DNA of 64,000 nt. It comes from Zootoca vivipara (taxonomy: Eukaryota). The notes beneath the pieces were generated by a model that saw only the letters and a program-made list of their open reading frames with translations, did not search any database and was not told the DNA's origin. Position numbers and translations under genes: made by a program. How positions within the stretch are numbered: the stretch's first letter is position 1; the number at the start of each line of letters is the position of its first letter. Positions 1-64,000 of the stretch are shown here, one piece after another. The stretch is taken from positions 5,084,001 through 5,148,000 of the forward strand of contig NC_083279.1 in the NCBI RefSeq assembly GCF_963506605.1, given 5' to 3'.

Positions 1-114
1 ATGCCAGTTCCCTAATCCAGCAGGTTCATCTTAACGTTCTTATGTTCTTTGAAACCAAATTTAAAAATATATATATTTCCACACAATTTGGAGCAAAGTG
101 TATATATTCTAGGG

Positions 115-243
115 CAGGCATCCCCAAACTTGGCCCTCCAGATGTTTTTGGACTACAACTCCCATCATCCCTAGCTAACAGGACCAGTGGTCAGGATGAT
201 GGGAATTGTAGTCCGAAAACATCCCCGAGTTTGGGGATGCCTG
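115..243. mobile_element. hAT-family MITE (URR1-like), internally deleted copy
   Basis: TIRs caggcatccccaaact / agtttggggatgcctg; perfect 8-bp TSD ttctaggg at 107-114 and 244-251; palindromic interior. Confidence 0.9.
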
Positions 244-288
244 TTCTAGGGCAATATGCAACAATGCAGTAAAGTACAGCTGCATGTA

Positions 289-523
289 CCCTGTTTCTCA
301 TATTTTAAGACATACCCATAAAATAAGCCATAGCAGGATTTTTAAGCATTCAAGGAATATAAGTCATACCCCGAAAATAAGACATAGTGATAGGCGTAGC
401 AGCAATGCCGGCCACGGCAGGAGGAGGAGGAAAAAAATAAGACATCCCTTGAAAATAAGCCATAGTGTGTTTTTTTGAGGAAAAAATAAATATAAGACAT
501 GTCTTATAATATGAGAAACACGG
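289..523. mobile_element. Tc1/mariner-superfamily (pogo/Tc2-like) MITE
   Basis: 24-bp TIRs ccctgtttctcatattttaagaca / tgtcttataatatgagaaacacgg (2 mismatches); TA at both flanks (287-288, 524-525); internal aaaataagaca/aaaataagcca repeats. Confidence 0.85.
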
Positions 524-1989
524 TATTTATTAGGGAATTTTAAATTACAAAAGAACCAAAAACAAGTTCTCTCCAACAGTATTAAAAGTTTTGAAGAGAT
601 AACATTTATGAATATAAGTGAAGGTCTTCATATCAACGGGCGAATCATTTATTCTGCTCTAATTGAAGCACTTGGAGAATGGGTTGGAGGGATTAAAGTT
701 TCTTGAAGTAATAATCCTCAGTAAGAGGCAAATAACTGCATTTTCTGCAATACACACAGTAGATGATGCAATAGTCTCTGCACATCGTTAAAGCTCCTAC
801 TTCAGAGAATGCAATTTTACCTAGCATCTTTTATACGAAAGCCTTAATAAGCCCTTCAAGTTTGTACTCTGACCTTTCTTCATGTTTTTCCACAATGGTT
901 TCTTTTGTTTCATTTCATTTCTGGAACAGTGATCCAAATGAGATAGCAATTTGTCCGAAAATTTTGGCTTAGTAATAAGATACTCCATTTATTGGAGTTG
1001 GAAGAGATCTAGTTTGCCCTCTGATTATTCCATCACCTGCATTTTTAAGGGTATTTGGTTCTGCTGAATAACTTGATTCTCCATGATATGTCTTTTAAAA
1101 TGAAATGGTGCAAAAGTACATAATTAACATTCTATTGTAGCCCCTCGCTATTATTTCTGTCCTTTTCAAGTCATGCCGTCCGCTCATCATTTGTTATGTT
1201 TTCAAACATTTGTTCGGCTCATTATGAAGAGCAGGGGGAGGGAGGAAGTAATTGTGTTGCATTCTTTTTTTCCTGTGGGGGAAAAGACATTAATAAGTAA
1301 AAGTTTGATGGCCTGAAGTTGATTTTGCTACAAAAAGGCAGAAACTCAAAGCCAAAAGGGTCTGTAATTTTGCATATAGTTATGCAAATATTCCTTGCTG
1401 ACGGAGTCCCAATCCTCACATTGCAGTTTTTATGTGATTGCTGACAAAAATGTCAGGGTTCTGGGGAGAGAAATACCACACTTGCAGTGAGTGTGTGAAT
1501 CAGAGTGTCAAGGAAGAATCATATAATTCATCTCTATTATAGTGATGCACTCCTTTGGCTTCCACTGACACTAGTACAGTTCATGATATGGCTAAGACCT
1601 AACGCTCTCTAACAATAAGCCCCCACATGTTCTCTGCAGATAAATTGCCCATCAAATCCTTTTGGTTCTCCAACCACTAAGAAATGACTATGATTAAAGC
1701 GGTATACTAATTGTTGAAATGAAATAAATGAATAAACCCTAGTTGTGACAATGTTCCACAATGTTACAGTGAATACCCGGGTTTTCACTTCTCTGTTTTC
1801 ATTCTATTCAGGAAAGGAACTCCTCACAATCCAGCTCTCATTTCTTGCATAACCCTCTGAATTTGAAACATCTAGTGTTTTGCATGTCAACTGTCCCACT
1901 TCCTGGTTTTTGCCAGGTAAGCTGGTTCTCTGAGACTCTGCCCTCGTATTTCTACACTAGGCACTGCTCCACTTTTTTAGCCTCTAGAC

Positions 1990-2125
1990 CAGGCACCCCC
2001 AAACTTCGGCCCTCCAGATGTTTTGGACTACAATTCCCATCTTCCCCGACCACTGGTCCGGTTAGCATGGGATCATGGGAGTTGTAGGCCAAAACATCTG
2101 GAGGGCCGCAGTTTGGGGGTGCCTG
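1990..2125. mobile_element. hAT-family MITE (URR1-like), complete
   Basis: TIRs caggcacccccaaact / agtttgggggtgcctg; 8-bp TSD ctctagac at 1982-1989 and 2126-2133. Confidence 0.92.
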
Positions 2126-2683
2126 CTCTAGACTCTTACCTTCATATTGCCACCGAACTAAGTATGGCCCAGGTAGCTTTTATAATGTGTAAATACTGCA
2201 TCAATCATTTTACTTTTCTATACTTCTGTATCAGCAGAAGCCTTTTTATTCCTTAAGTCACTTATTTGGCAAATTAATTATAACAACATTGTGATCATTG
2301 TTAATTCCCTGGAGCAACATTCACAATGGCATTTATGGGTCATTTAAATTAAAATTATCCAATGCAAGCGAAGTAATTAAGTCTATTGCAATAAGGCCTG
2401 TGGTGTGTAATCATCACCACTAGAGAGCCCCAAAATAATATTCCAAATTCCATGGATACATGTGAAAGATATGATTTCACAGGGACAAAAGCAGTTCCGG
2501 CAACAATAGGCGCCCAATTCCTCCCTCCGGAAAACCTGCCAAAATCACTCTGGAAGACAGGAGCAATTGCCATAGTTGCTGTAGAGCTGTACCTCAGGAC
2601 AAGGGAAAGAAAGAGTTAATGTCAGGAACAGGAGAAATATGTGCTTTCCGAAAGAACCCAGAAAAGGAATAAGCTCACCTGAG

Positions 2684-2685
<2 letters not shown>

Positions 2686-2726
<41 letters not shown>
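2686..2726. repeat. (GT)n microsatellite
   Basis: about 20 perfect GT units. Confidence 0.98.
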
Positions 2727-2730
<4 letters not shown>

Positions 2731-2866
2731 TCCCTGGTGTTCCACACTATAGTTAAATGGAAGCTACAGGGTCAAATCCCATAAAACACTCTTTACATAA
2801 TTAACATTCTGCCATGAATGCTACGGGGTACAAACCATTTCTTGAGTTGATGACATTAACAAACAA

Positions 2867-3616
2867 AATCACAGAATCATAGAGTTGGAAGAGACCACAA
2901 GGGCCATCCAGTCCAACCCCCTGCCAAGCAGGAAACACCATCAGAGCATTCTTGACATATGCCTGTCAAGCCTCTGCTTAAAGACCTCCAAATAAGGAGA
3001 CTCCACCACACTCCTTGGTAGCAAATTCCACTGCCGAACAGCTCTTACTGTCAGGAAGTTCTTCCTAATGTTGAGGTGGAATCTTCTTTCTTGTAGTTTG
3101 AATCCATTGCTCCGTGTCCGCTTCTCTGGAGCAGCAGAAAACAACCTTTCTCCCTCCTCTATATGACATCCTTTTATATATTTGAACATGGCTATCATAT
3201 CACCCCTTAACCTTCTCTTCTCCAGGCTAAACATACCCAGCTCCCTAAGCCGTTCCTCATAAGGCATCGTTTCCAGGCCTTTGACCATTTTGGTTGCCCT
3301 CCTCTGGACATGTTCCAGCTTGTCAGTATCCTTCTTGAACTGTGGTGCCCAGAACTGGACACAGTACTCCAGGTGAGGTCTGACCAGAGCAGAATACAGT
3401 GGTACTATTACTTCCCTAGATCTAGATGCTATACTCCTATTGATGCAGCCCAGAATTGCATTGGCTTTTTTAGCTGCTGCATCACACTGTTGACTCATGT
3501 CAAGTTTGTGGTCTACCAAGACTCCTAGATCCTTTTCACATGTGTTGCTCTCAAGCCAGGTGTCTCCCATCCTGTATTTGTGCCTTTCCTTTTTTTTTGC
3601 CCAAGTGTAGTACTTT
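2867..3616 (-). mobile_element. CR1 LINE, 5'-truncated, young copy
   Basis: Uninterrupted ORF 2941-3570 ([12 protein letters not shown]...[19 protein letters not shown]...RRLRGDMI) is the CR1 ORF2 RT C-terminus; (ATTCTRTG)-type 3' tail on the minus strand at ~2867-2882. Confidence 0.95.
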
Positions 3617-4295
3617 ATAAAATCTTTGCCATAACCTGGATTGTTGCTTAGAAACTGCCCTAATATTGGGATAACACAATAGGAATGTTAACTTCCCTTT
3701 GTTGAGCAATAGTTGCACATGTAAGTTTACCAAAATAAAACTAAAAAATAAAATATCTTCCTTTGTGTTTCCACAAAGTAAAGAAGCCATCAAGCACTCC
3801 TTAGAGGTTGGTGGGGGCATGTAAGTTCTGGCCCACACCTGGCAAACAATATTTTATTTTATTTAGTTATATACAGAATATGCATATAGTGTTACCCAAG
3901 GCCATCATAAAAATTCATAAAATAACTAAAATATTAATGTAAAACATCAACAGGAAAACAGTTTGTACTTTTAAAAAAACAAGAGAAGCAAACTCAACTT
4001 AATGAGGAACTATTTCTTTATTTTAAAGCTCTCTGGAGGATCTAGACCCAAAAAACATTAACTGGTACATTCAAAATAGCAAAATACTTTTCTCAGGCTT
4101 TTTTCCACATGCAGATCAATCTTGCGTGCTTGTGATGACTGCTGCTTAAAAGCAGTGTGTATATTAACAAACTGAAATGCATAACCGCTTGGACTCGCGG
4201 GTGCTGGCAGGAAGCATTCTGCCATAAAATATTATTGCTGAACAATGTAGTATGACCCAGCAGTAAGATTAGGATGGCAACAACCATTTAAAGCC

Positions 4296-4296
<1 letters not shown>

Positions 4297-4330
<34 letters not shown>
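4297..4330. repeat. (TTA)n microsatellite, probably a LINE tail
   Basis: about 11 TTA units followed by A-rich, L2-tail-like sequence. Confidence 0.9.
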
Positions 4331-4333
<3 letters not shown>

Positions 4334-4625
4334 TTCTTCATAGGAAAAAAAAAACCTCAGAAAAGTTTATACATTATAAGAGTGAAATATAATAAAAAAA
4401 CATCAAGTTGACCAATACAGTTAAAACCGGCCAATATAGTCAATATGTAGAAAGGACAAGAGGAGCAAACCCTGGCTTGCCTGCTCATGGTTTGTCTGGA
4501 GAAAGCAAAGCCATAAGGCATGGCTTAGTTCAGCACAGCAGCAGAGCAGAGCTACCACAGGGGGAGCAAAGTAGCCATTGCCTCCCCAATGTTGGAGCCC
4601 CATGTTTGTGTTAAGCCATGGTTTA

Positions 4626-5036
4626 CAGTGGAACCTCGGTTTATGAACACCTCGGTTTACGAATTTTCAGTTTACGAATGCCGTGGACCCATTTGGAACG
4701 GATTAATTCACTTTCCGTTACCTTCAATGGGAAAGTTCGCTTCAGTTTATGAAGGCTTCAGTTTATGAACAAACTTCCGGAACCAATTACACCCATGCTT
4801 TGGGTTAAGTGCGCTTCAGGTTGAGTACTCCGCGGACCTGTCTGGAACGGATTAATCCACTTTCCATTACTTTCAATGGGAAAGTTCGCTTCAGTTTATG
4901 AACGCTTCAGTTTAAGTACTCCGCGGACCGTCTGGAACAGATTAATTCACTTTCCATTACTTTCAATGGGAAAGTTTGCTTCAGTTTATGAACAGACTTC
5001 CGGAACCAATTGTGTTCATAAACCGAGGTACCACTG
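4626..5036. mobile_element. Tigger/pogo-like MITE with internal ~72-bp repeats
   Basis: TIRs cagtggaacctcggtttatgaac / gttcataaaccgaggtaccactg; TA TSDs at 4624-4625 and 5037-5038; three copies of ggaacggattaat.cactttccattactttcaatgggaaagttcgcttcagtttatgaa. Confidence 0.9.
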
Positions 5037-5201
5037 TATCTTAGTGCAACACACAAACTGGGCCCATGACTTGGCCCCTGTAATTCATGAAATAAGAATA
5101 ATAATAGTAATAATAATAGCTACTTAAATGCTAGATTGTGTGAATGATATACCCTAGCATGTGGAGAGGAAGTACACATATCTGAAGTTCGTGTAGGATA
5201 G

Positions 5202-5204
<3 letters not shown>

Positions 5205-5240
<36 letters not shown>
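5205..5240. repeat. (TG)n microsatellite
   Basis: 18 TG units. Confidence 0.98.
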
Positions 5241-5241
<1 letters not shown>

Positions 5242-6529
5242 TTATGAAGTTTTCTGGTGCTGCCTCATTTGTTTCCTGTTGCCACTCAGGTTAAAAGAAA
5301 CGGACAGATTGTAAAAGTCTGCCAAGAAAAGGAAAACCAGCCAACAAACAAAAAACAGGGACAATGAAACATGAAATGAGATCATGAGAAGTGCAATGTC
5401 CAGACACAAGCAGAAGGGACCTTTGCGAATTTTATGCTTTTCATAGATCAGATTTTTTTGGAGCAAAAGGGGAGAATGAGGCCCTCAGGCGCAGAAATGA
5501 AGGCAGGTGTTTCCTCAACAGGGAGCAAGCAACTACCTCCAGAATTACCCCTGTCTGTATAACCATATGTTGTATTGCTGGCAATTGCAAACTTCATATA
5601 GGGAATAACAACAAATGCGCTAGCTTGAGGATGAATTAGAATAGGTCAAATAGACGGTCCATGGAGCCCAAATGAAAACTGACAGTCTTTTGTTTCATTG
5701 AATTGGAAAGCCGTCAGTTTGTTCCCATGCTACTTGTTATAGCCAGAAGACAGCCAGACAAGATGTGGTAGTGGATAATTTTCAAACATATATAAATGCA
5801 GGCTGTTAGAAGCACAACATCTATAGTACGTCTTGCCTTGACATCATCTTGCAAAATGTGACCACTGTATCAAATTCAGTTTAAGAGCCTGGGTTGTAGC
5901 AGGGGAGCCCTGAAAAATAAGGAGATAATGAAAAGGTTGGCAGTTACGTTTTAATACCCAGACATTTTTCAGATTTGTTCAGAATAAAAGGGGGAGGAAG
6001 CCTTCTCAGCAGCAAAAAGCACAATGCCAAATTTATCCATGTTAAAGGTCTTGGCAAACTTGATATCTGGTTAAAAATCAGCCAGGGTAGTTTTATAAGC
6101 TACTTGAAGCATGCTAATTCTACAGAAACAGTCTTGTTCGTGATTAATCCAATTAGTACAATGTTCATTATGTATTTGCTCACCGCCATTTGTGATATTC
6201 TCGCCAGTTTTTAATCACCTCTTTGCCTAACTTTCCCTGAAATGATGCTGAACAAACAATAGTCATTCATATCTAATGAGTCTAATTAATAGAGCTGTAA
6301 TGACAAAACATTAGATGTATGGATACTCTCATTGTTCATATTATAAAAGCCTCTAAATTAGCAAACCTGAGGATAGCAGAGGAATGAAAAGGATAAGGTG
6401 ATAAATATGACATACACAAAGGAATATGGTAAAGGGGCAAATTATGGGGGTGCCGCAGGCTAAAGCTCTCAGGAAAATTCACTATGGGGATTGCTTTGAC
6501 AATTGTCTATGTTGATTCATTTTTCTAAA

Positions 6530-6724
6530 TGGCCTCGTTTGCACACAACAGCAAGCCATAGTTAACATTATTAAACCAAGATTAACCATGTTTAGCAGCT
6601 TAACTATTGAATGTTTACTACCAATGAACGATAACCTGAAGCCATGGTTTGTTGTTGGCTTAGCAAACTTGATTTAAAAATGGCCTGATATGGCATGGAA
6701 ACCAAACACCTTTTCCTGCATAGG

Positions 6725-6760
<36 letters not shown>

Positions 6761-6915
6761 TGGCCACCCACCCTAGACACTCACTAAACTATAAAGGCAT
6801 AAGGCACGTGCAGCTGGAGAAACAAGTCATGGTTTGATTGCCTGTGGGACAACTGATGGTTAATTCATGGTTTGATAAACAAACCAAAGTTTAGCATTAT
6901 GTGTGAATCGGGCCA
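6530..6915. mobile_element. Old MITE (possibly Harbinger-like) containing a (GTT)n tract
   Basis: Degenerate inverted ends tggcctcgtttgcacac / gtgtgaatcgggcca; internal catggttt-type repeats; (GTT)12 at 6724-6759. Confidence 0.5.
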
Positions 6916-7361
6916 ATATAGGATTTTTCAGACTGAGGATGAAATCCATGAAATACCATGACCTTCTGTAAGTGGATTGAAGCTTCTGTAAGTGGAGTTC
7001 TGAAGCTCATCAATCTGAAGTTCATCTGCCAACTACACACCTTAACATTTCATCAGACATTGCTCAAGATCAGCCCCTGAATTTGGGGGTTGGCTTTATA
7101 GGCAGCGCAGTGAGTAGGTTGGGTAAAGCAGGATTATGTCCTCAAGAAGCTTAAGTGTCTGAACAGAACTCATTTCCATTCTGTACTTTAATATATATTC
7201 TATTTTATTCTTTTTTAACCCTTTATATATAGTATAGTAGTAGTATTTTGATATATTTTCTTGTAAATAGGTATTTTGGTCAATGCTGTTCTTCAATATT
7301 GTATCACTGTATGTCATCATCATCATCATCATTTTTCTGTAGTTGATATGACCATGATGGT

Positions 7362-7406
7362 TGTTTTGGTCTGTGACCATTTAATAAAATTTAATTTGAT
7401 TTGATT
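7362..7406 (+). mobile_element. Extremely 5'-truncated LINE 3' end (RTE-X-like tail)
   Basis: ggtctgtgacc hairpin + aataaa + (tttga)n tail; 13-bp TSD tgaccatgatggt at 7349-7361 and 7407-7419. Confidence 0.65.
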
Positions 7407-9379
7407 TGACCATGATGGTCAAAACAACAAACACATCCATTCTGTTACACAACAACAACACCATGTGATTGATTCGATGATAGCAGGTAGATATAGAACT
7501 TAACCACAGCAAATCAAAGATTTACATTAGCATTTTAAGTATTGTTGAAAATCACACAACTTTACTGATGATTCTTCAGCACTACTTGCAAAAAATGTTG
7601 TGCTTATTCATTGAAATTGGTCTCAGGTTCAACTGCCTTCACATGACACCATCACATAGCCAAATCTGATTTGCTGCATAGAATTGTGAAGCCATTCTAT
7701 TCATTGCAGGATCTTTGACTGAGTGGGTTCACCTATGTGACAAGTCCAGAATGCATTGCTCTCATCCCCAGTGACATTTTCATGTAGTTAATTCTGCTTG
7801 CCCATTGTACTGTTGTAACATCATCCCTTAAGTATGTTATCCCTTATTGCCACAACAGAGAAAGAAACAGTAGGGTTGTTGTTTTGTTCTCGTTCTTGGT
7901 TTGATTATGTATTTTGTGGTTTTATGTTGTATGCTTATGTTGTTAACCACCCTAAGATCTACGGATGAAGTACAGTAAAATAATGAATGAATGAAATGGT
8001 GCCAGAGCTAAGGGGGGAAATGGCACCAACCAGCATCATAAGAAGATGGGTGTGTTTTCCAGGGGAAAAATGTCTACCCAACCAAAATAAACATTTTCTG
8101 TTGAAAATTGAAAGAGGGGGACAGTCAGGGCTGGGTGAATACAAGATCAGGGTTGGAAGTACAATATTTGCGCATTAAGTTTGAATATGAAGGTGGAACA
8201 TTTTCCTTCTGAACCTACAATTGATAAACTGCCCCCTGTACCACCATGGTGCAATGGAATGGTGTACCTTTTAAAATGAAGGCTGAGTCTCTCCCTTGCC
8301 CCCTCTTCTGTTGTTTTGCCTTCCAGCTAAGAATTCTGAAGCAGAGACTGAGGGTCATAATGATACCTGAATGAAATGTATCCCTATAAGTCAGCGCTTT
8401 AAATGCACTCTGTGAAAAGCAACATTCCTCTGTAACACATTTTATTTCTCTGTATCCACATTTGAAATACATTATCCCCTTGGGGTTCTTAACACCTGTA
8501 TTAGGTCTAAGGTTTACTTTAAAGTAAATGGAAAATGTGATAGGTGTGATCATATAAAAAAGTCTTGCGGAGACACACAGCCTATATATAACAAGTGTGC
8601 TTTATTGCTTCGCATTACTTCAATATACTTGGTAAAAAGGAATCCTTTGGAATTTTATGATACACATAATGTTCAGGAAAGGTTCGAGTAGACAATATCT
8701 GTACTTCACAGAACTATTTGATAAATAAAAGAGTGTATTTCCCTCCATGTTTCTCCAGTAATTGGACAGCAGTGTACATAATATTTCAGAGATTCCAAAT
8801 GCTTTTTCAGTGTGTCTTCCACAATAGGCAATGCTGTAGCGTGTGTCTTTCCTATGCTACTGCAACAATGGCAGAAGCTCTAGGTCACATAGGAGAAGCA
8901 GGCAGCAACACACCCACCCAATAAGACAATGCTGGTATGGAAAAAGCCATGTTATGGACCCTTCCCATGTGACCTAAAACATTCTAAATGACTTTGTGCC
9001 AGGGGAAGGACATATGCTGTTAATTTCATCTCAGGCAAGCGCAACACATTTAACATGCCCACTGCAGAGAAATAGGAGCATTGCCCAAATCACACAGAAA
9101 AGGCAAGAATCTGCTTGTCATTTAAGAAGATGAGCCATGCTTAAAATTAAACCGGTGTAGCTGCTATTTCCCAAGACATTGTAGTGCAGATAGTCCCATT
9201 TTGATCACCACTCTTTCATGTACTACACCCAGCCTTAATAGGTTCTTTTATTTGATTGATAATTACGGCCCTCTGTAGACAGATGAAATGAACGATAGGA
9301 GAACAGTGGAGATGATATCACCTGATGTGATGGTGGTGCGGAATAGTGCCTTGCAAGCCACACACTAATGCCATGATCC

Positions 9380-9657
9380 TACCGCATCTTGTACGCCTCC
9401 TTCTGGCTTCTCCTGCAGCCAAGCTGGTGCCACATGTATTGCTCTGTTTTACTTTGTACCACATTGGTGAGGCTGAGAGGAGGGTCTTGTCATCTGGACA
9501 GCCCAGGACTTCCATACACACTGCCCAGGCTTGTGCCCCAGGAAGGTCACTTTGGTACTGTTAATGCAACAAAAGCAACGTGGGAAGCAGCAGTTATGAG
9601 TTACCGGCCCCAGAAGCTCACTCCATTGTTTCTCAAGGCAGAAGAGTGCTAACAACC
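9380..9657 (+). mobile_element. RTE-tailed non-autonomous retroposon fragment
   Basis: Ends in ccattgtttctcaaggcagaagagtgctaacaac, resembling the reverse complement of the RTE 3' ends at 26764 and 36406. Confidence 0.5.
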
Positions 9658-9696
9658 GGATCCTACACCACTTTCCTGGGAGCAAATTCCATTCTC

Positions 9697-10116
9697 CTAA
9701 GAGACCTACACTGGCTCCCAGTACGTTTCCGAGCACAATTCAAAGTGCTGGTACTGACCTTTAAAGCCTGAAGGAGCATCTCCACCCCCATTGTTCAGCC
9801 CAGACACTGAGATCCAGCGCCGAGGGCCTTCTGGCGGTTCCCTCACTACGAGAAGCAAAGCTACAGGGAACCAGGCAAAGGGCCTTCTCGGTAGTGGCGC
9901 CTGCCCTGTGGAACGCCCTTCCATCGGAGCTCAGGGAGATGAACAACTACCTGACATTCAGAAAACACCTAAAGGCAGCCCTGTTTAGGGAAGTTTTTAA
10001 TCTGTGATACTTTAATGTATTTTTATATTTGTTAGAAGCTGCCCAGAGTGGCCGGGGAAACCCAGCCAGATGGGTGGGGTATAAATAATAATAAATAATA
10101 AATAATAATAATAATT
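9697..10116 (+). mobile_element. L2 LINE 3' end, internally deleted
   Basis: LRDLHWLPVRFRAQFKVLVLTFKA motif; RAFSVVAPALWNALP-type segment; gcccagag...gggtggggtataaat(aat)n tail. Confidence 0.9.
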
Positions 10117-12026
10117 AATTAAAATAATTCAACTCACTGGGATTCATATCTGAGAAGACATATATAGGCTTGAACTGTCAATGTAAAAAAAATATACAGC
10201 ACACGTTAAAAACAGATTATCTCTTCCACATATAGTAACACAGTAATATATTTCTGTACCATAACATGGGACACTACACTGCATTTAAGCCCATAATTAT
10301 ATAATGTTGATTTCTCACCATTTGATGTGTTATATGTTTCCACCACAAGTGTCTTTAGGGACATATCATTATATCAGAGCATGTCAATGCATCTACCGGT
10401 AGTTTTGTTTCCTTTCTATATGATGAGAGGGGATGAGGAAAATACATTTCAGTAATACAAGTAGAGCCTTCTGAATTTATTCTAGCACTACAGAGGATTT
10501 ATTATTTCCTTAAATTGAATCCTAATGAAATTATACATCCATGCGGTGGGGGAGGGGAGGGAAACCAACAATTATTATACAAAGTTAAATATTCCTCTGT
10601 TTAATTTGCATCTTGAGAACAAAATGTTCAAAAGAAGTCAAAACGCCTGCAGCTATCCAAACCTTCTCTTTCTATTTACAGAATCTTTTTGACCGAACTC
10701 TCTCTATGCTAATTTCCTTACCATTCCAGTCAAAAGGGGGCACAATTATGGTTGAAAATAAATTCCTTTCCAGTCCCTTTAAAAAATGCTGCATGAATAT
10801 GAAATAGAATTATAATTAAACTTTCCATAGGGCATTGCCATTAGTTGTTGTCTGTCTGATGCTGTTTGGGCTTTTACTTCTACACAGAAAGTTACACACA
10901 CACAAACACCAGCTCACCATTTCAATTATTATGGCACCCAAGGCCATAATATGTTGGACAATATTAAGAGAAAATTAAAGTGAATCTTTGCCCAAAGACG
11001 TTAGCATTAAAGCTCTCTCTTTCATAAGGTATTGAGCTTGTTTCTCCTCCGTCTTTAATTGAGGTCATGGTTGTACATGATACCTGTCCTACTTCTGTTC
11101 TGCCAGACCAAATCCAGCTCATAACCCATGAATGGTGGCCCTTCCACCTGCCTGGGCCTGCAAAAAGAGAGGAGTGTCAAGCAATTGGCTGGCCACAGTG
11201 AACAGTTGGTGTGTTGCATTTGACTTGGCAGGTAACACCTGTACAGGTGAATTGTGTTTAAAAGGTAGAATTGATACATCTACGACCTGAACCACCAACT
11301 CTTTAAAATCAAGTTTGCACCCAAAAAAAAGAGGGCTGGCAAGGCTTTGATCTCCAGGCAGGCTGCTACATAAAACAAAACAAAAGCTTTAGTGCACAAT
11401 TTGGGTTTTGCACCTTTGTTTTCTAAATAAAAAATACCACCAAATCAGCGTAAGTAGTTTGAGGAATTATATTAGAAAAGCACTTAGTCAGTAAATGATT
11501 AAGTCTCCACTCCACTCCACGCTGCATTCTCTTACTTTTTCCCAACAGAAGAGACATATTTCTATGTAATGTATACAGTAGTTAAATATCTGTAAATGCT
11601 TTTTTTTAAAAGGAACAAATGCATAATAATGAGTCTAGGTAAATAATAATCATTACTAAATACACTACTGGAATATGCAACATTATTGCACAGATTTGTG
11701 AAAGAGTTGTATCTCTAGCTTCCTTTGATAAGTGCCACTGAAATGTGTTGATAATGTCATTATTAGCAATGTCTTTTCTTACACAGTCTGTTTTGATCCT
11801 CCTGATTTGTTTGCTTAAATCTTTGATGTGTTTTCACCCATCCCATCCAGTGCCAACAAGGCCATGGCACATCTTCTCTGACCGCAAAAGTCGGCTCCCA
11901 AACAGAGCCTCAGGTGAGTGAAATGACTGCAGAGGAGTGGGATAAACTAAACAATTGTCACAGCTGTGACTAGGGATAAAACACTTTGCTTAACAACAAA
12001 GCGTGTTCTCCTTCATGGAGAGCATG

Positions 12027-12829
12027 TGTTGCAGTGGGGGCAAACAAGACATCCCTCTGTTGCTGGGCGGGTTAGTTTGGATGGCCACGAATCTTATTGG
12101 GCACCTCTTGGTCGTTGGGGAGAATTTGATGTTGCAATTTATGATTGATGGCCAAGGGGCTATCTATTCCCTGCGCGCAGCATTGAGCTGCTTCTTTTCG
12201 CTGCATGCATCAGATCACCCTCCCACCCTCCCTATATTTAGGGCTGTTCGCGTTGACCTTGCTATGCCTGTCATGGGTCTGCTTTGGGGCAGGAGCCTGG
12301 TAGGAATTTTTCCATTTGGCTGATTGGCCGGTGCCTGCCATTTGGTTTTTTTGCCTACTGCGTAGCAAAATCGTCACAACTTGTAAGGTTGCAGTTAGGC
12401 ATTGGTTAAATTTGGTTGGTGGAGGGGATGTGGTTGGCTGTGCCTGCCCCTCCAATGCTGCTGCTGCTGCTGCAAGGGTATTCCATTAAAAGAATCCAGG
12501 GGCTCTCCATGCTCTTGTCCAAACCCCTGTCAAAGGGTTAGGGCCACACAAGAGCCCCTGGGAGCATTTGGGGAGAGGTGAGGGCCTTGCACCCAGCTCT
12601 ATTCTCTCCCCAAAAATGTTTTCTCTTATTGACTTTCACAGGCTTGCGGATGTCAGTTCTGTTCCTACCTCTAGGTGGGAACAGATAGTCACGAACCAAT
12701 GCATAAGCAACCACTCACATTCTGTAATCAATAAAGTTGTGGCCAAAAAATTATGCCAAAACCTTAAGCAATAATTCTGTGTGAATTGTGTTTTATTTGA
12801 GGGTGGCTTGGGGACCTCGACATGCAACA
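12027..12829 (+). mobile_element. Solo terminal repeat of an LTR-like retroelement (probably Ngaro/DIRS tyrosine-recombinase class)
   Basis: About 800 bp; inverted ends tgttgca / tgcaaca; no TSD; caataaagttgtggcc near the 3' end; shares cgtagcaa..cgtcacaacttg with the element at 21747-22549. Confidence 0.6.
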
Positions 12830-13329
12830 ACTGCCACATTTACTACTGTCTTGGATGATCCTGTGCTTTGCATGCTGCCCTGAAATCTGATTTGATCAAC
12901 TGTGGTCTATGTTGGCTTCCACATACGATCGGACCTCAGCCGTGCCAGTAATTCAGGGCTGATATGGGGGTAATTAGCCCTGGCAGACTCCCCAGACCTG
13001 CAGATTGTCCGAGATTATCAGCTTGCATCAAGGTGCAAGCGGCAGGACTTGGGTCCCAGAGCACAACATGGCTGGCACTCTCCGAAGCCACTCTCATAGC
13101 CAGAAATATCTGTTTGATAAAATAATTAGATTTGGATAATAAACAAACATAGTCTGGCCCAAAGAAGACTGAGGAAAAACCTGCAGAATTGCACAGTCCC
13201 TGGTGTTTAGGTTCGGACTTCAAAGAGATTCTCATCATGGTGTTTGGATTATGGAGGTGATCAGTACGTTCTTTTTTTCTTCTCAATACCTACAGTTGTT
13301 TTTCTACGCCAAGCCTCATTAAGAAACCT

Positions 13330-14182
13330 TTTTTTTTTTGAAAAGTACAGATGGACTCCTATTTATAATTGAGTATTCAATTGCACAGCTTTACTTAGAC
13401 TTGAAAGACTTGATAAAGATAAAAGAAGAAACAAGATAGCACTTGTTAATAAGACGCAACACTTGTTAATATGACAGAAAAATGACAGTTCCTCCCTTTT
13501 TCGAGGGAAGTGGGAGATGCTTGTTGGCTGACTTTGCAGTGACTTGAGACAATAATTTGGGATAACATACAGTGCAGAATTTCTTCATTATGTGCAAAAG
13601 AGAAGGCTAAATGGATGTCAAGCAGCCCCCCTTCTAGGGCCCACAAGGGGGGATTGTGTGATCTCTGAAAGCTGATAAATCGCCAGATGACTTCTGTGGA
13701 ATAGAGTTCATTTACATTGCAGTATGCTTAACATCAATTGACAGGCCTGGATTGGAATAGCTTAATAACATGGAAGTTGCTGCATCATTAAACTCTAAAC
13801 GATAGACTTGGACAGCAGCCCGGATTGGAAGATTGGAATGAAGTCAGGAAAAGCTGCACTGACAAATAGACAGTTGGAAAAATACATATTTACAAATAAA
13901 GCTGTATTCGATGGATGAAAGGATATATGATTTCTGACATGATTGAGAATCGCATAGCCAGGGATGGAGAACTTTAAAGCGTTAAGATCGGAAAGTGGAA
14001 AATATGAGGCAACAACAAAAATAAGGCAGGAACGAAGATATTGGAGATATACTTCAAGAGGTCCAGACTTTGGGGAGCCAGTAAAAAATAATAATTGGTA
14101 ATTTGGACTGTAATTTGGTTTTTTATTTTATTGTTGATTGGCTGTTTTTATTGGAAAATTAATAAAAAATGATTTTTTAAAA
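13330..14182 (+). mobile_element. L1 fragments: degraded ORF2 C-terminus and 3' UTR with A-tail
   Basis: KWMSSSPPSR-like ORF2 end at ~13600; purine-rich then T-rich 3' UTR ending ttaataaaaaatgattttttaaaaa. Confidence 0.55.
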
Positions 14183-15242
14183 AACAAATTGTGGTCTATG
14201 TTTATAATAAACAAACAGTCATTATGCTGGTGCTGTTAGCCGAGTATGGAGGGACTCCTGTGCTTTGTGTTGCCATTTGTTTTGCTTTGTTTTTCTTATC
14301 TCTCTATTGCTTCTGAGGAAGTGTCATGGGTTAATGAGTAGCAATGTTTCAGCTTCTTCTTTTTAAAAAGAGCTTTATGTATTCTCTTATTTTATTTATT
14401 GTGTTAAAAATAAATTCCCTCAGTTGGATATTGCTCTCCGTCTAACATTGCCTAGCCTTGCAATCCTAGGCATATTTACTTTGAAGAAAAGCCCACTGTT
14501 TTCAATGGAGCATGGAAATTAATTCGAACCTAACCCAAAAGTGGGAAGCTGCAGAATGAAAAAGAAAAAGAAATTGGGTGAAGGAAATAATGTGTGTGGG
14601 TGTGTAGGCAAACTTACCAATAATGTTGTGGCAACATAGCCTTTTAAAATAATCTTTCTTAACACAGCTGTTCTTCTGCTGTTCACCATCCCTTTTCTCC
14701 CAGCAGCGCCTTGAAATGATGTTCCAATATGACGTAAGGATTCCAAGGAAGGCATGGGGTGGGGAGGGGCATTCAATGGACACCTATCATTGCAGTTCTG
14801 TCATCACTTGCACCATCAGAGCATCTGAATTAAAGTAAGAAAAAAGAGTTACCTTTTTTAAAAATGTTGCCTCTCCACATTAAAAGTGTAGGTTTTCTTC
14901 TCTGCCACTAGAGACTGGGAAAAATGTTGTGGAAATTATCTCCACATGGAGCAGAAGGAGGGAGTAGAACCAGGAGAGAGTTGAGTGGATGACAGTCATT
15001 TCAGAACACAGGTAGGGGGGCATCATTTTTCAAAATGTTATCCAACATTAAAACCTCACTCCAAAGAAGAAGTGTTTTATTTATTTAAAGCATTCTACCA
15101 CCTCATAATTTTCTTGGAACCTGAGTGTGGTGCTCACTGCTTTTTTGCCCGAATGCCCACATCAAGCAACAGAGACAATTCACATAGGGAAACGGGAAGC
15201 CTCCTATTAGTGACCCACCAGCTCAGGACTGTCTTCTAGACT

Positions 15243-15322
15243 GAGTAGCTGTGGCTCTCCAAGATTTCAGACAGGGAGTCTCTCCCAGCCCTACCTGGAG
15301 ATGCCAGAGATTGAACCTGCAA
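15243..15322 (-). mobile_element. Short tRNA-derived squamate SINE (Squam3-like)
   Basis: ggctctccaagatttcagacaggg...cagccctacctggagatgccagagattgaacct; B-box ggttcaatc on the minus strand. Confidence 0.6.
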
Positions 15323-16574
15323 GAACTGCTGCCTTGTGCCTCCTTCCAACACAATTTGGTCAACCTTACAATTTCTGGATTACATAGAAGAATATTGCGC
15401 AGTGGCTTCTAACAACACCACTGCCAGCTCTCCTAGAAACTGAGGCAACAAAGGATGGGCTACTCTCACATTGCTATGGCCTCTGACATTTCTTGGGAGT
15501 AGAAGAGGGAGGTACATTGCAGTGGTTCTTATGCTACCAAGGGATTCTGGAAGAGGACCATGATTGAACATTAATTTTTCAGGCTTTTTCTCTGACATTC
15601 TCTTATTTTATTTTATTTATTTAAAAAATGCAGGAATGTTTTCACTCAATCATGAAATTGATGCAGAAGATGACTAGGAAGTAGCCATAAAGCAGACAGT
15701 TCATTCCACAGGGAATGTAATTTGTCTTGGCAAATGTGTCTCTTTTTGAAGATTTCACATAAACATGGATCAACCTTACACACTATGTAGATTACCAATC
15801 TAGCTCTGTATTGTTCGTACTCTGAGAAGTTTCATACCACCTAGATGCTGCTCAGGCGTCTGAAAGGCACTTTGAACTACGTGGAGCTCAGTCAATGTGC
15901 TGCACATGATTAAAAGGATAAGCAAAGTCATTAACAAAACTGACTAATGGACGGCTGGCTTCTAAAACTCCCAACTGCCATTGTGATAAAATGAAGGCAT
16001 TTACTTATTAATTTTCATGCATAGATCTTCAGTGCTTAGCATAGTTTCAGTGTCATTATTCTGGAGTGATGCAGGTGGGTGAGGTGGCAGCTGTGTGCAG
16101 TTTCCCTTCTCTGCTTTTCATTTAGAAAGGTAACTCCCTTTGCATATCTCTGACCCAAATTCCGGCCACACAATCCTGTGCACGTCTAAGATGTAAGCCT
16201 GTCTCTTAGTTACTTCCAAGTTGCAAATGAATTCTGCCCTAACATTATCTTTTGTGTGTTTTTACACATAAAACTTTATCGGCAGCATATTCTGGGAGGG
16301 GACAGGAGCAACCCTTATTTAAATTTTCATCTGTCCTACCATCCCCTCCTGTTAGTGTCATCTCCTTCCATTTTCTATTCCCCTCCACATCCCCATTACT
16401 AGCTCATCCCCATTTTCACACTGGATCTGTACTGTCATCACTATCTGTTCATTAACACAATCCTCCCCACCCAAAAATGGACAGGAAGAGAACCAGTCTG
16501 ATATACACTCCAAATAGGCTGAAATCATCCAAGAGGCATGTAGGGTATATGATGTGACCAGTTTCTTGATTCTG

Positions 16575-16625
16575 TGCAGGTCTGGATCTGGTCATGACCT
16601 GGATGGGAGACCAACTAGAAATCCC
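16575..16625 (+). mobile_element. 5S rRNA-derived SINE fragment
   Basis: ctggatgggagacc...gaaatccc resembles the 5S box C region ttggatgggagaccgcctgggaatacc. Confidence 0.45.
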
Positions 16626-16632
16626 ATTCCTC

Positions 16633-17201
16633 AATACCCTCTCTTAGAAGAGCATTCACTTTGGCCCGTAACCGCATAATGCCTTCAGCAGTTCTCCAAG
16701 GGAAGTACAAACGGATCCCTTTATGTGAGAGATGCTGCCTGTGCGGATCAGGAGAAATGGAATCTATCGGCCATATACTTCTGCGATGCTGCTTCTACGA
16801 GGAGGTGCGAGGCGAGCTTATCCACACTATACTGACAGAGCTACCTGGACGCTCGGATAATTTCTATATAGATTGGCTTCTTTCCGACGCTAACTCTAAT
16901 GTGTCAGCGAAGGTAGCCAAATTCTGTGCTAGAGTCATAAAAATTCGGTCTAATCTAATTAGCAGTGTCCAAATATCTTCAGAACATCTTCAGGACTAGC
17001 TAAAGAGGACCCAGTGTTATTAATTGCTGTAATCTACCTCCCTAAGTAGTAACACTCCTTTTAATCAGTTTTCTTTTAAACAATTGTTAAAACCTATATT
17101 TATTGCCTATTTTTAGATTATTACTGTTTTTCTTTCAATGTTTTATGTATTGCATATTTATGTGTGCTGGTCAAGAACCATAATCAATCAATCAATCAAT
17201 C
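16633..17201 (+). mobile_element. RTE-X-like LINE, 5'-truncated, with TSD
   Basis: ORF 16661-16999 with a C-terminal CCHC finger (CLCGSGEMESIGHILLRC); (aatc)n tail; 14-bp TSD aaatcccattcctc at 16619-16632 and 17202-17215. Confidence 0.8.
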
Positions 17202-17244
17202 AAATCCCATTCCTCCAGAAGTTACTGGTAACTTATATGTTGAG

Positions 17245-18430
17245 CCCTCTGGTCTGGTGATGCTCTTATTGAATGCTGGATCAGTCCATACTAAGACCAT
17301 GTATATTTACAATATGATTTTGGATGAAGGGGCTGACTTGGCATGTATTGCTGATACTTAGATGGGTGAGCTGAGTGGCCCTGACTTAACTCAGCTGGGC
17401 CCATCTGGGTGATTTGGACAGCACCAGGAGGTCAAGGAGGGCTGTTGCTATTGTCCACAGAAGCACCATCTCTTCATTTGGGGGTGGGCTTAGCCCAGTG
17501 TTGGGGGCCAGAGAGGAAGACTGGGCTGCTGCTGTTCTATCGACCCCACCTCCTGTTGCTCAGTGGCATCCATGACTGAGGTTGTCTCTGGTGACAATCC
17601 CAGGACAACAGCTCTGTGTGACATCCACACCCACATGGTGATTTTCCTTGGGCTAGCGCAGGACTTTATGGCCTCCATTGATGGGTATTGATAAGAGGAT
17701 ATATTAATTATGATTAATCTTCTACAGACCCAGGGGGAGTGTTTAGCAAAAAATAAATAAATAGAAAAAACAGCTGGTGCCTGATTTTAAAATGCAGGCT
17801 TGTACATAAAGAGCCCAAGCAGCAGAGTTTAAATCCCATCATTAGGCAGATTTAGAAAAGCATAGGAATAGGCTTTTAAACATTATTTTAATGTGTTCTG
17901 GCTACTTGAGGCAGCTAGCATGCTTTACTCCTGCTGCAGAGAAACAGACCACACAGTGAAGTAAGTTTAAAATATACTTTACTTACAGTCATGCAAGGGA
18001 AGCCTCACACATGTATCTCAGGCAGAGAGATATTTTGAGGAATGTCTGCCTATGTGCTTGCAGCATGAGAACACAGAAAGAGAAAGGAACAGGAAACAAG
18101 CCTTTCTTCCTCTCATAAGATGGAATCACTGAGCCCACTCTAGCAATTTAGAACTCTGTGGTCCTTAACCCCTTCACATACTAACTAGCATTGTTAGGTT
18201 TGACTGCAAATCTCCCATATCAATGACAGCCATGGGGTCTATGGACTAAATTGCCATCAGTCCAATCGATTGGGCAGGGCATACCCTTGATGTAGTGTTT
18301 ACCACAAATGGTGTGAGGGATGGACCAAAGGCGGAGGGTGAAATGCATGGTAAAGTTTGAACTGCTAGTGGCAATTCCCCCATCAGAGTGATGAGCCTGT
18401 ATGGACCCTCAGGAACTGGTGGAACCTTTG
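17245..18430 (+). mobile_element. Old L2 ORF2 endonuclease (APE) relic, interrupted at ~17680-18221
   Basis: LLLNAGSV..K...I...ILDEGADLACI.DT motif; QDFMAS at ~17660 resumes as MTAMG...AGHTLDVVF at ~18222-18300. Confidence 0.75.
17894..18190 (-). mobile_element. Possible solo LTR inside the L2 relic
   Basis: About 300 bp, TG...CA-bounded; agtaaa polyA-like signal on the minus strand; lies in the gap splitting the L2; no clear TSD. Confidence 0.35.
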
Positions 18431-20254
18431 AATGGAAACAGTGCAGAATAATGATAGGAGCTGAAACAACTTATGTGAAATATGTGAAATAACAATTCTG
18501 AAAATCCTACAAATAAAAAACAGTATGTATAAGCTTTTGCAGATAACTATATGGAGCATGTGATGGTCAGCTTTCAGAAATGCTCAAGATCTTTCCTAGT
18601 AGCTAGAGTGACTTCCAAGAAAACTGAATGTGCCTGCAGACAAATACTTTTCTACTCTCTGTGGTTTAACCCAAAAAATAAATAAATAAGGATGTCATAT
18701 TTTTCTGTGTCATTGTCAACTGTTCTTTGACCTTGTAAAGTGCTGCTAGGTAGGAGACTAATGAGCACAATATTTACATTGTTAATTAACTTAATCAGCA
18801 ATGTATGCTCAGATTTTAAACTAATTTATCACTGTACTGTTCCTTTTGCCTTCTGAGGTTCAAACTATTTCATTCTCTTTTATTAACAGAAGCTGGACCA
18901 GCTTTACCTACTCTACATCTTGTATTGTCCGGGACTAACAGTTCTTGAACATCAAATAAGAATTTTAATGACTTCTAACTAGAATATTAGCCAAGGTCAG
19001 TATATGCATATTATGATAATTAAGAATCCTGAAAAATCTTCAAAATGATTTTCACTTATTTAATGGTTCATTGAGTTTAAAGGGTATTTTCTCTTTTTAC
19101 ATTTTCATCAGAAGATTTAAAAAATGGTAATAAAAATTAGAGCATACACTCCAAGGTAGATGAAACAGAGGCATCTGATTCTTAGTTTATAATAGGATTT
19201 ATATATTTTAGCCTGTATTTCCTTCAACACAGTCCATAATAAGTTTGTTACATACTTCCCAGGAAGGCTATTAAGGAAATCTATTTGATGGAGGAGAGGG
19301 GAAATCAGCTACCCCAGGGCAATTCAATAGAAACTTTAGTTTCACTTCAATTATTCATTTATATTCAAATGTATTAAAATAAAGAAGGGCAAATAGATGT
19401 TTTTATGATCAAAGGGATGCAGCAACTATTGTGTTTAATTGACTTTGCAAGAAATGACAGTAGAAAAGAGGCCTAATATTAAAACTTCAATTTTGGTTGG
19501 TCGAAAAATACAATAAAAGTTTTATGCATCTATCAAAGTAACATGAAAGTGTTTTTTTTTTAGTTTATAAATAGCACAGTGGGAACATTGGGCATGATCT
19601 ACAACTTTTTAAAATATTTTTCATGATTTCAGCAGTAGCTAATTTGCAGTCTTATTATTAGGATCAGCTTTTTGGTCCTGTGCTGGTTCACCTTGTAGTG
19701 AGCCACTTGAGACTACAGAAAGGAGAATGGAGAAATTGCAGGACAACTCACTTAGGTTCCATCTCGGCTCCACTTCCAAGCATCCCATTGGAACCTCATG
19801 ACCAGTGTCAGGTATAAATAGCACTAGGCTAGCTTTAGTCATTGCCTTGGCATGGCTATACTGTGTTTTTGTGGTCTTGTTCCAAGTCTTACTGCTCATA
19901 TGCTTGCCTCAACTTCCTCTCTTTACCTTTGTCCTCAGCTGCTGGTTTCCTTCCCAGTTTCTTTCCCAGTTTGCTTCCCAGTTTGCTGTTCTCCATTCCC
20001 ATTTCACCTTGCTCCCCTTTGGATGGACTATGGCTATGAAATTAATCTGAGAGCAATACTATTATGTTTTTCTTCTGGTGGCTGTCTATCTCTGTTAAGT
20101 TTCTCATATGCTTAGCAGCCCATGACCCAAATTGACACTTTTGTCCTTCCTGATATCTTCATTTTCTCTAACATAAAGTCTTATTTCTCTGCCCGATACT
20201 CGCAGTCAAAAGAAGAAGATAAAGCTTGCAGTCAATTAAATGTGCAACGAGTTA

Positions 20255-20650
20255 AATGATACATTACCATTGTGTCGGTATAAAAGTGTAAAGGCCTGAA
20301 TAGTGCTGTACTTCCAACAATACAAAGACCTACTGCAGTTCAAAATGAACAACTTGCAGAAATAAATCTTACATTCATCAAGAGTCTCCATCTCCTCCAG
20401 GCTTGAGATGCAAATGGTAAAGATGAAGTTCTTCACTGCACACAGACTCAGGAAGAATGAGAAGAGAGGTTTCCACAAGAGCATTGCTCACATGTTGGGG
20501 TCACACCTGGCGGCCACATCCCTCAGTACCAAGGCCAAATGCCTTTTGTCCATGGGTTTGACAAAGACTGGGCCCTGCTGGCACACTAAACTACACACGG
20601 AAAGCTTCTCCACATGCAAGAAAATCATCTTGTGTGGAGATGGAGAAGCT
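20255..20650 (+). mobile_element. Degraded RTE LINE 3' fragment
   Basis: AVLPTI-like RT remnant and an RTE-type 3' end (gaaaatcatcttgtgtggagatgga). Confidence 0.45.
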
Positions 20651-21746
20651 CTTAAATTATCAAATTATCTATGCTAGCAAATTATCTACTATAGACTGAA
20701 GACATAGAAATCTGCATGAAGGCCATGCAGAAAATAATAATGAAACGAGGCAACATGACCCTACAAAATTCTGAAATTTTGAGTGTTCATTTTCTTAAGC
20801 AGCATGCTCCATGCAGTGCAATCTTATGCAGATTTTCTGAAAAGTCCCACTAAGACCAATGGGATTCCCTCCCTTCTAAGTGTATTTAGGGTTGCTGGGC
20901 AGTGGTTAAGGGATCTAATTGTTTTTCCAGGATTTTTGATAGTTCCGCATCCTAACCCCTTTTCCACACAGCTATCATTCAACCAATGTCTTCTTGCTTC
21001 TACCACCAACAGCAAGCTATACGAGCCGATAAAACATTTCAGCCAAAGAAAAGCAATTTGCAAAAGTTGACAAATTTCATTATCATAAGGTATTGTTCCT
21101 CAGTTTTAGAGGATCACTCATCAGGCCATAACATTCTCCCCTAGGGAGATACCACCTCGCCTCTTCTTCCCAAAAAATGGTAGGAATGACATTTTTGTTC
21201 TAAATGTAAGGAAATATATATGAAGTAATACAACGGCAGAATCTGTATCTTAAGGTTGTGGGACATGGTTTTGCAAACAGAATTCTCTCTTCTGACTGCA
21301 GAGAAATGAGTCTGTCCTCCTTTTCCATTGCTTTCAACTTGAGTGCACAAAAAGGCATTCCCATTCTAGTACTTAGAGACTGGCTCTTCTCATTCTAAAA
21401 CCCTTTATCATGAAATTGATGTTCCAAATACAAGTAGGAGACATGAGAGAGAATTCCTATATAGCTGAAGGTGGGGGAATAGATTGCTGCCTTCCTGAGA
21501 CAGTGCTTGTCTTCACTGAAATAGCTGCCATCTTCACTTCGCACAGAAAAATCAGGAAATCCACCAAGAGGTCATACTCAAGCAAAACAAAGAATAAGGT
21601 AATTGTTAATTGAATGCGGGGGTAACTTTATTACAGGAGGTTATATCTGGCGTCCTAACACAATCCAGTTCTGTATATAAAAACTAGATATCTCCACACT
21701 GGGTGGCCAATATAATATATTAGTTCCACATAACACCACCACTTTT

Positions 21747-22549
21747 TGCGTGGACAGGCGGAGTCCCCCAAACCCACAGGTGACCCCCCCGAGCAGAATA
21801 AATACAAGAGACAACATGCTATGGGATTCAAATTGGCCACAACTTTATTCAAATTCAGATGTAGGGAGACCTTGGCTTCAGGCATTGGGCGTTAACCTTC
21901 TCAGTCCCCAGCTGGGGTTCTGGGAGGCTTCGGGGTCATCCAGATGTATGGGGGATGGGGCTGGCTCTGGAGAACATATGTTCAAGCAGAGAGAGACCGC
22001 CCGTGGTTTGCCACCGCTGGTAGGGGGAAGTGATGACACCTATTGGCATGGTCAAGGCTTCCCCCAATACCCCGATCTTGTCACCGCAAGGGGGTGAGGT
22101 CTCCGCCTCACGCCCCTCCCTCTAGGAAAATTGCCAAAGAATTCCGCCCAAGGCCTGACCCGCCAAGTTGTGACGTATTGCTACGGGAAAGGCGAAACCT
22201 GCCAATGCAGGGAAATTCCTTTCCGACCCTTCAACAGCGGCCTTGACGTAGCAGCGCCTGAGAACCTGTAGAGAAAAGGTTAGCCTGCAAAGGAAATTGA
22301 ACGAGAGTGTTGAGGGTGGTAGAAGCTCTGGAACCAACTGGTGCTTGGAGGAAAGATTCAAATGCTATTGTCCGAGCCGGTTTGTCCTTCCCCTTACCTG
22401 GCCATCCCCTGGCAACACCTCCCCAGGCAGGATTGGATGCCAGGCTTGGGTAGGCGGAGACCCCTGGCATCCAACCTGGGAGGGCGGTGCCAGTCCTGAA
22501 CTTCCAGGGAGCCGCCCTCTGGGATCAGGAGGCTGCGCATGTCCACGCA
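21747..22549 (-). mobile_element. Solo terminal repeat (Ngaro/DIRS-like), CpG-rich and relatively young
   Basis: 15-bp inverted ends ctttttgcgtggaca (21742) / tgtccacgcaaaaag (22540); no TSD; aataaagttgtggcc on the minus strand at ~21835-21849; motifs shared with 12027-12829. Confidence 0.65.
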
Positions 22550-23769
22550 AAAAGCGCCCCTCCCCATTGATGTGTGGAGCGGTCATTCTGCCATTGTCAA
22601 ATAGTGGTAGGGAATGGTATTTCCAGACAACCAACGGCAAGCCATTGTAATGATATGGCACTTATCTGACAGCTTCACTTGTTCTCTACCCACTAATCTA
22701 GCTCTCCAAAGAACTAATATAATGTTCTAAGCCACTGAGCAGCTTCATAAAGCTGCCTTTAAAAATACATTTGTCAGGGAAAATGTATCTTCCTTTATCT
22801 CTCTATGGGTATATTCTTATGACACCAGAGCAGATGGCAGCAGTTGCCCCTGCATTCTAAGCTGTCGATATTTTGCTTCCTGCTGCTGCTGGCCAATTAA
22901 ACTTCTAGAGTTCCTGCTGACATGAGTGGCAGTTCGAAAATGATGCGAATGGTTCAAAGGAATTGGACACTGAAAGAAATATGGTGAAGCCTTCAAAATT
23001 TACTAGCAATAACAGATATGAAATAGAGAAATTAAGGGCTAGGATACATGCTATGGTTACTATAGGGAAAGCACCGAAAAGGGCTTCCCTGTGGTGAGGG
23101 ATCCCCACATGGCTTGTATCTTCTAAAGTGCTCATGGTATGATCTTCCTGTTTCCACATCACCTCCATTATGTCTCAGCATCTCTACCTTACCACTTGTC
23201 ATGCTGGCAGATTACATCAACGATGCTTGGTTCTCGGGACCAGAATTCATCATAAAGGCCCCTCTGCTGGGACAGAGATGAGAGTGTCCTTGCATCTGAA
23301 TGCCTCAGAGCAATGAGGCTCCGAGATGTGCTAAGCCAATGTCCCTTGTGCCCAAATGCAATCAGAACAACACCTGCCAACCATGATTAATTGACAATAC
23401 TGAGAGCCCTAACTGCCCGTGTAACCATCTGGCCACAGTACCTGCTCACTCATTGTCTATGAACTCCTTTCAGAAAACATCCTGACATCTGCACCACTGT
23501 TGTTTCCCACGAAATGTCTTGTGCCTTTCATTTTTGAAAAATCTATTCTCATATTCCTATGCTTCATGTGCTTTGAAGAGCACTTAGGTGGCATCAACTC
23601 TGCCCATGGCTCTCCTGAAGTTCATGTCTAGGTGCCCATCTTTGCACATCGTCACCCTGCATCCCTGCCCTATGGAAGCCCTACTACAGCCTAAGAACAC
23701 CCAAACTTCCCCAGTCCCACCTGAAGCTCCTGGCCGAGCACATAGTAATCTGGGGTTTTATCCTGCATC

Positions 23770-24245
23770 TTTATTATTTATTTATTTATTTACTCAATTT
23801 CTATACCATCTCTCATCTGTAGATTCCAGGGTGGTTCACCGCAGAAAAATACAAGATAAAAAACACAAAATAGATAATAAAAAGAACAACAACAACCCAA
23901 TAACCCCTTCCTCCCAGCCCCCTCCAACAAATACATTCAAAAGGATACAGGATGTTAGTCAGCCAAAGGCCTGGTGAAAGAAGAACATTTTCACCTGGTG
24001 TACAACATGTATAACAAAGGCACCAGGTGAACCTCCCTGGGGAGAGCATTCAACAAATGGGGAGCCACTGCAGAAAAGTCCCATTCTCATCTTGCCACCC
24101 TCCAACACACAAAGAAAGGCCTCAGATGGTGATGATTGTAGGATCCAGGAAGGCTCGTAGAGGTGATATTGAGGTCCTAAGCCATTTAAGGCTTTATTGA
24201 CCAAAACCAGCACTTCAAATTGGGTCCGGAAACTAATTGCCAGCC
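23770..24245 (-). mobile_element. L2 LINE 3' end
   Basis: FEVLVLVNKALNGLGPQY motif on the minus strand; (ttta)n tail at ~23772-23792. Confidence 0.85.
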
Positions 24246-25112
24246 AAGGAGTCCTCTTCCATGGCTTGGGAACATATAATTTCCTTTGCCTGAATGTGAC
24301 CAGTCACAGAAGATTCCCTCGATGTCTGCCATCTCAAAAGATTAAGGATAGGCAACAAAGCCATTTCTATCTTTTAATTCTTTCCCCACTTCATTCCCTC
24401 TTCATTCTTCCTCTATTTTTGAGGAAGTATTCAAACTTGTACCCTATAAAAGGGATTTCTTAAATTGGTCTTTCTTTTGCCTTCTTCTCAAACTCCATTT
24501 TCCGAGCAAAGTCCTGAAAACTTGGGTCTGTCTTTTCTCTCAGAATTATTATAGTGGCGATGCTTCACTATCTAGGCCGAGGGCCCTAGATTACATATGC
24601 TAGCTTTTGTTAACTTGGCAAAGTTATTGGGTTTCTTTCCCAGCTCTGTTCTATCCTCTGGCAGAAAAAGAGCCATGGATCACGAAAGGAACAGGTTTGC
24701 TTTAGTTCCATACAATCACAATTTGCTCTTGTGGGAAGAACTATTTGGACATGGGATCAAGGCCACATATCACAATGCTCAAACAAGTGTGGTATTAACC
24801 CCCCAAGCCCTACTTTACATTTCCCTTTTGCGGGGTGGGAGGAGGAGTTCATGGAGACACACAACCCTGTTGAGGACAAAATGCATGGCTAGTACTTCCA
24901 AATATTCTAGGTAGCACCTACACATACTTCATCAAGTTCTTTCCTTCAGATGAATGATCTTGGTAAGGGACTAACCATTTGTGATTCTAAGTGCTCTGAT
25001 TTGGCACAGAAATGCACCCCCATGACATTGCAACCACTAGCCCATGGTGCAACATCACTTTGCTGATGCAAAGACTAGCCTCATGGTCTTCTTCATATGA
25101 GCTGCATTCTAC

Positions 25113-25185
25113 CCAAGGGGTGGCTAATGACCCTCCAGATGTTGATGGACTCAATCCCATCAGCACCAGCCAGCACAGCTGTTCT
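25113..25185. mobile_element. Half of an old hAT MITE
   Basis: ccctccagatgttgatggactcaatcccatcagc, similar to the URR1-like MITEs in this window. Confidence 0.55.
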
Positions 25186-26037
25186 GCACCTTCACTTTGA
25201 AAATGACTGTTTGGTTTGCAAATTAGTAGACAGCAGGACAATAGCAGGATAATAAGTGCAAGATTTTGTGATTAAAAGATACGCTAAAATATCACAGAGC
25301 CAGCTGTATTTCTTTATATTGCTTCACATAGGGCTAGAAAGTTGGCAAACAGAAAGTATTTTAACAATCCTCTAAAAGTCCTCCAAATGTACATATATCT
25401 TTGCTACATTTGGTACAATCATTTTCATCAAGAAGCAAATTTATGCTCTCTTTCCATATCATTGCAACTACAGATCATCTGACAGGGCGGGCATGAAATG
25501 GTTCTATATCCTTCTGCCCCCTCTCTCCCCGACGTGATTTCTTGTGACATTTCGAAGAATATGAAATAAAACATTTCCTTAGCTTGTACTTTTGGTATGG
25601 TGGGTTTTCTTCTGGCAGTCATAAATCACTTCGTTTGAGTACTGCACCATTTGTTTTAAACCTTTCATCTGCAAAGGATTTGTTTTCAATCAATGAAAAA
25701 ATACCCAGGGCTGAATTCATTTGATGCCTTGTGACAAATTCAGATAACCCTGCAGAGTGGCTAAAGAATTATCACTCATTGTGGGCAATCTGTTGCACTG
25801 ATTTCTAAACCAAACCAAGCACCCGATAAATTTTGTATCCGGTCCCTGGGAGGAGTATTGTCTGAGTGCTCAAGGGACTCAGGGGCAATATGGCTACAGT
25901 TTGGGTGCACCCAGGAGCCTTTTGCTTAGGAGATGGGCTCTCCTTCCTTGGTGCTCTTCAAGTAGGGAAGTTCTGGACAACATGGGAACAGCCTGAGCTG
26001 CAGCTGCTTCCCCTGCCAAGTCATCTTCATAACAATA

Positions 26038-26215
26038 CAGTGGTATCTCAGAAGTCAAACAGAAACCATTCTTCCAAAATGTTCAGAAACCAAGGCATGT
26101 CTTCTGGTTGGCTGCAGGAAGCTGCGGAAATTGCACTGGATGTTCAGGTTCCAAAGAACTTTAACAAACAGGAATGTTTGACTTGCAAAGGGTTCAGGGT
26201 CCAAGGTACGACTCC
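26038..26215. mobile_element. Degenerate Tigger-like MITE
   Basis: ta|cagtggtatctc start and ccaaggtacgactcc|ta end. Confidence 0.55.
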
Positions 26216-26614
26216 TACAAGTATTGCCATCCTGGCACCAACTGATAACATGACCTTCTCACCTCAAGGAATGCATTTCCTTCTCTGGAACCAGCCATCA
26301 TGGGCCAGGATTTGGATTTTCACTGCCCCTCCTTTGAGGTGTGATTTCTAAAAATCGAACACCAGATGCCCAGCCTCAGAGAATGTTAGGGTTAGAGAGC
26401 CCTAGATGCCAAATAAGAGACATTTTGTGGTGTTTCCTCCAAGCCAGGAGTGGAGCAGGGGAATCTTCTGACCTTCTGCACAACCTTTTCTTCCTCTTCA
26501 CTTCCACTCCTTCCTGCTTCTGAGCAACTTCCTGGCCAGCTGTTCTCCTTCCCACCTCTTTCTCGTTCTTCTTTTCCTCTGCCACCTCCTCTTAGCATCC
26601 TTATTATCTGTGAG

Positions 26615-26680
26615 GCAGTGTGGTGTAGTGGTTACAGTGCTGGACTAGGACGTGGAAGACTAGAGTTCAAATCTTTAACT
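26615..26680 (+). mobile_element. tRNA-derived SINE head
   Basis: A box gtggtgtagtgg and B-box-like gagttcaaatc. Confidence 0.6.
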
Positions 26681-26763
26681 CTGTATTCAAACTTCAGCTC
26701 CATACCTTTGTTCAACAAACCTTGATGGCATATGTGTCTCTGAGATTAAAATGAGAATTTTGC

Positions 26764-27073
26764 TTCTTGTTGGCATCCATCTGTCTCAGGAGACTTACAG
26801 CGCCTGCAGTGGCTGTAGAAACGAAGAGAAACATGGTTTATTGTAGCTGGGGCACATGAAGGCATCCGGTTGTGCTGCTGCAGGTGCACCATGGCAGTGC
26901 TTCTCTTTGTGCCCCCCCCCAGCAGTTGTTCCTCTTCTGGTCACTGCTGTGGATGCACAACCTGACTGTCTGTCTCCAGGCACTGCAGTTGTCTGCAAGG
27001 GATTCCCACACAGCAGGGAATCACAGCAGGGAATCATGCCAGCTTTCACGTCTCATTTGCAGACATCTTTGTA
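26764..27073 (-). mobile_element. RTE-clade LINE 3' fragment
   Basis: Minus-strand YKDVCK.DVKAG...AFMCPSYNKPC...; 3' end gttggcatccatctgtctc on the plus strand. Confidence 0.8.
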
Positions 27074-27166
27074 GCTTCGTGACTCTCAAAATGAGAATTA
27101 CACAAATATTATAGAAGGAAAGTGGTGTGTGCCGTAACAATATTTTGCAGACAGAAATAGGGACAT

Positions 27167-27305
27167 TTTGTTGTTGTTGTTTAGTCGTTTAGTCGTGTCC
27201 GACCCTTCGCGACCCCATGGGCCAGAGCACACTAGGCACTCCTGTCTTCCACTGCCTCCCGCAGTTTGGTCAAACTCATGTTGGCAGCTTCAAGAACACT
27301 GTCCA
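27167..27305 (-). mobile_element. BovB LINE, short 3' end with TSD
   Basis: (caa)n tail and gtcggacacgactaaacgactaaac on the minus strand; 12-bp TSD aaatagggacat at 27155-27166 and 27306-27317. Confidence 0.92.
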
Positions 27306-28162
27306 AAATAGGGACATATAGCACCCCAATTCTTATATTCAAAAACATGTTCAGAGCCCCTCCTGATTATGTCACACATCCTTCTGCGTACTTCATTGAT
27401 TACATCAGCAGTAGTCTGACATCCACCAATTTAAAAGCTGGGACATTATTAGTTGATTAAATAGTATAGATTTTAATTAAATCTATATTAGGAAAACACA
27501 ATTTTCCTGCAATAGATACCAACAGCTGTACATTTATCGCAGCAGCTGCAGCGTGCAAATAACAGGCCAGTGATTCTCTCCTCCGAGATATAACTTCTGA
27601 AGCGTTAGATGGACCTGAATAAAGTCTAACAACAAGCATGGCCACCCAAACCCGAGTGGTGCTGAGGGGTTGTGTGGAAAGGGTGGATGAGCCTCTCCAC
27701 CAGATGTGCCAGCCTCCATCAGCCTTCCCGCAGCTGCCACCTGTGGAGTGATGTCTAAGTGTGGAGCTCTCCCTCCGGCCCACTTCACATTCAGACCAAC
27801 AGAAGTGCCCTCATGGAGCAAGGAGTGGGCGAAACTCAGGTGGCCCTGTTGCCATCATGTGACAACACTGGTCCAATTTGGGCCCAGTCCTGGTTGACAC
27901 CTTCCACCCCAACTGCAATGCATGGTGTGGCTCTCCATGCTGCTGTAGACACCCCCACATCCCCACCCCCCGCAAGCCCTTCTAGGCCAGGAGGGAAGTT
28001 CAGATTGTTCCCTTACAATATTTTTTAGACAAGGTGTGGAGGAGTGATTTGCTAATTGTATTATTGAGCCAAATCGGATCCTATAGTTTGCATCCTATGA
28101 ATGAAACTATGGGAAGTCATTTATGAGGAACAGTTGATAGAAAACCAGTAAATAGTGGGTAA

Positions 28163-28497
28163 GGGACACGGGGGGCGCTGTGGGTTAAACCACAGAGCCT
28201 AGGGCTTGCCAATCAGAATGTCGGCGGTTTGAATCCCCGCGACGGGGTTAGCTCCCGTTGTTCAGTCCCAGCTCCTGCCAACCTAGCAGTTCGAAAGCAC
28301 GTCAAAGTGCAAGTAGATAAATAGGTACTGCTACAGTGGGAAGGTAAATGACTGGTTCGCCAGAAGTGGCTTTGTCATGCTGGCCACATGACCTGGAAGC
28401 TGTACGCCAGCTCCCTCAGCCAATAACGCGAGATGAGCACCGCAACCCCAGAGTCGGTCACGACTGGACCTAATGGTCAGGGGTCCCTTTATTCTTA
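28163..28497 (+). mobile_element. Sauria SINE (lacertid POM-type)
   Basis: tRNA head (gcgctgtgggttaaaccac...gtttgaatccc), gcagttcgaaagcac core, BovB-related 3' gagtcggtcacgactgg, ccttta tail. Confidence 0.9.
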
Positions 28498-28775
28498 CTA
28501 GAAAGTACAAAATGAGGTAGAATCCAATGGTCAAATGCTCCTCTTTTTGTTAAACACAGGAACTTTCTCTTTTGACATTTGTTCAGCTATTTTTATGCCA
28601 CTTTTCTAGGCAAAAAAGTCATCTCAAGGCAGTTCACCAAAAAAAAAAAAAACCAACACAACAACAACAACCATGGAACAATTTACAAGATAAAACACAG
28701 TGCACCAATGATTTGGAACTGGCACTCAATTTAGCATTGGGCAGCTGCTAATTTAATTCCCTACAATACCCCCTA

Positions 28776-29670
28776 TTGAACCTATCCATTCTGGAGGAAA
28801 TCAGCCCTGAGTGCTCACTGGAAGGACAGATCCTGAAGCTGAGGCTCCAATACTTTGGCCACCTCATGAGAAGAGCAGACTCCCTGGAAAAGACCTTGAT
28901 GTTGGGAAAGATGGAGGGCACAAGGAGAAGGGGATGACAGAGGACGAGATGGTTGGACAGTGTTCTCGAAGCTACGAACATGAGTTTGACCAAACTGCGG
29001 GAGGCAGTGGAAGACAGGAGTGCAAGATTCTGGGGACCACTGCTCAATATGTCCAATATTAAACTGCAAGATGAATTATATTTTAATAGCCCAAAATTGT
29101 GGTTACTTTTTATACCTCATAGTAGCAAAAGCCAAGTCAGTCACTTTATGCCTTTGGCACAAATACCTAATACAGGATGGGGGAAGATTTCATTCACTCT
29201 ATGTTTTGGAAAGAACTTACCAGATTCATACCTCCTGGACCAGGGCCTGAATCAAAATACAGATGAGTAGTCTGCATACTCATCTGTTTTTCATACTCCA
29301 GCACTTATGGTGCTGGAGGAGACTATTGAGAGTCCCATGGACTGCAAGAAGATCAAACCTATCCATTCTCAAGGAAATCAGCCCTGAATGCTCACTGGAA
29401 GGACAGATCCTGAAGCTGAAGTTTCCAATACTTTGGCCACCTCATGAGAAGAGCAGACTCCCTGGAAAAGACCCTGATGTTGGGAAAGATGGAAGGCACA
29501 AGGAGAAGGGGATGACAGAGGACGAGATGGTTGGACAGTGTTCTCGAAGCTACGAACATGAGTTTGACCAAACTGCGGGAGGCAGTGGAGTGCCTGGACA
29601 GGAGTGCCTGGCGTGCCATGGTTCATGGGGTCACGAAGAGTCAGACACGACTAAACGACTAAACAACAAC
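28776..29670 (+). mobile_element. Composite BovB: BovB fragment + captured unique DNA (29022-29304) + mosaic BovB 3' end
   Basis: 13-bp TSD acaatacccccta at 28763-28775 and 29671-29683 brackets the whole unit; BovB RT C-terminal translation; (caa)n tail. Confidence 0.9.
29022..29425 (+). repeat. Dispersed duplication of 44652-45055 (offset 15,630 bp)
   Basis: Only 3 mismatches over the 283-bp non-BovB part; also shares BovB variants gactattgag, ctcaagg and ctgaatgc. Confidence 0.95.
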
Positions 29671-32499
29671 ACAATACCCCCTACTTAACCTTGCTTTGAG
29701 GCACTATGGGAAATGTAATGGCAGCCACTCACTGCTGACTAGTGTGCTGTTGTGCCACCACTCACGTCCAGGTCAAGATACTCATAGACAGGGCCCCACC
29801 AGAGAGTGAACTATCAAATGCCCACTGAAACTTGCAGTTGCCTCTGTAGGTAGTGACATGCTCAAGCAATGAGAAGACACAATGAAGAATCATGTCTTCC
29901 TGAAGAATAAACACTTAGAGCTGAAAAAAGAAGAGGAATAGTAATGTCCCCACATACACCCTTCCACAGCAAGAGGCTTTTGGCAGCATCTATGGATGCT
30001 GAGTGGTGCCAGATAACTCAGTTCCTACAATGTCAGCATTAGGAGAAGCCATTATGAGATCAACAGAACTAGGAAGGAGCAGCAGGCTTAACTCTTGTTA
30101 TTTGTGCACAGGAGCCAAATCACCAATTGTCAAATAACTAAATAAAAATAAAAATGCAAACTAGTTGTTGAGTGTTAAGGAACAATGTGTGCGTTAGTAT
30201 TCTGTGTTTACTTTCAAGCACCATGTTGAACCTTTTTATTATCAAAATAACTCCCATGTTTCCCAGTCCCATAATTACAAGGCCTTTTCCTATGCTTTCT
30301 TTTTCTTCTTTTTTTCTTTTCCTTTTGCAATTAATGAGCTTTCTCAAGGTCAACTGAAGGGAGTCTTCATTCATTAATTTTCACCAGCAGCTTGAGGCCT
30401 CCCTTCCACCACATATTTTTCATCTGTAGATGGGGGAGTCACAAGGTCCTTTTTAATAATCACAGCATCTCAGGAGGATGCAAGCAGGAAGAGCACCAAG
30501 GACTCACCGATGCTCAGTTAACTGCTCAAACTCTTCAGCCATGCAGTTATTAAAACTTTAGGGTTCAATGATCCATTGGTTGGGAGATCTATACTCTCCA
30601 CCTCTGTGTTATGCAGAAAGTGCCTGGTGTCATACCAGAGCACAATTGATTTAGGGAGAAAGGGAAAATTAGCTGAAGAATGTGTTGGAGTTCTAACTTG
30701 TTAATGAGCTTAGGGAATGATTCATGCTTCTGCAGTGTTCAGTGCTGCTGGAAATTACGTGAAATGAGACACATACTCATAAATGATCTATTGTGGATGT
30801 CTGCAGGATGAGCACCTGACCTGTCCCTTTCATTTTTGCAGAGCTGTAAGAATTTCAGCAGATGCAACTTTTCTCCTCCTTGCATGATAAGCAACTCACA
30901 CTTCACACTTGCATGACATCACAATTCACACTTGACATGATTATTAAACAGAACCCCCTTCCCCGTTTTGCTTCTGATCACCCTAAAAAGCACAGGGCCA
31001 GATTCAAACTCAAGTGAGATTCCTTAATTTACCGGCCCTGGGAGCATGATGAAGCTGTGGTGCAATGGCTATATCACGCTCCCATCACACTCCCATCTGA
31101 TCAGCAACTAAATGCTGAATGAAGCTGTTTGCTAAACAATATGTAAGAATGCTCCAAACTGGAAAAAACTGCTAAGACATTGAAACTATACAGACATAGT
31201 TGATATGTAGCCTCTGGGGCTGGGAAGGCACAGCTTTTCTTTATTATTAATAATAATTCAATGTGTTTCTCCCCCTAATTAAATATGACACTAGGAGACT
31301 AACATACACAACTTTACGAATCCATCAAGTTCAACAATACAACAGCAATACCACAATAGCAACAGCAACACGGAAACAGCAGTAATTGTGATTAAAAATA
31401 TCGAGATCCTGCTATTCAATTGTTTTGTGTGGATAAAGTGCTATGGAGAGTGAATGCCAAACTGCTCATAGGTGAGAGAATCCCATTTTCTTTTTTCTTA
31501 TCAAATTTTTATTGAACTCACAGCTTACCTTCTCTCTTCTCATACATCCTGTCGCAAAACTCCAAATGACAGCTTCTCACAGCCAGGAGATGTCCCAACA
31601 GGGCCCTGGCCCTCTACCACTCCAAGGAAGGCTAGGAAAAAAGCAAAGCAACTCATGTCAACTTACAGAAAATAACTTGCATGGTGTTGGGTAAAAATTG
31701 CTGTATTAAAAAAGCAACAAGCAAACGCTAAGCACCCTCCTGCATATTTTGGTGAGTCTACAGATTCCAACCTTTATAATGGCATTTCTGAGGGGGAAAG
31801 AACGGTTCATCATTCTACCAGTTGTTCTGTGAGCAGCTTTTCTTTTTGTGTGTGCATCTGAACAATGTGGCTTTTAAAATGCAAATAAGGTTCCAACAGT
31901 TTCCTGAGAAATCTTCTCAGGCAATGGACTATGTTATGAATATGAAACTTTTTCTGCTGCAGCAGTTCCAGCTGTGAGAGAAACTGTGGCTCCCAGATTT
32001 CCAAAACTTGTTTGTATATTTCCTTTGCAGGCCAAGGGAGATGGATGGGGCCCCTTCTCTTCAAGGACAGGCATTCAAATTTAAAATAGGGGTGCTTGAG
32101 GATCTCATTTGATCCGAACCAACTTGATCCACACTTTTCAGACAAATACGTCAATTGGAACACTGTTGTCTGCCAGTTTTTTCACATCTCCAAATGTTGT
32201 GATACAATTCTCAGCTCAGAATAATAATATTAAAATGCATATTTGAATAAAAATGTGTGTTTTGTGAGAAATGTAGTGAAAACTAATATAAATTTTCAAG
32301 CGGGACTTTTTTAAAAACATAGATTGAAATAGGCTGATCCACCCATCTCTAATTGAGGAAAGAGGAAAAATGACTAAGACAGAGAGAAGATTGCAAAGGT
32401 TTATGAAATGACACTGTGGAAGGAAAACCTTCCCTTCGATCACCAAATGTCAGTTTTGGGAGGTACCTGTCAGGGAGTTGTTGCAGCTACTCCCGAGTA

Positions 32500-33740
32500 A
32501 AGACGCTCCAGTCCGTTTTCCCAAAAACTAAACTCTATTTTATAACCATCACATAATAAACTCTATCCTAAATTGCTCATTTTTCTATGCTGTCCTCTTT
32601 CTTGTTATTTCTCCTTTATTTTCGCTTCCCACACCTCCCATCTCATCCATCCCTGTGCCTCTCCCTGCCACCAGGAGTCCCCAGGGTGAATAAAGACAGG
32701 TGGAAATAGTCCTTTTCCCAGTTGGGCCTCTCCCCACCTCCCCAATCCCAAAACACCGCCCCTCCCCCCTGCCACCAAAATGTTCCAAGATGCAAGAGAT
32801 GAACAGAGGCGAAAGATTGCCCAACTATCCAAAAATAACTGTACCTCTTCCCTAATTCCTATTCTTAATATTACCATTTCTATATCTATATCTAATTTCA
32901 ATCAAATTAATCTTAACTTTCCTTCCCTAGCCTAAATTCACTTCCAAAAATATCCATAGGTCCAAAAATTTCATTATTTTCAAATAACTTTAATACTTTT
33001 TATCAACTATACTACCTTTTCTTCACACTGGTCTCGGGGTCTCCCATTTGGCTCGGCGAGTTCCATAAACACAGCCCAATTTCAAACCAATTTTATCCAT
33101 TCAGTAAAAGAAACAACACTTTGCCCTTTTCACTCCACTCCCAATCTAACATGTTTTAAGACCCAAAATTCCTTCTTCCCTGCTGCCTCCCTAATTCCAT
33201 CAAGTCTCTAGCTTGTCAATCTCTGATTATTGCACCATTGCATCTTCTTTGTGCTCTCTGTTCTTTGCAGGAATTCTGTTCCATAAATAGGTCTTGTTCT
33301 CCCATCTCTGAGAGAGCAATGTTCCATGGCAGATCTTGGTAAGGTTCTCTTTCTTTTACCTGTGGGTATCCTCCTCACCCTAATACAGAGGACATTAAAA
33401 AAAAAAAGGAAAACAGCTTAAACAAAAATAAAATCAACCAAGACACAAAGAGTCGGTTGAAGAGAGGGATTTGGCAACCCTCTCTGTAATGTAAGATAAA
33501 AAGATATTTACAAGTGAGGAAGGAATGTTGGAGTAATATTGATATAAACAAGCAAAAATGGAAACTGTGATCTGAAATGAAGAAAGGAGGAAGAGGGGAA
33601 GAATGTTCTTCTTCCAATCCAGTATAACAATTTTATATCCAAGGTTTCCTTACTTATTGTGTGTTCATTAATTCATACCCAATCCCATTTCCTGTTTTTT
33701 ATTATTATTATTATTTTATTTTATTTATTAAATTTATATA
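32500..33740 (-). mobile_element. L1-derived fragments (3' UTR and internal pieces)
   Basis: C/T-rich strand bias and T-rich tails typical of antisense lizard L1; no intact ORF. Confidence 0.45.
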
Positions 33741-33855
33741 CAGTCATACCTCATGTTACATCCGCTGCGGGTTACGTCCTTTCGGGTTGCGCTCCGTGCC
33801 GAACCTGAAAGTACCGGAAGGGGTTACTTCTGGGTTCGGCGCACGCGCAAAAGCT
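33741..33855. mobile_element. Truncated Tigger-like MITE (one end)
   Basis: ta|cagtcatacctc TIR; CpG-rich ccggaag/ggttac repeats; second TIR absent. Confidence 0.65.
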
Positions 33856-34283
33856 GGATGGTAGGAAAACTTGCAGTGGCAGACTCTTCAGATGAGTTTA
33901 TCAGAAACTTGCCACAGGAAGCTCATCGTTCCCTATGACATTTTTTATAACAGTATCCAGCTCTAGCCAAGTATACAGAGGCTGTTTCAGTATTTCCAAA
34001 CTTCAAAAAGTAGCACTTTCCATTTGAGTTACCAGCAAAGCATCAGATGTATTTCAACTTTCTTTTGAATCAATTGACCTTCCCCTGTGGGAGACAACTG
34101 TGGGAAGGTAGGGAGTTGAACTTTCCCTTACTCTTTGTGATTCAGCCAGCTCTGTTCTTCAATCTTGTAACAGCCTTTCTTTCCTTCTATTATTACCATC
34201 CTCTTTTTTTATTATTCAAATTCTTTACACCATTATACAGTGAACCTCACAATGAAAAATCCACTGAAGGGGTGTGGGTGTGG

Positions 34284-34286
<3 letters not shown>

Positions 34287-34334
<48 letters not shown>
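34287..34334. repeat. (AT)n microsatellite
   Basis: about 24 AT units. Confidence 0.98.
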
Positions 34335-34337
<3 letters not shown>

Positions 34338-36405
34338 CTAGCATGTTAGTGCTACTCTAAAACTCATCCTTATCTAGGCATCAGATGCATTAAGAAGTGC
34401 CTTATTTAAATGGTAATAACCACATAATGCAGGTCTCATTTTATTATGAAGCAAAACCCTCCCTGGAGATAAGCCTACCATATAGTGAAGTATATGTTCC
34501 TATTTCACAATAAAGATGGTTTTAAATATCATAGTCCAAGTAGTGCAATTGAAGGATGCTATCATAGTGTCCTCTCTGGGGCTATTTTGCACCACCAATT
34601 TATGATGGCAGGGGAAACCAAGATCCTTTGATCTGCCAAGCCAAGGGAGATTTTTTTATATATCCTTGAAAGATAACTGGCACTCTGATCTTAAATGTGC
34701 TTTCTTGGAATCAATCCCATTGATTTCACAGCAAACTGGAGCAGTGGTAAAACTACTCACAATTTGTTGGTGTTAACATTTTTAGCAATGCTGAAAAATG
34801 ATTTGTCTCTTTTGATAATTTTTAGCAGTCCTTGTGAATAACATGGCCTCCTTTGTTCATTGCTTGCCCTCGTTTGCTATTCAGTGATATCAGTATGCAG
34901 CTAAATCAGACTCATAATATCATTGTGTTGCATTAAGACATGATCATATTGTTCACTAAATGATCCCTGATTGGTGGGATCTCCCCACCAATGAAGGAGG
35001 AAATAGAAGTGTCCAGAGGATTCAATTATGCTGACCAATACCAGGGTCGGAGTAATGCCCATGTTTAGATGGTGAGAAATGTCTGCTCAATCAAAATTGC
35101 TTATTTGCACTCCAGATTTGAATATGACAAATATCTGGTACCACCCTAAATTCAACTGATTTGACTGTCTCATTCCATTTCATACTTTTGAATGCTTCTA
35201 AGCTATCCACCTTATTTACTCAATTTATTACTTATTCCACTGGTGTGTGAGAATTTTGGAGGTCAACTACACTGTTCTGCCTACCTGTTATTAGTTCCCA
35301 TGTCTGCTTTTTGATTCAAATTCTGTATGTGCAAAGTTTGTTTGTTTCGTTGATGCATTTAGTCATGTGATCCCCACTTGTAGTCAGAAATGGTAACTGT
35401 CTGAAAACAGTTTTAGCAAGATTTAAGGACCTGTGGCAGCCATGACCTATCTGCAAATAGATTAGCCTCTCTTCCAAACATCTTGTGTAACTTTTGTAGC
35501 CTTGTCAAGGCTTTCATATATGTTCCTGAAGAGCTAGGCTGCAGAGTGTGTTTCGGTACGGTACTTTGAGTTAGCACTGCATGAATGCAAGCATTGGGAA
35601 TTACCAGAAAGACACGAACCAGTCAATAAATTATGGAAACATTTTTATAGTCTGAATGCTTTGGCATGGCAGTATGCCCTATAGGCCTATTTTTGACAGG
35701 TATATGTACAGTTGATGCAAGTGACAATATTCTGTAATTTATGTCTACTTTGTCAATGGTCCATAGGCGATTTGTGATTAAAACATTGCTTTATAATATT
35801 GGGCTGGGTGAAATAAACTACTATTTTAAAAGTTTACAGCAATCCAAAGATGTAAAAATAAAAACACACCCTGGATACACAGACGTATGACATTCACACA
35901 GAGACACTTGTACACATACATAAATCCTCATGAGCTTGTGGCTTAAAGCTCTGTTTGGCAACAAATTGGGAAGCTTGGGAATACACAAATAAAATTGACT
36001 GGAGGGACAGGATATTTTTGGTAAAACATCTGTCAATTGCATGAATGAGATGGTAGGGGAATCTGGCCAGATGGATCCCAACAGCACGCTTTTGTTCTGT
36101 GAAATAGCAGGGGGTGGAATTACACAAATATTTCTTTAATTTATTTTCCCTCTTTGCAAATTCCCCAGCTCTACATTTATCTTCCCAAGCAAGAAAAAGA
36201 ATACATTTTAAAAAATAATCTTCAAGAATACAAAAGGCAAGTTACATACTGAGCTTTGAGTGGAAAAGAAAGTGAACCAAATAGTACTATCTTTGACAGT
36301 TTTGTGATGCCAAGTAGTTGTGTATTAATCTCTTCCTATGATGGTATGTCATGAAGCACTTAGTATCATGGAGTGGTGTAGCAACAATGTTCTTAGTTCA
36401 TTTCA

Positions 36406-36848
36406 TTGGCATCTGTATGTCTTGAGAGACAATGGAAAAGTGTGTCTTTGGCGGTGCAGTCAAACTGCTGGAGAGTAACAGCATCTGCTGTAGCTGTAGA
36501 GACCAATATGGGAGAGACATGTTTTATTGCAGCTGGGGCAGATGAAGGTGCCCCGTTTTGCTGTTGCAGATGCATCATGGTGTTTCTTTTCCCAGTGGTC
36601 ATTTCTCCTCCTGTCACTGCTGTGGATAGGCAAACTGTCTGTCTCTAGGCATTGCAGTTGGCAACAGATTCTCACATGGTGGGGTTAATGTTGCCAACCT
36701 TCATGTGTCACGTTTGGAGACATCTTTATAATGCAGAGTTAGTCTGCTAACCAGCCTGGTGCCGAAGGCCAATTCCCCATAAAGCACATCCTTGGGGGGT
36801 CCTGCCATCTTTCATTCTATGCACATGACCAAGCCAGTGTAGACGTCA
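36406..36848 (-). mobile_element. RTE-clade LINE 3' fragment (same family as 26764-27073)
   Basis: Minus-strand RLHWLGHVHRMKDGRTPKDVLYGELA...YKDVSKRDMKVG...FICPSCNKTCLSHIGLYSYSRCC. Confidence 0.88.
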
Positions 36849-36899
36849 GTTGTGTGATACTCCCCTCCTCCCCCAACACAGGAGGGCATCCCCATAGAG

Positions 36900-37146
36900 C
36901 AGGGTTCAGCAAGGTTTATCTTGCCTGGGCCGGATCGGTCCTGCAGAGATCCCTCGTGGGCCGGATCGCACTCCTGCCCACGATTTTTGGCATCTGCTTC
37001 TGCCATGCTGGAAGTGAGTCCCCATGCCATGCTGTTTTAGCACAGCGTGCGAGCGGGCAGCTCAGTTCGGGGGCAGCTCATGGGCCAGTCAAACTTCCAG
37101 CCCATGGGCCACTTCCAGCCCATGGGCCTTAGGTTGCTGACCCCTG
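36900..37146. mobile_element. hAT-like non-autonomous element
   Basis: Ends cagggttcagcaa / ttgctgacccctg; internal gggccggatc repeats; 18-bp tandem duplication; TSD not evident. Confidence 0.65.
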
Positions 37147-38009
37147 CTAGTTGAGTCTATCTCCCACTGGCCATTACTAATCAAGAAAAGCCCTTCCAGG
37201 GCCCATCTTATGAACAACATGTGCAAAGATGCTTGATGGAATTGGCTGCTGTGTCTATTCTGGAAGGGTGCTGCCTACTCCCTTGACTGGCAGGAGCTGG
37301 GGGCATTCCTGGGGGCATAAGGCAATCACAGAGTACTAAATGGGTTACTTGAATGGTCATGACTCATGCTATAAAATCTAATGCTTTGATGTGTTTAGTC
37401 TCCTGTCCCATCACGTCCCCCTGAGATTGGAATGAAGGAACATGCTGGAAAATCACAACCAACTCTGTAATCCTATGGCTTTCCTAGGGTCATAGGATGT
37501 ATTGAAGTTCCCTTTTCAAAGGTCAGAGAGAGCGCCCTAACCTTTCTATGGCCCTTCTATGACACTGATGTCAGAGTGTCACTGTTGCTAGGGCTGAAAA
37601 GAGAGGGTCACACATTCCCAGTTCACCAGCACCCTTCCAAAACAAAGAATAATCTATGCCAGAGCTGGACTAGCTTTGTTCCCTCCACCTCCTCCTCCTT
37701 ATTCCAATGGAAGGAAATGGAAGGGTTTTTTTTTAAGGGGACACTATAGAGCTGGGCAAGAGCCTCGCCTACCAGTGGGATTCCAGAAAAACACTGGATT
37801 TGGTTCCCACCTTGCCTTAGGGTCACAGTTTTCATTTTATGATCAGACAGCTTCCTACTCACCCACTAGCATTTAGTTTTTTCCCTCCCAAGCATTCTTT
37901 AAAAAGTGTATTTTGTGGGGTGGGAGAGGCAGACGTAGGATTTATATGAATGCTTTCTGAAAAAATTGGGGGGCGGGAAAGCCCCCAGTCCCTTTCTGCC
38001 TAATGTCAC

Positions 38010-38112
38010 TGCACTCTCAGTCCCATCAGTTCCAGCATGCATGGCCAATAGTCAGGGATAATGGGAGTTCTAGTCCTGCTTCTTCTTGAGGGCCTCATGT
38101 TCTCCAGCACTG
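38010..38112. mobile_element. Old URR1-like hAT MITE remnant
   Basis: cccatcag...catggccaatagtcagggataatgggagttctagtcc...gagggcc. Confidence 0.55.
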
Positions 38113-40082
38113 GCTTGCGGCACAGATGAAAAGAGACGCACTGATATGTCTTGGGAAAACAAGAGGGGAAGATTAATAATGCCTTTTGTGGAAATATCAA
38201 GGTCCCCAAGTAAAAACCTGGTCCAATATAACTTCCACCCCCCCCCCAAAAAAAACACTTTTACTTGCGTACTTTTCTTTTTGTTTACTTTTCTACACTT
38301 TTCCATAGGTCAGGGCCTCCAAAGTTACAGCTGTCATTTGTTGTTTTATTTATTTGTTTCTGGATATTTTACCCCAAATACATTTTCCTTTATTTGGTGG
38401 CAGAAATCTATTCACCACTGGGTAATTCATTTCCTGTCTCTTGGGAATGCCTCCTTTGGGGTTTATTGCACCTCTGCAATTAAGTGTCCAGGCCAGGTTC
38501 CATATCAATCCAGTGTTTTATCCTTGTGCTTTTAATTATCAGTCGACACAGCAACATAAATCTTCGAGGACTGAGAAGTAAAAAGGAGCCAATGAACATA
38601 TCTTATGTCTGTCTGCCAGCAACAGAATCTTTAAAAAAATGATTTTTAACCTGAGAAAGCCCTAATAGACCTGTAGAACATTTTGTTAAGCAAACCTTGG
38701 AACTCTTCCTGAATATTTTCTCCCTTTTAAATACTTTGAGCTTTTGGCACCTTTAGAGAATGATCCAATCATTTGCCGGAAAAAAAAATTGTATTGATCC
38801 CTTTCAGTTAGTGTTTTACTGTTTTAAATTTATAAACCACACAGAGGACAACTTTGGTTGGGTGGTATATAAATGCTATAAAGAAACAATTGTCCCAGTT
38901 TTAAATGTGGTGTAAATTCGGTGTCAAGAATAGCCACATGGGAGTGTCTCCATTAAAATATTTTCCTGCTGTCCCCTCAGGATGTAGAACTGATGCAAAA
39001 TGTGATAATTACAGACTTTTTAGTTTCTGAGAAGCCAATGCGTATATGTACCCCCTGGCCTTCTTGAGTGTTGGGAAGATGCCCCCTTTCCAGCGAGGTC
39101 TTCTACCAGAGCCGACATAGCAACAGGAGTGGATAGATGGCATGACTTGCTCCCCACACCACTAAGCACAGCATGTTCCAGGAAAGTTCTGCCTACATAT
39201 TCCAACAGAGCAAATCATTATTGATCATACAAAAATTTGGCCAACATCACCCTCACTTCTAAGATTATCCACCAGCAACATTATTCACTTATGAAGTCTC
39301 CAAAATGTCTTAAGTGTGAATACACATGAAAAAGTAGGGGAAGAGGAAAACAAGTACTGCAACAGCGACACCTTTTCAAGATAAATGAGGGGGTCAGGTT
39401 GGTCTTCCACTTGCCAAGGTGGCTCCTCCTGAGAAGCTGGAAGTGCAGTGGTCACCATTTGGATCACCTTTGCCTTGTCTGTTCAACCTCATCCATGGGT
39501 CAAAGTTGCTTGTTTCAAACAAACCACAGTTAACATTCATCACAGTTAATCACAGGACAATTGTGGTTATGCAAGAGAAGAATGTACATTTTAAAAATTC
39601 CTCCTCGTTGAATTTCTCCATAGATAAAGATATGCACCCCAAGTGCTACAAACCTGAAGCCATTTTTGCACATTACTTGTTAGCATCTCCCATGATGCAT
39701 ACAGTTATCTTTAACTTGCAGACATGTATGTCTTCTTCATTTGAGCCTTCTCCCCAGATATCCTTTTCTACCACCAAATCCTCTTGTATCATGGAGTAAA
39801 TAAATAAAAATATCAGTTTTACTCAATGTGATTCTTTTCCCCGACACAAGATCAAATACCCAGAGGCCCCAAAGACATGAATATGAAAGCTGGCTGCAAC
39901 AGATCTGCTTAAGAACCAGAAACAGATAAAAAGCTTCTACAGCTTGTCTGCTCTGTAGAACAGTTGTTATTGTTAAGCACAAAAAAACTATAGAAAAATG
40001 TGACTGCTCAGGGGACCAGAGTAAGGATAGACACATTTCTTCCCCCTTCCTGGTGACCAGTTCAAATGCAGTTCAGCTAAAT

Positions 40083-40480
40083 CAGGGGTCAGCAACCTAA
40101 GGCCCATGGGCCACAGACATCCCATGGGGGTCATTTTTCCAGCCCATGAGCCACCCTCGAACCAAGCCGCCCACTCGCCGAGTCCCCACGCGCGTTGGGA
40201 ATAAACCACAGGAGTGCGTGCTCATGCACGCCCACAATCCAGCCTACAGAGGGGGCTCTGCGGCAGTGAACCAGCCCAGGTAAGGTAAGCCTTGCTGTCC
40301 CCTGAGCTAAATGCTGAATGGAAGCTGTGCATGTACTCTGCTTGTAGGGCAGCAGAAAGCAGGAGCGGGGCACCTTCATATGTTGCTAAACTGCAATTCA
40401 CATCCCCCCAACCATTCACCGCTTGTTGGGGGCAATGAGGGATCCACCAACATATGGAGGGCCACAAGTTCCTCAACCCT
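40083..40480. mobile_element. hAT-like element(s) related to 36900-37146
   Basis: Starts caggggtcagcaacctaaggcccatgggc, the reverse complement of the end at 37146; ends ggagggccacaagttcctcaaccct. Confidence 0.55.
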
Positions 40481-41942
40481 AAAGAATGGCCTAGATGATG
40501 AGATGGAATTATAGCAGTCTTAGACCAAATTACATCGTTGGTCTAGCTAAATGCCTTTTTACTGGAGATGCCATGTTATGCCACATGGGGCATTCTGCAT
40601 GAAAAGTGCTGTCACGCAGCTGTGGCCCATCCACCTTATAAGAGGGAAACATCCATCTTTCAAGAGCTAACATTGAGCTAAGGTACACCTTGGTTTGGTA
40701 CTTTCAGAAATCTGCCTGCTGATTTTTATCAGCATAAACAAACTTCCTTGAATCCTTCATCTCTATTATTCTTCTCCATCTGTTTCTGAAAGACTTTATT
40801 AGTCACATACAAGAACAATTGTCCGCCTTGTAAACATTGCATTGTGGAAGATTGGTACATGCAACACCTTTCCTCTTGGAGAGTGGTGTGGGAGAACAGG
40901 CACTGAGTACCCCTCAGAGTCCCAACCTTCCTGCAGGTCTTTGGAGGAGAGCTGGTGCATTCCTTGCTCTTTTAAGGAACACCAGAGGTCCGTCCACACT
41001 TCTGCTTGTGTCATCCAAGAGGTTTCAGCTTGACACACACTTTCTACACAGAGGTCCAAGTGGTCGTCCCCTTGAGGGAAAACCTGCTCTTTAGCAATAG
41101 ATGGAAAAATTCAGGGAAAACCTGAATTGCCGGTTGTTCCAATTGAGCACTAAAGAGCAGTTTTCCCTGGGAGGAAAATAGCAGGGCAAGGGGAAGCATG
41201 GCTAAGCCCTGAGACTCAGCTCATAATTGGCTCCCCACTTCTGCACTGCACATCCTTGTCTCTGTAGCAAACTAAATTAGTCCTCTGACTCACTGCAGCT
41301 GGCGGCTCTGTTCAACACAGGTCTCCAGCCTTTCTCCAATATGTTTCCACTGCTGGTCATGCTGTGGCATAGATAAATAACATTTGCTCCTTGTATATGC
41401 CAGGCATGGGGGAAGAAGGTGACTCACTAGCTCCATGCAATGCTACTTCCAGCCCTGCTATGTTTAAGTCTGGTTGGCGCTTCAGGGGAATCAGCACCAG
41501 CTGCCTTCTATCTCCCACAGGACTGTGAGTCTTGAAACATGTATTCTGCTCACTTGAATACTTGAATACTTTCATTGGATGTGTGACTCATATGTTATCG
41601 TTGTGGAATTCTGGTTCAATTAGTACTGGTTACATCTGCAAACAGGCACCATACAAGTCAGACAACCCATGTTATTATTTCTAGAGCTGGGCTGAAACTC
41701 TGTTCCTGGTTCCAGACTAACTTTGGCCTCTCCTATGATCCCTTGCCTCCCTTTACCTCTAGCCTACCTTGCTGTCATTATCCCCACAAACTTTGACCAG
41801 AGTCTGGGGTGCCAGTTTGCCTCATGAGGGGCAGATAAATTTGAACTATAGGCAGCTGGCATAATTTTTGCTGGTGTAAATTTTACTGTGTAACATACCC
41901 CTGTTTCAGAGTGGGGCTTCTGCTGGCTGAGCAATTCTTTAA

Positions 41943-42019
41943 TGCACACGAAAGCTCATACCAAAATAAAAACTTAGTTGGTCTTTAAGGTGCTACTGAA
42001 GGAATTTTTTTTTATTTTC
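41943..42019 (+). mobile_element. Penelope-like element terminal fragment
   Basis: cacgaaagctcatacc...aacttagttggtctttaaggtgctactg, a motif typical of squamate PLE ends. Confidence 0.7.
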
Positions 42020-44908
42020 TTTAAAAGAGAGTTTGACTTATACCACTCTTTTTGCCGGGTTACTAGGACATGTGACCGAGGTGAATAGAGTTTGGAATAG
42101 GGGTTAACTTTCCCCTGCCCCATCCCTCCATACCCTCAGAATACCCCTTTTCTGGGACTTACCCTGACATGGGAGACTTGTTGGCATATCTCTTGCTGAG
42201 TCAGGATGAAGGACTTCAGTTGGCAAAGTCCAGAATGTGCCTATTCCAAATCTGCTCATCTCAGTGGATCATGGGCTTGGATGGCTCCCTCAGAGACTTT
42301 AGTGTCTGTGTGATCTAATGTAGATCATTGTTTGTTGAAAGACTTCTGGAAGCATAGCCCTTATTTTTTCCAAGGTTTAAGTGGTATTAGCTTAGGACTC
42401 ATTCATACACTGAATATCTGAACAGCAAAACACATATCTGAGAGTGAGAAAGGAGTTTCTCTATTCTGTTTGGCAGGAATTCCCTTCTCACATATTAGAA
42501 TATCACCCCTGTAGACTACTTATGCAAGCTGTTAAATATGCAAATAGAAGCTAAGTACAACAAACTAATTGATCCTTGCATGGTATACAACTCGGCAAAG
42601 AATTATTTAAGCTCTGATTCCGTTGCATGTTCCATTGATTGCTGTGGGTGATGTTCAGGGAATGCAAGTTTTAGCTGAAATGGCCCCACATGTAAATCGA
42701 TTTTCTTTCCCCCCCGTCTTTAGTAGTGGCAAAAGGAATCCAATACTTTAAGATCAAAAACAACTGTTTATTGGTCCTTATAGATTTAACAGAGCAAGCC
42801 TCCCAGTTCAGCTGCTAAATTGTGGCTGTAATGTCTTTCTGACTTTTGCTAAGAGGAAATCATAACTCCCCGAGACAAACATGAGTTGAAGGCCATGTTT
42901 ACAAATTAGACTGAATTAGTTTTGTTCGATATTTTCAAATTTAAAAAATGACAACAAGCACACAAGAGCCTTCAAAATGTGATGTAAATAAATCAAATGT
43001 ATCAACTAGTCAGCATCCATCTAAAACTACATCTTAAATAAAATAATATTGGCTGGTCCTGAGAAGATACAGCGCCCCTTGCAAGGGATTACCTTGTGGG
43101 CAAATCCCTGCAAAACTTGCATTAGTTTAGGTAAATTCCTAATGTAAAGGCCTGTTCTACTAAAGCGGGTGGAAGTGAATGCATAATGGGGATTCCTGAG
43201 GCTGCCTCACTTTAATGCATGTCTAAATGCAATGTAATTCATATGCATTCTAACACGCAAACACTGTTCAGATTAAACCCACTTCATATATTTACCTGCC
43301 AGCAAGCCCCCTCCAGTGGCAATGCATATGGTGTTAATGTCAAATGTGTGTACACTGAGGAATTTTGGAACAATTAGGGTTTTCAACTGTGAAGGAAAAC
43401 TCTATGCACCAACATTTGCATGTGGGTAGGGCCCGTTCCTATCAACTTAAGGTTACCTGGAGCATTGCCACTGGTCGCATTGGTGTTCAGGGTTGTGGGC
43501 AGCAAACCAGGTCCTGCATCCTTTCACATGGGCAGTGGGAAACTTGGTCTACTGCCTTTAACCCCCAAGCCTACCTTGCATTGAACATTGAGTTTGAGAT
43601 GCTGTCCCTTGGATGCCTCTCCAGACAAACAAAACCTTTGCTACTTCACTGATTGTGTGTGAGAGAAGTATGTAAGTGGCTTCCATCTGCAAAAGGGTCC
43701 TTCAATATCAAACATCAGGTGCACAAAATTTATGGCCTATGAAATTCAGTCCACCAACCATGTATTTTGGCAACTGAGATGTTTGACAACCCCCTCCCCC
43801 ACTTCCATTCCCCAGGTGCTCAGCTGCAATATGTGTAAACAGAAACAAATTAGGAGATTTATGTGGTCAATAGACCCATACAACATAGATCTGTTTGAAC
43901 ACATAATAAAGAACTCTTGGATATTTTAAAAACTTGTCCCTGGTATAATATGAGTCATTCTGTTGGTTTTTTTTTTTGCTTTGTGTTTAATTTCCAGGTC
44001 CTTTGCATCATAAAATCTGATCAGAATGTAGCATGAATTATTTGGACTATTTGTATTCATGGCTTCCTTCCCCTCCACATATTCACATTATATCTTTATT
44101 GTGAATATTCATAATAGTTTTCTGTGCAGACTTGGTATCCTCATCAAAACAAAGTTAATTCATTTCTACATACTATGGCCTGATAAAATAATCATGACAA
44201 GGCTTTGCTTTCCAACATTCCAGAGGACTGAATGCTTCATTATAGACATTGCAACTGTCTATGCTGTTTTTATTATTAATGCAGTCAGCTGCTACTCTTG
44301 GAGGCTGGAGCATCATATTACGAGGCATGGAGATTGCTAACCTGGGTTCAAAATCAGAGAACAAATATACAGGCTTGTATTTCTCTAGTTTGCAAAAGTC
44401 TAACTTAAAGACAGTAACTCACTCCAAAATAAATCCTTGAAAGTTGATCCACAGTTTCTTTGCTTTTCAGATAATGTCATTGGAAATCATGGTTGAAGTA
44501 ACATGATATGAGGGGCGAACCCTCTGTCCACCACACACGCAGATTTGGGAAGAATCTTGAAGGGAGCTGGGAGATAGAATAGTTGAAAGGAATGGGAAAA
44601 CATTCGAGCTGGGTTTCCATTTCAGATTTCAGTTGTGGGAAGAGCTTGTAAGCAAGATTCTGGGGCCCACTGCTCAATATGTCCAATATTAAACTGCAAG
44701 ATGAATTATATTTTAAAAGCCCAAAATTGTGGTTACTTTTTATACCTCATAGTAGCAAAAGCCAAGTCAGTCACTTTATGCCTTTGGCACAAATACCTAA
44801 TACAGGATGGGGGAAGATTTCATTCACTCTATGTTTTGGAAAGAACTTACCAGATTCATACCTCCTGGACCAGGGCCTGAATCAAAATACAGATGAGTAG
44901 TCTGCATA

Positions 44909-45297
44909 CTCATTTGTTTTTCATACTCCAGCACTTATGGTGCTGGAGGAGACTATTGAGAGTCTCATGGACTGCAAGAAGATCAAACCTATCCATTCTC
45001 AAGGAAATCAGCCCTGAATGCTCACTGGAAGGACAGATCCTGAAGCTGAGGTTCCAATACTTTGGCCACCTCATGAGAAGAGCAGACTCCCTGGAAAAGA
45101 CCCTGATGTTGGGAAAGATGGAGGGCACAAGGAGAAGGGGATGACAGAGGACGAGATGGTTGGACAGTGTTCTTGAAGCCACCAACATGAGTCTGACCAA
45201 ATTGCAGGAGGCAGTGGAAGACAGGAGTGCCTGGTGTGCTATGGTCCATGGGGTCACGAAGAGTTGGACACGACTAAACGACTAAACAACAACAACA
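44909..45297 (+). mobile_element. BovB LINE, 5'-truncated, with a 26-nt junction filler (donor of the duplication)
   Basis: LWCWRRLLRVSWTARRSNLSILKEISPECSLEG...; (caa)n tail; probable TSD agtctgcata (44899-44908) / agtttgcata (45298-45307). Confidence 0.9.
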
Positions 45298-45311
45298 AGT
45301 TTGCATATATA

Positions 45312-46600
45312 GGGGAAAGTGGGGCATGTTGAGCCATTTTTTACTTTAAGCTCTACACACCTCAAAATAATGCACATAAAAGAAAACTTTTGACTTTAAC
45401 ATTTATTAGGTACTATTCTAAACAAAATCAAAGGATTAATGTTTCACATTTGATGGAATAAAATGACAATAAAAAATCACATTTAAGTTTTCAAAAAAAA
45501 AAATGGATCAATGTGCCCCAGTAGTGGGGCACATTGATCCTTCATTTGGGGCACATTGGACCATTCAAATTTAAGAGCAAAGAAGGCATTTTTACTACAC
45601 AGTATAAACTTCCAAAAGAGTTGCAAAAATATCTCAAAGTTCTTAAGAGTCAGCATCACTTCAACTTGTCACTCCAGTTGCCTTGGCGAGATCCAAAACT
45701 TCAGTAGAGATGTGGCTGCCATGGTTATCTAGAATCAGAAGCACTGGGTGATCTTTGGAACTTTTAGAGTATTTGATGAAATGGTTCATCCATCGAATAA
45801 AATTATCAGCTGTCATCCATCCACTGGGATGTTCAACACCAATGTAGTCTTTTGGACCATTTTTTATCATATAATCTTTGAAATGCACCCTTGGAAATAT
45901 GAAAAGTGGAGGAATGCTGTTTCCCAATGCATTTATACATGCACACATTGTCAAAAAAGTTCCCGTTCTGCTGATGTCATTCGGCCAACTTGCTTTGCAC
46001 CTTTCACAGCAATGATTTTTGATGGTTTCTGCACTGTGGTTACACCAGTTTCATCTACATTGTATATATCAGCTGCTGAGAAATTACTTCTTTCTAGAAT
46101 GAAGTGGAGTTCATCAGATAACTCATTTACGTTAACACTGTTGAAGCTTGTTGCTCTTGACAAACTTGTTGCCTGTGGAATGCGAAGTGACAGTAAAGCA
46201 GAATGACATTTCATAAATCCTTCTGCCCAATCTAAGCCAGCCTTTTCATTTTTCTCCCAAGTTGGTGGCATTTGAATTTTATTCTTACTACCAAACTGAT
46301 GTGCCAGTTGTCTTGCTGCATTTTTTGAAAGTCCATAATGAAGTCGTGAAGCTTGTTGCAAGTAATCCACCAGACATATACATTTATTAATTTACACATT
46401 TGAAGAATTGTAAACTAACAGAATATAACACAAAAACTAATAAACTATGAATGATATTTTCCATGGGGTACATTGATCCATGCTCAATGTACCCCATTTC
46501 CAATTGGATCATTGTGCCCCACATCACCACTTAAGACATAAATCTATTTTAAGCAAAACAGGCTGGCAGCCATTACAAATATTTTAGAACATACTACAGC
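45312..46600 (-). mobile_element. pogo/Fot1-like (Tc1/mariner superfamily) DNA transposon, deleted and missing one TIR
   Basis: ta|ggggaaagtggggca terminus; subterminal ggggcacattgatcc repeats near both ends (45505-45562, 46464-46520); transposase remnant inside. Confidence 0.85.
45661..46370 (-). pseudogene. pogo/Fot1-like DDE transposase pseudogene (CENP-B-type HTH + DDE_1)
   Basis: AGLDWAEGFMKCH..LSLRIPQATSLSRA, IYNVDETG (first catalytic D), GWMTADNF, LLILDNHGSH (second D); frameshift near 45951; truncated before the QPLD motif. Confidence 0.88.
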
Positions 46601-46601
46601 T

Positions 46602-46760
46602 ATGACTTCCAGTTGGTCGCGGCGCCATTGAAGTCAGAGATTCTCTCACCGGAGAGAATCTCGGCGCTTCAAAGTAGGGGGCCAACGTCCCAGCGAGACA
46701 GTCCCCCATGAAGAACTCCAAATAGTGCATTTTGGAGGCAGATTGCTTGGCTCAATTGGT
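46602..46760 (+). mobile_element. Probable L1-type 5' UTR fragment
   Basis: gacttccagttggtcgcggcgccat start; CpG-rich; abuts the truncated transposon end. Confidence 0.4.
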
Positions 46761-46944
46761 ATCTGGTTGCCTTAATTCTAAGGACTAACCACATGTGGTC
46801 TTAGGGGCGAGGCAAGGGTCCTGGGCTGGACTTCTCAGACATGAAAAACAAACTCACTGTACCCATTTGCATGCATCTTCCCTTCAGCAACAGATGAGCA
46901 AAAAAATCTGGATAAGAAGGATTTTTAGATGCATGCACACATTA

Positions 46945-47398
46945 TATTAAGTCTATAGCATTCCCAGTACTGATGTATGGAAGTGAGAGCTGAACCATAA
47001 AGAAGGCTGATCGCCGAAGAATTGATGCTTTTGAATTATGGTGCTGGAGGAGACTCTTGAGAGTCCCATGGACTGCAAGAAGATCAAACCTATCCATTCT
47101 GAAGGAAATCAGCCCTGAGTGCTCACTGGAAGGACAGATCGTGAAGCTGAGGCTCCAATACTTTGGCCACCTCATGAGAAGAGAAGGCTCCCTGGAAAAG
47201 ACCCTGATGTTGGGAAAGATTGAGGGCATGAGGAGAAGGGGACGACAGAGGACGAGATGGTTGGAGAGTGTTCTTGAAGCTACGAACATGAGTTTGACCA
47301 AACTGCGGGAGGCAGTGGAAGACAGGAGTGCCTGGTGTGATATGGTCCATGGGGTCACAAAGAGTCGGGCACGACTAAACAACTAAACAACAACAACA
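46945..47398 (+). mobile_element. BovB LINE 3' portion
   Basis: ORF 47057-47386 RVPWTARRSNLSILKEISPECSLEG...RWLESVLEATNMSLTKLREAVEDR; (caa)n tail. Confidence 0.93.
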
Positions 47399-47519
47399 TA
47401 GTACAGGTTGCCAGTGCAATATGCAAATGTAATATACATTTTCACTGTAGTATCTGGCTACATTTTAGTAACTCAGGCACCATCTGTGGTAGCAGAACCT
47501 CTGTTTGGTATTGCTGTTT

Positions 47520-48075
47520 AATATTTATTTTATTAGCGTTTCTGATACAATTCCATATCTAAGAAATAAACGGAAATAATGCAAAGAACACAAAAAAGAA
47601 AACTCTGAAATGGAAAATAAATAACAATTTTAAAATACTGAGAAATAAACGGAAAACCAGAAAGCATTCCTCCACCAACTTCCCATCCTCTCCTTCCATG
47701 GTTCCTTTTGCCTCCTCTTTTTCTCGCCTTTTATTGCTTCACCCTGTCTATCGCAACTACTTTTTTTCCCCTTCCCAGAGCTCCACTGGTGACAACCACA
47801 CCAGTGTTTTTCTTTCTAATAAGTTTTTGTATTTTTCCCATACCCTATAAAGATTTTTTTCGTATTATGTGATTTGAGAAGCTCTTATATATCTTAGCCT
47901 TCCTGTACCATAGGCACGCATGCCACCCGAATTTTAGGTTATGCCCTTCCAGATCCAGCAAATAACTGTTCTTTAGTAAAATGTACTCTTTCAACCAACA
48001 TAAACATGATGCGTCAAAATACGACTGTAAGTTAGGGAGGGCAAAACCACCTCTCTTTGGTATCAATCATGTTTT
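47520..48075 (-). mobile_element. L1 fragment: ORF2 piece joined to 3' UTR
   Basis: RGGFALPNLQSYFDASCLCWLKEY...LDLEGHNLKFGWHACLWY matches the squamate L1 ORF2 post-RT region; T-rich tail at ~47520. Confidence 0.8.
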
Positions 48076-48483
48076 ATTCTTGGATTTCTGTTTAGTATTG
48101 CTAATGAGTCTCTTGCAGTTACTATTAGCATATAAAACTCAAATATCCCTCCTGGTATATTCTGAATGCTCCTTGTGCTACAAGATAGGGCAGCCTTAGA
48201 ACAGGAAACTGGAACAAAGACCCGGCTCATTTTAAATATTTTTAAAAGCATACCTTGACTATCCAAATCAATTAATAATGATACCATTAAATTTGAAGAT
48301 GGAACGAGGAATAAAGGGGCAAGCAATAATTTTACTGATTCGTAGTACTTTGTCTAAAAGGCATTAACATACACAATAACAAATCCACTGGGACATTAAA
48401 ACATTCTTAATTGAAAAAAAACAATTAAAAAGCAGAACAATTAAAACAGTGAAAAACAGTGAAAAAAATACTAATAAATGTTA

Positions 48484-48847
48484 GGTAAAGGTAAAGGGGC
48501 CCCTGACGATTAGGTCCAGTCGTGTCCAACTCTGGGGTTGCGGTGCTCATCTCGCATTATTGGCCGAGGGAGCCGGCGTTTGTCCGCAGACCGCTTCCGG
48601 GTCATGTGGCCAGCATGACAAAGCTGCTTCTGGCGAACCAGAGCAGCACACGGAAACGCCGTTTACCTTCCCGCCAGAGTGGTCCCTATTTATCTACTTG
48701 CACTTTGACATGCTTTCGAACTACTAGCTTGGCAGGAGCTGGGACTGAGCAATGGGAGCTCACCCCATTGCAGGGATTCGAACTGCCGACCTTCTGATCA
48801 GCAAGCCCTGGACTCTGTCGTTTAACCCACAGCGCCACCTGGGTCCC
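48484..48847 (-). mobile_element. Sauria SINE, full length, with TSD
   Basis: (accttt)n tail, tRNA head with ggttcgaatccc-like B box; 11-bp TSD aataaatgtta at 48473-48483 and 48852-48862. Confidence 0.93.
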
Positions 48848-51659
48848 TGGAAATAAATGTTAATAATAGCTTATATAGCAGCATAGAGACTTTACAACAT
48901 TTTGCATACACTATGCTGGGAAACATAAGTGGGGAGATGGGCAAAGCAGGGGAAAAATGGCCACTAGCAGGAGAATATAAGGGAGAATAACGAGAGACGA
49001 AGAGATACGGGGGATCGCCGGGAAACGGTATGAAAAAACAGGGGATTCCTGGGGAAAACGGGGTACTTGGCAGCTATGCACAGGCATATGGTTAGCTACT
49101 TTGAGAACAAGCTGATGATCTAGACAGGCCAGTGGTCTGATCCAGCAGGCTCTCCTCAGGTTGTTTATCTTGTGGTAATGCGCACAACATCCCTGAATAT
49201 AGGTCAGTGTTTGTATCTATCTCCACACCACAGACAGGGGCTGCGAGAGTGTGGCTTGGCTAGGACCATCCAGTGAGCCCCAGCAGCAGCACGATTGAAC
49301 TGAAGACTTCTTTTGGAAGTTTGTTCTCTAGCAGCAAACTAAGGATTTGAGAAAGGGTTTAGATGGGGTTCATGGAAGGGAGGAGGCGACTGACAATATG
49401 GGTGTACCTACCAGTCTCTCCCCCCCCCCCTCGTGCCAAGCTAATAACAGCTTCTGTGGCATTTAAGGGGTGAAATCCTTACCTATCTATATTTATGTCC
49501 TCATGCAGAATTGCACATGCCATTCTGAAGGCAGCCCAGGAGAGAGGTTGCTGCTTCCTCAGGATACACACACACACTCTCTCTTTCCTTTTGCCAGTAC
49601 TGTATTTCCCAGGCATCTATTGGAGGGGAAAACAAATATTGTAAATGAACTACCTGACAAGGAGTGGGGGGGAGGCTTACTATGAATACTGCCCAAAGGG
49701 GGTTTAAAATGATGAAAGCACTTCACATTATAGATTAGCTCCAGTCTCCTAACATGAATTCCAGTTTGAAAGATTGAACATCTCCCTGAAGTCTGAAGCA
49801 CTTAAATTATTTAGATTAAATTTAAATTGTGCTACACTTTACAAGCCCAGAACCACAGTCACATCTTCACTGGAAAGCTTATAAAAATTTGAAATGCTCC
49901 AATAATTTTAAATCTTGTAGAAGCCTGGTACCTTCCAAATGGAAGTGCTAATAAAAAAATTAGTACTGAAATTTAAATCAGAGCAGTGCCGAATGATTTA
50001 AAATTATTGAAGCTTTTCCATTTTTTATGAAGACTCTGCACACAAGTGATATGAGCAGCTTCTTTAGCACAATGCAAGGTATTCAAATAATGACAAAGAA
50101 AAAGGCCCCCGAAATAAAAATGGTTGTAGAAAGTCCCATGTAATGTGCTAAGCCTCCTGGGCCCCTGCCTAGAAAACAAACACAGAGTATAGGGTGCAGA
50201 ATGTAGAGCAGAGGGATACATTAGGGCACATGGAAAAGGAATTTTGGAGATTCAGATTCCATTCCATATCTGGGCTTATCCACTAGATTTTTTTCAAAAA
50301 ACAAGTGTTTTCTATTGGCTCTTCCACCCCTGCCCCATCTCTTCTGAAAAGACAATAGTAAGTTATAGATAGGAATCCTATGGTAGGATACATTGATCAC
50401 TGGGTTTTGATTTTCAGATTGTTACAGAATGTGTGAGTTAGGTAGGTTCACCTTTAAATGTGACCTGAGTTGAAAATATCCTCTTGAGATGGCAGAGAAA
50501 GAGGTGTATCTGCAGTCTCCAGTTGTAAACAGAACTCTCCTGGCGCCACAGAGCTCACATTGGCTGATGGGGAATCACAGAACTTCTCCCATCCCTCCAG
50601 CGCCAATTTATGGATGTTAATGTTTCATGCAACCAGAAGTGCGTGAGGAGGAGCACCCCCTGCTTGTGCTAGGCTATCATCTCAGGGTTCAAAGGGTTGG
50701 GAAGCCAAGAGAGGTTTAATCTGGGAATTCAGGTTTTGGCCCCAAATGCCTTGTTATTCTCGCCTCTTCTCTGATGTCAGCATAACAATTCCTTGAACCT
50801 CATGTCTGGACCCAAGTGAGACGACCTTTTCCAGCAGCTCAAGGAAGAGCACATTATACCCTTTTTGCTTTGAAAAATATTTTTAGTGGTTTCAGAAAAG
50901 CTCAGAAAATTTCCCAATGATTTGTTCTGGCAAGATAGTTTCCCAAAGTGGTAAACGGTAAATCTAAGACAACTCTGACTTCTGCAAACAAAATCTCAGG
51001 GTGAAAGCCCATGATGCCAACTAGAATTTGAAGAGCGGAACAATTCTGCATATATGTTCCACACAGCAAGTTATGCCTGAATTGATATTTGAGATGAACT
51101 TGGAGTAAATTGGTTTGGGAAAGCTTCAAAAGAATTCTGAGAGAAGCTAGAAGAGTTTTGATTAGCACAAAATCATTTCACAGATTTGAATTGTCCTGAT
51201 CTAAACTGATCAAAGTAAATGCCTTTTGCAATACAACCCCCCCCCCCGGTCCCCTACAGAACACTTCTTGGATTGATCACAAAAAGTAAAGCTAGTTGAG
51301 CAATGCTACAAGATATTTACAAGAATTTAAATGCCTTCCCTTGCTATTCATGAGGGTTACATTACTCACTCTTGACAAGAAGTCAGACATTTAATCAGAA
51401 ATGCAATAAAAGAGAACTTCCATAGCTGTGATCCTAATGCTCCCTTGCTGATATATTCTTCCTTTGCAGTACAATTCATAATAAATTAAACAATGAGGCA
51501 TATTTTAAAATGTTCCAGATACTCTGTTTAATTTTAAGATTATGACTTTTAATAAATTACAGATGCAAAAAACAAAATGCTTTTTTAAAAATAGCAATAT
51601 ACTTGGGCATAATTTCAGCCTGGAAGTATGCTCAAGCTTTCTTATGATGTAACAATCAA

Positions 51660-52560
51660 AGAGCAGACTTTCAAAGGGCTTTTGATAAAGTCATTTACGC
51701 AAGACTGCTGAGTAATCAAAGCAGCCAAGGGACAAGTCAGGTCTGCTTAAACAACTAGTAGCAGGAAGGAGGACTAAAGGGAGTTTTCGCAATGGATGGA
51801 AGGGGAAAGATGGGATCCCCAAGGATTTGTATTGGGGTCAGTCTTTTTAACATGCATAATTGGTCTGGAGTTAGGATTGAGTGATGAGATCAGCGGCGCC
51901 GGCTTGCCCCCACGACTGTGGGTGCCGAGGGCCACGTGCCATTACCAGGCTGCGTGCTCATGCCACAGGGTACATGCACTACATCATCACGCCCCCAGCG
52001 TGAGCATGCTGCGTCACCCTGCCCCTGACGTGCTTACGTCACTCACTCACATAGTGGGGCGCTGTGATGTAGTGTGCGCATGCCGGGGGTGCATGCATGC
52101 ACGGCCATGCCATACTTTGTGAAGGCCCAGTCCCCTCATTTAAAATGTTGTGAGAGCCACAGCACCCTGGGACCTGGGGACTATGGATGAGAGAGTCAGT
52201 TTTGTGGATGACACCCAATTGTAAGTTGTAAAAAACTGAAGTCGACTTCAAAGATATTGAAAAGCATTTTTTTCTGAATTGGGTGAATAGGTAATTAAAT
52301 TAACTCAAGTTGGAGTAAGTAAAGTGGTCTGGAGTTATTAGGGCAATTAAAAAAACACTCCCTTCAAATGTACATTAATTGATTCTGAAATGGCAGTGAC
52401 TACCCAAAAAAGGGGTCTAGTGGTCCAGAACTTGGAAACAGACAACAGATTCAGGACAGGCAAAAGAATGCATTTCTTCATTCAGCAGGTGTTAAATCTA
52501 TGGTGTTCACTGTCACAAGATATCGTGAAAGGCCCTAGTTTATATGTTTTCAAAAGTGGG
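51660..52560 (+). mobile_element. Old CR1 RT fragments interrupted by a CpG-rich MITE (~51891-52183)
   Basis: DFQRAFDKV, PQGFVLG, FVDDT and RFRTGKRMHFFIQQVLNLWCSL motifs. Confidence 0.75.
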
Positions 52561-53199
52561 CTGGCTATGAAAATGGATTAAAACTAGTAGAAGGTTGAGA
52601 AAGTGATTAAAGAAGAAGACTGAAGCGGTAACATCAGGAATGTAATGGACTTATGCTTGCAACGGGAGTGGGAAACCTAATTACTATTTGAAAAAAAATG
52701 TATTAAATTTAAATAATTTGGATGGATTTGTTAAAATTTGAAAACTACTTACAAGCAATATAAAAATAAAATACATGTTTTCAAAAGATGAGTAGATAAA
52801 TTCATGGAGGGTAAGTCTATTAGTGGCCACCCTGCATGAAAGCTATAGAGAACTCCATGTTGAGAGAAAGTACGCCTCTGAATAGGAATTAATAGGAAAG
52901 AGCAATCATCAACTGTGCCTACAGCAGCCATCACAGCACAGCTCCTTCAGGTTCCCCAAGGGAAAAAGCAAAGGTTATAGGAAATGTGTCCTTTTTCTTT
53001 TTTGTAAAGTAGGGCGATAGTTGCATAGGAAGAAGTCTTGCCTCCCACAAGGACCCTTGGTTTCTGATTTACCATCATTTACCATTGAGAAAATGGCTAG
53101 ATCATGAAATCCATGGATTTATTATTTCACCCTGCCTGATGCGAAGCAAAACTGGGTTTATTTATTTTTTGCTATGAAAAGGCTGCTAGTTGAAATATA

Positions 53200-53500
53200 G
53201 TGTTCCTGGAAACCTTGAAATTATTAGTTGTGGGGATATTTCATTCTTTTTTAATGTTTTCATTTATGTGTATGTTTCTTTTAAAGTGTTGTGTTGCGAT
53301 TCTTTCTTTTGCTGTGTTTTAATAGATTTGTTTTTATATTGTTTCAATTCTGTTATAGTTTATTTACCATTTATTATGTTCTATATCCTGTTAGTACTAC
53401 GTGTTTCATTCATTTTTGTTTTCATTTTTGTGAGCTGCCTTGAGTCCCAGCTCTGGGAGAAAGGTGAGATAAAAACAAAACAAAGCAAAGCAAATAAGTA
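53200..53500 (+). mobile_element. L2 3' tail remnant
   Basis: T-rich tract ending tgtgagctgccttgag...gaaaggtgagataaaaac. Confidence 0.6.
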
Positions 53501-53867
53501 ATATTGTTTGGCACCTGGGCTCATTTAAGAGGAAGAGCAAGGTATCCGTTTAATAAATAAAATAATAAGTAAAATAAAGAAGCAGGGGCAGAGGGAGGCG
53601 AGGAGAATGGTCTGCTTTTGCTTTAGGGCTCACCCACACTTTTGTTTGCCTCACACTTTCTCCTGGGAAAACCAACCGTTTAGGGCTGAATCAGAACAAA
53701 CGGCAATCACTTTTCCTGTGGACTGCCATATCAAGCCCGTTTGTGTGCCTTGGTTGTGCGCCTGCAACCAAGGAGTACCTGATTCAATGGACCACATTCT
53801 CTTAGGTTACATAGTAAACCTTGTCAACTGATGCTGAGCAAAATGTTGGACCTCCGGCCCACAACTC

Positions 53868-54581
53868 TTGACGTCAAATGAGGTTTCTCCTGGCAGATAT
53901 CACTGTTTTAGTAGCTTCTTCTTTAGCCACAATTTTACCCGAAAGGGTTTCCAACGAACCATCCTTTCGGGGAACGGACAGGGCGAAGCAGAATATCTAA
54001 GTGCACACGATCACAGTGTGACCTTATGACCCTCAACAGCTTTGCCTTTGTCCTTTTAATTATCCCAGTGACCTGAAATGTTTTCTACTGTGATGCCAAT
54101 GCAGTGTAACCTCAGGTTACGTACTGTCCTCCTTACGAATGCTTTGGGTAATGAGCTCCGCTAACCCAGAAGTAGGTGTTCCTGGTAGTGAACTTTGCCC
54201 CAGGACGTGCGCAGAAGTCACGCGCCGGTGGCAGCAGGAGACCCCATTAGCGAAACCGCGCCTCAGGTTAAGAACGGTTTCGGGTTAAGAACAGTCCTCC
54301 GGAACGAATTACGTTTGTAACCAGAGGTACCACTGTAAAGGTATTTGATCTGATTTGATTTGACTGCCATTCGTTCCAATTTAATGCTAAAGAGCAGGTT
54401 TTCACATGCACCCCAATGGATAACCTCGAGTGTTCATGAACACTAAACTTGCTTCATCATCTTTTTTTACCTGCATATAAACTGTGTATTCACCAACAAT
54501 GTGAGTGAAGGTGATTAGTTAGGGGGGGAAGTGCTTTGTTTCTATGTGAATTCATATTTTCTTGAGGCAGCAGTGACGTCA
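53868..54581. promoter_or_regulatory. Candidate enhancer: two full CRE sites and a DR2 nuclear-receptor element
   Basis: TGACGTCA at 53869 and 54574; TGACCTtaTGACCC at 54019-54032; locally elevated CpG. Confidence 0.3.
54102..54335. mobile_element. Tigger-like MITE
   Basis: cagtgtaacctcaggttac / gtaaccagaggtaccactg|ta TIRs. Confidence 0.8.
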
Positions 54582-55234
54582 GCTCTCTTTTGTAGACAGA
54601 AAAGGACAATACTACACAGGTTTCTTTGACTGCAAGAGATTGATTTCTGAGCCCTGTACTTTGTGTTAAATCATTTTTATGAACAAGGAGGCAAAAAGCT
54701 GCTAGTCATTTAGATTAAATCAGATGATTGAAGGCCTTTGGACTTTAAAACTAGTTGTGAAATATGTGAATGTCTGTGCCCAATTTGATGAGGCTCGGCT
54801 CACTGTGTTCAGAGAGACTCAACTGACTACGTAGACTGGCACAAGGGAAATATTCATGTGGCAATGCAGTGTCGAGATATGCTGCCACTGTGAATCAACC
54901 CAGCATTTTGCTGGGCAACACCAGTGTGGATTGGTCTTATTACATGAATAACAACCACTGTTTCTAGGGTGCCCAACCCTACCCTCAGTTTTTTGGGAAG
55001 TCTTTATCACCAGCATCCTGGTCTTTCGCTTCTTTATTCATGAGATAGCAATGGTAGTGGGAAGAATTTCAGAGGAATGTTCCAGCATGCTGCAGTGCTT
55101 AACTTTAGTAATATCAGGAAGCGGCCAAGGTGTTCTTCCTTTAAACAAGTAAACGTGATCCTTGCATGGCTCTGCAGCGTCACCAGCTGCCCAAACTTAG
55201 TATAATATATTCCTCAATGTCCTAAATTCTTACA

Positions 55235-55425
55235 GGCCCATGGGCAGCTGGAAAAGGCATCTTCTTCACTGCCTTCAGAGCAGGGTGAAGACTTTCCACA
55301 CTTTAAACTTTAATAAAGTTAATCATGCTCTTTTCAGGTACTCCAAAGGCAGCCTCTGTGGTTGCTCAAGGTTATCCTTTGGGGGGGGGTGTCTTTAAGG
55401 AAGAACTCCATACCTCTCTCACATA
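55235..55425 (+). repeat. ~190-bp direct repeat, copy 1 (unclassified)
   Basis: Collinear with 57893-58097, from ggcccatgggcag to catacctctctcacata. Confidence 0.85.
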
Positions 55426-57892
55426 CTTCAAATGTAGTCTCCCCAGCTGCCCAGAGGTCCTTCCAACACCCCACACCATTTATCCACCTTTCCAAGTTTT
55501 CAATTAATGATTGCTTTTTGCCACTCACCTCCATCAAAGTAAACAAAAAAAAAAAAACCTTGTGTGCCTATAGGACCATTTGCACATGTTTGTAGTCACT
55601 CCCTGAAAAACATCTTGCTTGGGATCATAGGATGTGTTGTGCCTGGGGTGTCACAGAATGATCCGCAAAGGCTCGCTCACCTAAACAATTCAACATCAGT
55701 TTCTGAAGTGGATGATACACATATTGGTGTTGCAGAAAACCTTTTTGTGGTACAGAACTGGATGGGGAAAGAATTGAGTAGGACGATGGTGGGACAGCAC
55801 TTTGACCAATGCAGACTGAGCAAACTTGCATCCCTCTGGATCTTTCTTTCGAAGGGGAAGGAGGGTCTCTTCAATTCAACACAGTAACTGAATCCTCCTC
55901 CCCCAATGCTGGAATTCTTATCACAAGGGCCTGGGTCTGCTGCCATTTGAAGAAGAGCTTTAGAGGGCCACTGGCCCTCCTTCACCCCATTACATTGCCT
56001 CTCATGTTGATGGGCAATTAAGTAACAAAACTGCTTATAATGGGACTGCAATTATCTATGGATGACAACTCCAGAGCTGGTCACTGTATGTGTACAAGTT
56101 TGCTCACCACTTGCGATTTAGTGCCAGCATGTTCCTGCAAATGTTTTGCCAGGATCGCTAATAACATGTGAAGGAAACATGCACATTTTGATCTAGCCCA
56201 TTTTGTGCATTTCTCATGCTGCCTCTGACCTGCTTTTCCTACTCTCTACACTCAGCTGTTTGTTGGTTAATCTCACCTTTATTCAGCTTCTGCTTCTTTC
56301 TTCCCATGGCTTGTTTGAAGATGAGCTTTTTGATTCATTGGATTATGGAGGCTGCGAAGCATGCACATATGTTTGAATAGAAGATGGTCCACCTTAGCTA
56401 TTGCCCTCTCCAAGTTCAAGAAATCACAGCTTGCCTCCTAAAGATTCCTTTAACTACAGCATGCGAGAGCAGATTGGAAAATCAAATGCACTGCAGCTAA
56501 TGTTTCCGTTTTAACAAGCCCTTCTCTTTGAGACCCACTTTCAGTAGAATATATGAGTTACTGGCTTTTTCAGTCTATTTTTTCCCCTCAGCAATAGAAT
56601 TTGTTCTGTCTTTTCTACCACCTTTTCAAATGGAAGACTTTTTCCCCCTTCTAAAAGAGCATCATTTTCAGCAGAGCTGCACACCCAAACGATAGATGTG
56701 AGATAGGAAGGAGGGGGGAGAAAGCTATTAGATGTATTCACTTTTCCTGTTGCTGCAGGATTGCTTCTTACAATGCATTTTATAGTGCTTTGTTCAGTCT
56801 GGTTTTTATGTATCTCAGATAACAAGCTTCCATCACTTTTCTCAGCTGTTAGAGAAGAAAGCCCAAGCCATGCGACACTTCAGCACAAACGCTTCCCCAT
56901 TTCTTTGAAAGGCTCTTTTCTCCATTCCCCTGAAACTCCTTGAATGACACCCAGATTCACAGAAATTACAATTAGTTTATATTATTGCATAACGATCTAT
57001 AGCCAAATGCAGGCGCCACCCACATCGCCATCAGAGTTCCACTAAGGCAACTCCCATTCAATTTCCAGCCTTGTACATCTCAAGCCAAACACGACATTAA
57101 GGGACCAATGTAATGTAGATGAAGCTGGCGTAAAGCAAGCTGGTATAAATTAAGACAACATAAAGTTACACCAGAAACAAAACCTCATTCTGCAGGAGAG
57201 CTGCTGCTACTGTGCCCAAGCCTAGCAAAGGGGAAACAACCCTTTAATATAGTTTCACGCTGGGTTGACAGGTCACATGACCTAGCGGAATGGGCTTAGG
57301 GACAGCCTGCCACCCATCTCTGGGCTCACCCCACCAGAAGGGCCCTTTGGGGGAACTTACACCAGCTTCAGCCAAGCCATGGCTGAGCAAGTTATACCAG
57401 TGTATCTTTGGCTGAGAAAGGATTGGAAACTTACTGTAATCTGAGCCAGCTAAACTGGAGATCTGTATCCAGCTGTATCTCATCCTGACACATCTTGTCA
57501 TATGATTGCCCGCTAAATGCGTGATTGCAGTGGTTTATCTTTATTTATTTTTTAACATATAGAGCAACCACTAAGGAACCCGGTCTGGATCAGGACCCTG
57601 TAAAATTGGGGATTGGATCAACCCTCCCCATGTCATTTTTGCTGGTGGAAATATATTAACCCACTTCCCATTCCCCAAACCCTGCTATTTGTCCCACATT
57701 TTAGGTACAGATACCTATATCCAGTCAAGTCAATTTAAAGGCAGTTAAACAACATTCACTAAATCGTCAATAAAATGGCAGAGCTTAAAACTCCATTAAC
57801 TCCATTAAAATCAACTAGAATATATAGAAAGCCTATGGGAAGAGGAAACAAGAAGGTTTAAACCAGTGCCTAAACAAATAAGTTGTTGGAAG

Positions 57893-58097
57893 GGCCCATG
57901 GGCAGATGGAAAAGCCATCTTCTTCACTGCCTTCAGAGCTCTTCAGAGCAGGGTGGAGACTTTTCACTTTCTTTAAACTTTTAAACAGATAATCATGCTC
58001 TTTTCAGGTGGTCCAAAGGTAGCTAGCCTTCGAGGTTGCTCAAGGTTATACTTTGGGGAAATGTCTTTAAGGAAGAACTGCATACCTCTCTCACATA
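57893..58097 (+). repeat. ~200-bp direct repeat, copy 2 (unclassified)
   Basis: Collinear with 55235-55425; has an extra tandem cttcagagc. Confidence 0.85.
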
Positions 58098-58293
58098 AAC
58101 CAGTTCAGTCTCTTTGGAAAGAAAGTTCCACAATCATGGTATTGCAACAGATAATGAAGTGCTGGGTATTTTTATATTCCACAGATTCTTTTGTATGCCA
58201 GAATAAAATTAGAATCCAGGAAAAGCTTTCTATAGGAAAAAGTAAGCCATTTTTTACTCTTCATTGTTCTGCCCAGTCCCCATGGGCCTAACT

Positions 58294-58429
58294 CAGGCAT
58301 CCCCAGACTTCGGCCCTCCAGATGTTTTGGACTACAATTCCCATCATCCCTGACCACTGGTCCTGTTAGCTAGGGATCATGGGAGTTGTAGGCCAAAACA
58401 TCTGGAGGGCCGCAGTTTGGGGATGCCTG
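58294..58429. mobile_element. hAT-family MITE (URR1-like), complete
   Basis: TIRs caggcatcccc / ggggatgcctg; 8-bp TSD gcctaact at 58286-58293 and 58430-58437. Confidence 0.92.
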
Positions 58430-58667
58430 GCCTAACTTGTGCAATTTCCAGGTTCTCCTTTTGTTCACCTCATATGACTAACTTGTTCCACAGTTAGTTA
58501 CTGTGTACTAAAGAGGTGATAAACAACATCATACTCACACTTACTTGTATCCTTATAATCCCTTTCCCTTCTATAAATGGTTCACATTGATGCTGATGGC
58601 AGCTTGTAGTAAATGTAACTGATTTATTACAGCAAATAATCAGCCAATATTTACACCGCAATATTTC

Positions 58668-59345
58668 CTAGAATCATAGAATTGTAGAGTTGGAAGGGAC
58701 CCTGATGGTCATCTAGCCCAACCCCTTCCAGTGGCAGACTTGAGTACTATGGTGCCTCATGTGAGGTCAAAATGTGCCCCCCAACAACCGTCATGCTGCC
58801 TTCTGAAATGCCTTTCAGATAAGCAGGGGCCCGGCTTTGGGAAGGAGGTGCAAGGGCTCTGGCAAGGTAATAGAGCCCTCCCACTTCTTTCCCAAAGCTA
58901 GGAAAGTGCTAACTAGGTTTTGGGAAGAAGGATGGTTGAATCTAGGACCCTGTCAAAGCCGTCATGCCTCGCTTACTGGGCTTTGAGATGGCACCCCTGG
59001 GCTCTGCACCCAGTGTTTGCACACCATTTACACAACCTTAAATCAACCCCTGCCCTTGCAAGGATCCACGACAGATGGACATCCAACCTCTGCTTCAAAA
59101 CCTCCAAGGAAGGAGAGTCTACCATCTTCTGAAGCAGTCTGCTCTTACAGACAGAAAGTTCTTCCTGATGTTTAGTTGGAATCTCCTTTCTTGTAACTTG
59201 AAGACATTTGTCCATCTTCCATGCCACAGCCCTTTAGGTATTTGAAGACAGCTATCATATCTCCTCTCTTTTCTAGGCTAAACACGCCCAACTCCCTCAA
59301 TTGTTCCCCATAAGGCATAGTTTCCAGACTCTTGATCATCTCCAA
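58668..59345 (-). mobile_element. CR1 3' end, split by a MITE-like insertion (~58728-59051)
   Basis: EMIKSLETMPYGEQLRELGVFSLEKRGDMIAVFKYLKG and SPSLEVLKQRLD; (attctatg) tail at ~58668-58690. Confidence 0.85.
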
Positions 59346-62300
59346 GTTCATGCTGTTCAATGTCACTTTAACCGTCAAGATATCCATCTTGGGACTTGTA
59401 GGCTGGTAGCCAGCTCACTGTGCAACAGGCCTTCCCCTTTCTGTCCCCTTCCTGCCCCTCAAGCCTGTGGAGCAAGTTTTTAGGGTGGGAGGGGAGCTGC
59501 AGAGAAGGAGAAAGTTGTGTTGCCCAAGTGGAAGCCTTTTGTGCAGGCAGAACGGCAGCATTAGATAATACAACCTAATATAGTTTTTAGTTTGAAATGC
59601 TGAAAATTCCCAGCTGGAAATCAGAACACAGAAACACACAACTGAATTACAGCCATCAGGATTTGTCGGTCAGAGGAAACGGCCTGAACCTCCCTGAAAG
59701 TTGTGTGAGAGAAAGAAGAATCCTAGTCTTGAGACCTCATTGTCTTTCTTGCATGAGAGGTATTCCTTTTTCTTCTTCTTTATTTCATTTTTCCATTTCA
59801 TTTTGCCTTCAAGGCATTATGTAGAGTTCAAATAGCATGTGCTGCATGCCGATTGAATGTTTGTGAGTTGGGGAGGCGGAAGCTTTCTGCAGGAAACATT
59901 TAACTCGAAAACAGTATTGTCATTTCTTATACGCGTTAGCTTGGTATTATGCTTCTGGTAAACAGTTTTAGAATTACTTTTGAAGGTACTTGAATGAATG
60001 CCTTAGCACAGTTTAAATTATTTACCAACTTTAAATAATATGTATGACAGAGAATAGTGAACAACTAGCAAATCAATAGCAAAGCAAGTTATAAATTTAG
60101 TGTGGCGCACAAAACACATCAACCCAAAAATGTATAAATGGAAGTTCTAGGCTAGAAACACGAAGCTCAAAAGCAGAACTAACCATATCACCCCAAAGTG
60201 ATTATGATTGGCATTGGAGCAGAAACCCACTAGATCTAATGGGAAATATTAATTTGCAGAAGTGGTGTTTGTTTTGAGCTAGTACTAACTCTCCTTTCGT
60301 ATGTAAGGCTGTCTTTCACGGCTAGGTTAGTGCCTTTCAGAATTAACACACACTATTATGTACTGCTGCTGATTATTCCAAGTTGAATTTGCAAGCATTC
60401 ACTTTGGTCTTTTCATCTCTTCACATCTCCTAAGCAGGATGACATCCCGCTCTAACAGTGTCTCCCTGAGGTAAAAGCCCCAAGAAGGTCAGGAGAAAAA
60501 CAAAGCATGTTAGCCTAAACGAAAATGAAGATAGGGAATTAAGGAATCTCTTTCTTTAAAAACAACAGCCTTGCAGCTTAAGCTGTAACAGACATGAAAG
60601 AGCAAGCGAACAAGATGTTCACCTATGTATTTACGAAGAGAAGAATCACTTTCTTTCCAAAGGGATTATTTATTACAGTCCCAGAAACTGCCGTGATGCA
60701 CTGACTTGCTTGACACGGTTATAGAAAATCAATGGGATTCAATCTGAGAAAGTTGTGTTGCATACATTCAAACCTGACAGATGCATAAATCAGTATTTCA
60801 GGCTTTTTCTTCTTTTTCTTTTTGAAAACCATCAACTCTAAATAAAACTAGATTCAATTGTATACTTCCCCCCCTCCTTCCTTTAAGGCTGAGGTTGTGA
60901 CTGATATTTCATTTTTCTTCAGAAAGGCCTCTATTACCAATTGGCATTCAGCTGCCCTGTATGGCTGAGTGATGAAAGATCTTTCTCTCTTTATATATAT
61001 TTATATATAAATCTGATTAGGGAACCTGTCTTCAAAGCATTTTCACTTGTTCAGATTTCTCTGTTTTAGAGGACACTGAGGTGAAAACTTCTTCTAGAGC
61101 AACTGCACAGTTACAGACATTCCTTCACCTATGGGTAAACTCAATTCCCTCAGATAGCCTTTGCCCTTTCATCTGGCAAAATACTATCTTGTCATTTCAG
61201 TATTTTCTTTGTACTGTTATGGTAGCAGAGAGAAGTACCACAAATATGATGCTATTTTAAGCTTAACCGTATACTTAAGCCCATAGACACACAGTCTGAT
61301 ATTAGTATTTTCCAACTAACACTGACCACAATTGCTGCCATCTTATACATAATGCTAAATTGGCGCTATGTCAGCATATTCCTTGCTTTTACTACTGCTT
61401 CCCCAATTTTATGATTGGCCATTTGACATGATTACAGTGGGTAGTTCAATGTCAATAGCTCTCACTGTACCAGATGAGATTGTGTGACATATCTAATCAA
61501 GGGTATGTGCTTGAATGCTGATATTTTTTTAATACTGACACAAATAAATATCAAGAGCAAACACAATGACATGTTTAGACCTTAAAAACTAATTCAAGTA
61601 TTGTACATGGATAAACATGTACAAATATATGCATAAATATTTTTGTAAACGAAGCTTGCGTAGAACTTTCACAGTCAGATGAGATATGTGAAATCTTAAT
61701 GTGACATATATCCTCAAGGGATCTGAACTGACCAGGAATGAGAATTTGGGTTCATAGCGAACATCTCAATGAAGATGCCAACCAAGCGAGCAGAAGTTTT
61801 GAAAAAGGCAAAAGCCATGCTAGTGTCACAGTTTAAATGCACCTTGTGATTTGAGTAAATTTGGTAGCGCTAATAAGCAGAAGAACTAGAGACAATTTAT
61901 GAATTTGGCAACCTACTGAGTTAACGTTTGTTAGACACATTTATACTTACCATATAATGCTTTTAAAGCATTTTATAACATGTATCTGACCTCTCTATTC
62001 TATTCTATTCTATTCTATCCTTTACTTCTTCTTTTTAAAGAGTAGTAAAGAAAGCTGTGTTTTTAACTCAGTTAACCTGAAAACCTGTGATCTTTGCGGA
62101 GCAAAATGTATCAACTTTAATCAGAAATAGTCCAAGCCTTAGTGACTTCCTGGGTGGGTGTGAATGGGTTTTGCTTACAGGGAGGCTAAGAGGTAAAGAA
62201 GCAGGTTTAGTCTTGCTAGCAAATTAGAAAAATTTGCAATGTTGGCCATCTGGATTTCTTTTATTATAAACTTTGGGCCTATGGAAATGCACGTTGTCCC

Positions 62301-62559
62301 CATGCTGAGAGCAATATTGAGACCATTCAAACTAGATCTTGGAATAGAAAAATGCTGTTTTCATATTCAATTTGGCTTTCTGGATTCTATGGGAAAGAAC
62401 TTTTGTTTCCCAGAATATGTGACTATAAATTTTTTTCCTCTCAATACCAATTGGGAGAAGGCAACCCAGGACAGAAAAGCCAGAGGTGGGGGGAAACGAA
62501 GAGGAACAAATGGAACAAGAAGACCAGGAGGAAGAAGCCAATTGGGGAATTGATTACAA

Positions 62560-63290
62560 TTCAGAGAAGACTTTAATAGCAGAAATCCAAGGCAGCAACA
62601 TGCAACTTCAGGCCTCTCTTTTTCCAATTTTTGCCTGGCACAGACAGACATTTGATTGTTTTCACCTGGCCACAGAGCTCCATGAGGAAGAAGGAATAGT
62701 TTAAGCAAATTCACTCATTAATGCCATGCAGAAAGACGCCTGCAACATTCATAAATTTTCTACTATTGCTGTAGAGGGCCCAAAATACGGCTACAATACT
62801 GTTCTGACCATGTTTTGATGTCCCAGTGGCCCATTTTGACATCCCAAAAGGTCTGCTGCTGCTTATCAAGAGCCCAGAAACTGTAGAAACTGATGGGTCA
62901 TTTGTTAGGGCCAAGTATGCACAGGCTGAACACTGAATTTGCTGTTAAAAAAGAGGAGCACTTGAGAATAGATCAGTGCTTAGAATTCCAGACAAAGGGC
63001 TGAATGAAAGAGCACAGCTAACAGAGGACTTAACCGTTCACAAAGTCATACAGATGACGGTGCAAACTGTGTTGATCGGAACACAGATTAGGGAGCAAAG
63101 GCAATTTGGGGATGACCTCTACTCTGCAAAACACAAGAAGCAGTTTCAGCAGCCATTTTGGAAAGAGCGAAATCACTCTTCATGTGTCTGTAAAAGCAGA
63201 ACAAAAGAAAGCTCCAGGGAAAAAAAGCAATTTAAAAAGCACTCTGCAGCAAAAAGGCCTTTAGAGAAATGCACACATAATACCTGAAAG
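62560..63290 (+). mobile_element. Gypsy/Ty3 gag fossil
   Basis: FHLATELHEEEG, NSLINAM, SFVRAKYAQAEH*, and VLRIPDKGLNERAQLTEDLTVHKVIQM resemble Gypsy gag (RDRLVIGI.DK.L...LQL..DLTL..AI); multiple stops and frameshifts. Confidence 0.65.
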
Positions 63291-63294
63291 CCTT

Positions 63295-63497
63295 TGTGGT
63301 ATGGGTGTTTGAACAGGACCTGGGAGACCAGGGTTCAAATCCCTATTCAGCCATAAAGCTCTGGGTGATACTGAGCCCGTCACCTTCTATCAGCCCAACC
63401 TACCTCATGGGTTGCTGAGAGAATAAATTGAGGGAGCGAATGTATGGCATCTTCAGCTCCCTGGAGGAAAGACGGGTTATAAATGTAATAATAAATA
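63295..63497 (+). mobile_element. tRNA-derived CORE/MIR-like squamate SINE with L2-type tail
   Basis: B box ggttcaaatcc; cctacctcatgggttgctgaga core; gggttataaatgtaataataaat tail. Confidence 0.8.
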
Positions 63498-64000
63498 TTT
63501 GTAAATAACAAATATCAAGCTGACCTTCCGGGACTCTGCCTAAATAATTACGTTATATTGACAGTGACGGTACTATTCTGCTTGAGTTATTCAGAAGCCT
63601 TGGAGGATATTAGAGACTTCCAGTGGAAACAGGAGTGGACATTGCTGGTGTTTACTTATTTGTTTCATGGACAGGATAGAAATCCATCCAAAGAATATGA
63701 GCATTATTCATTGTTGTACGCAACAATATGTACGCAACTGATGATTCCCCACAACTTTTTCCGTTGCATTTCCTTTGCAATGAGTGGTTTGGAATAGCAT
63801 AATAATAGCAATTCCAACACAGGAGTTTTACATACATTCTCTCAGAAGCCAAACTGCAGTGAAATGAAAACGGTGTTGCATGTGACAAACTTGGGTCAGA
63901 ACAGAAATCAAGGCCTTCTTCCTTCTGTAGAAGCCTTTGAGATTTAGCGATGAAGGAATTACCACGCGATGTTTCCACAGTGGTCATTAATTTAATTGTT

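What the first reader, a model, noticed from the sequence alone, without database searches (positions are those of the whole stretch)
28763..29683. One BovB captured unique DNA from another BovB locus 15.6 kb away and became a mosaic
Seen: a single 13-bp TSD (acaatacccccta) brackets BovB-A1 (28776-29023), a 283-bp non-BovB segment X (29022-29304) and BovB-A2. X and the 5' part of A2 match 44652-45055, with 3 mismatches in X. A2 shares variants with that donor (gactattgag, ctcaagg, ctgaatgc, gttcc) up to ~29425. By ~29545 it carries A1-type bases (ttctcgaagctacgaacatgagtttg) instead of the donor's (tcttgaagccaccaacatgagtctg). The A1/X junction has a 2-nt GC microhomology. Copy A contains the donor's left TSD (agtctgcata) and junction filler but not its right TSD, so copying ran from 44.6 kb to 29.0 kb. 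Inference: a DNA-level template switch (MMBIR/FoSTeS or SDSA) left A by microhomology and returned through BovB homology. Dispersed BovB copies would then act as landing pads that duplicate neighbouring unique DNA without retrotransposition. An RNA-level alternative is an RT template switch on a read-through transcript.
Basis: partly seen in the sequence, partly recalled or inferred. Interest (0 to 1): 0.7.

Follow-up and report, generated by a model that had tools for sequence, protein, structure and literature searches.

The report
Repair-copied DNA patch inside a BovB
In what is likely a lizard genome, about half a kilobase of DNA from 15.6 kb away sits copied inside a jumping-gene fragment, likely pasted in when a DNA break was mended on a neighbouring copy of the same element; it is a neat example of a known kind of repair scar, not a new system.

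Summary
The anatomy is real in the assembly: one 13-bp TSD brackets BovB-A1, X and BovB-A2. X has 2 hits in the genome and carries the donor's left TSD and filler, so copying ran from 44.6 kb to 29.0 kb. Raw reads of one other run span the BovB|X junction. Reads do not test the second (donor-to-A) junction.

The product is a miniature direct DUP-NML-DUP: 402-523 bp of donor inserted with about 50-180 bp of A duplicated. A 15.6-kb deletion plus unequal BovB crossover gives the same sequence (0.2), and that run's reads fit a deletion allele. RNA templating 0.13; assembly chimera 0.08.

New details: A1 shares a 0.2%-frequency base with the donor, and A2 has a micro-slip beside the break position. 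The 'landing pad' generalisation is unsupported: no second BovB composite among 146 other hits in 1.6 Mb, though one MITE composite has the same topology. Known class: repair-mediated duplications (Pace 2009) and Alu-junction DUP-NML-DUP. The scan noted a similar lizard patch before (e1-9517305).

The parts
28763..28775 (+). Left copy of the 13-bp target-site duplication of the original BovB-type insertion A
   Evidence: exact match to 29671-29683; the left-flank/A junction is also in run X15 contigs (record 2)
28776..29023 (+). A1: 5'-truncated BovB-type LINE fragment cut about 65 bp before its 3' end; its last ~50-180 bp are repeated in A2 (long target duplication)
28846..28966 (+). 121-bp tract of A1 nearly identical to the donor (1 difference), including the rare C at 28876; implies an extra A-donor or A1-A2 conversion
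29022..29023 (+). Junction 1 (BovB|X), 2-nt GC microhomology
   Evidence: spanned by 3 raw reads of run X20
29024..29268 (+). Copied unique DNA (left flank of the donor BovB)
   Evidence: 2 matches in the genome; differences at 29036 and 29087
29269..29278 (+). Copy of the donor's left TSD
   Evidence: equals 44899-44908
29279..29304 (+). Copy of the donor's 26-nt 5' junction filler, whose start is an inverted copy of the flank just upstream; copy A keeps the base that matches the flank (29284)
29305..29423 (+). Donor-type 5' part of A2; private two-change cluster at 29420-29422
29424..29550 (+). Junction 2: interval holding the donor-to-A switch (not resolvable further; not tested by reads)
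29551..29670 (+). Non-donor 3' part of A2 with the (CAA)n tail, taken as the original 3' end of A
   Evidence: the tail/right-flank junction is also in X15 and X19 contigs (records 8 and 16)
29590..29596 (+). Local forward-and-back slip (7 bases in place of 1), about 10-18 nt before the position equivalent to junction 1
   Evidence: 1 exact match in the genome
29671..29683 (+). Right copy of the 13-bp TSD of A
29684..44651 (.). Single-copy middle segment (15.0 kb) now flanked by the direct repeats X + donor 5' part; no protein family at Pfam cut-off, no Rfam match
44652..44934 (+). Native (donor) copy of X, with the donor's left TSD at 44899-44908 and filler
   Evidence: continuous with its own left flank in contigs of X1, X16, X17
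44935..45297 (+). Donor BovB-type fragment D, complete 3' end
45298..45307 (+). Right TSD of D (9 of 10 match), not copied

Best explanation
A 402-523-bp stretch (unique DNA plus the 5' part of BovB copy D) is copied from 15.6 kb downstream into BovB copy A, with about 50-180 bp of A repeated on both sides, likely in one DNA break-repair or fork-restart event. Shown: the structure, the direction D to A, two copies of X, and junction 1 in reads of another run. The scar has no sign of a function. It leaves direct repeats around a 15-kb segment, which would make that segment deletable.
For: Donor is the nearest other same-strand BovB: +16.2 kb, next +18.3 kb, upstream -42.9 kb (partial) and -53.8 kb, out of at least 11,558 exact-motif copies. 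A diffusing RNA would not favour it. The insert has no poly(A) or (CAA)n tail of its own and its right end lies inside D. One junction is a chimeric repeat and the other is non-homologous, as in the direct DUP-NML-DUP of BAB8923 (PMC6902434 section 17) and in HR ended by microhomology joining (PMC5104497 abstract and passages). Private errors sit at both likely priming sites: 29420-29422 at the left edge of the switch interval, and a slip unique in the genome 10-18 nt from the break-equivalent position. A1 and D share a base found in 23 exact matches (3 are A1, A2, D) against 11,535 for the majority base; the other carriers are not one subfamily. So A and D, or A1 and A2, did exchange DNA. A MITE, which has no RNA stage (established knowledge), shows the same repeat-unique-repeat topology with a donor 33 kb away.
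Against: The sequence cannot tell one event from two, nor the order of the switches. The shared rare base in A1 needs an extra conversion under the simplest version. In run X20 all 3 informative fragments are copy-A type, none is donor type, and 29711-30100 has no depth. A crude, post-hoc Poisson model favours a homozygous 15.6-kb deletion over a homozygous insertion by 17-48 fold (about 1x depth, fragment counts inferred from depth steps). The microhomology is chance-level (16%). 15.6 kb exceeds the 5-kb range that Pace et al. call confidently repair-mediated, and the target duplication exceeds their 4-21 nt. Long target duplications also flank ordinary retro-insertions nearby (72 and 171 bp), which fits reverse-transcriptase geometry.
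Confidence: 0.55

Rival explanations
1. Two ordinary events. A 15.6-kb microhomology deletion joined A1 to X, giving L-A1-X-D. An unequal crossover between that D and A on an intact homologue then restored the middle segment. The reverse order (tandem duplication by A/D crossover, then deletion of most of one copy) gives the same sequence.
For: Reproduces every base of the structure (sequence logic). With A1 and D only 283 bp apart on the deletion chromosome, conversion would explain the shared rare base. The 3 of 283 differences between X copies are in the range of allelic difference (X15 differs from the assembly at 6 of 454 flank bases). X20's reads fit a deletion allele better than the assembled allele.
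Against: Needs two rare events at one locus. It does not explain the slip beside the break-equivalent position in A2. A deletion allele could equally arise later, by collapse between the direct repeats. The X20 signal rests on 3 fragments and one empty 390-bp stretch (chance about 0.13).
Confidence: 0.2
2. RNA-templated insertion. A LINE endonuclease made staggered nicks in A. The exposed BovB end primed reverse transcription internally on a read-through transcript of X-D, and the cDNA was joined at the 2-nt microhomology, leaving a long target duplication.
For: Same polarity and product as the DNA model. The copied length is like that of truncated BovB copies here. Retro-insertions with 72- and 171-bp target duplications lie within 150 kb.
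Against: The donor is the nearest same-strand copy in cis among more than 11,000. There is no tail at the insert's 3' end. I have no evidence that X-D is transcribed: no RNA run was examined and no exon was found. It does not explain the A1/D shared base.
Confidence: 0.13
3. Assembly chimera at junction 2. The sequenced animal carries a deletion haplotype (L-A1-X-D) and an intact one, and the assembler crossed between them inside the BovB identity tract.
For: Only junction 1 is confirmed by reads. X20 fits a deletion allele. Contigs of 4 other samples show X joined only to the donor flank (X15; X1, X16, X17).
Against: The window has no N and lies in a 102-Mb contig. The composite is about 900 bp, which long reads would span (the sequencing method is not known to me). 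X21 shows both bases at 29284 (2 of 3 reads copy-A type) and has depth on the right flank, which fits two X copies, though also a plain SNP. Contigs drop variants and cannot show absence.
Confidence: 0.08
4. A distinct composite retroposon family, or X native at 29 kb.
For: None found.
Against: X has 2 matches in the genome. X carries D's TSD and filler, and contigs of X1, X16 and X17 show it continuous with D's flank.
Confidence: 0.01

Closest known systems
Repair-mediated duplications (RDs) in interrupted TEs, Pace, Sen, Batzer and Feschotte 2009 (PMC2671141; abstract and parts 1-5 of 8 read)
   Same: A TE is interrupted by 50 bp or more of DNA found once elsewhere on the same chromosome; no poly(A); microhomology; size within their maximum of 619 bp; donor and acceptor can be told apart; SDSA-type model.
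   Different: The donor is 15.6 kb away (their confident class is under 5 kb). The target duplication is about 50-180 bp (theirs 4-21 nt). Part of a same-family repeat is copied with the unique DNA, a case their pipeline states it excluded. No squamate is in their species table.
Direct DUP-NML-DUP with one Alu-Alu junction (BAB8923, PMC6902434 section 17); Alu-mediated insertional duplication 24 kb from source (PMC13041450 section 19)
   Same: Two junctions, forward and back, in direct orientation; one is a chimeric repeat, the other non-homologous in BAB8923; a normal-copy segment lies between the two duplicated pieces.
   Different: Far smaller here (0.05-0.5 kb pieces, 15 kb spacer). The repeat is a BovB-type LINE. 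Both target breakpoints lie inside one element, so its TSD brackets the whole. It is an old variant with about 1% divergence between copies, not a disease allele.
[quoted passage not shown]
   Same: Homology-primed synthesis runs beyond the homology and is closed by microhomology joining, with small template slips near the junction.
   Different: Those are reporter experiments in mammalian cells; here the template is an ectopic, about 95% identical repeat in a natural germline.
Class 2 templated sequence insertion polymorphisms (PMC5110952; part 1 of 4 read)
   Same: A DNA patch from elsewhere at a break, with microhomology and no poly(A).
   Different: Those donors are distant and placed seemingly at random; here the donor is the nearest same-strand repeat and one junction is homologous.

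Membership tests
Repair-mediated duplication (Pace 2009) | TE interrupted by 50 bp or more of non-TE DNA found at only one other place | tested here: met
   X has 2 matches in the genome
Repair-mediated duplication (Pace 2009) | No poly(A/T) tract; microhomology, filler or small deletion at the breakpoints | tested here: met
   no tail; 2-nt microhomology
Repair-mediated duplication (Pace 2009) | Donor within 5 kb (their confident class) | tested here: not met
   15,630 bp; falls in their 'distant' group, part of which they regard as true RDs
Repair-mediated duplication (Pace 2009) | Target duplication absent or 4-21 nt | tested here: not met
   about 50-180 bp of A is repeated
Repair-mediated duplication (Pace 2009) | Empty site at the orthologous locus | tested here: inconclusive
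   X15 contigs hold both outer junctions of A and show X only on a contig that runs on into other sequence, but contigs cannot show absence; no relative species was laid
Direct DUP-NML-DUP with a chimeric-repeat junction | Two directly oriented duplicated segments around a single-copy segment, made by a forward and a backward junction | tested here: met
   in the assembly
Direct DUP-NML-DUP with a chimeric-repeat junction | One junction is a chimeric repeat of two directly oriented copies | tested here: met
   A2 is donor-type to 29423 and non-donor from 29551, ending in A's TSD
Direct DUP-NML-DUP with a chimeric-repeat junction | Both junctions on one molecule | not testable with these tools
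   no long reads among the runs laid; only junction 1 is read-supported
Direct DUP-NML-DUP with a chimeric-repeat junction | Both junctions formed in one replicative event | not testable with these tools
   one-step and two-step routes give the same sequence
LINE-mediated transduction or TPRT chimera | Own 3' tail and short TSD around the copied DNA | tested here: not met
   the insert ends inside D; the only tail and short TSD belong to A
LINE-mediated transduction or TPRT chimera | Donor transcribed through X on the plus strand | not tested
BovB (RTE-clade LINE) | Non-LTR reverse transcriptase in longer copies of the same repeat | tested here: met
   RVT_1, E 3.5e-11, in L051
BovB (RTE-clade LINE) | Placement in the BovB clade against a reference set | not testable with these tools

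The most novel reading that the evidence does not exclude
Abundant young repeats in lizards prime a class of local DNA capture that the classic survey excluded by design. A broken repeat invades its nearest same-strand sibling, copies past it into unique DNA and leaves a long target duplication. The new direct repeats then let the locus switch between simple, insertion and 15-kb deletion alleles, and this locus may still carry all three, including a deletion restored by unequal crossover. The MITE composite on C1 would be a second member.
Probability: 0.2. Interest if true: 0.55.

Novelty: new member of a known kind. Interest (0 to 1): 0.3.

Why it matters
As it stands it is one well-resolved scar with no sign of function. 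It extends repeat-junction DUP-NML-DUP and repair-mediated duplication to a BovB-type LINE in a likely squamate germline, and its base-level markers allow an unusually direct test of mechanism (two single bases in non-carriers separate three histories). It would matter more if a genome-wide scan showed such repeat-primed captures to be common, because the 2009 survey excluded cases that copy part of a repeat, or if a 15-kb deletion allele is shown to segregate here.

Tried and rejected
X as a high-copy or composite retroposon: rejected. The shared rare base as a subfamily mark: rejected; of the 20 carriers outside the window, 19 could be tabulated (L033 dropped, not recovered by my script) and they differ at the other diagnostic sites, and one close pair is a segmental duplication. 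General conversion among neighbouring BovBs: no clear excess of shared rare bases (3 observed, 1.7 expected under 20 kb; 44 doubletons, 72 copies); the shared base of A1 and D is one of the 3. Contig depth as a copy-number test: rejected, because depth is a mean over the whole 2.3-3.7-kb contig. Host-gene context: Pfam scans of 81 of 88 frames of 90 aa or more and of 137 of 162 shorter frames gave only TE domains and sub-threshold hits; one weak hit at 28554-28748 had no PDB support; Rfam gave 0 matches. Short exons could be missed. A genome-wide pattern search for paired BovB motifs could not be run, so the frequency estimate rests on 1.66 Mb, part of it chosen for BovB density. The protein atlas gave no answer. 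Richardson 1998, Richardson and Jasin 2000 and Tremblay 2000 were not held. Ten literature searches listed no paper whose title or opening abstract describes a BovB composite of this form; I read none of the supplements, where individual cases may be listed.
Full report
Observation. The window is gap-free and lies at G000:C4:5084001-5148000 of a 1.44-Gb assembly. Its repeats look squamate (labels recalled; earlier notes on this genome call it a lizard). One exact 13-bp TSD (28763-28775, 29671-29683) brackets A1 (28776-29023), X (29022-29304) and A2 (29305-29670). X differs from 44652-44934 at 3 of 283 places and includes the donor D's left TSD and 26-nt filler, while A2 ends in A's TSD. X has 2 matches genome-wide. 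The direction D to A is therefore fixed by the sequence. A longer copy of the repeat encodes a reverse transcriptase; the name BovB itself I could not test against a library.

Mosaic map. Against 59-75 unselected copies per site, A2 carries rare D bases at 29325, 29370, 29388 and 29423 (0 of 59, 1 of 63, 1 of 65, 1 of 69). From 29551 it carries a three-site haplotype shared with A1, but that haplotype is the commonest one (38 of 73; D's is 4 of 73), so it shows 'not D' only. Between these, A1 and A2 each differ from D at 1 of 121 places. None of 65 unselected copies comes within 1 difference of D there, and 43 of 2080 random pairs are that close; 1 of 18 copies picked for the rare base is. The switch thus lies in 29424-29550. 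The insert is 402-523 bp and about 50-180 bp of A is present twice. In rearrangement terms this is a miniature direct DUP-NML-DUP: a forward junction (BovB|X, 2-nt microhomology, chance level 16%) and a backward junction (chimeric BovB).

A1, A2 and D share a C at 28876/29454/45083. The motif with this base has 23 exact matches in the genome, 3 of them these copies, against 11,535 for the majority base. The other carriers are heterogeneous, and neighbouring copies show no clear general excess of shared rare bases. So an extra conversion links A1 to D or to A2. Three histories fit and make different predictions for chromosomes without X (see next steps). A2 also has a private two-change cluster at 29420-29422, at the left edge of the switch interval, and a forward-and-back slip at 29590-29596 that is unique in the genome and lies 10-18 nt from the position equivalent to junction 1.

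Reads. In run X20 (raw reads, about 1x), 3 reads with 3 starts, probably 2 fragments, match 29000-29021 and continue into X. They carry the copy-A base at 29087 and the donor base at 29036. Junction 1 is therefore real outside the assembly, on 22 BovB-side bases within the laid stretch; the reads do not say which BovB copy that side is. Contigs of X1, X16 and X17 show X joined only to D's flank. X15 shows X on one 3.7-kb contig together with both outer junctions of A. X19 has no depth on X. Contigs cannot show absence, so I cannot say whether the insertion is polymorphic or fixed. X21 has both bases at 29284 (2 of 3 reads copy-A type). Against my preferred reading: in X20 none of 3 informative fragments is donor type and 29711-30100 has no depth; a crude post-hoc model favours a homozygous deletion of the middle segment over the assembled allele by 17-48 fold. 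Junction 2 was not tested by any read.

Mechanism. D is the nearest other same-strand BovB among more than 11,000 exact-motif copies, which points to a DNA template in cis. The simplest route is homology first: A's right-hand end pairs with D in the identity tract, synthesis runs leftward through D's 5' end into unique DNA, and the strand is joined to A's left end at two shared bases. This is inference; it matches HR terminated by microhomology joining (PMC5104497, abstract and passages). A deletion plus an unequal A/D crossover gives the same sequence in two steps, explains the shared rare base, and fits X20. An RNA template primed by BovB homology has the same polarity, and long target duplications do flank retro-insertions nearby (72 and 171 bp), but it leaves the cis donor unexplained. 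Odds: one DNA event 0.55, two steps 0.2, RNA 0.13, chimera 0.08.

Generality. In 1.664 Mb of contiguous stretches (C4, C1, C19; the first C1 stretches were picked where exact motif hits were dense, the C19 stretch around an earlier hit) there are 151 BovB 3' hits, 129 with a 3' end. Five hits are in the window. Of the other 146, none forms a BovB-unique-BovB composite with a donor in the sample. Six interrupted copies hold five repeats and one GC-rich, partly unique insert with no partner in the sample. This bounds the rate at roughly 2% of copies and does not support frequent landing pads. One composite of the same topology was found with a MITE: a 342-bp element, 370 bp copied from 33 kb away, then 196 bp of the element's 3' part again, with a 2-nt microhomology (C1:4827010-4827912). 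No MITE abuts its donor in this assembly, so repeat priming is not shown there; transposon-end joining as in maize composite insertions (PMC4270019, abstract only) is an alternative.

Known classes. Pace et al. 2009 (PMC2671141; abstract and parts 1-5 of 8; lead from note e1-9517305) found 824 proximal repair-mediated duplications in human by looking for interrupted TEs, and found them in other vertebrates. This case meets their core criteria but not the 5-kb and short-TSD ranges, and it copies part of a repeat, which their pipeline excluded. It works like an RD and is not filed as a member of their confident class. It does meet the topology of direct DUP-NML-DUP with a chimeric-repeat junction (PMC6902434 section 17 and passages; PMC13041450 section 19 and passages). 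I also saw passages of PMC5120786, PMC7615360, PMC4888836 and PMC13320814 and part 1 of 4 of PMC5110952; no supplements were read. Ten searches listed no BovB case of this form, which is weak evidence of absence.

Verdict. A real, well-marked local duplication and a new member of a known kind; interest 0.3. The boldest reading left open, a repeat-primed capture class with a segregating 15-kb deletion allele, has probability about 0.2 and would deserve about 0.55.

Noticed in passing
L149 6,010-7,920 region (G000:C1:4827010-4827912); partner L153 (C1:4860597-4861337): MITE - 370 bp of unique DNA copied from 33 kb away - 196-bp repeat of the MITE's 3' part, within one TA target site; same topology as the finding. 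The partner copy has since taken a LINE fragment.
   Followed up: partly
L065 (G000:C4:4968648-4969124): SINE-like insertion flanked by an exact 72-bp direct duplication.
   Followed up: partly
L075 (G000:C4:5065317-5066100): LINE-like fragment with an (AAT)n tail flanked by a 171-bp direct duplication, 97.7% identical.
   Followed up: partly
L086 (G000:C4:5239521-5245824) and L089/L090 (C4:5277789-5283601): Two 99.9% identical 5.8-kb elements with about 430-bp long terminal repeats, 38 kb apart. One has a 5-bp TSD; the other lacks its first 2 bases and is flanked by an exact 248-bp duplication. Described only.
   Followed up: partly
window 29252-29293 and 44882-44923: D's 5' filler begins with an inverted copy of the flank just upstream of its TSD, forming an imperfect hairpin; copy A keeps the matching base at 29284, while the assembly's D and X15 have the changed base.
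   Followed up: partly
window 29022-29334, run X15: X15's contig has only 2 differences from copy A where donor-type contigs have 3; either a donor allele sharing a copy-A base or a collapsed mix of two copies. The second difference was not shown.
   Followed up: no
L035/L036 (G000:C2:32253727 and 32280850): Local segmental duplication, at least 2 kb at 99.85%, 27 kb apart.
   Followed up: no
L115/L131 (G000:C1:2580217-2580891 and 2746259-2746933): 675-bp inverted duplicate, 99.3% identical, 166 kb apart, partly unique DNA.
   Followed up: no
L122 (G000:C1:2656315-2657125): BovB-type copy in which 5'-region sequence appears joined directly to the 3' end, a possible internally deleted form.
   Followed up: no
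window 45664-46050 (-) and 16619-16996 (+): DDE transposase remnant beside D (DDE_1, E 4.7e-08) and a zf-RVT LINE remnant with a 96% partner 123 kb away.
   Followed up: no
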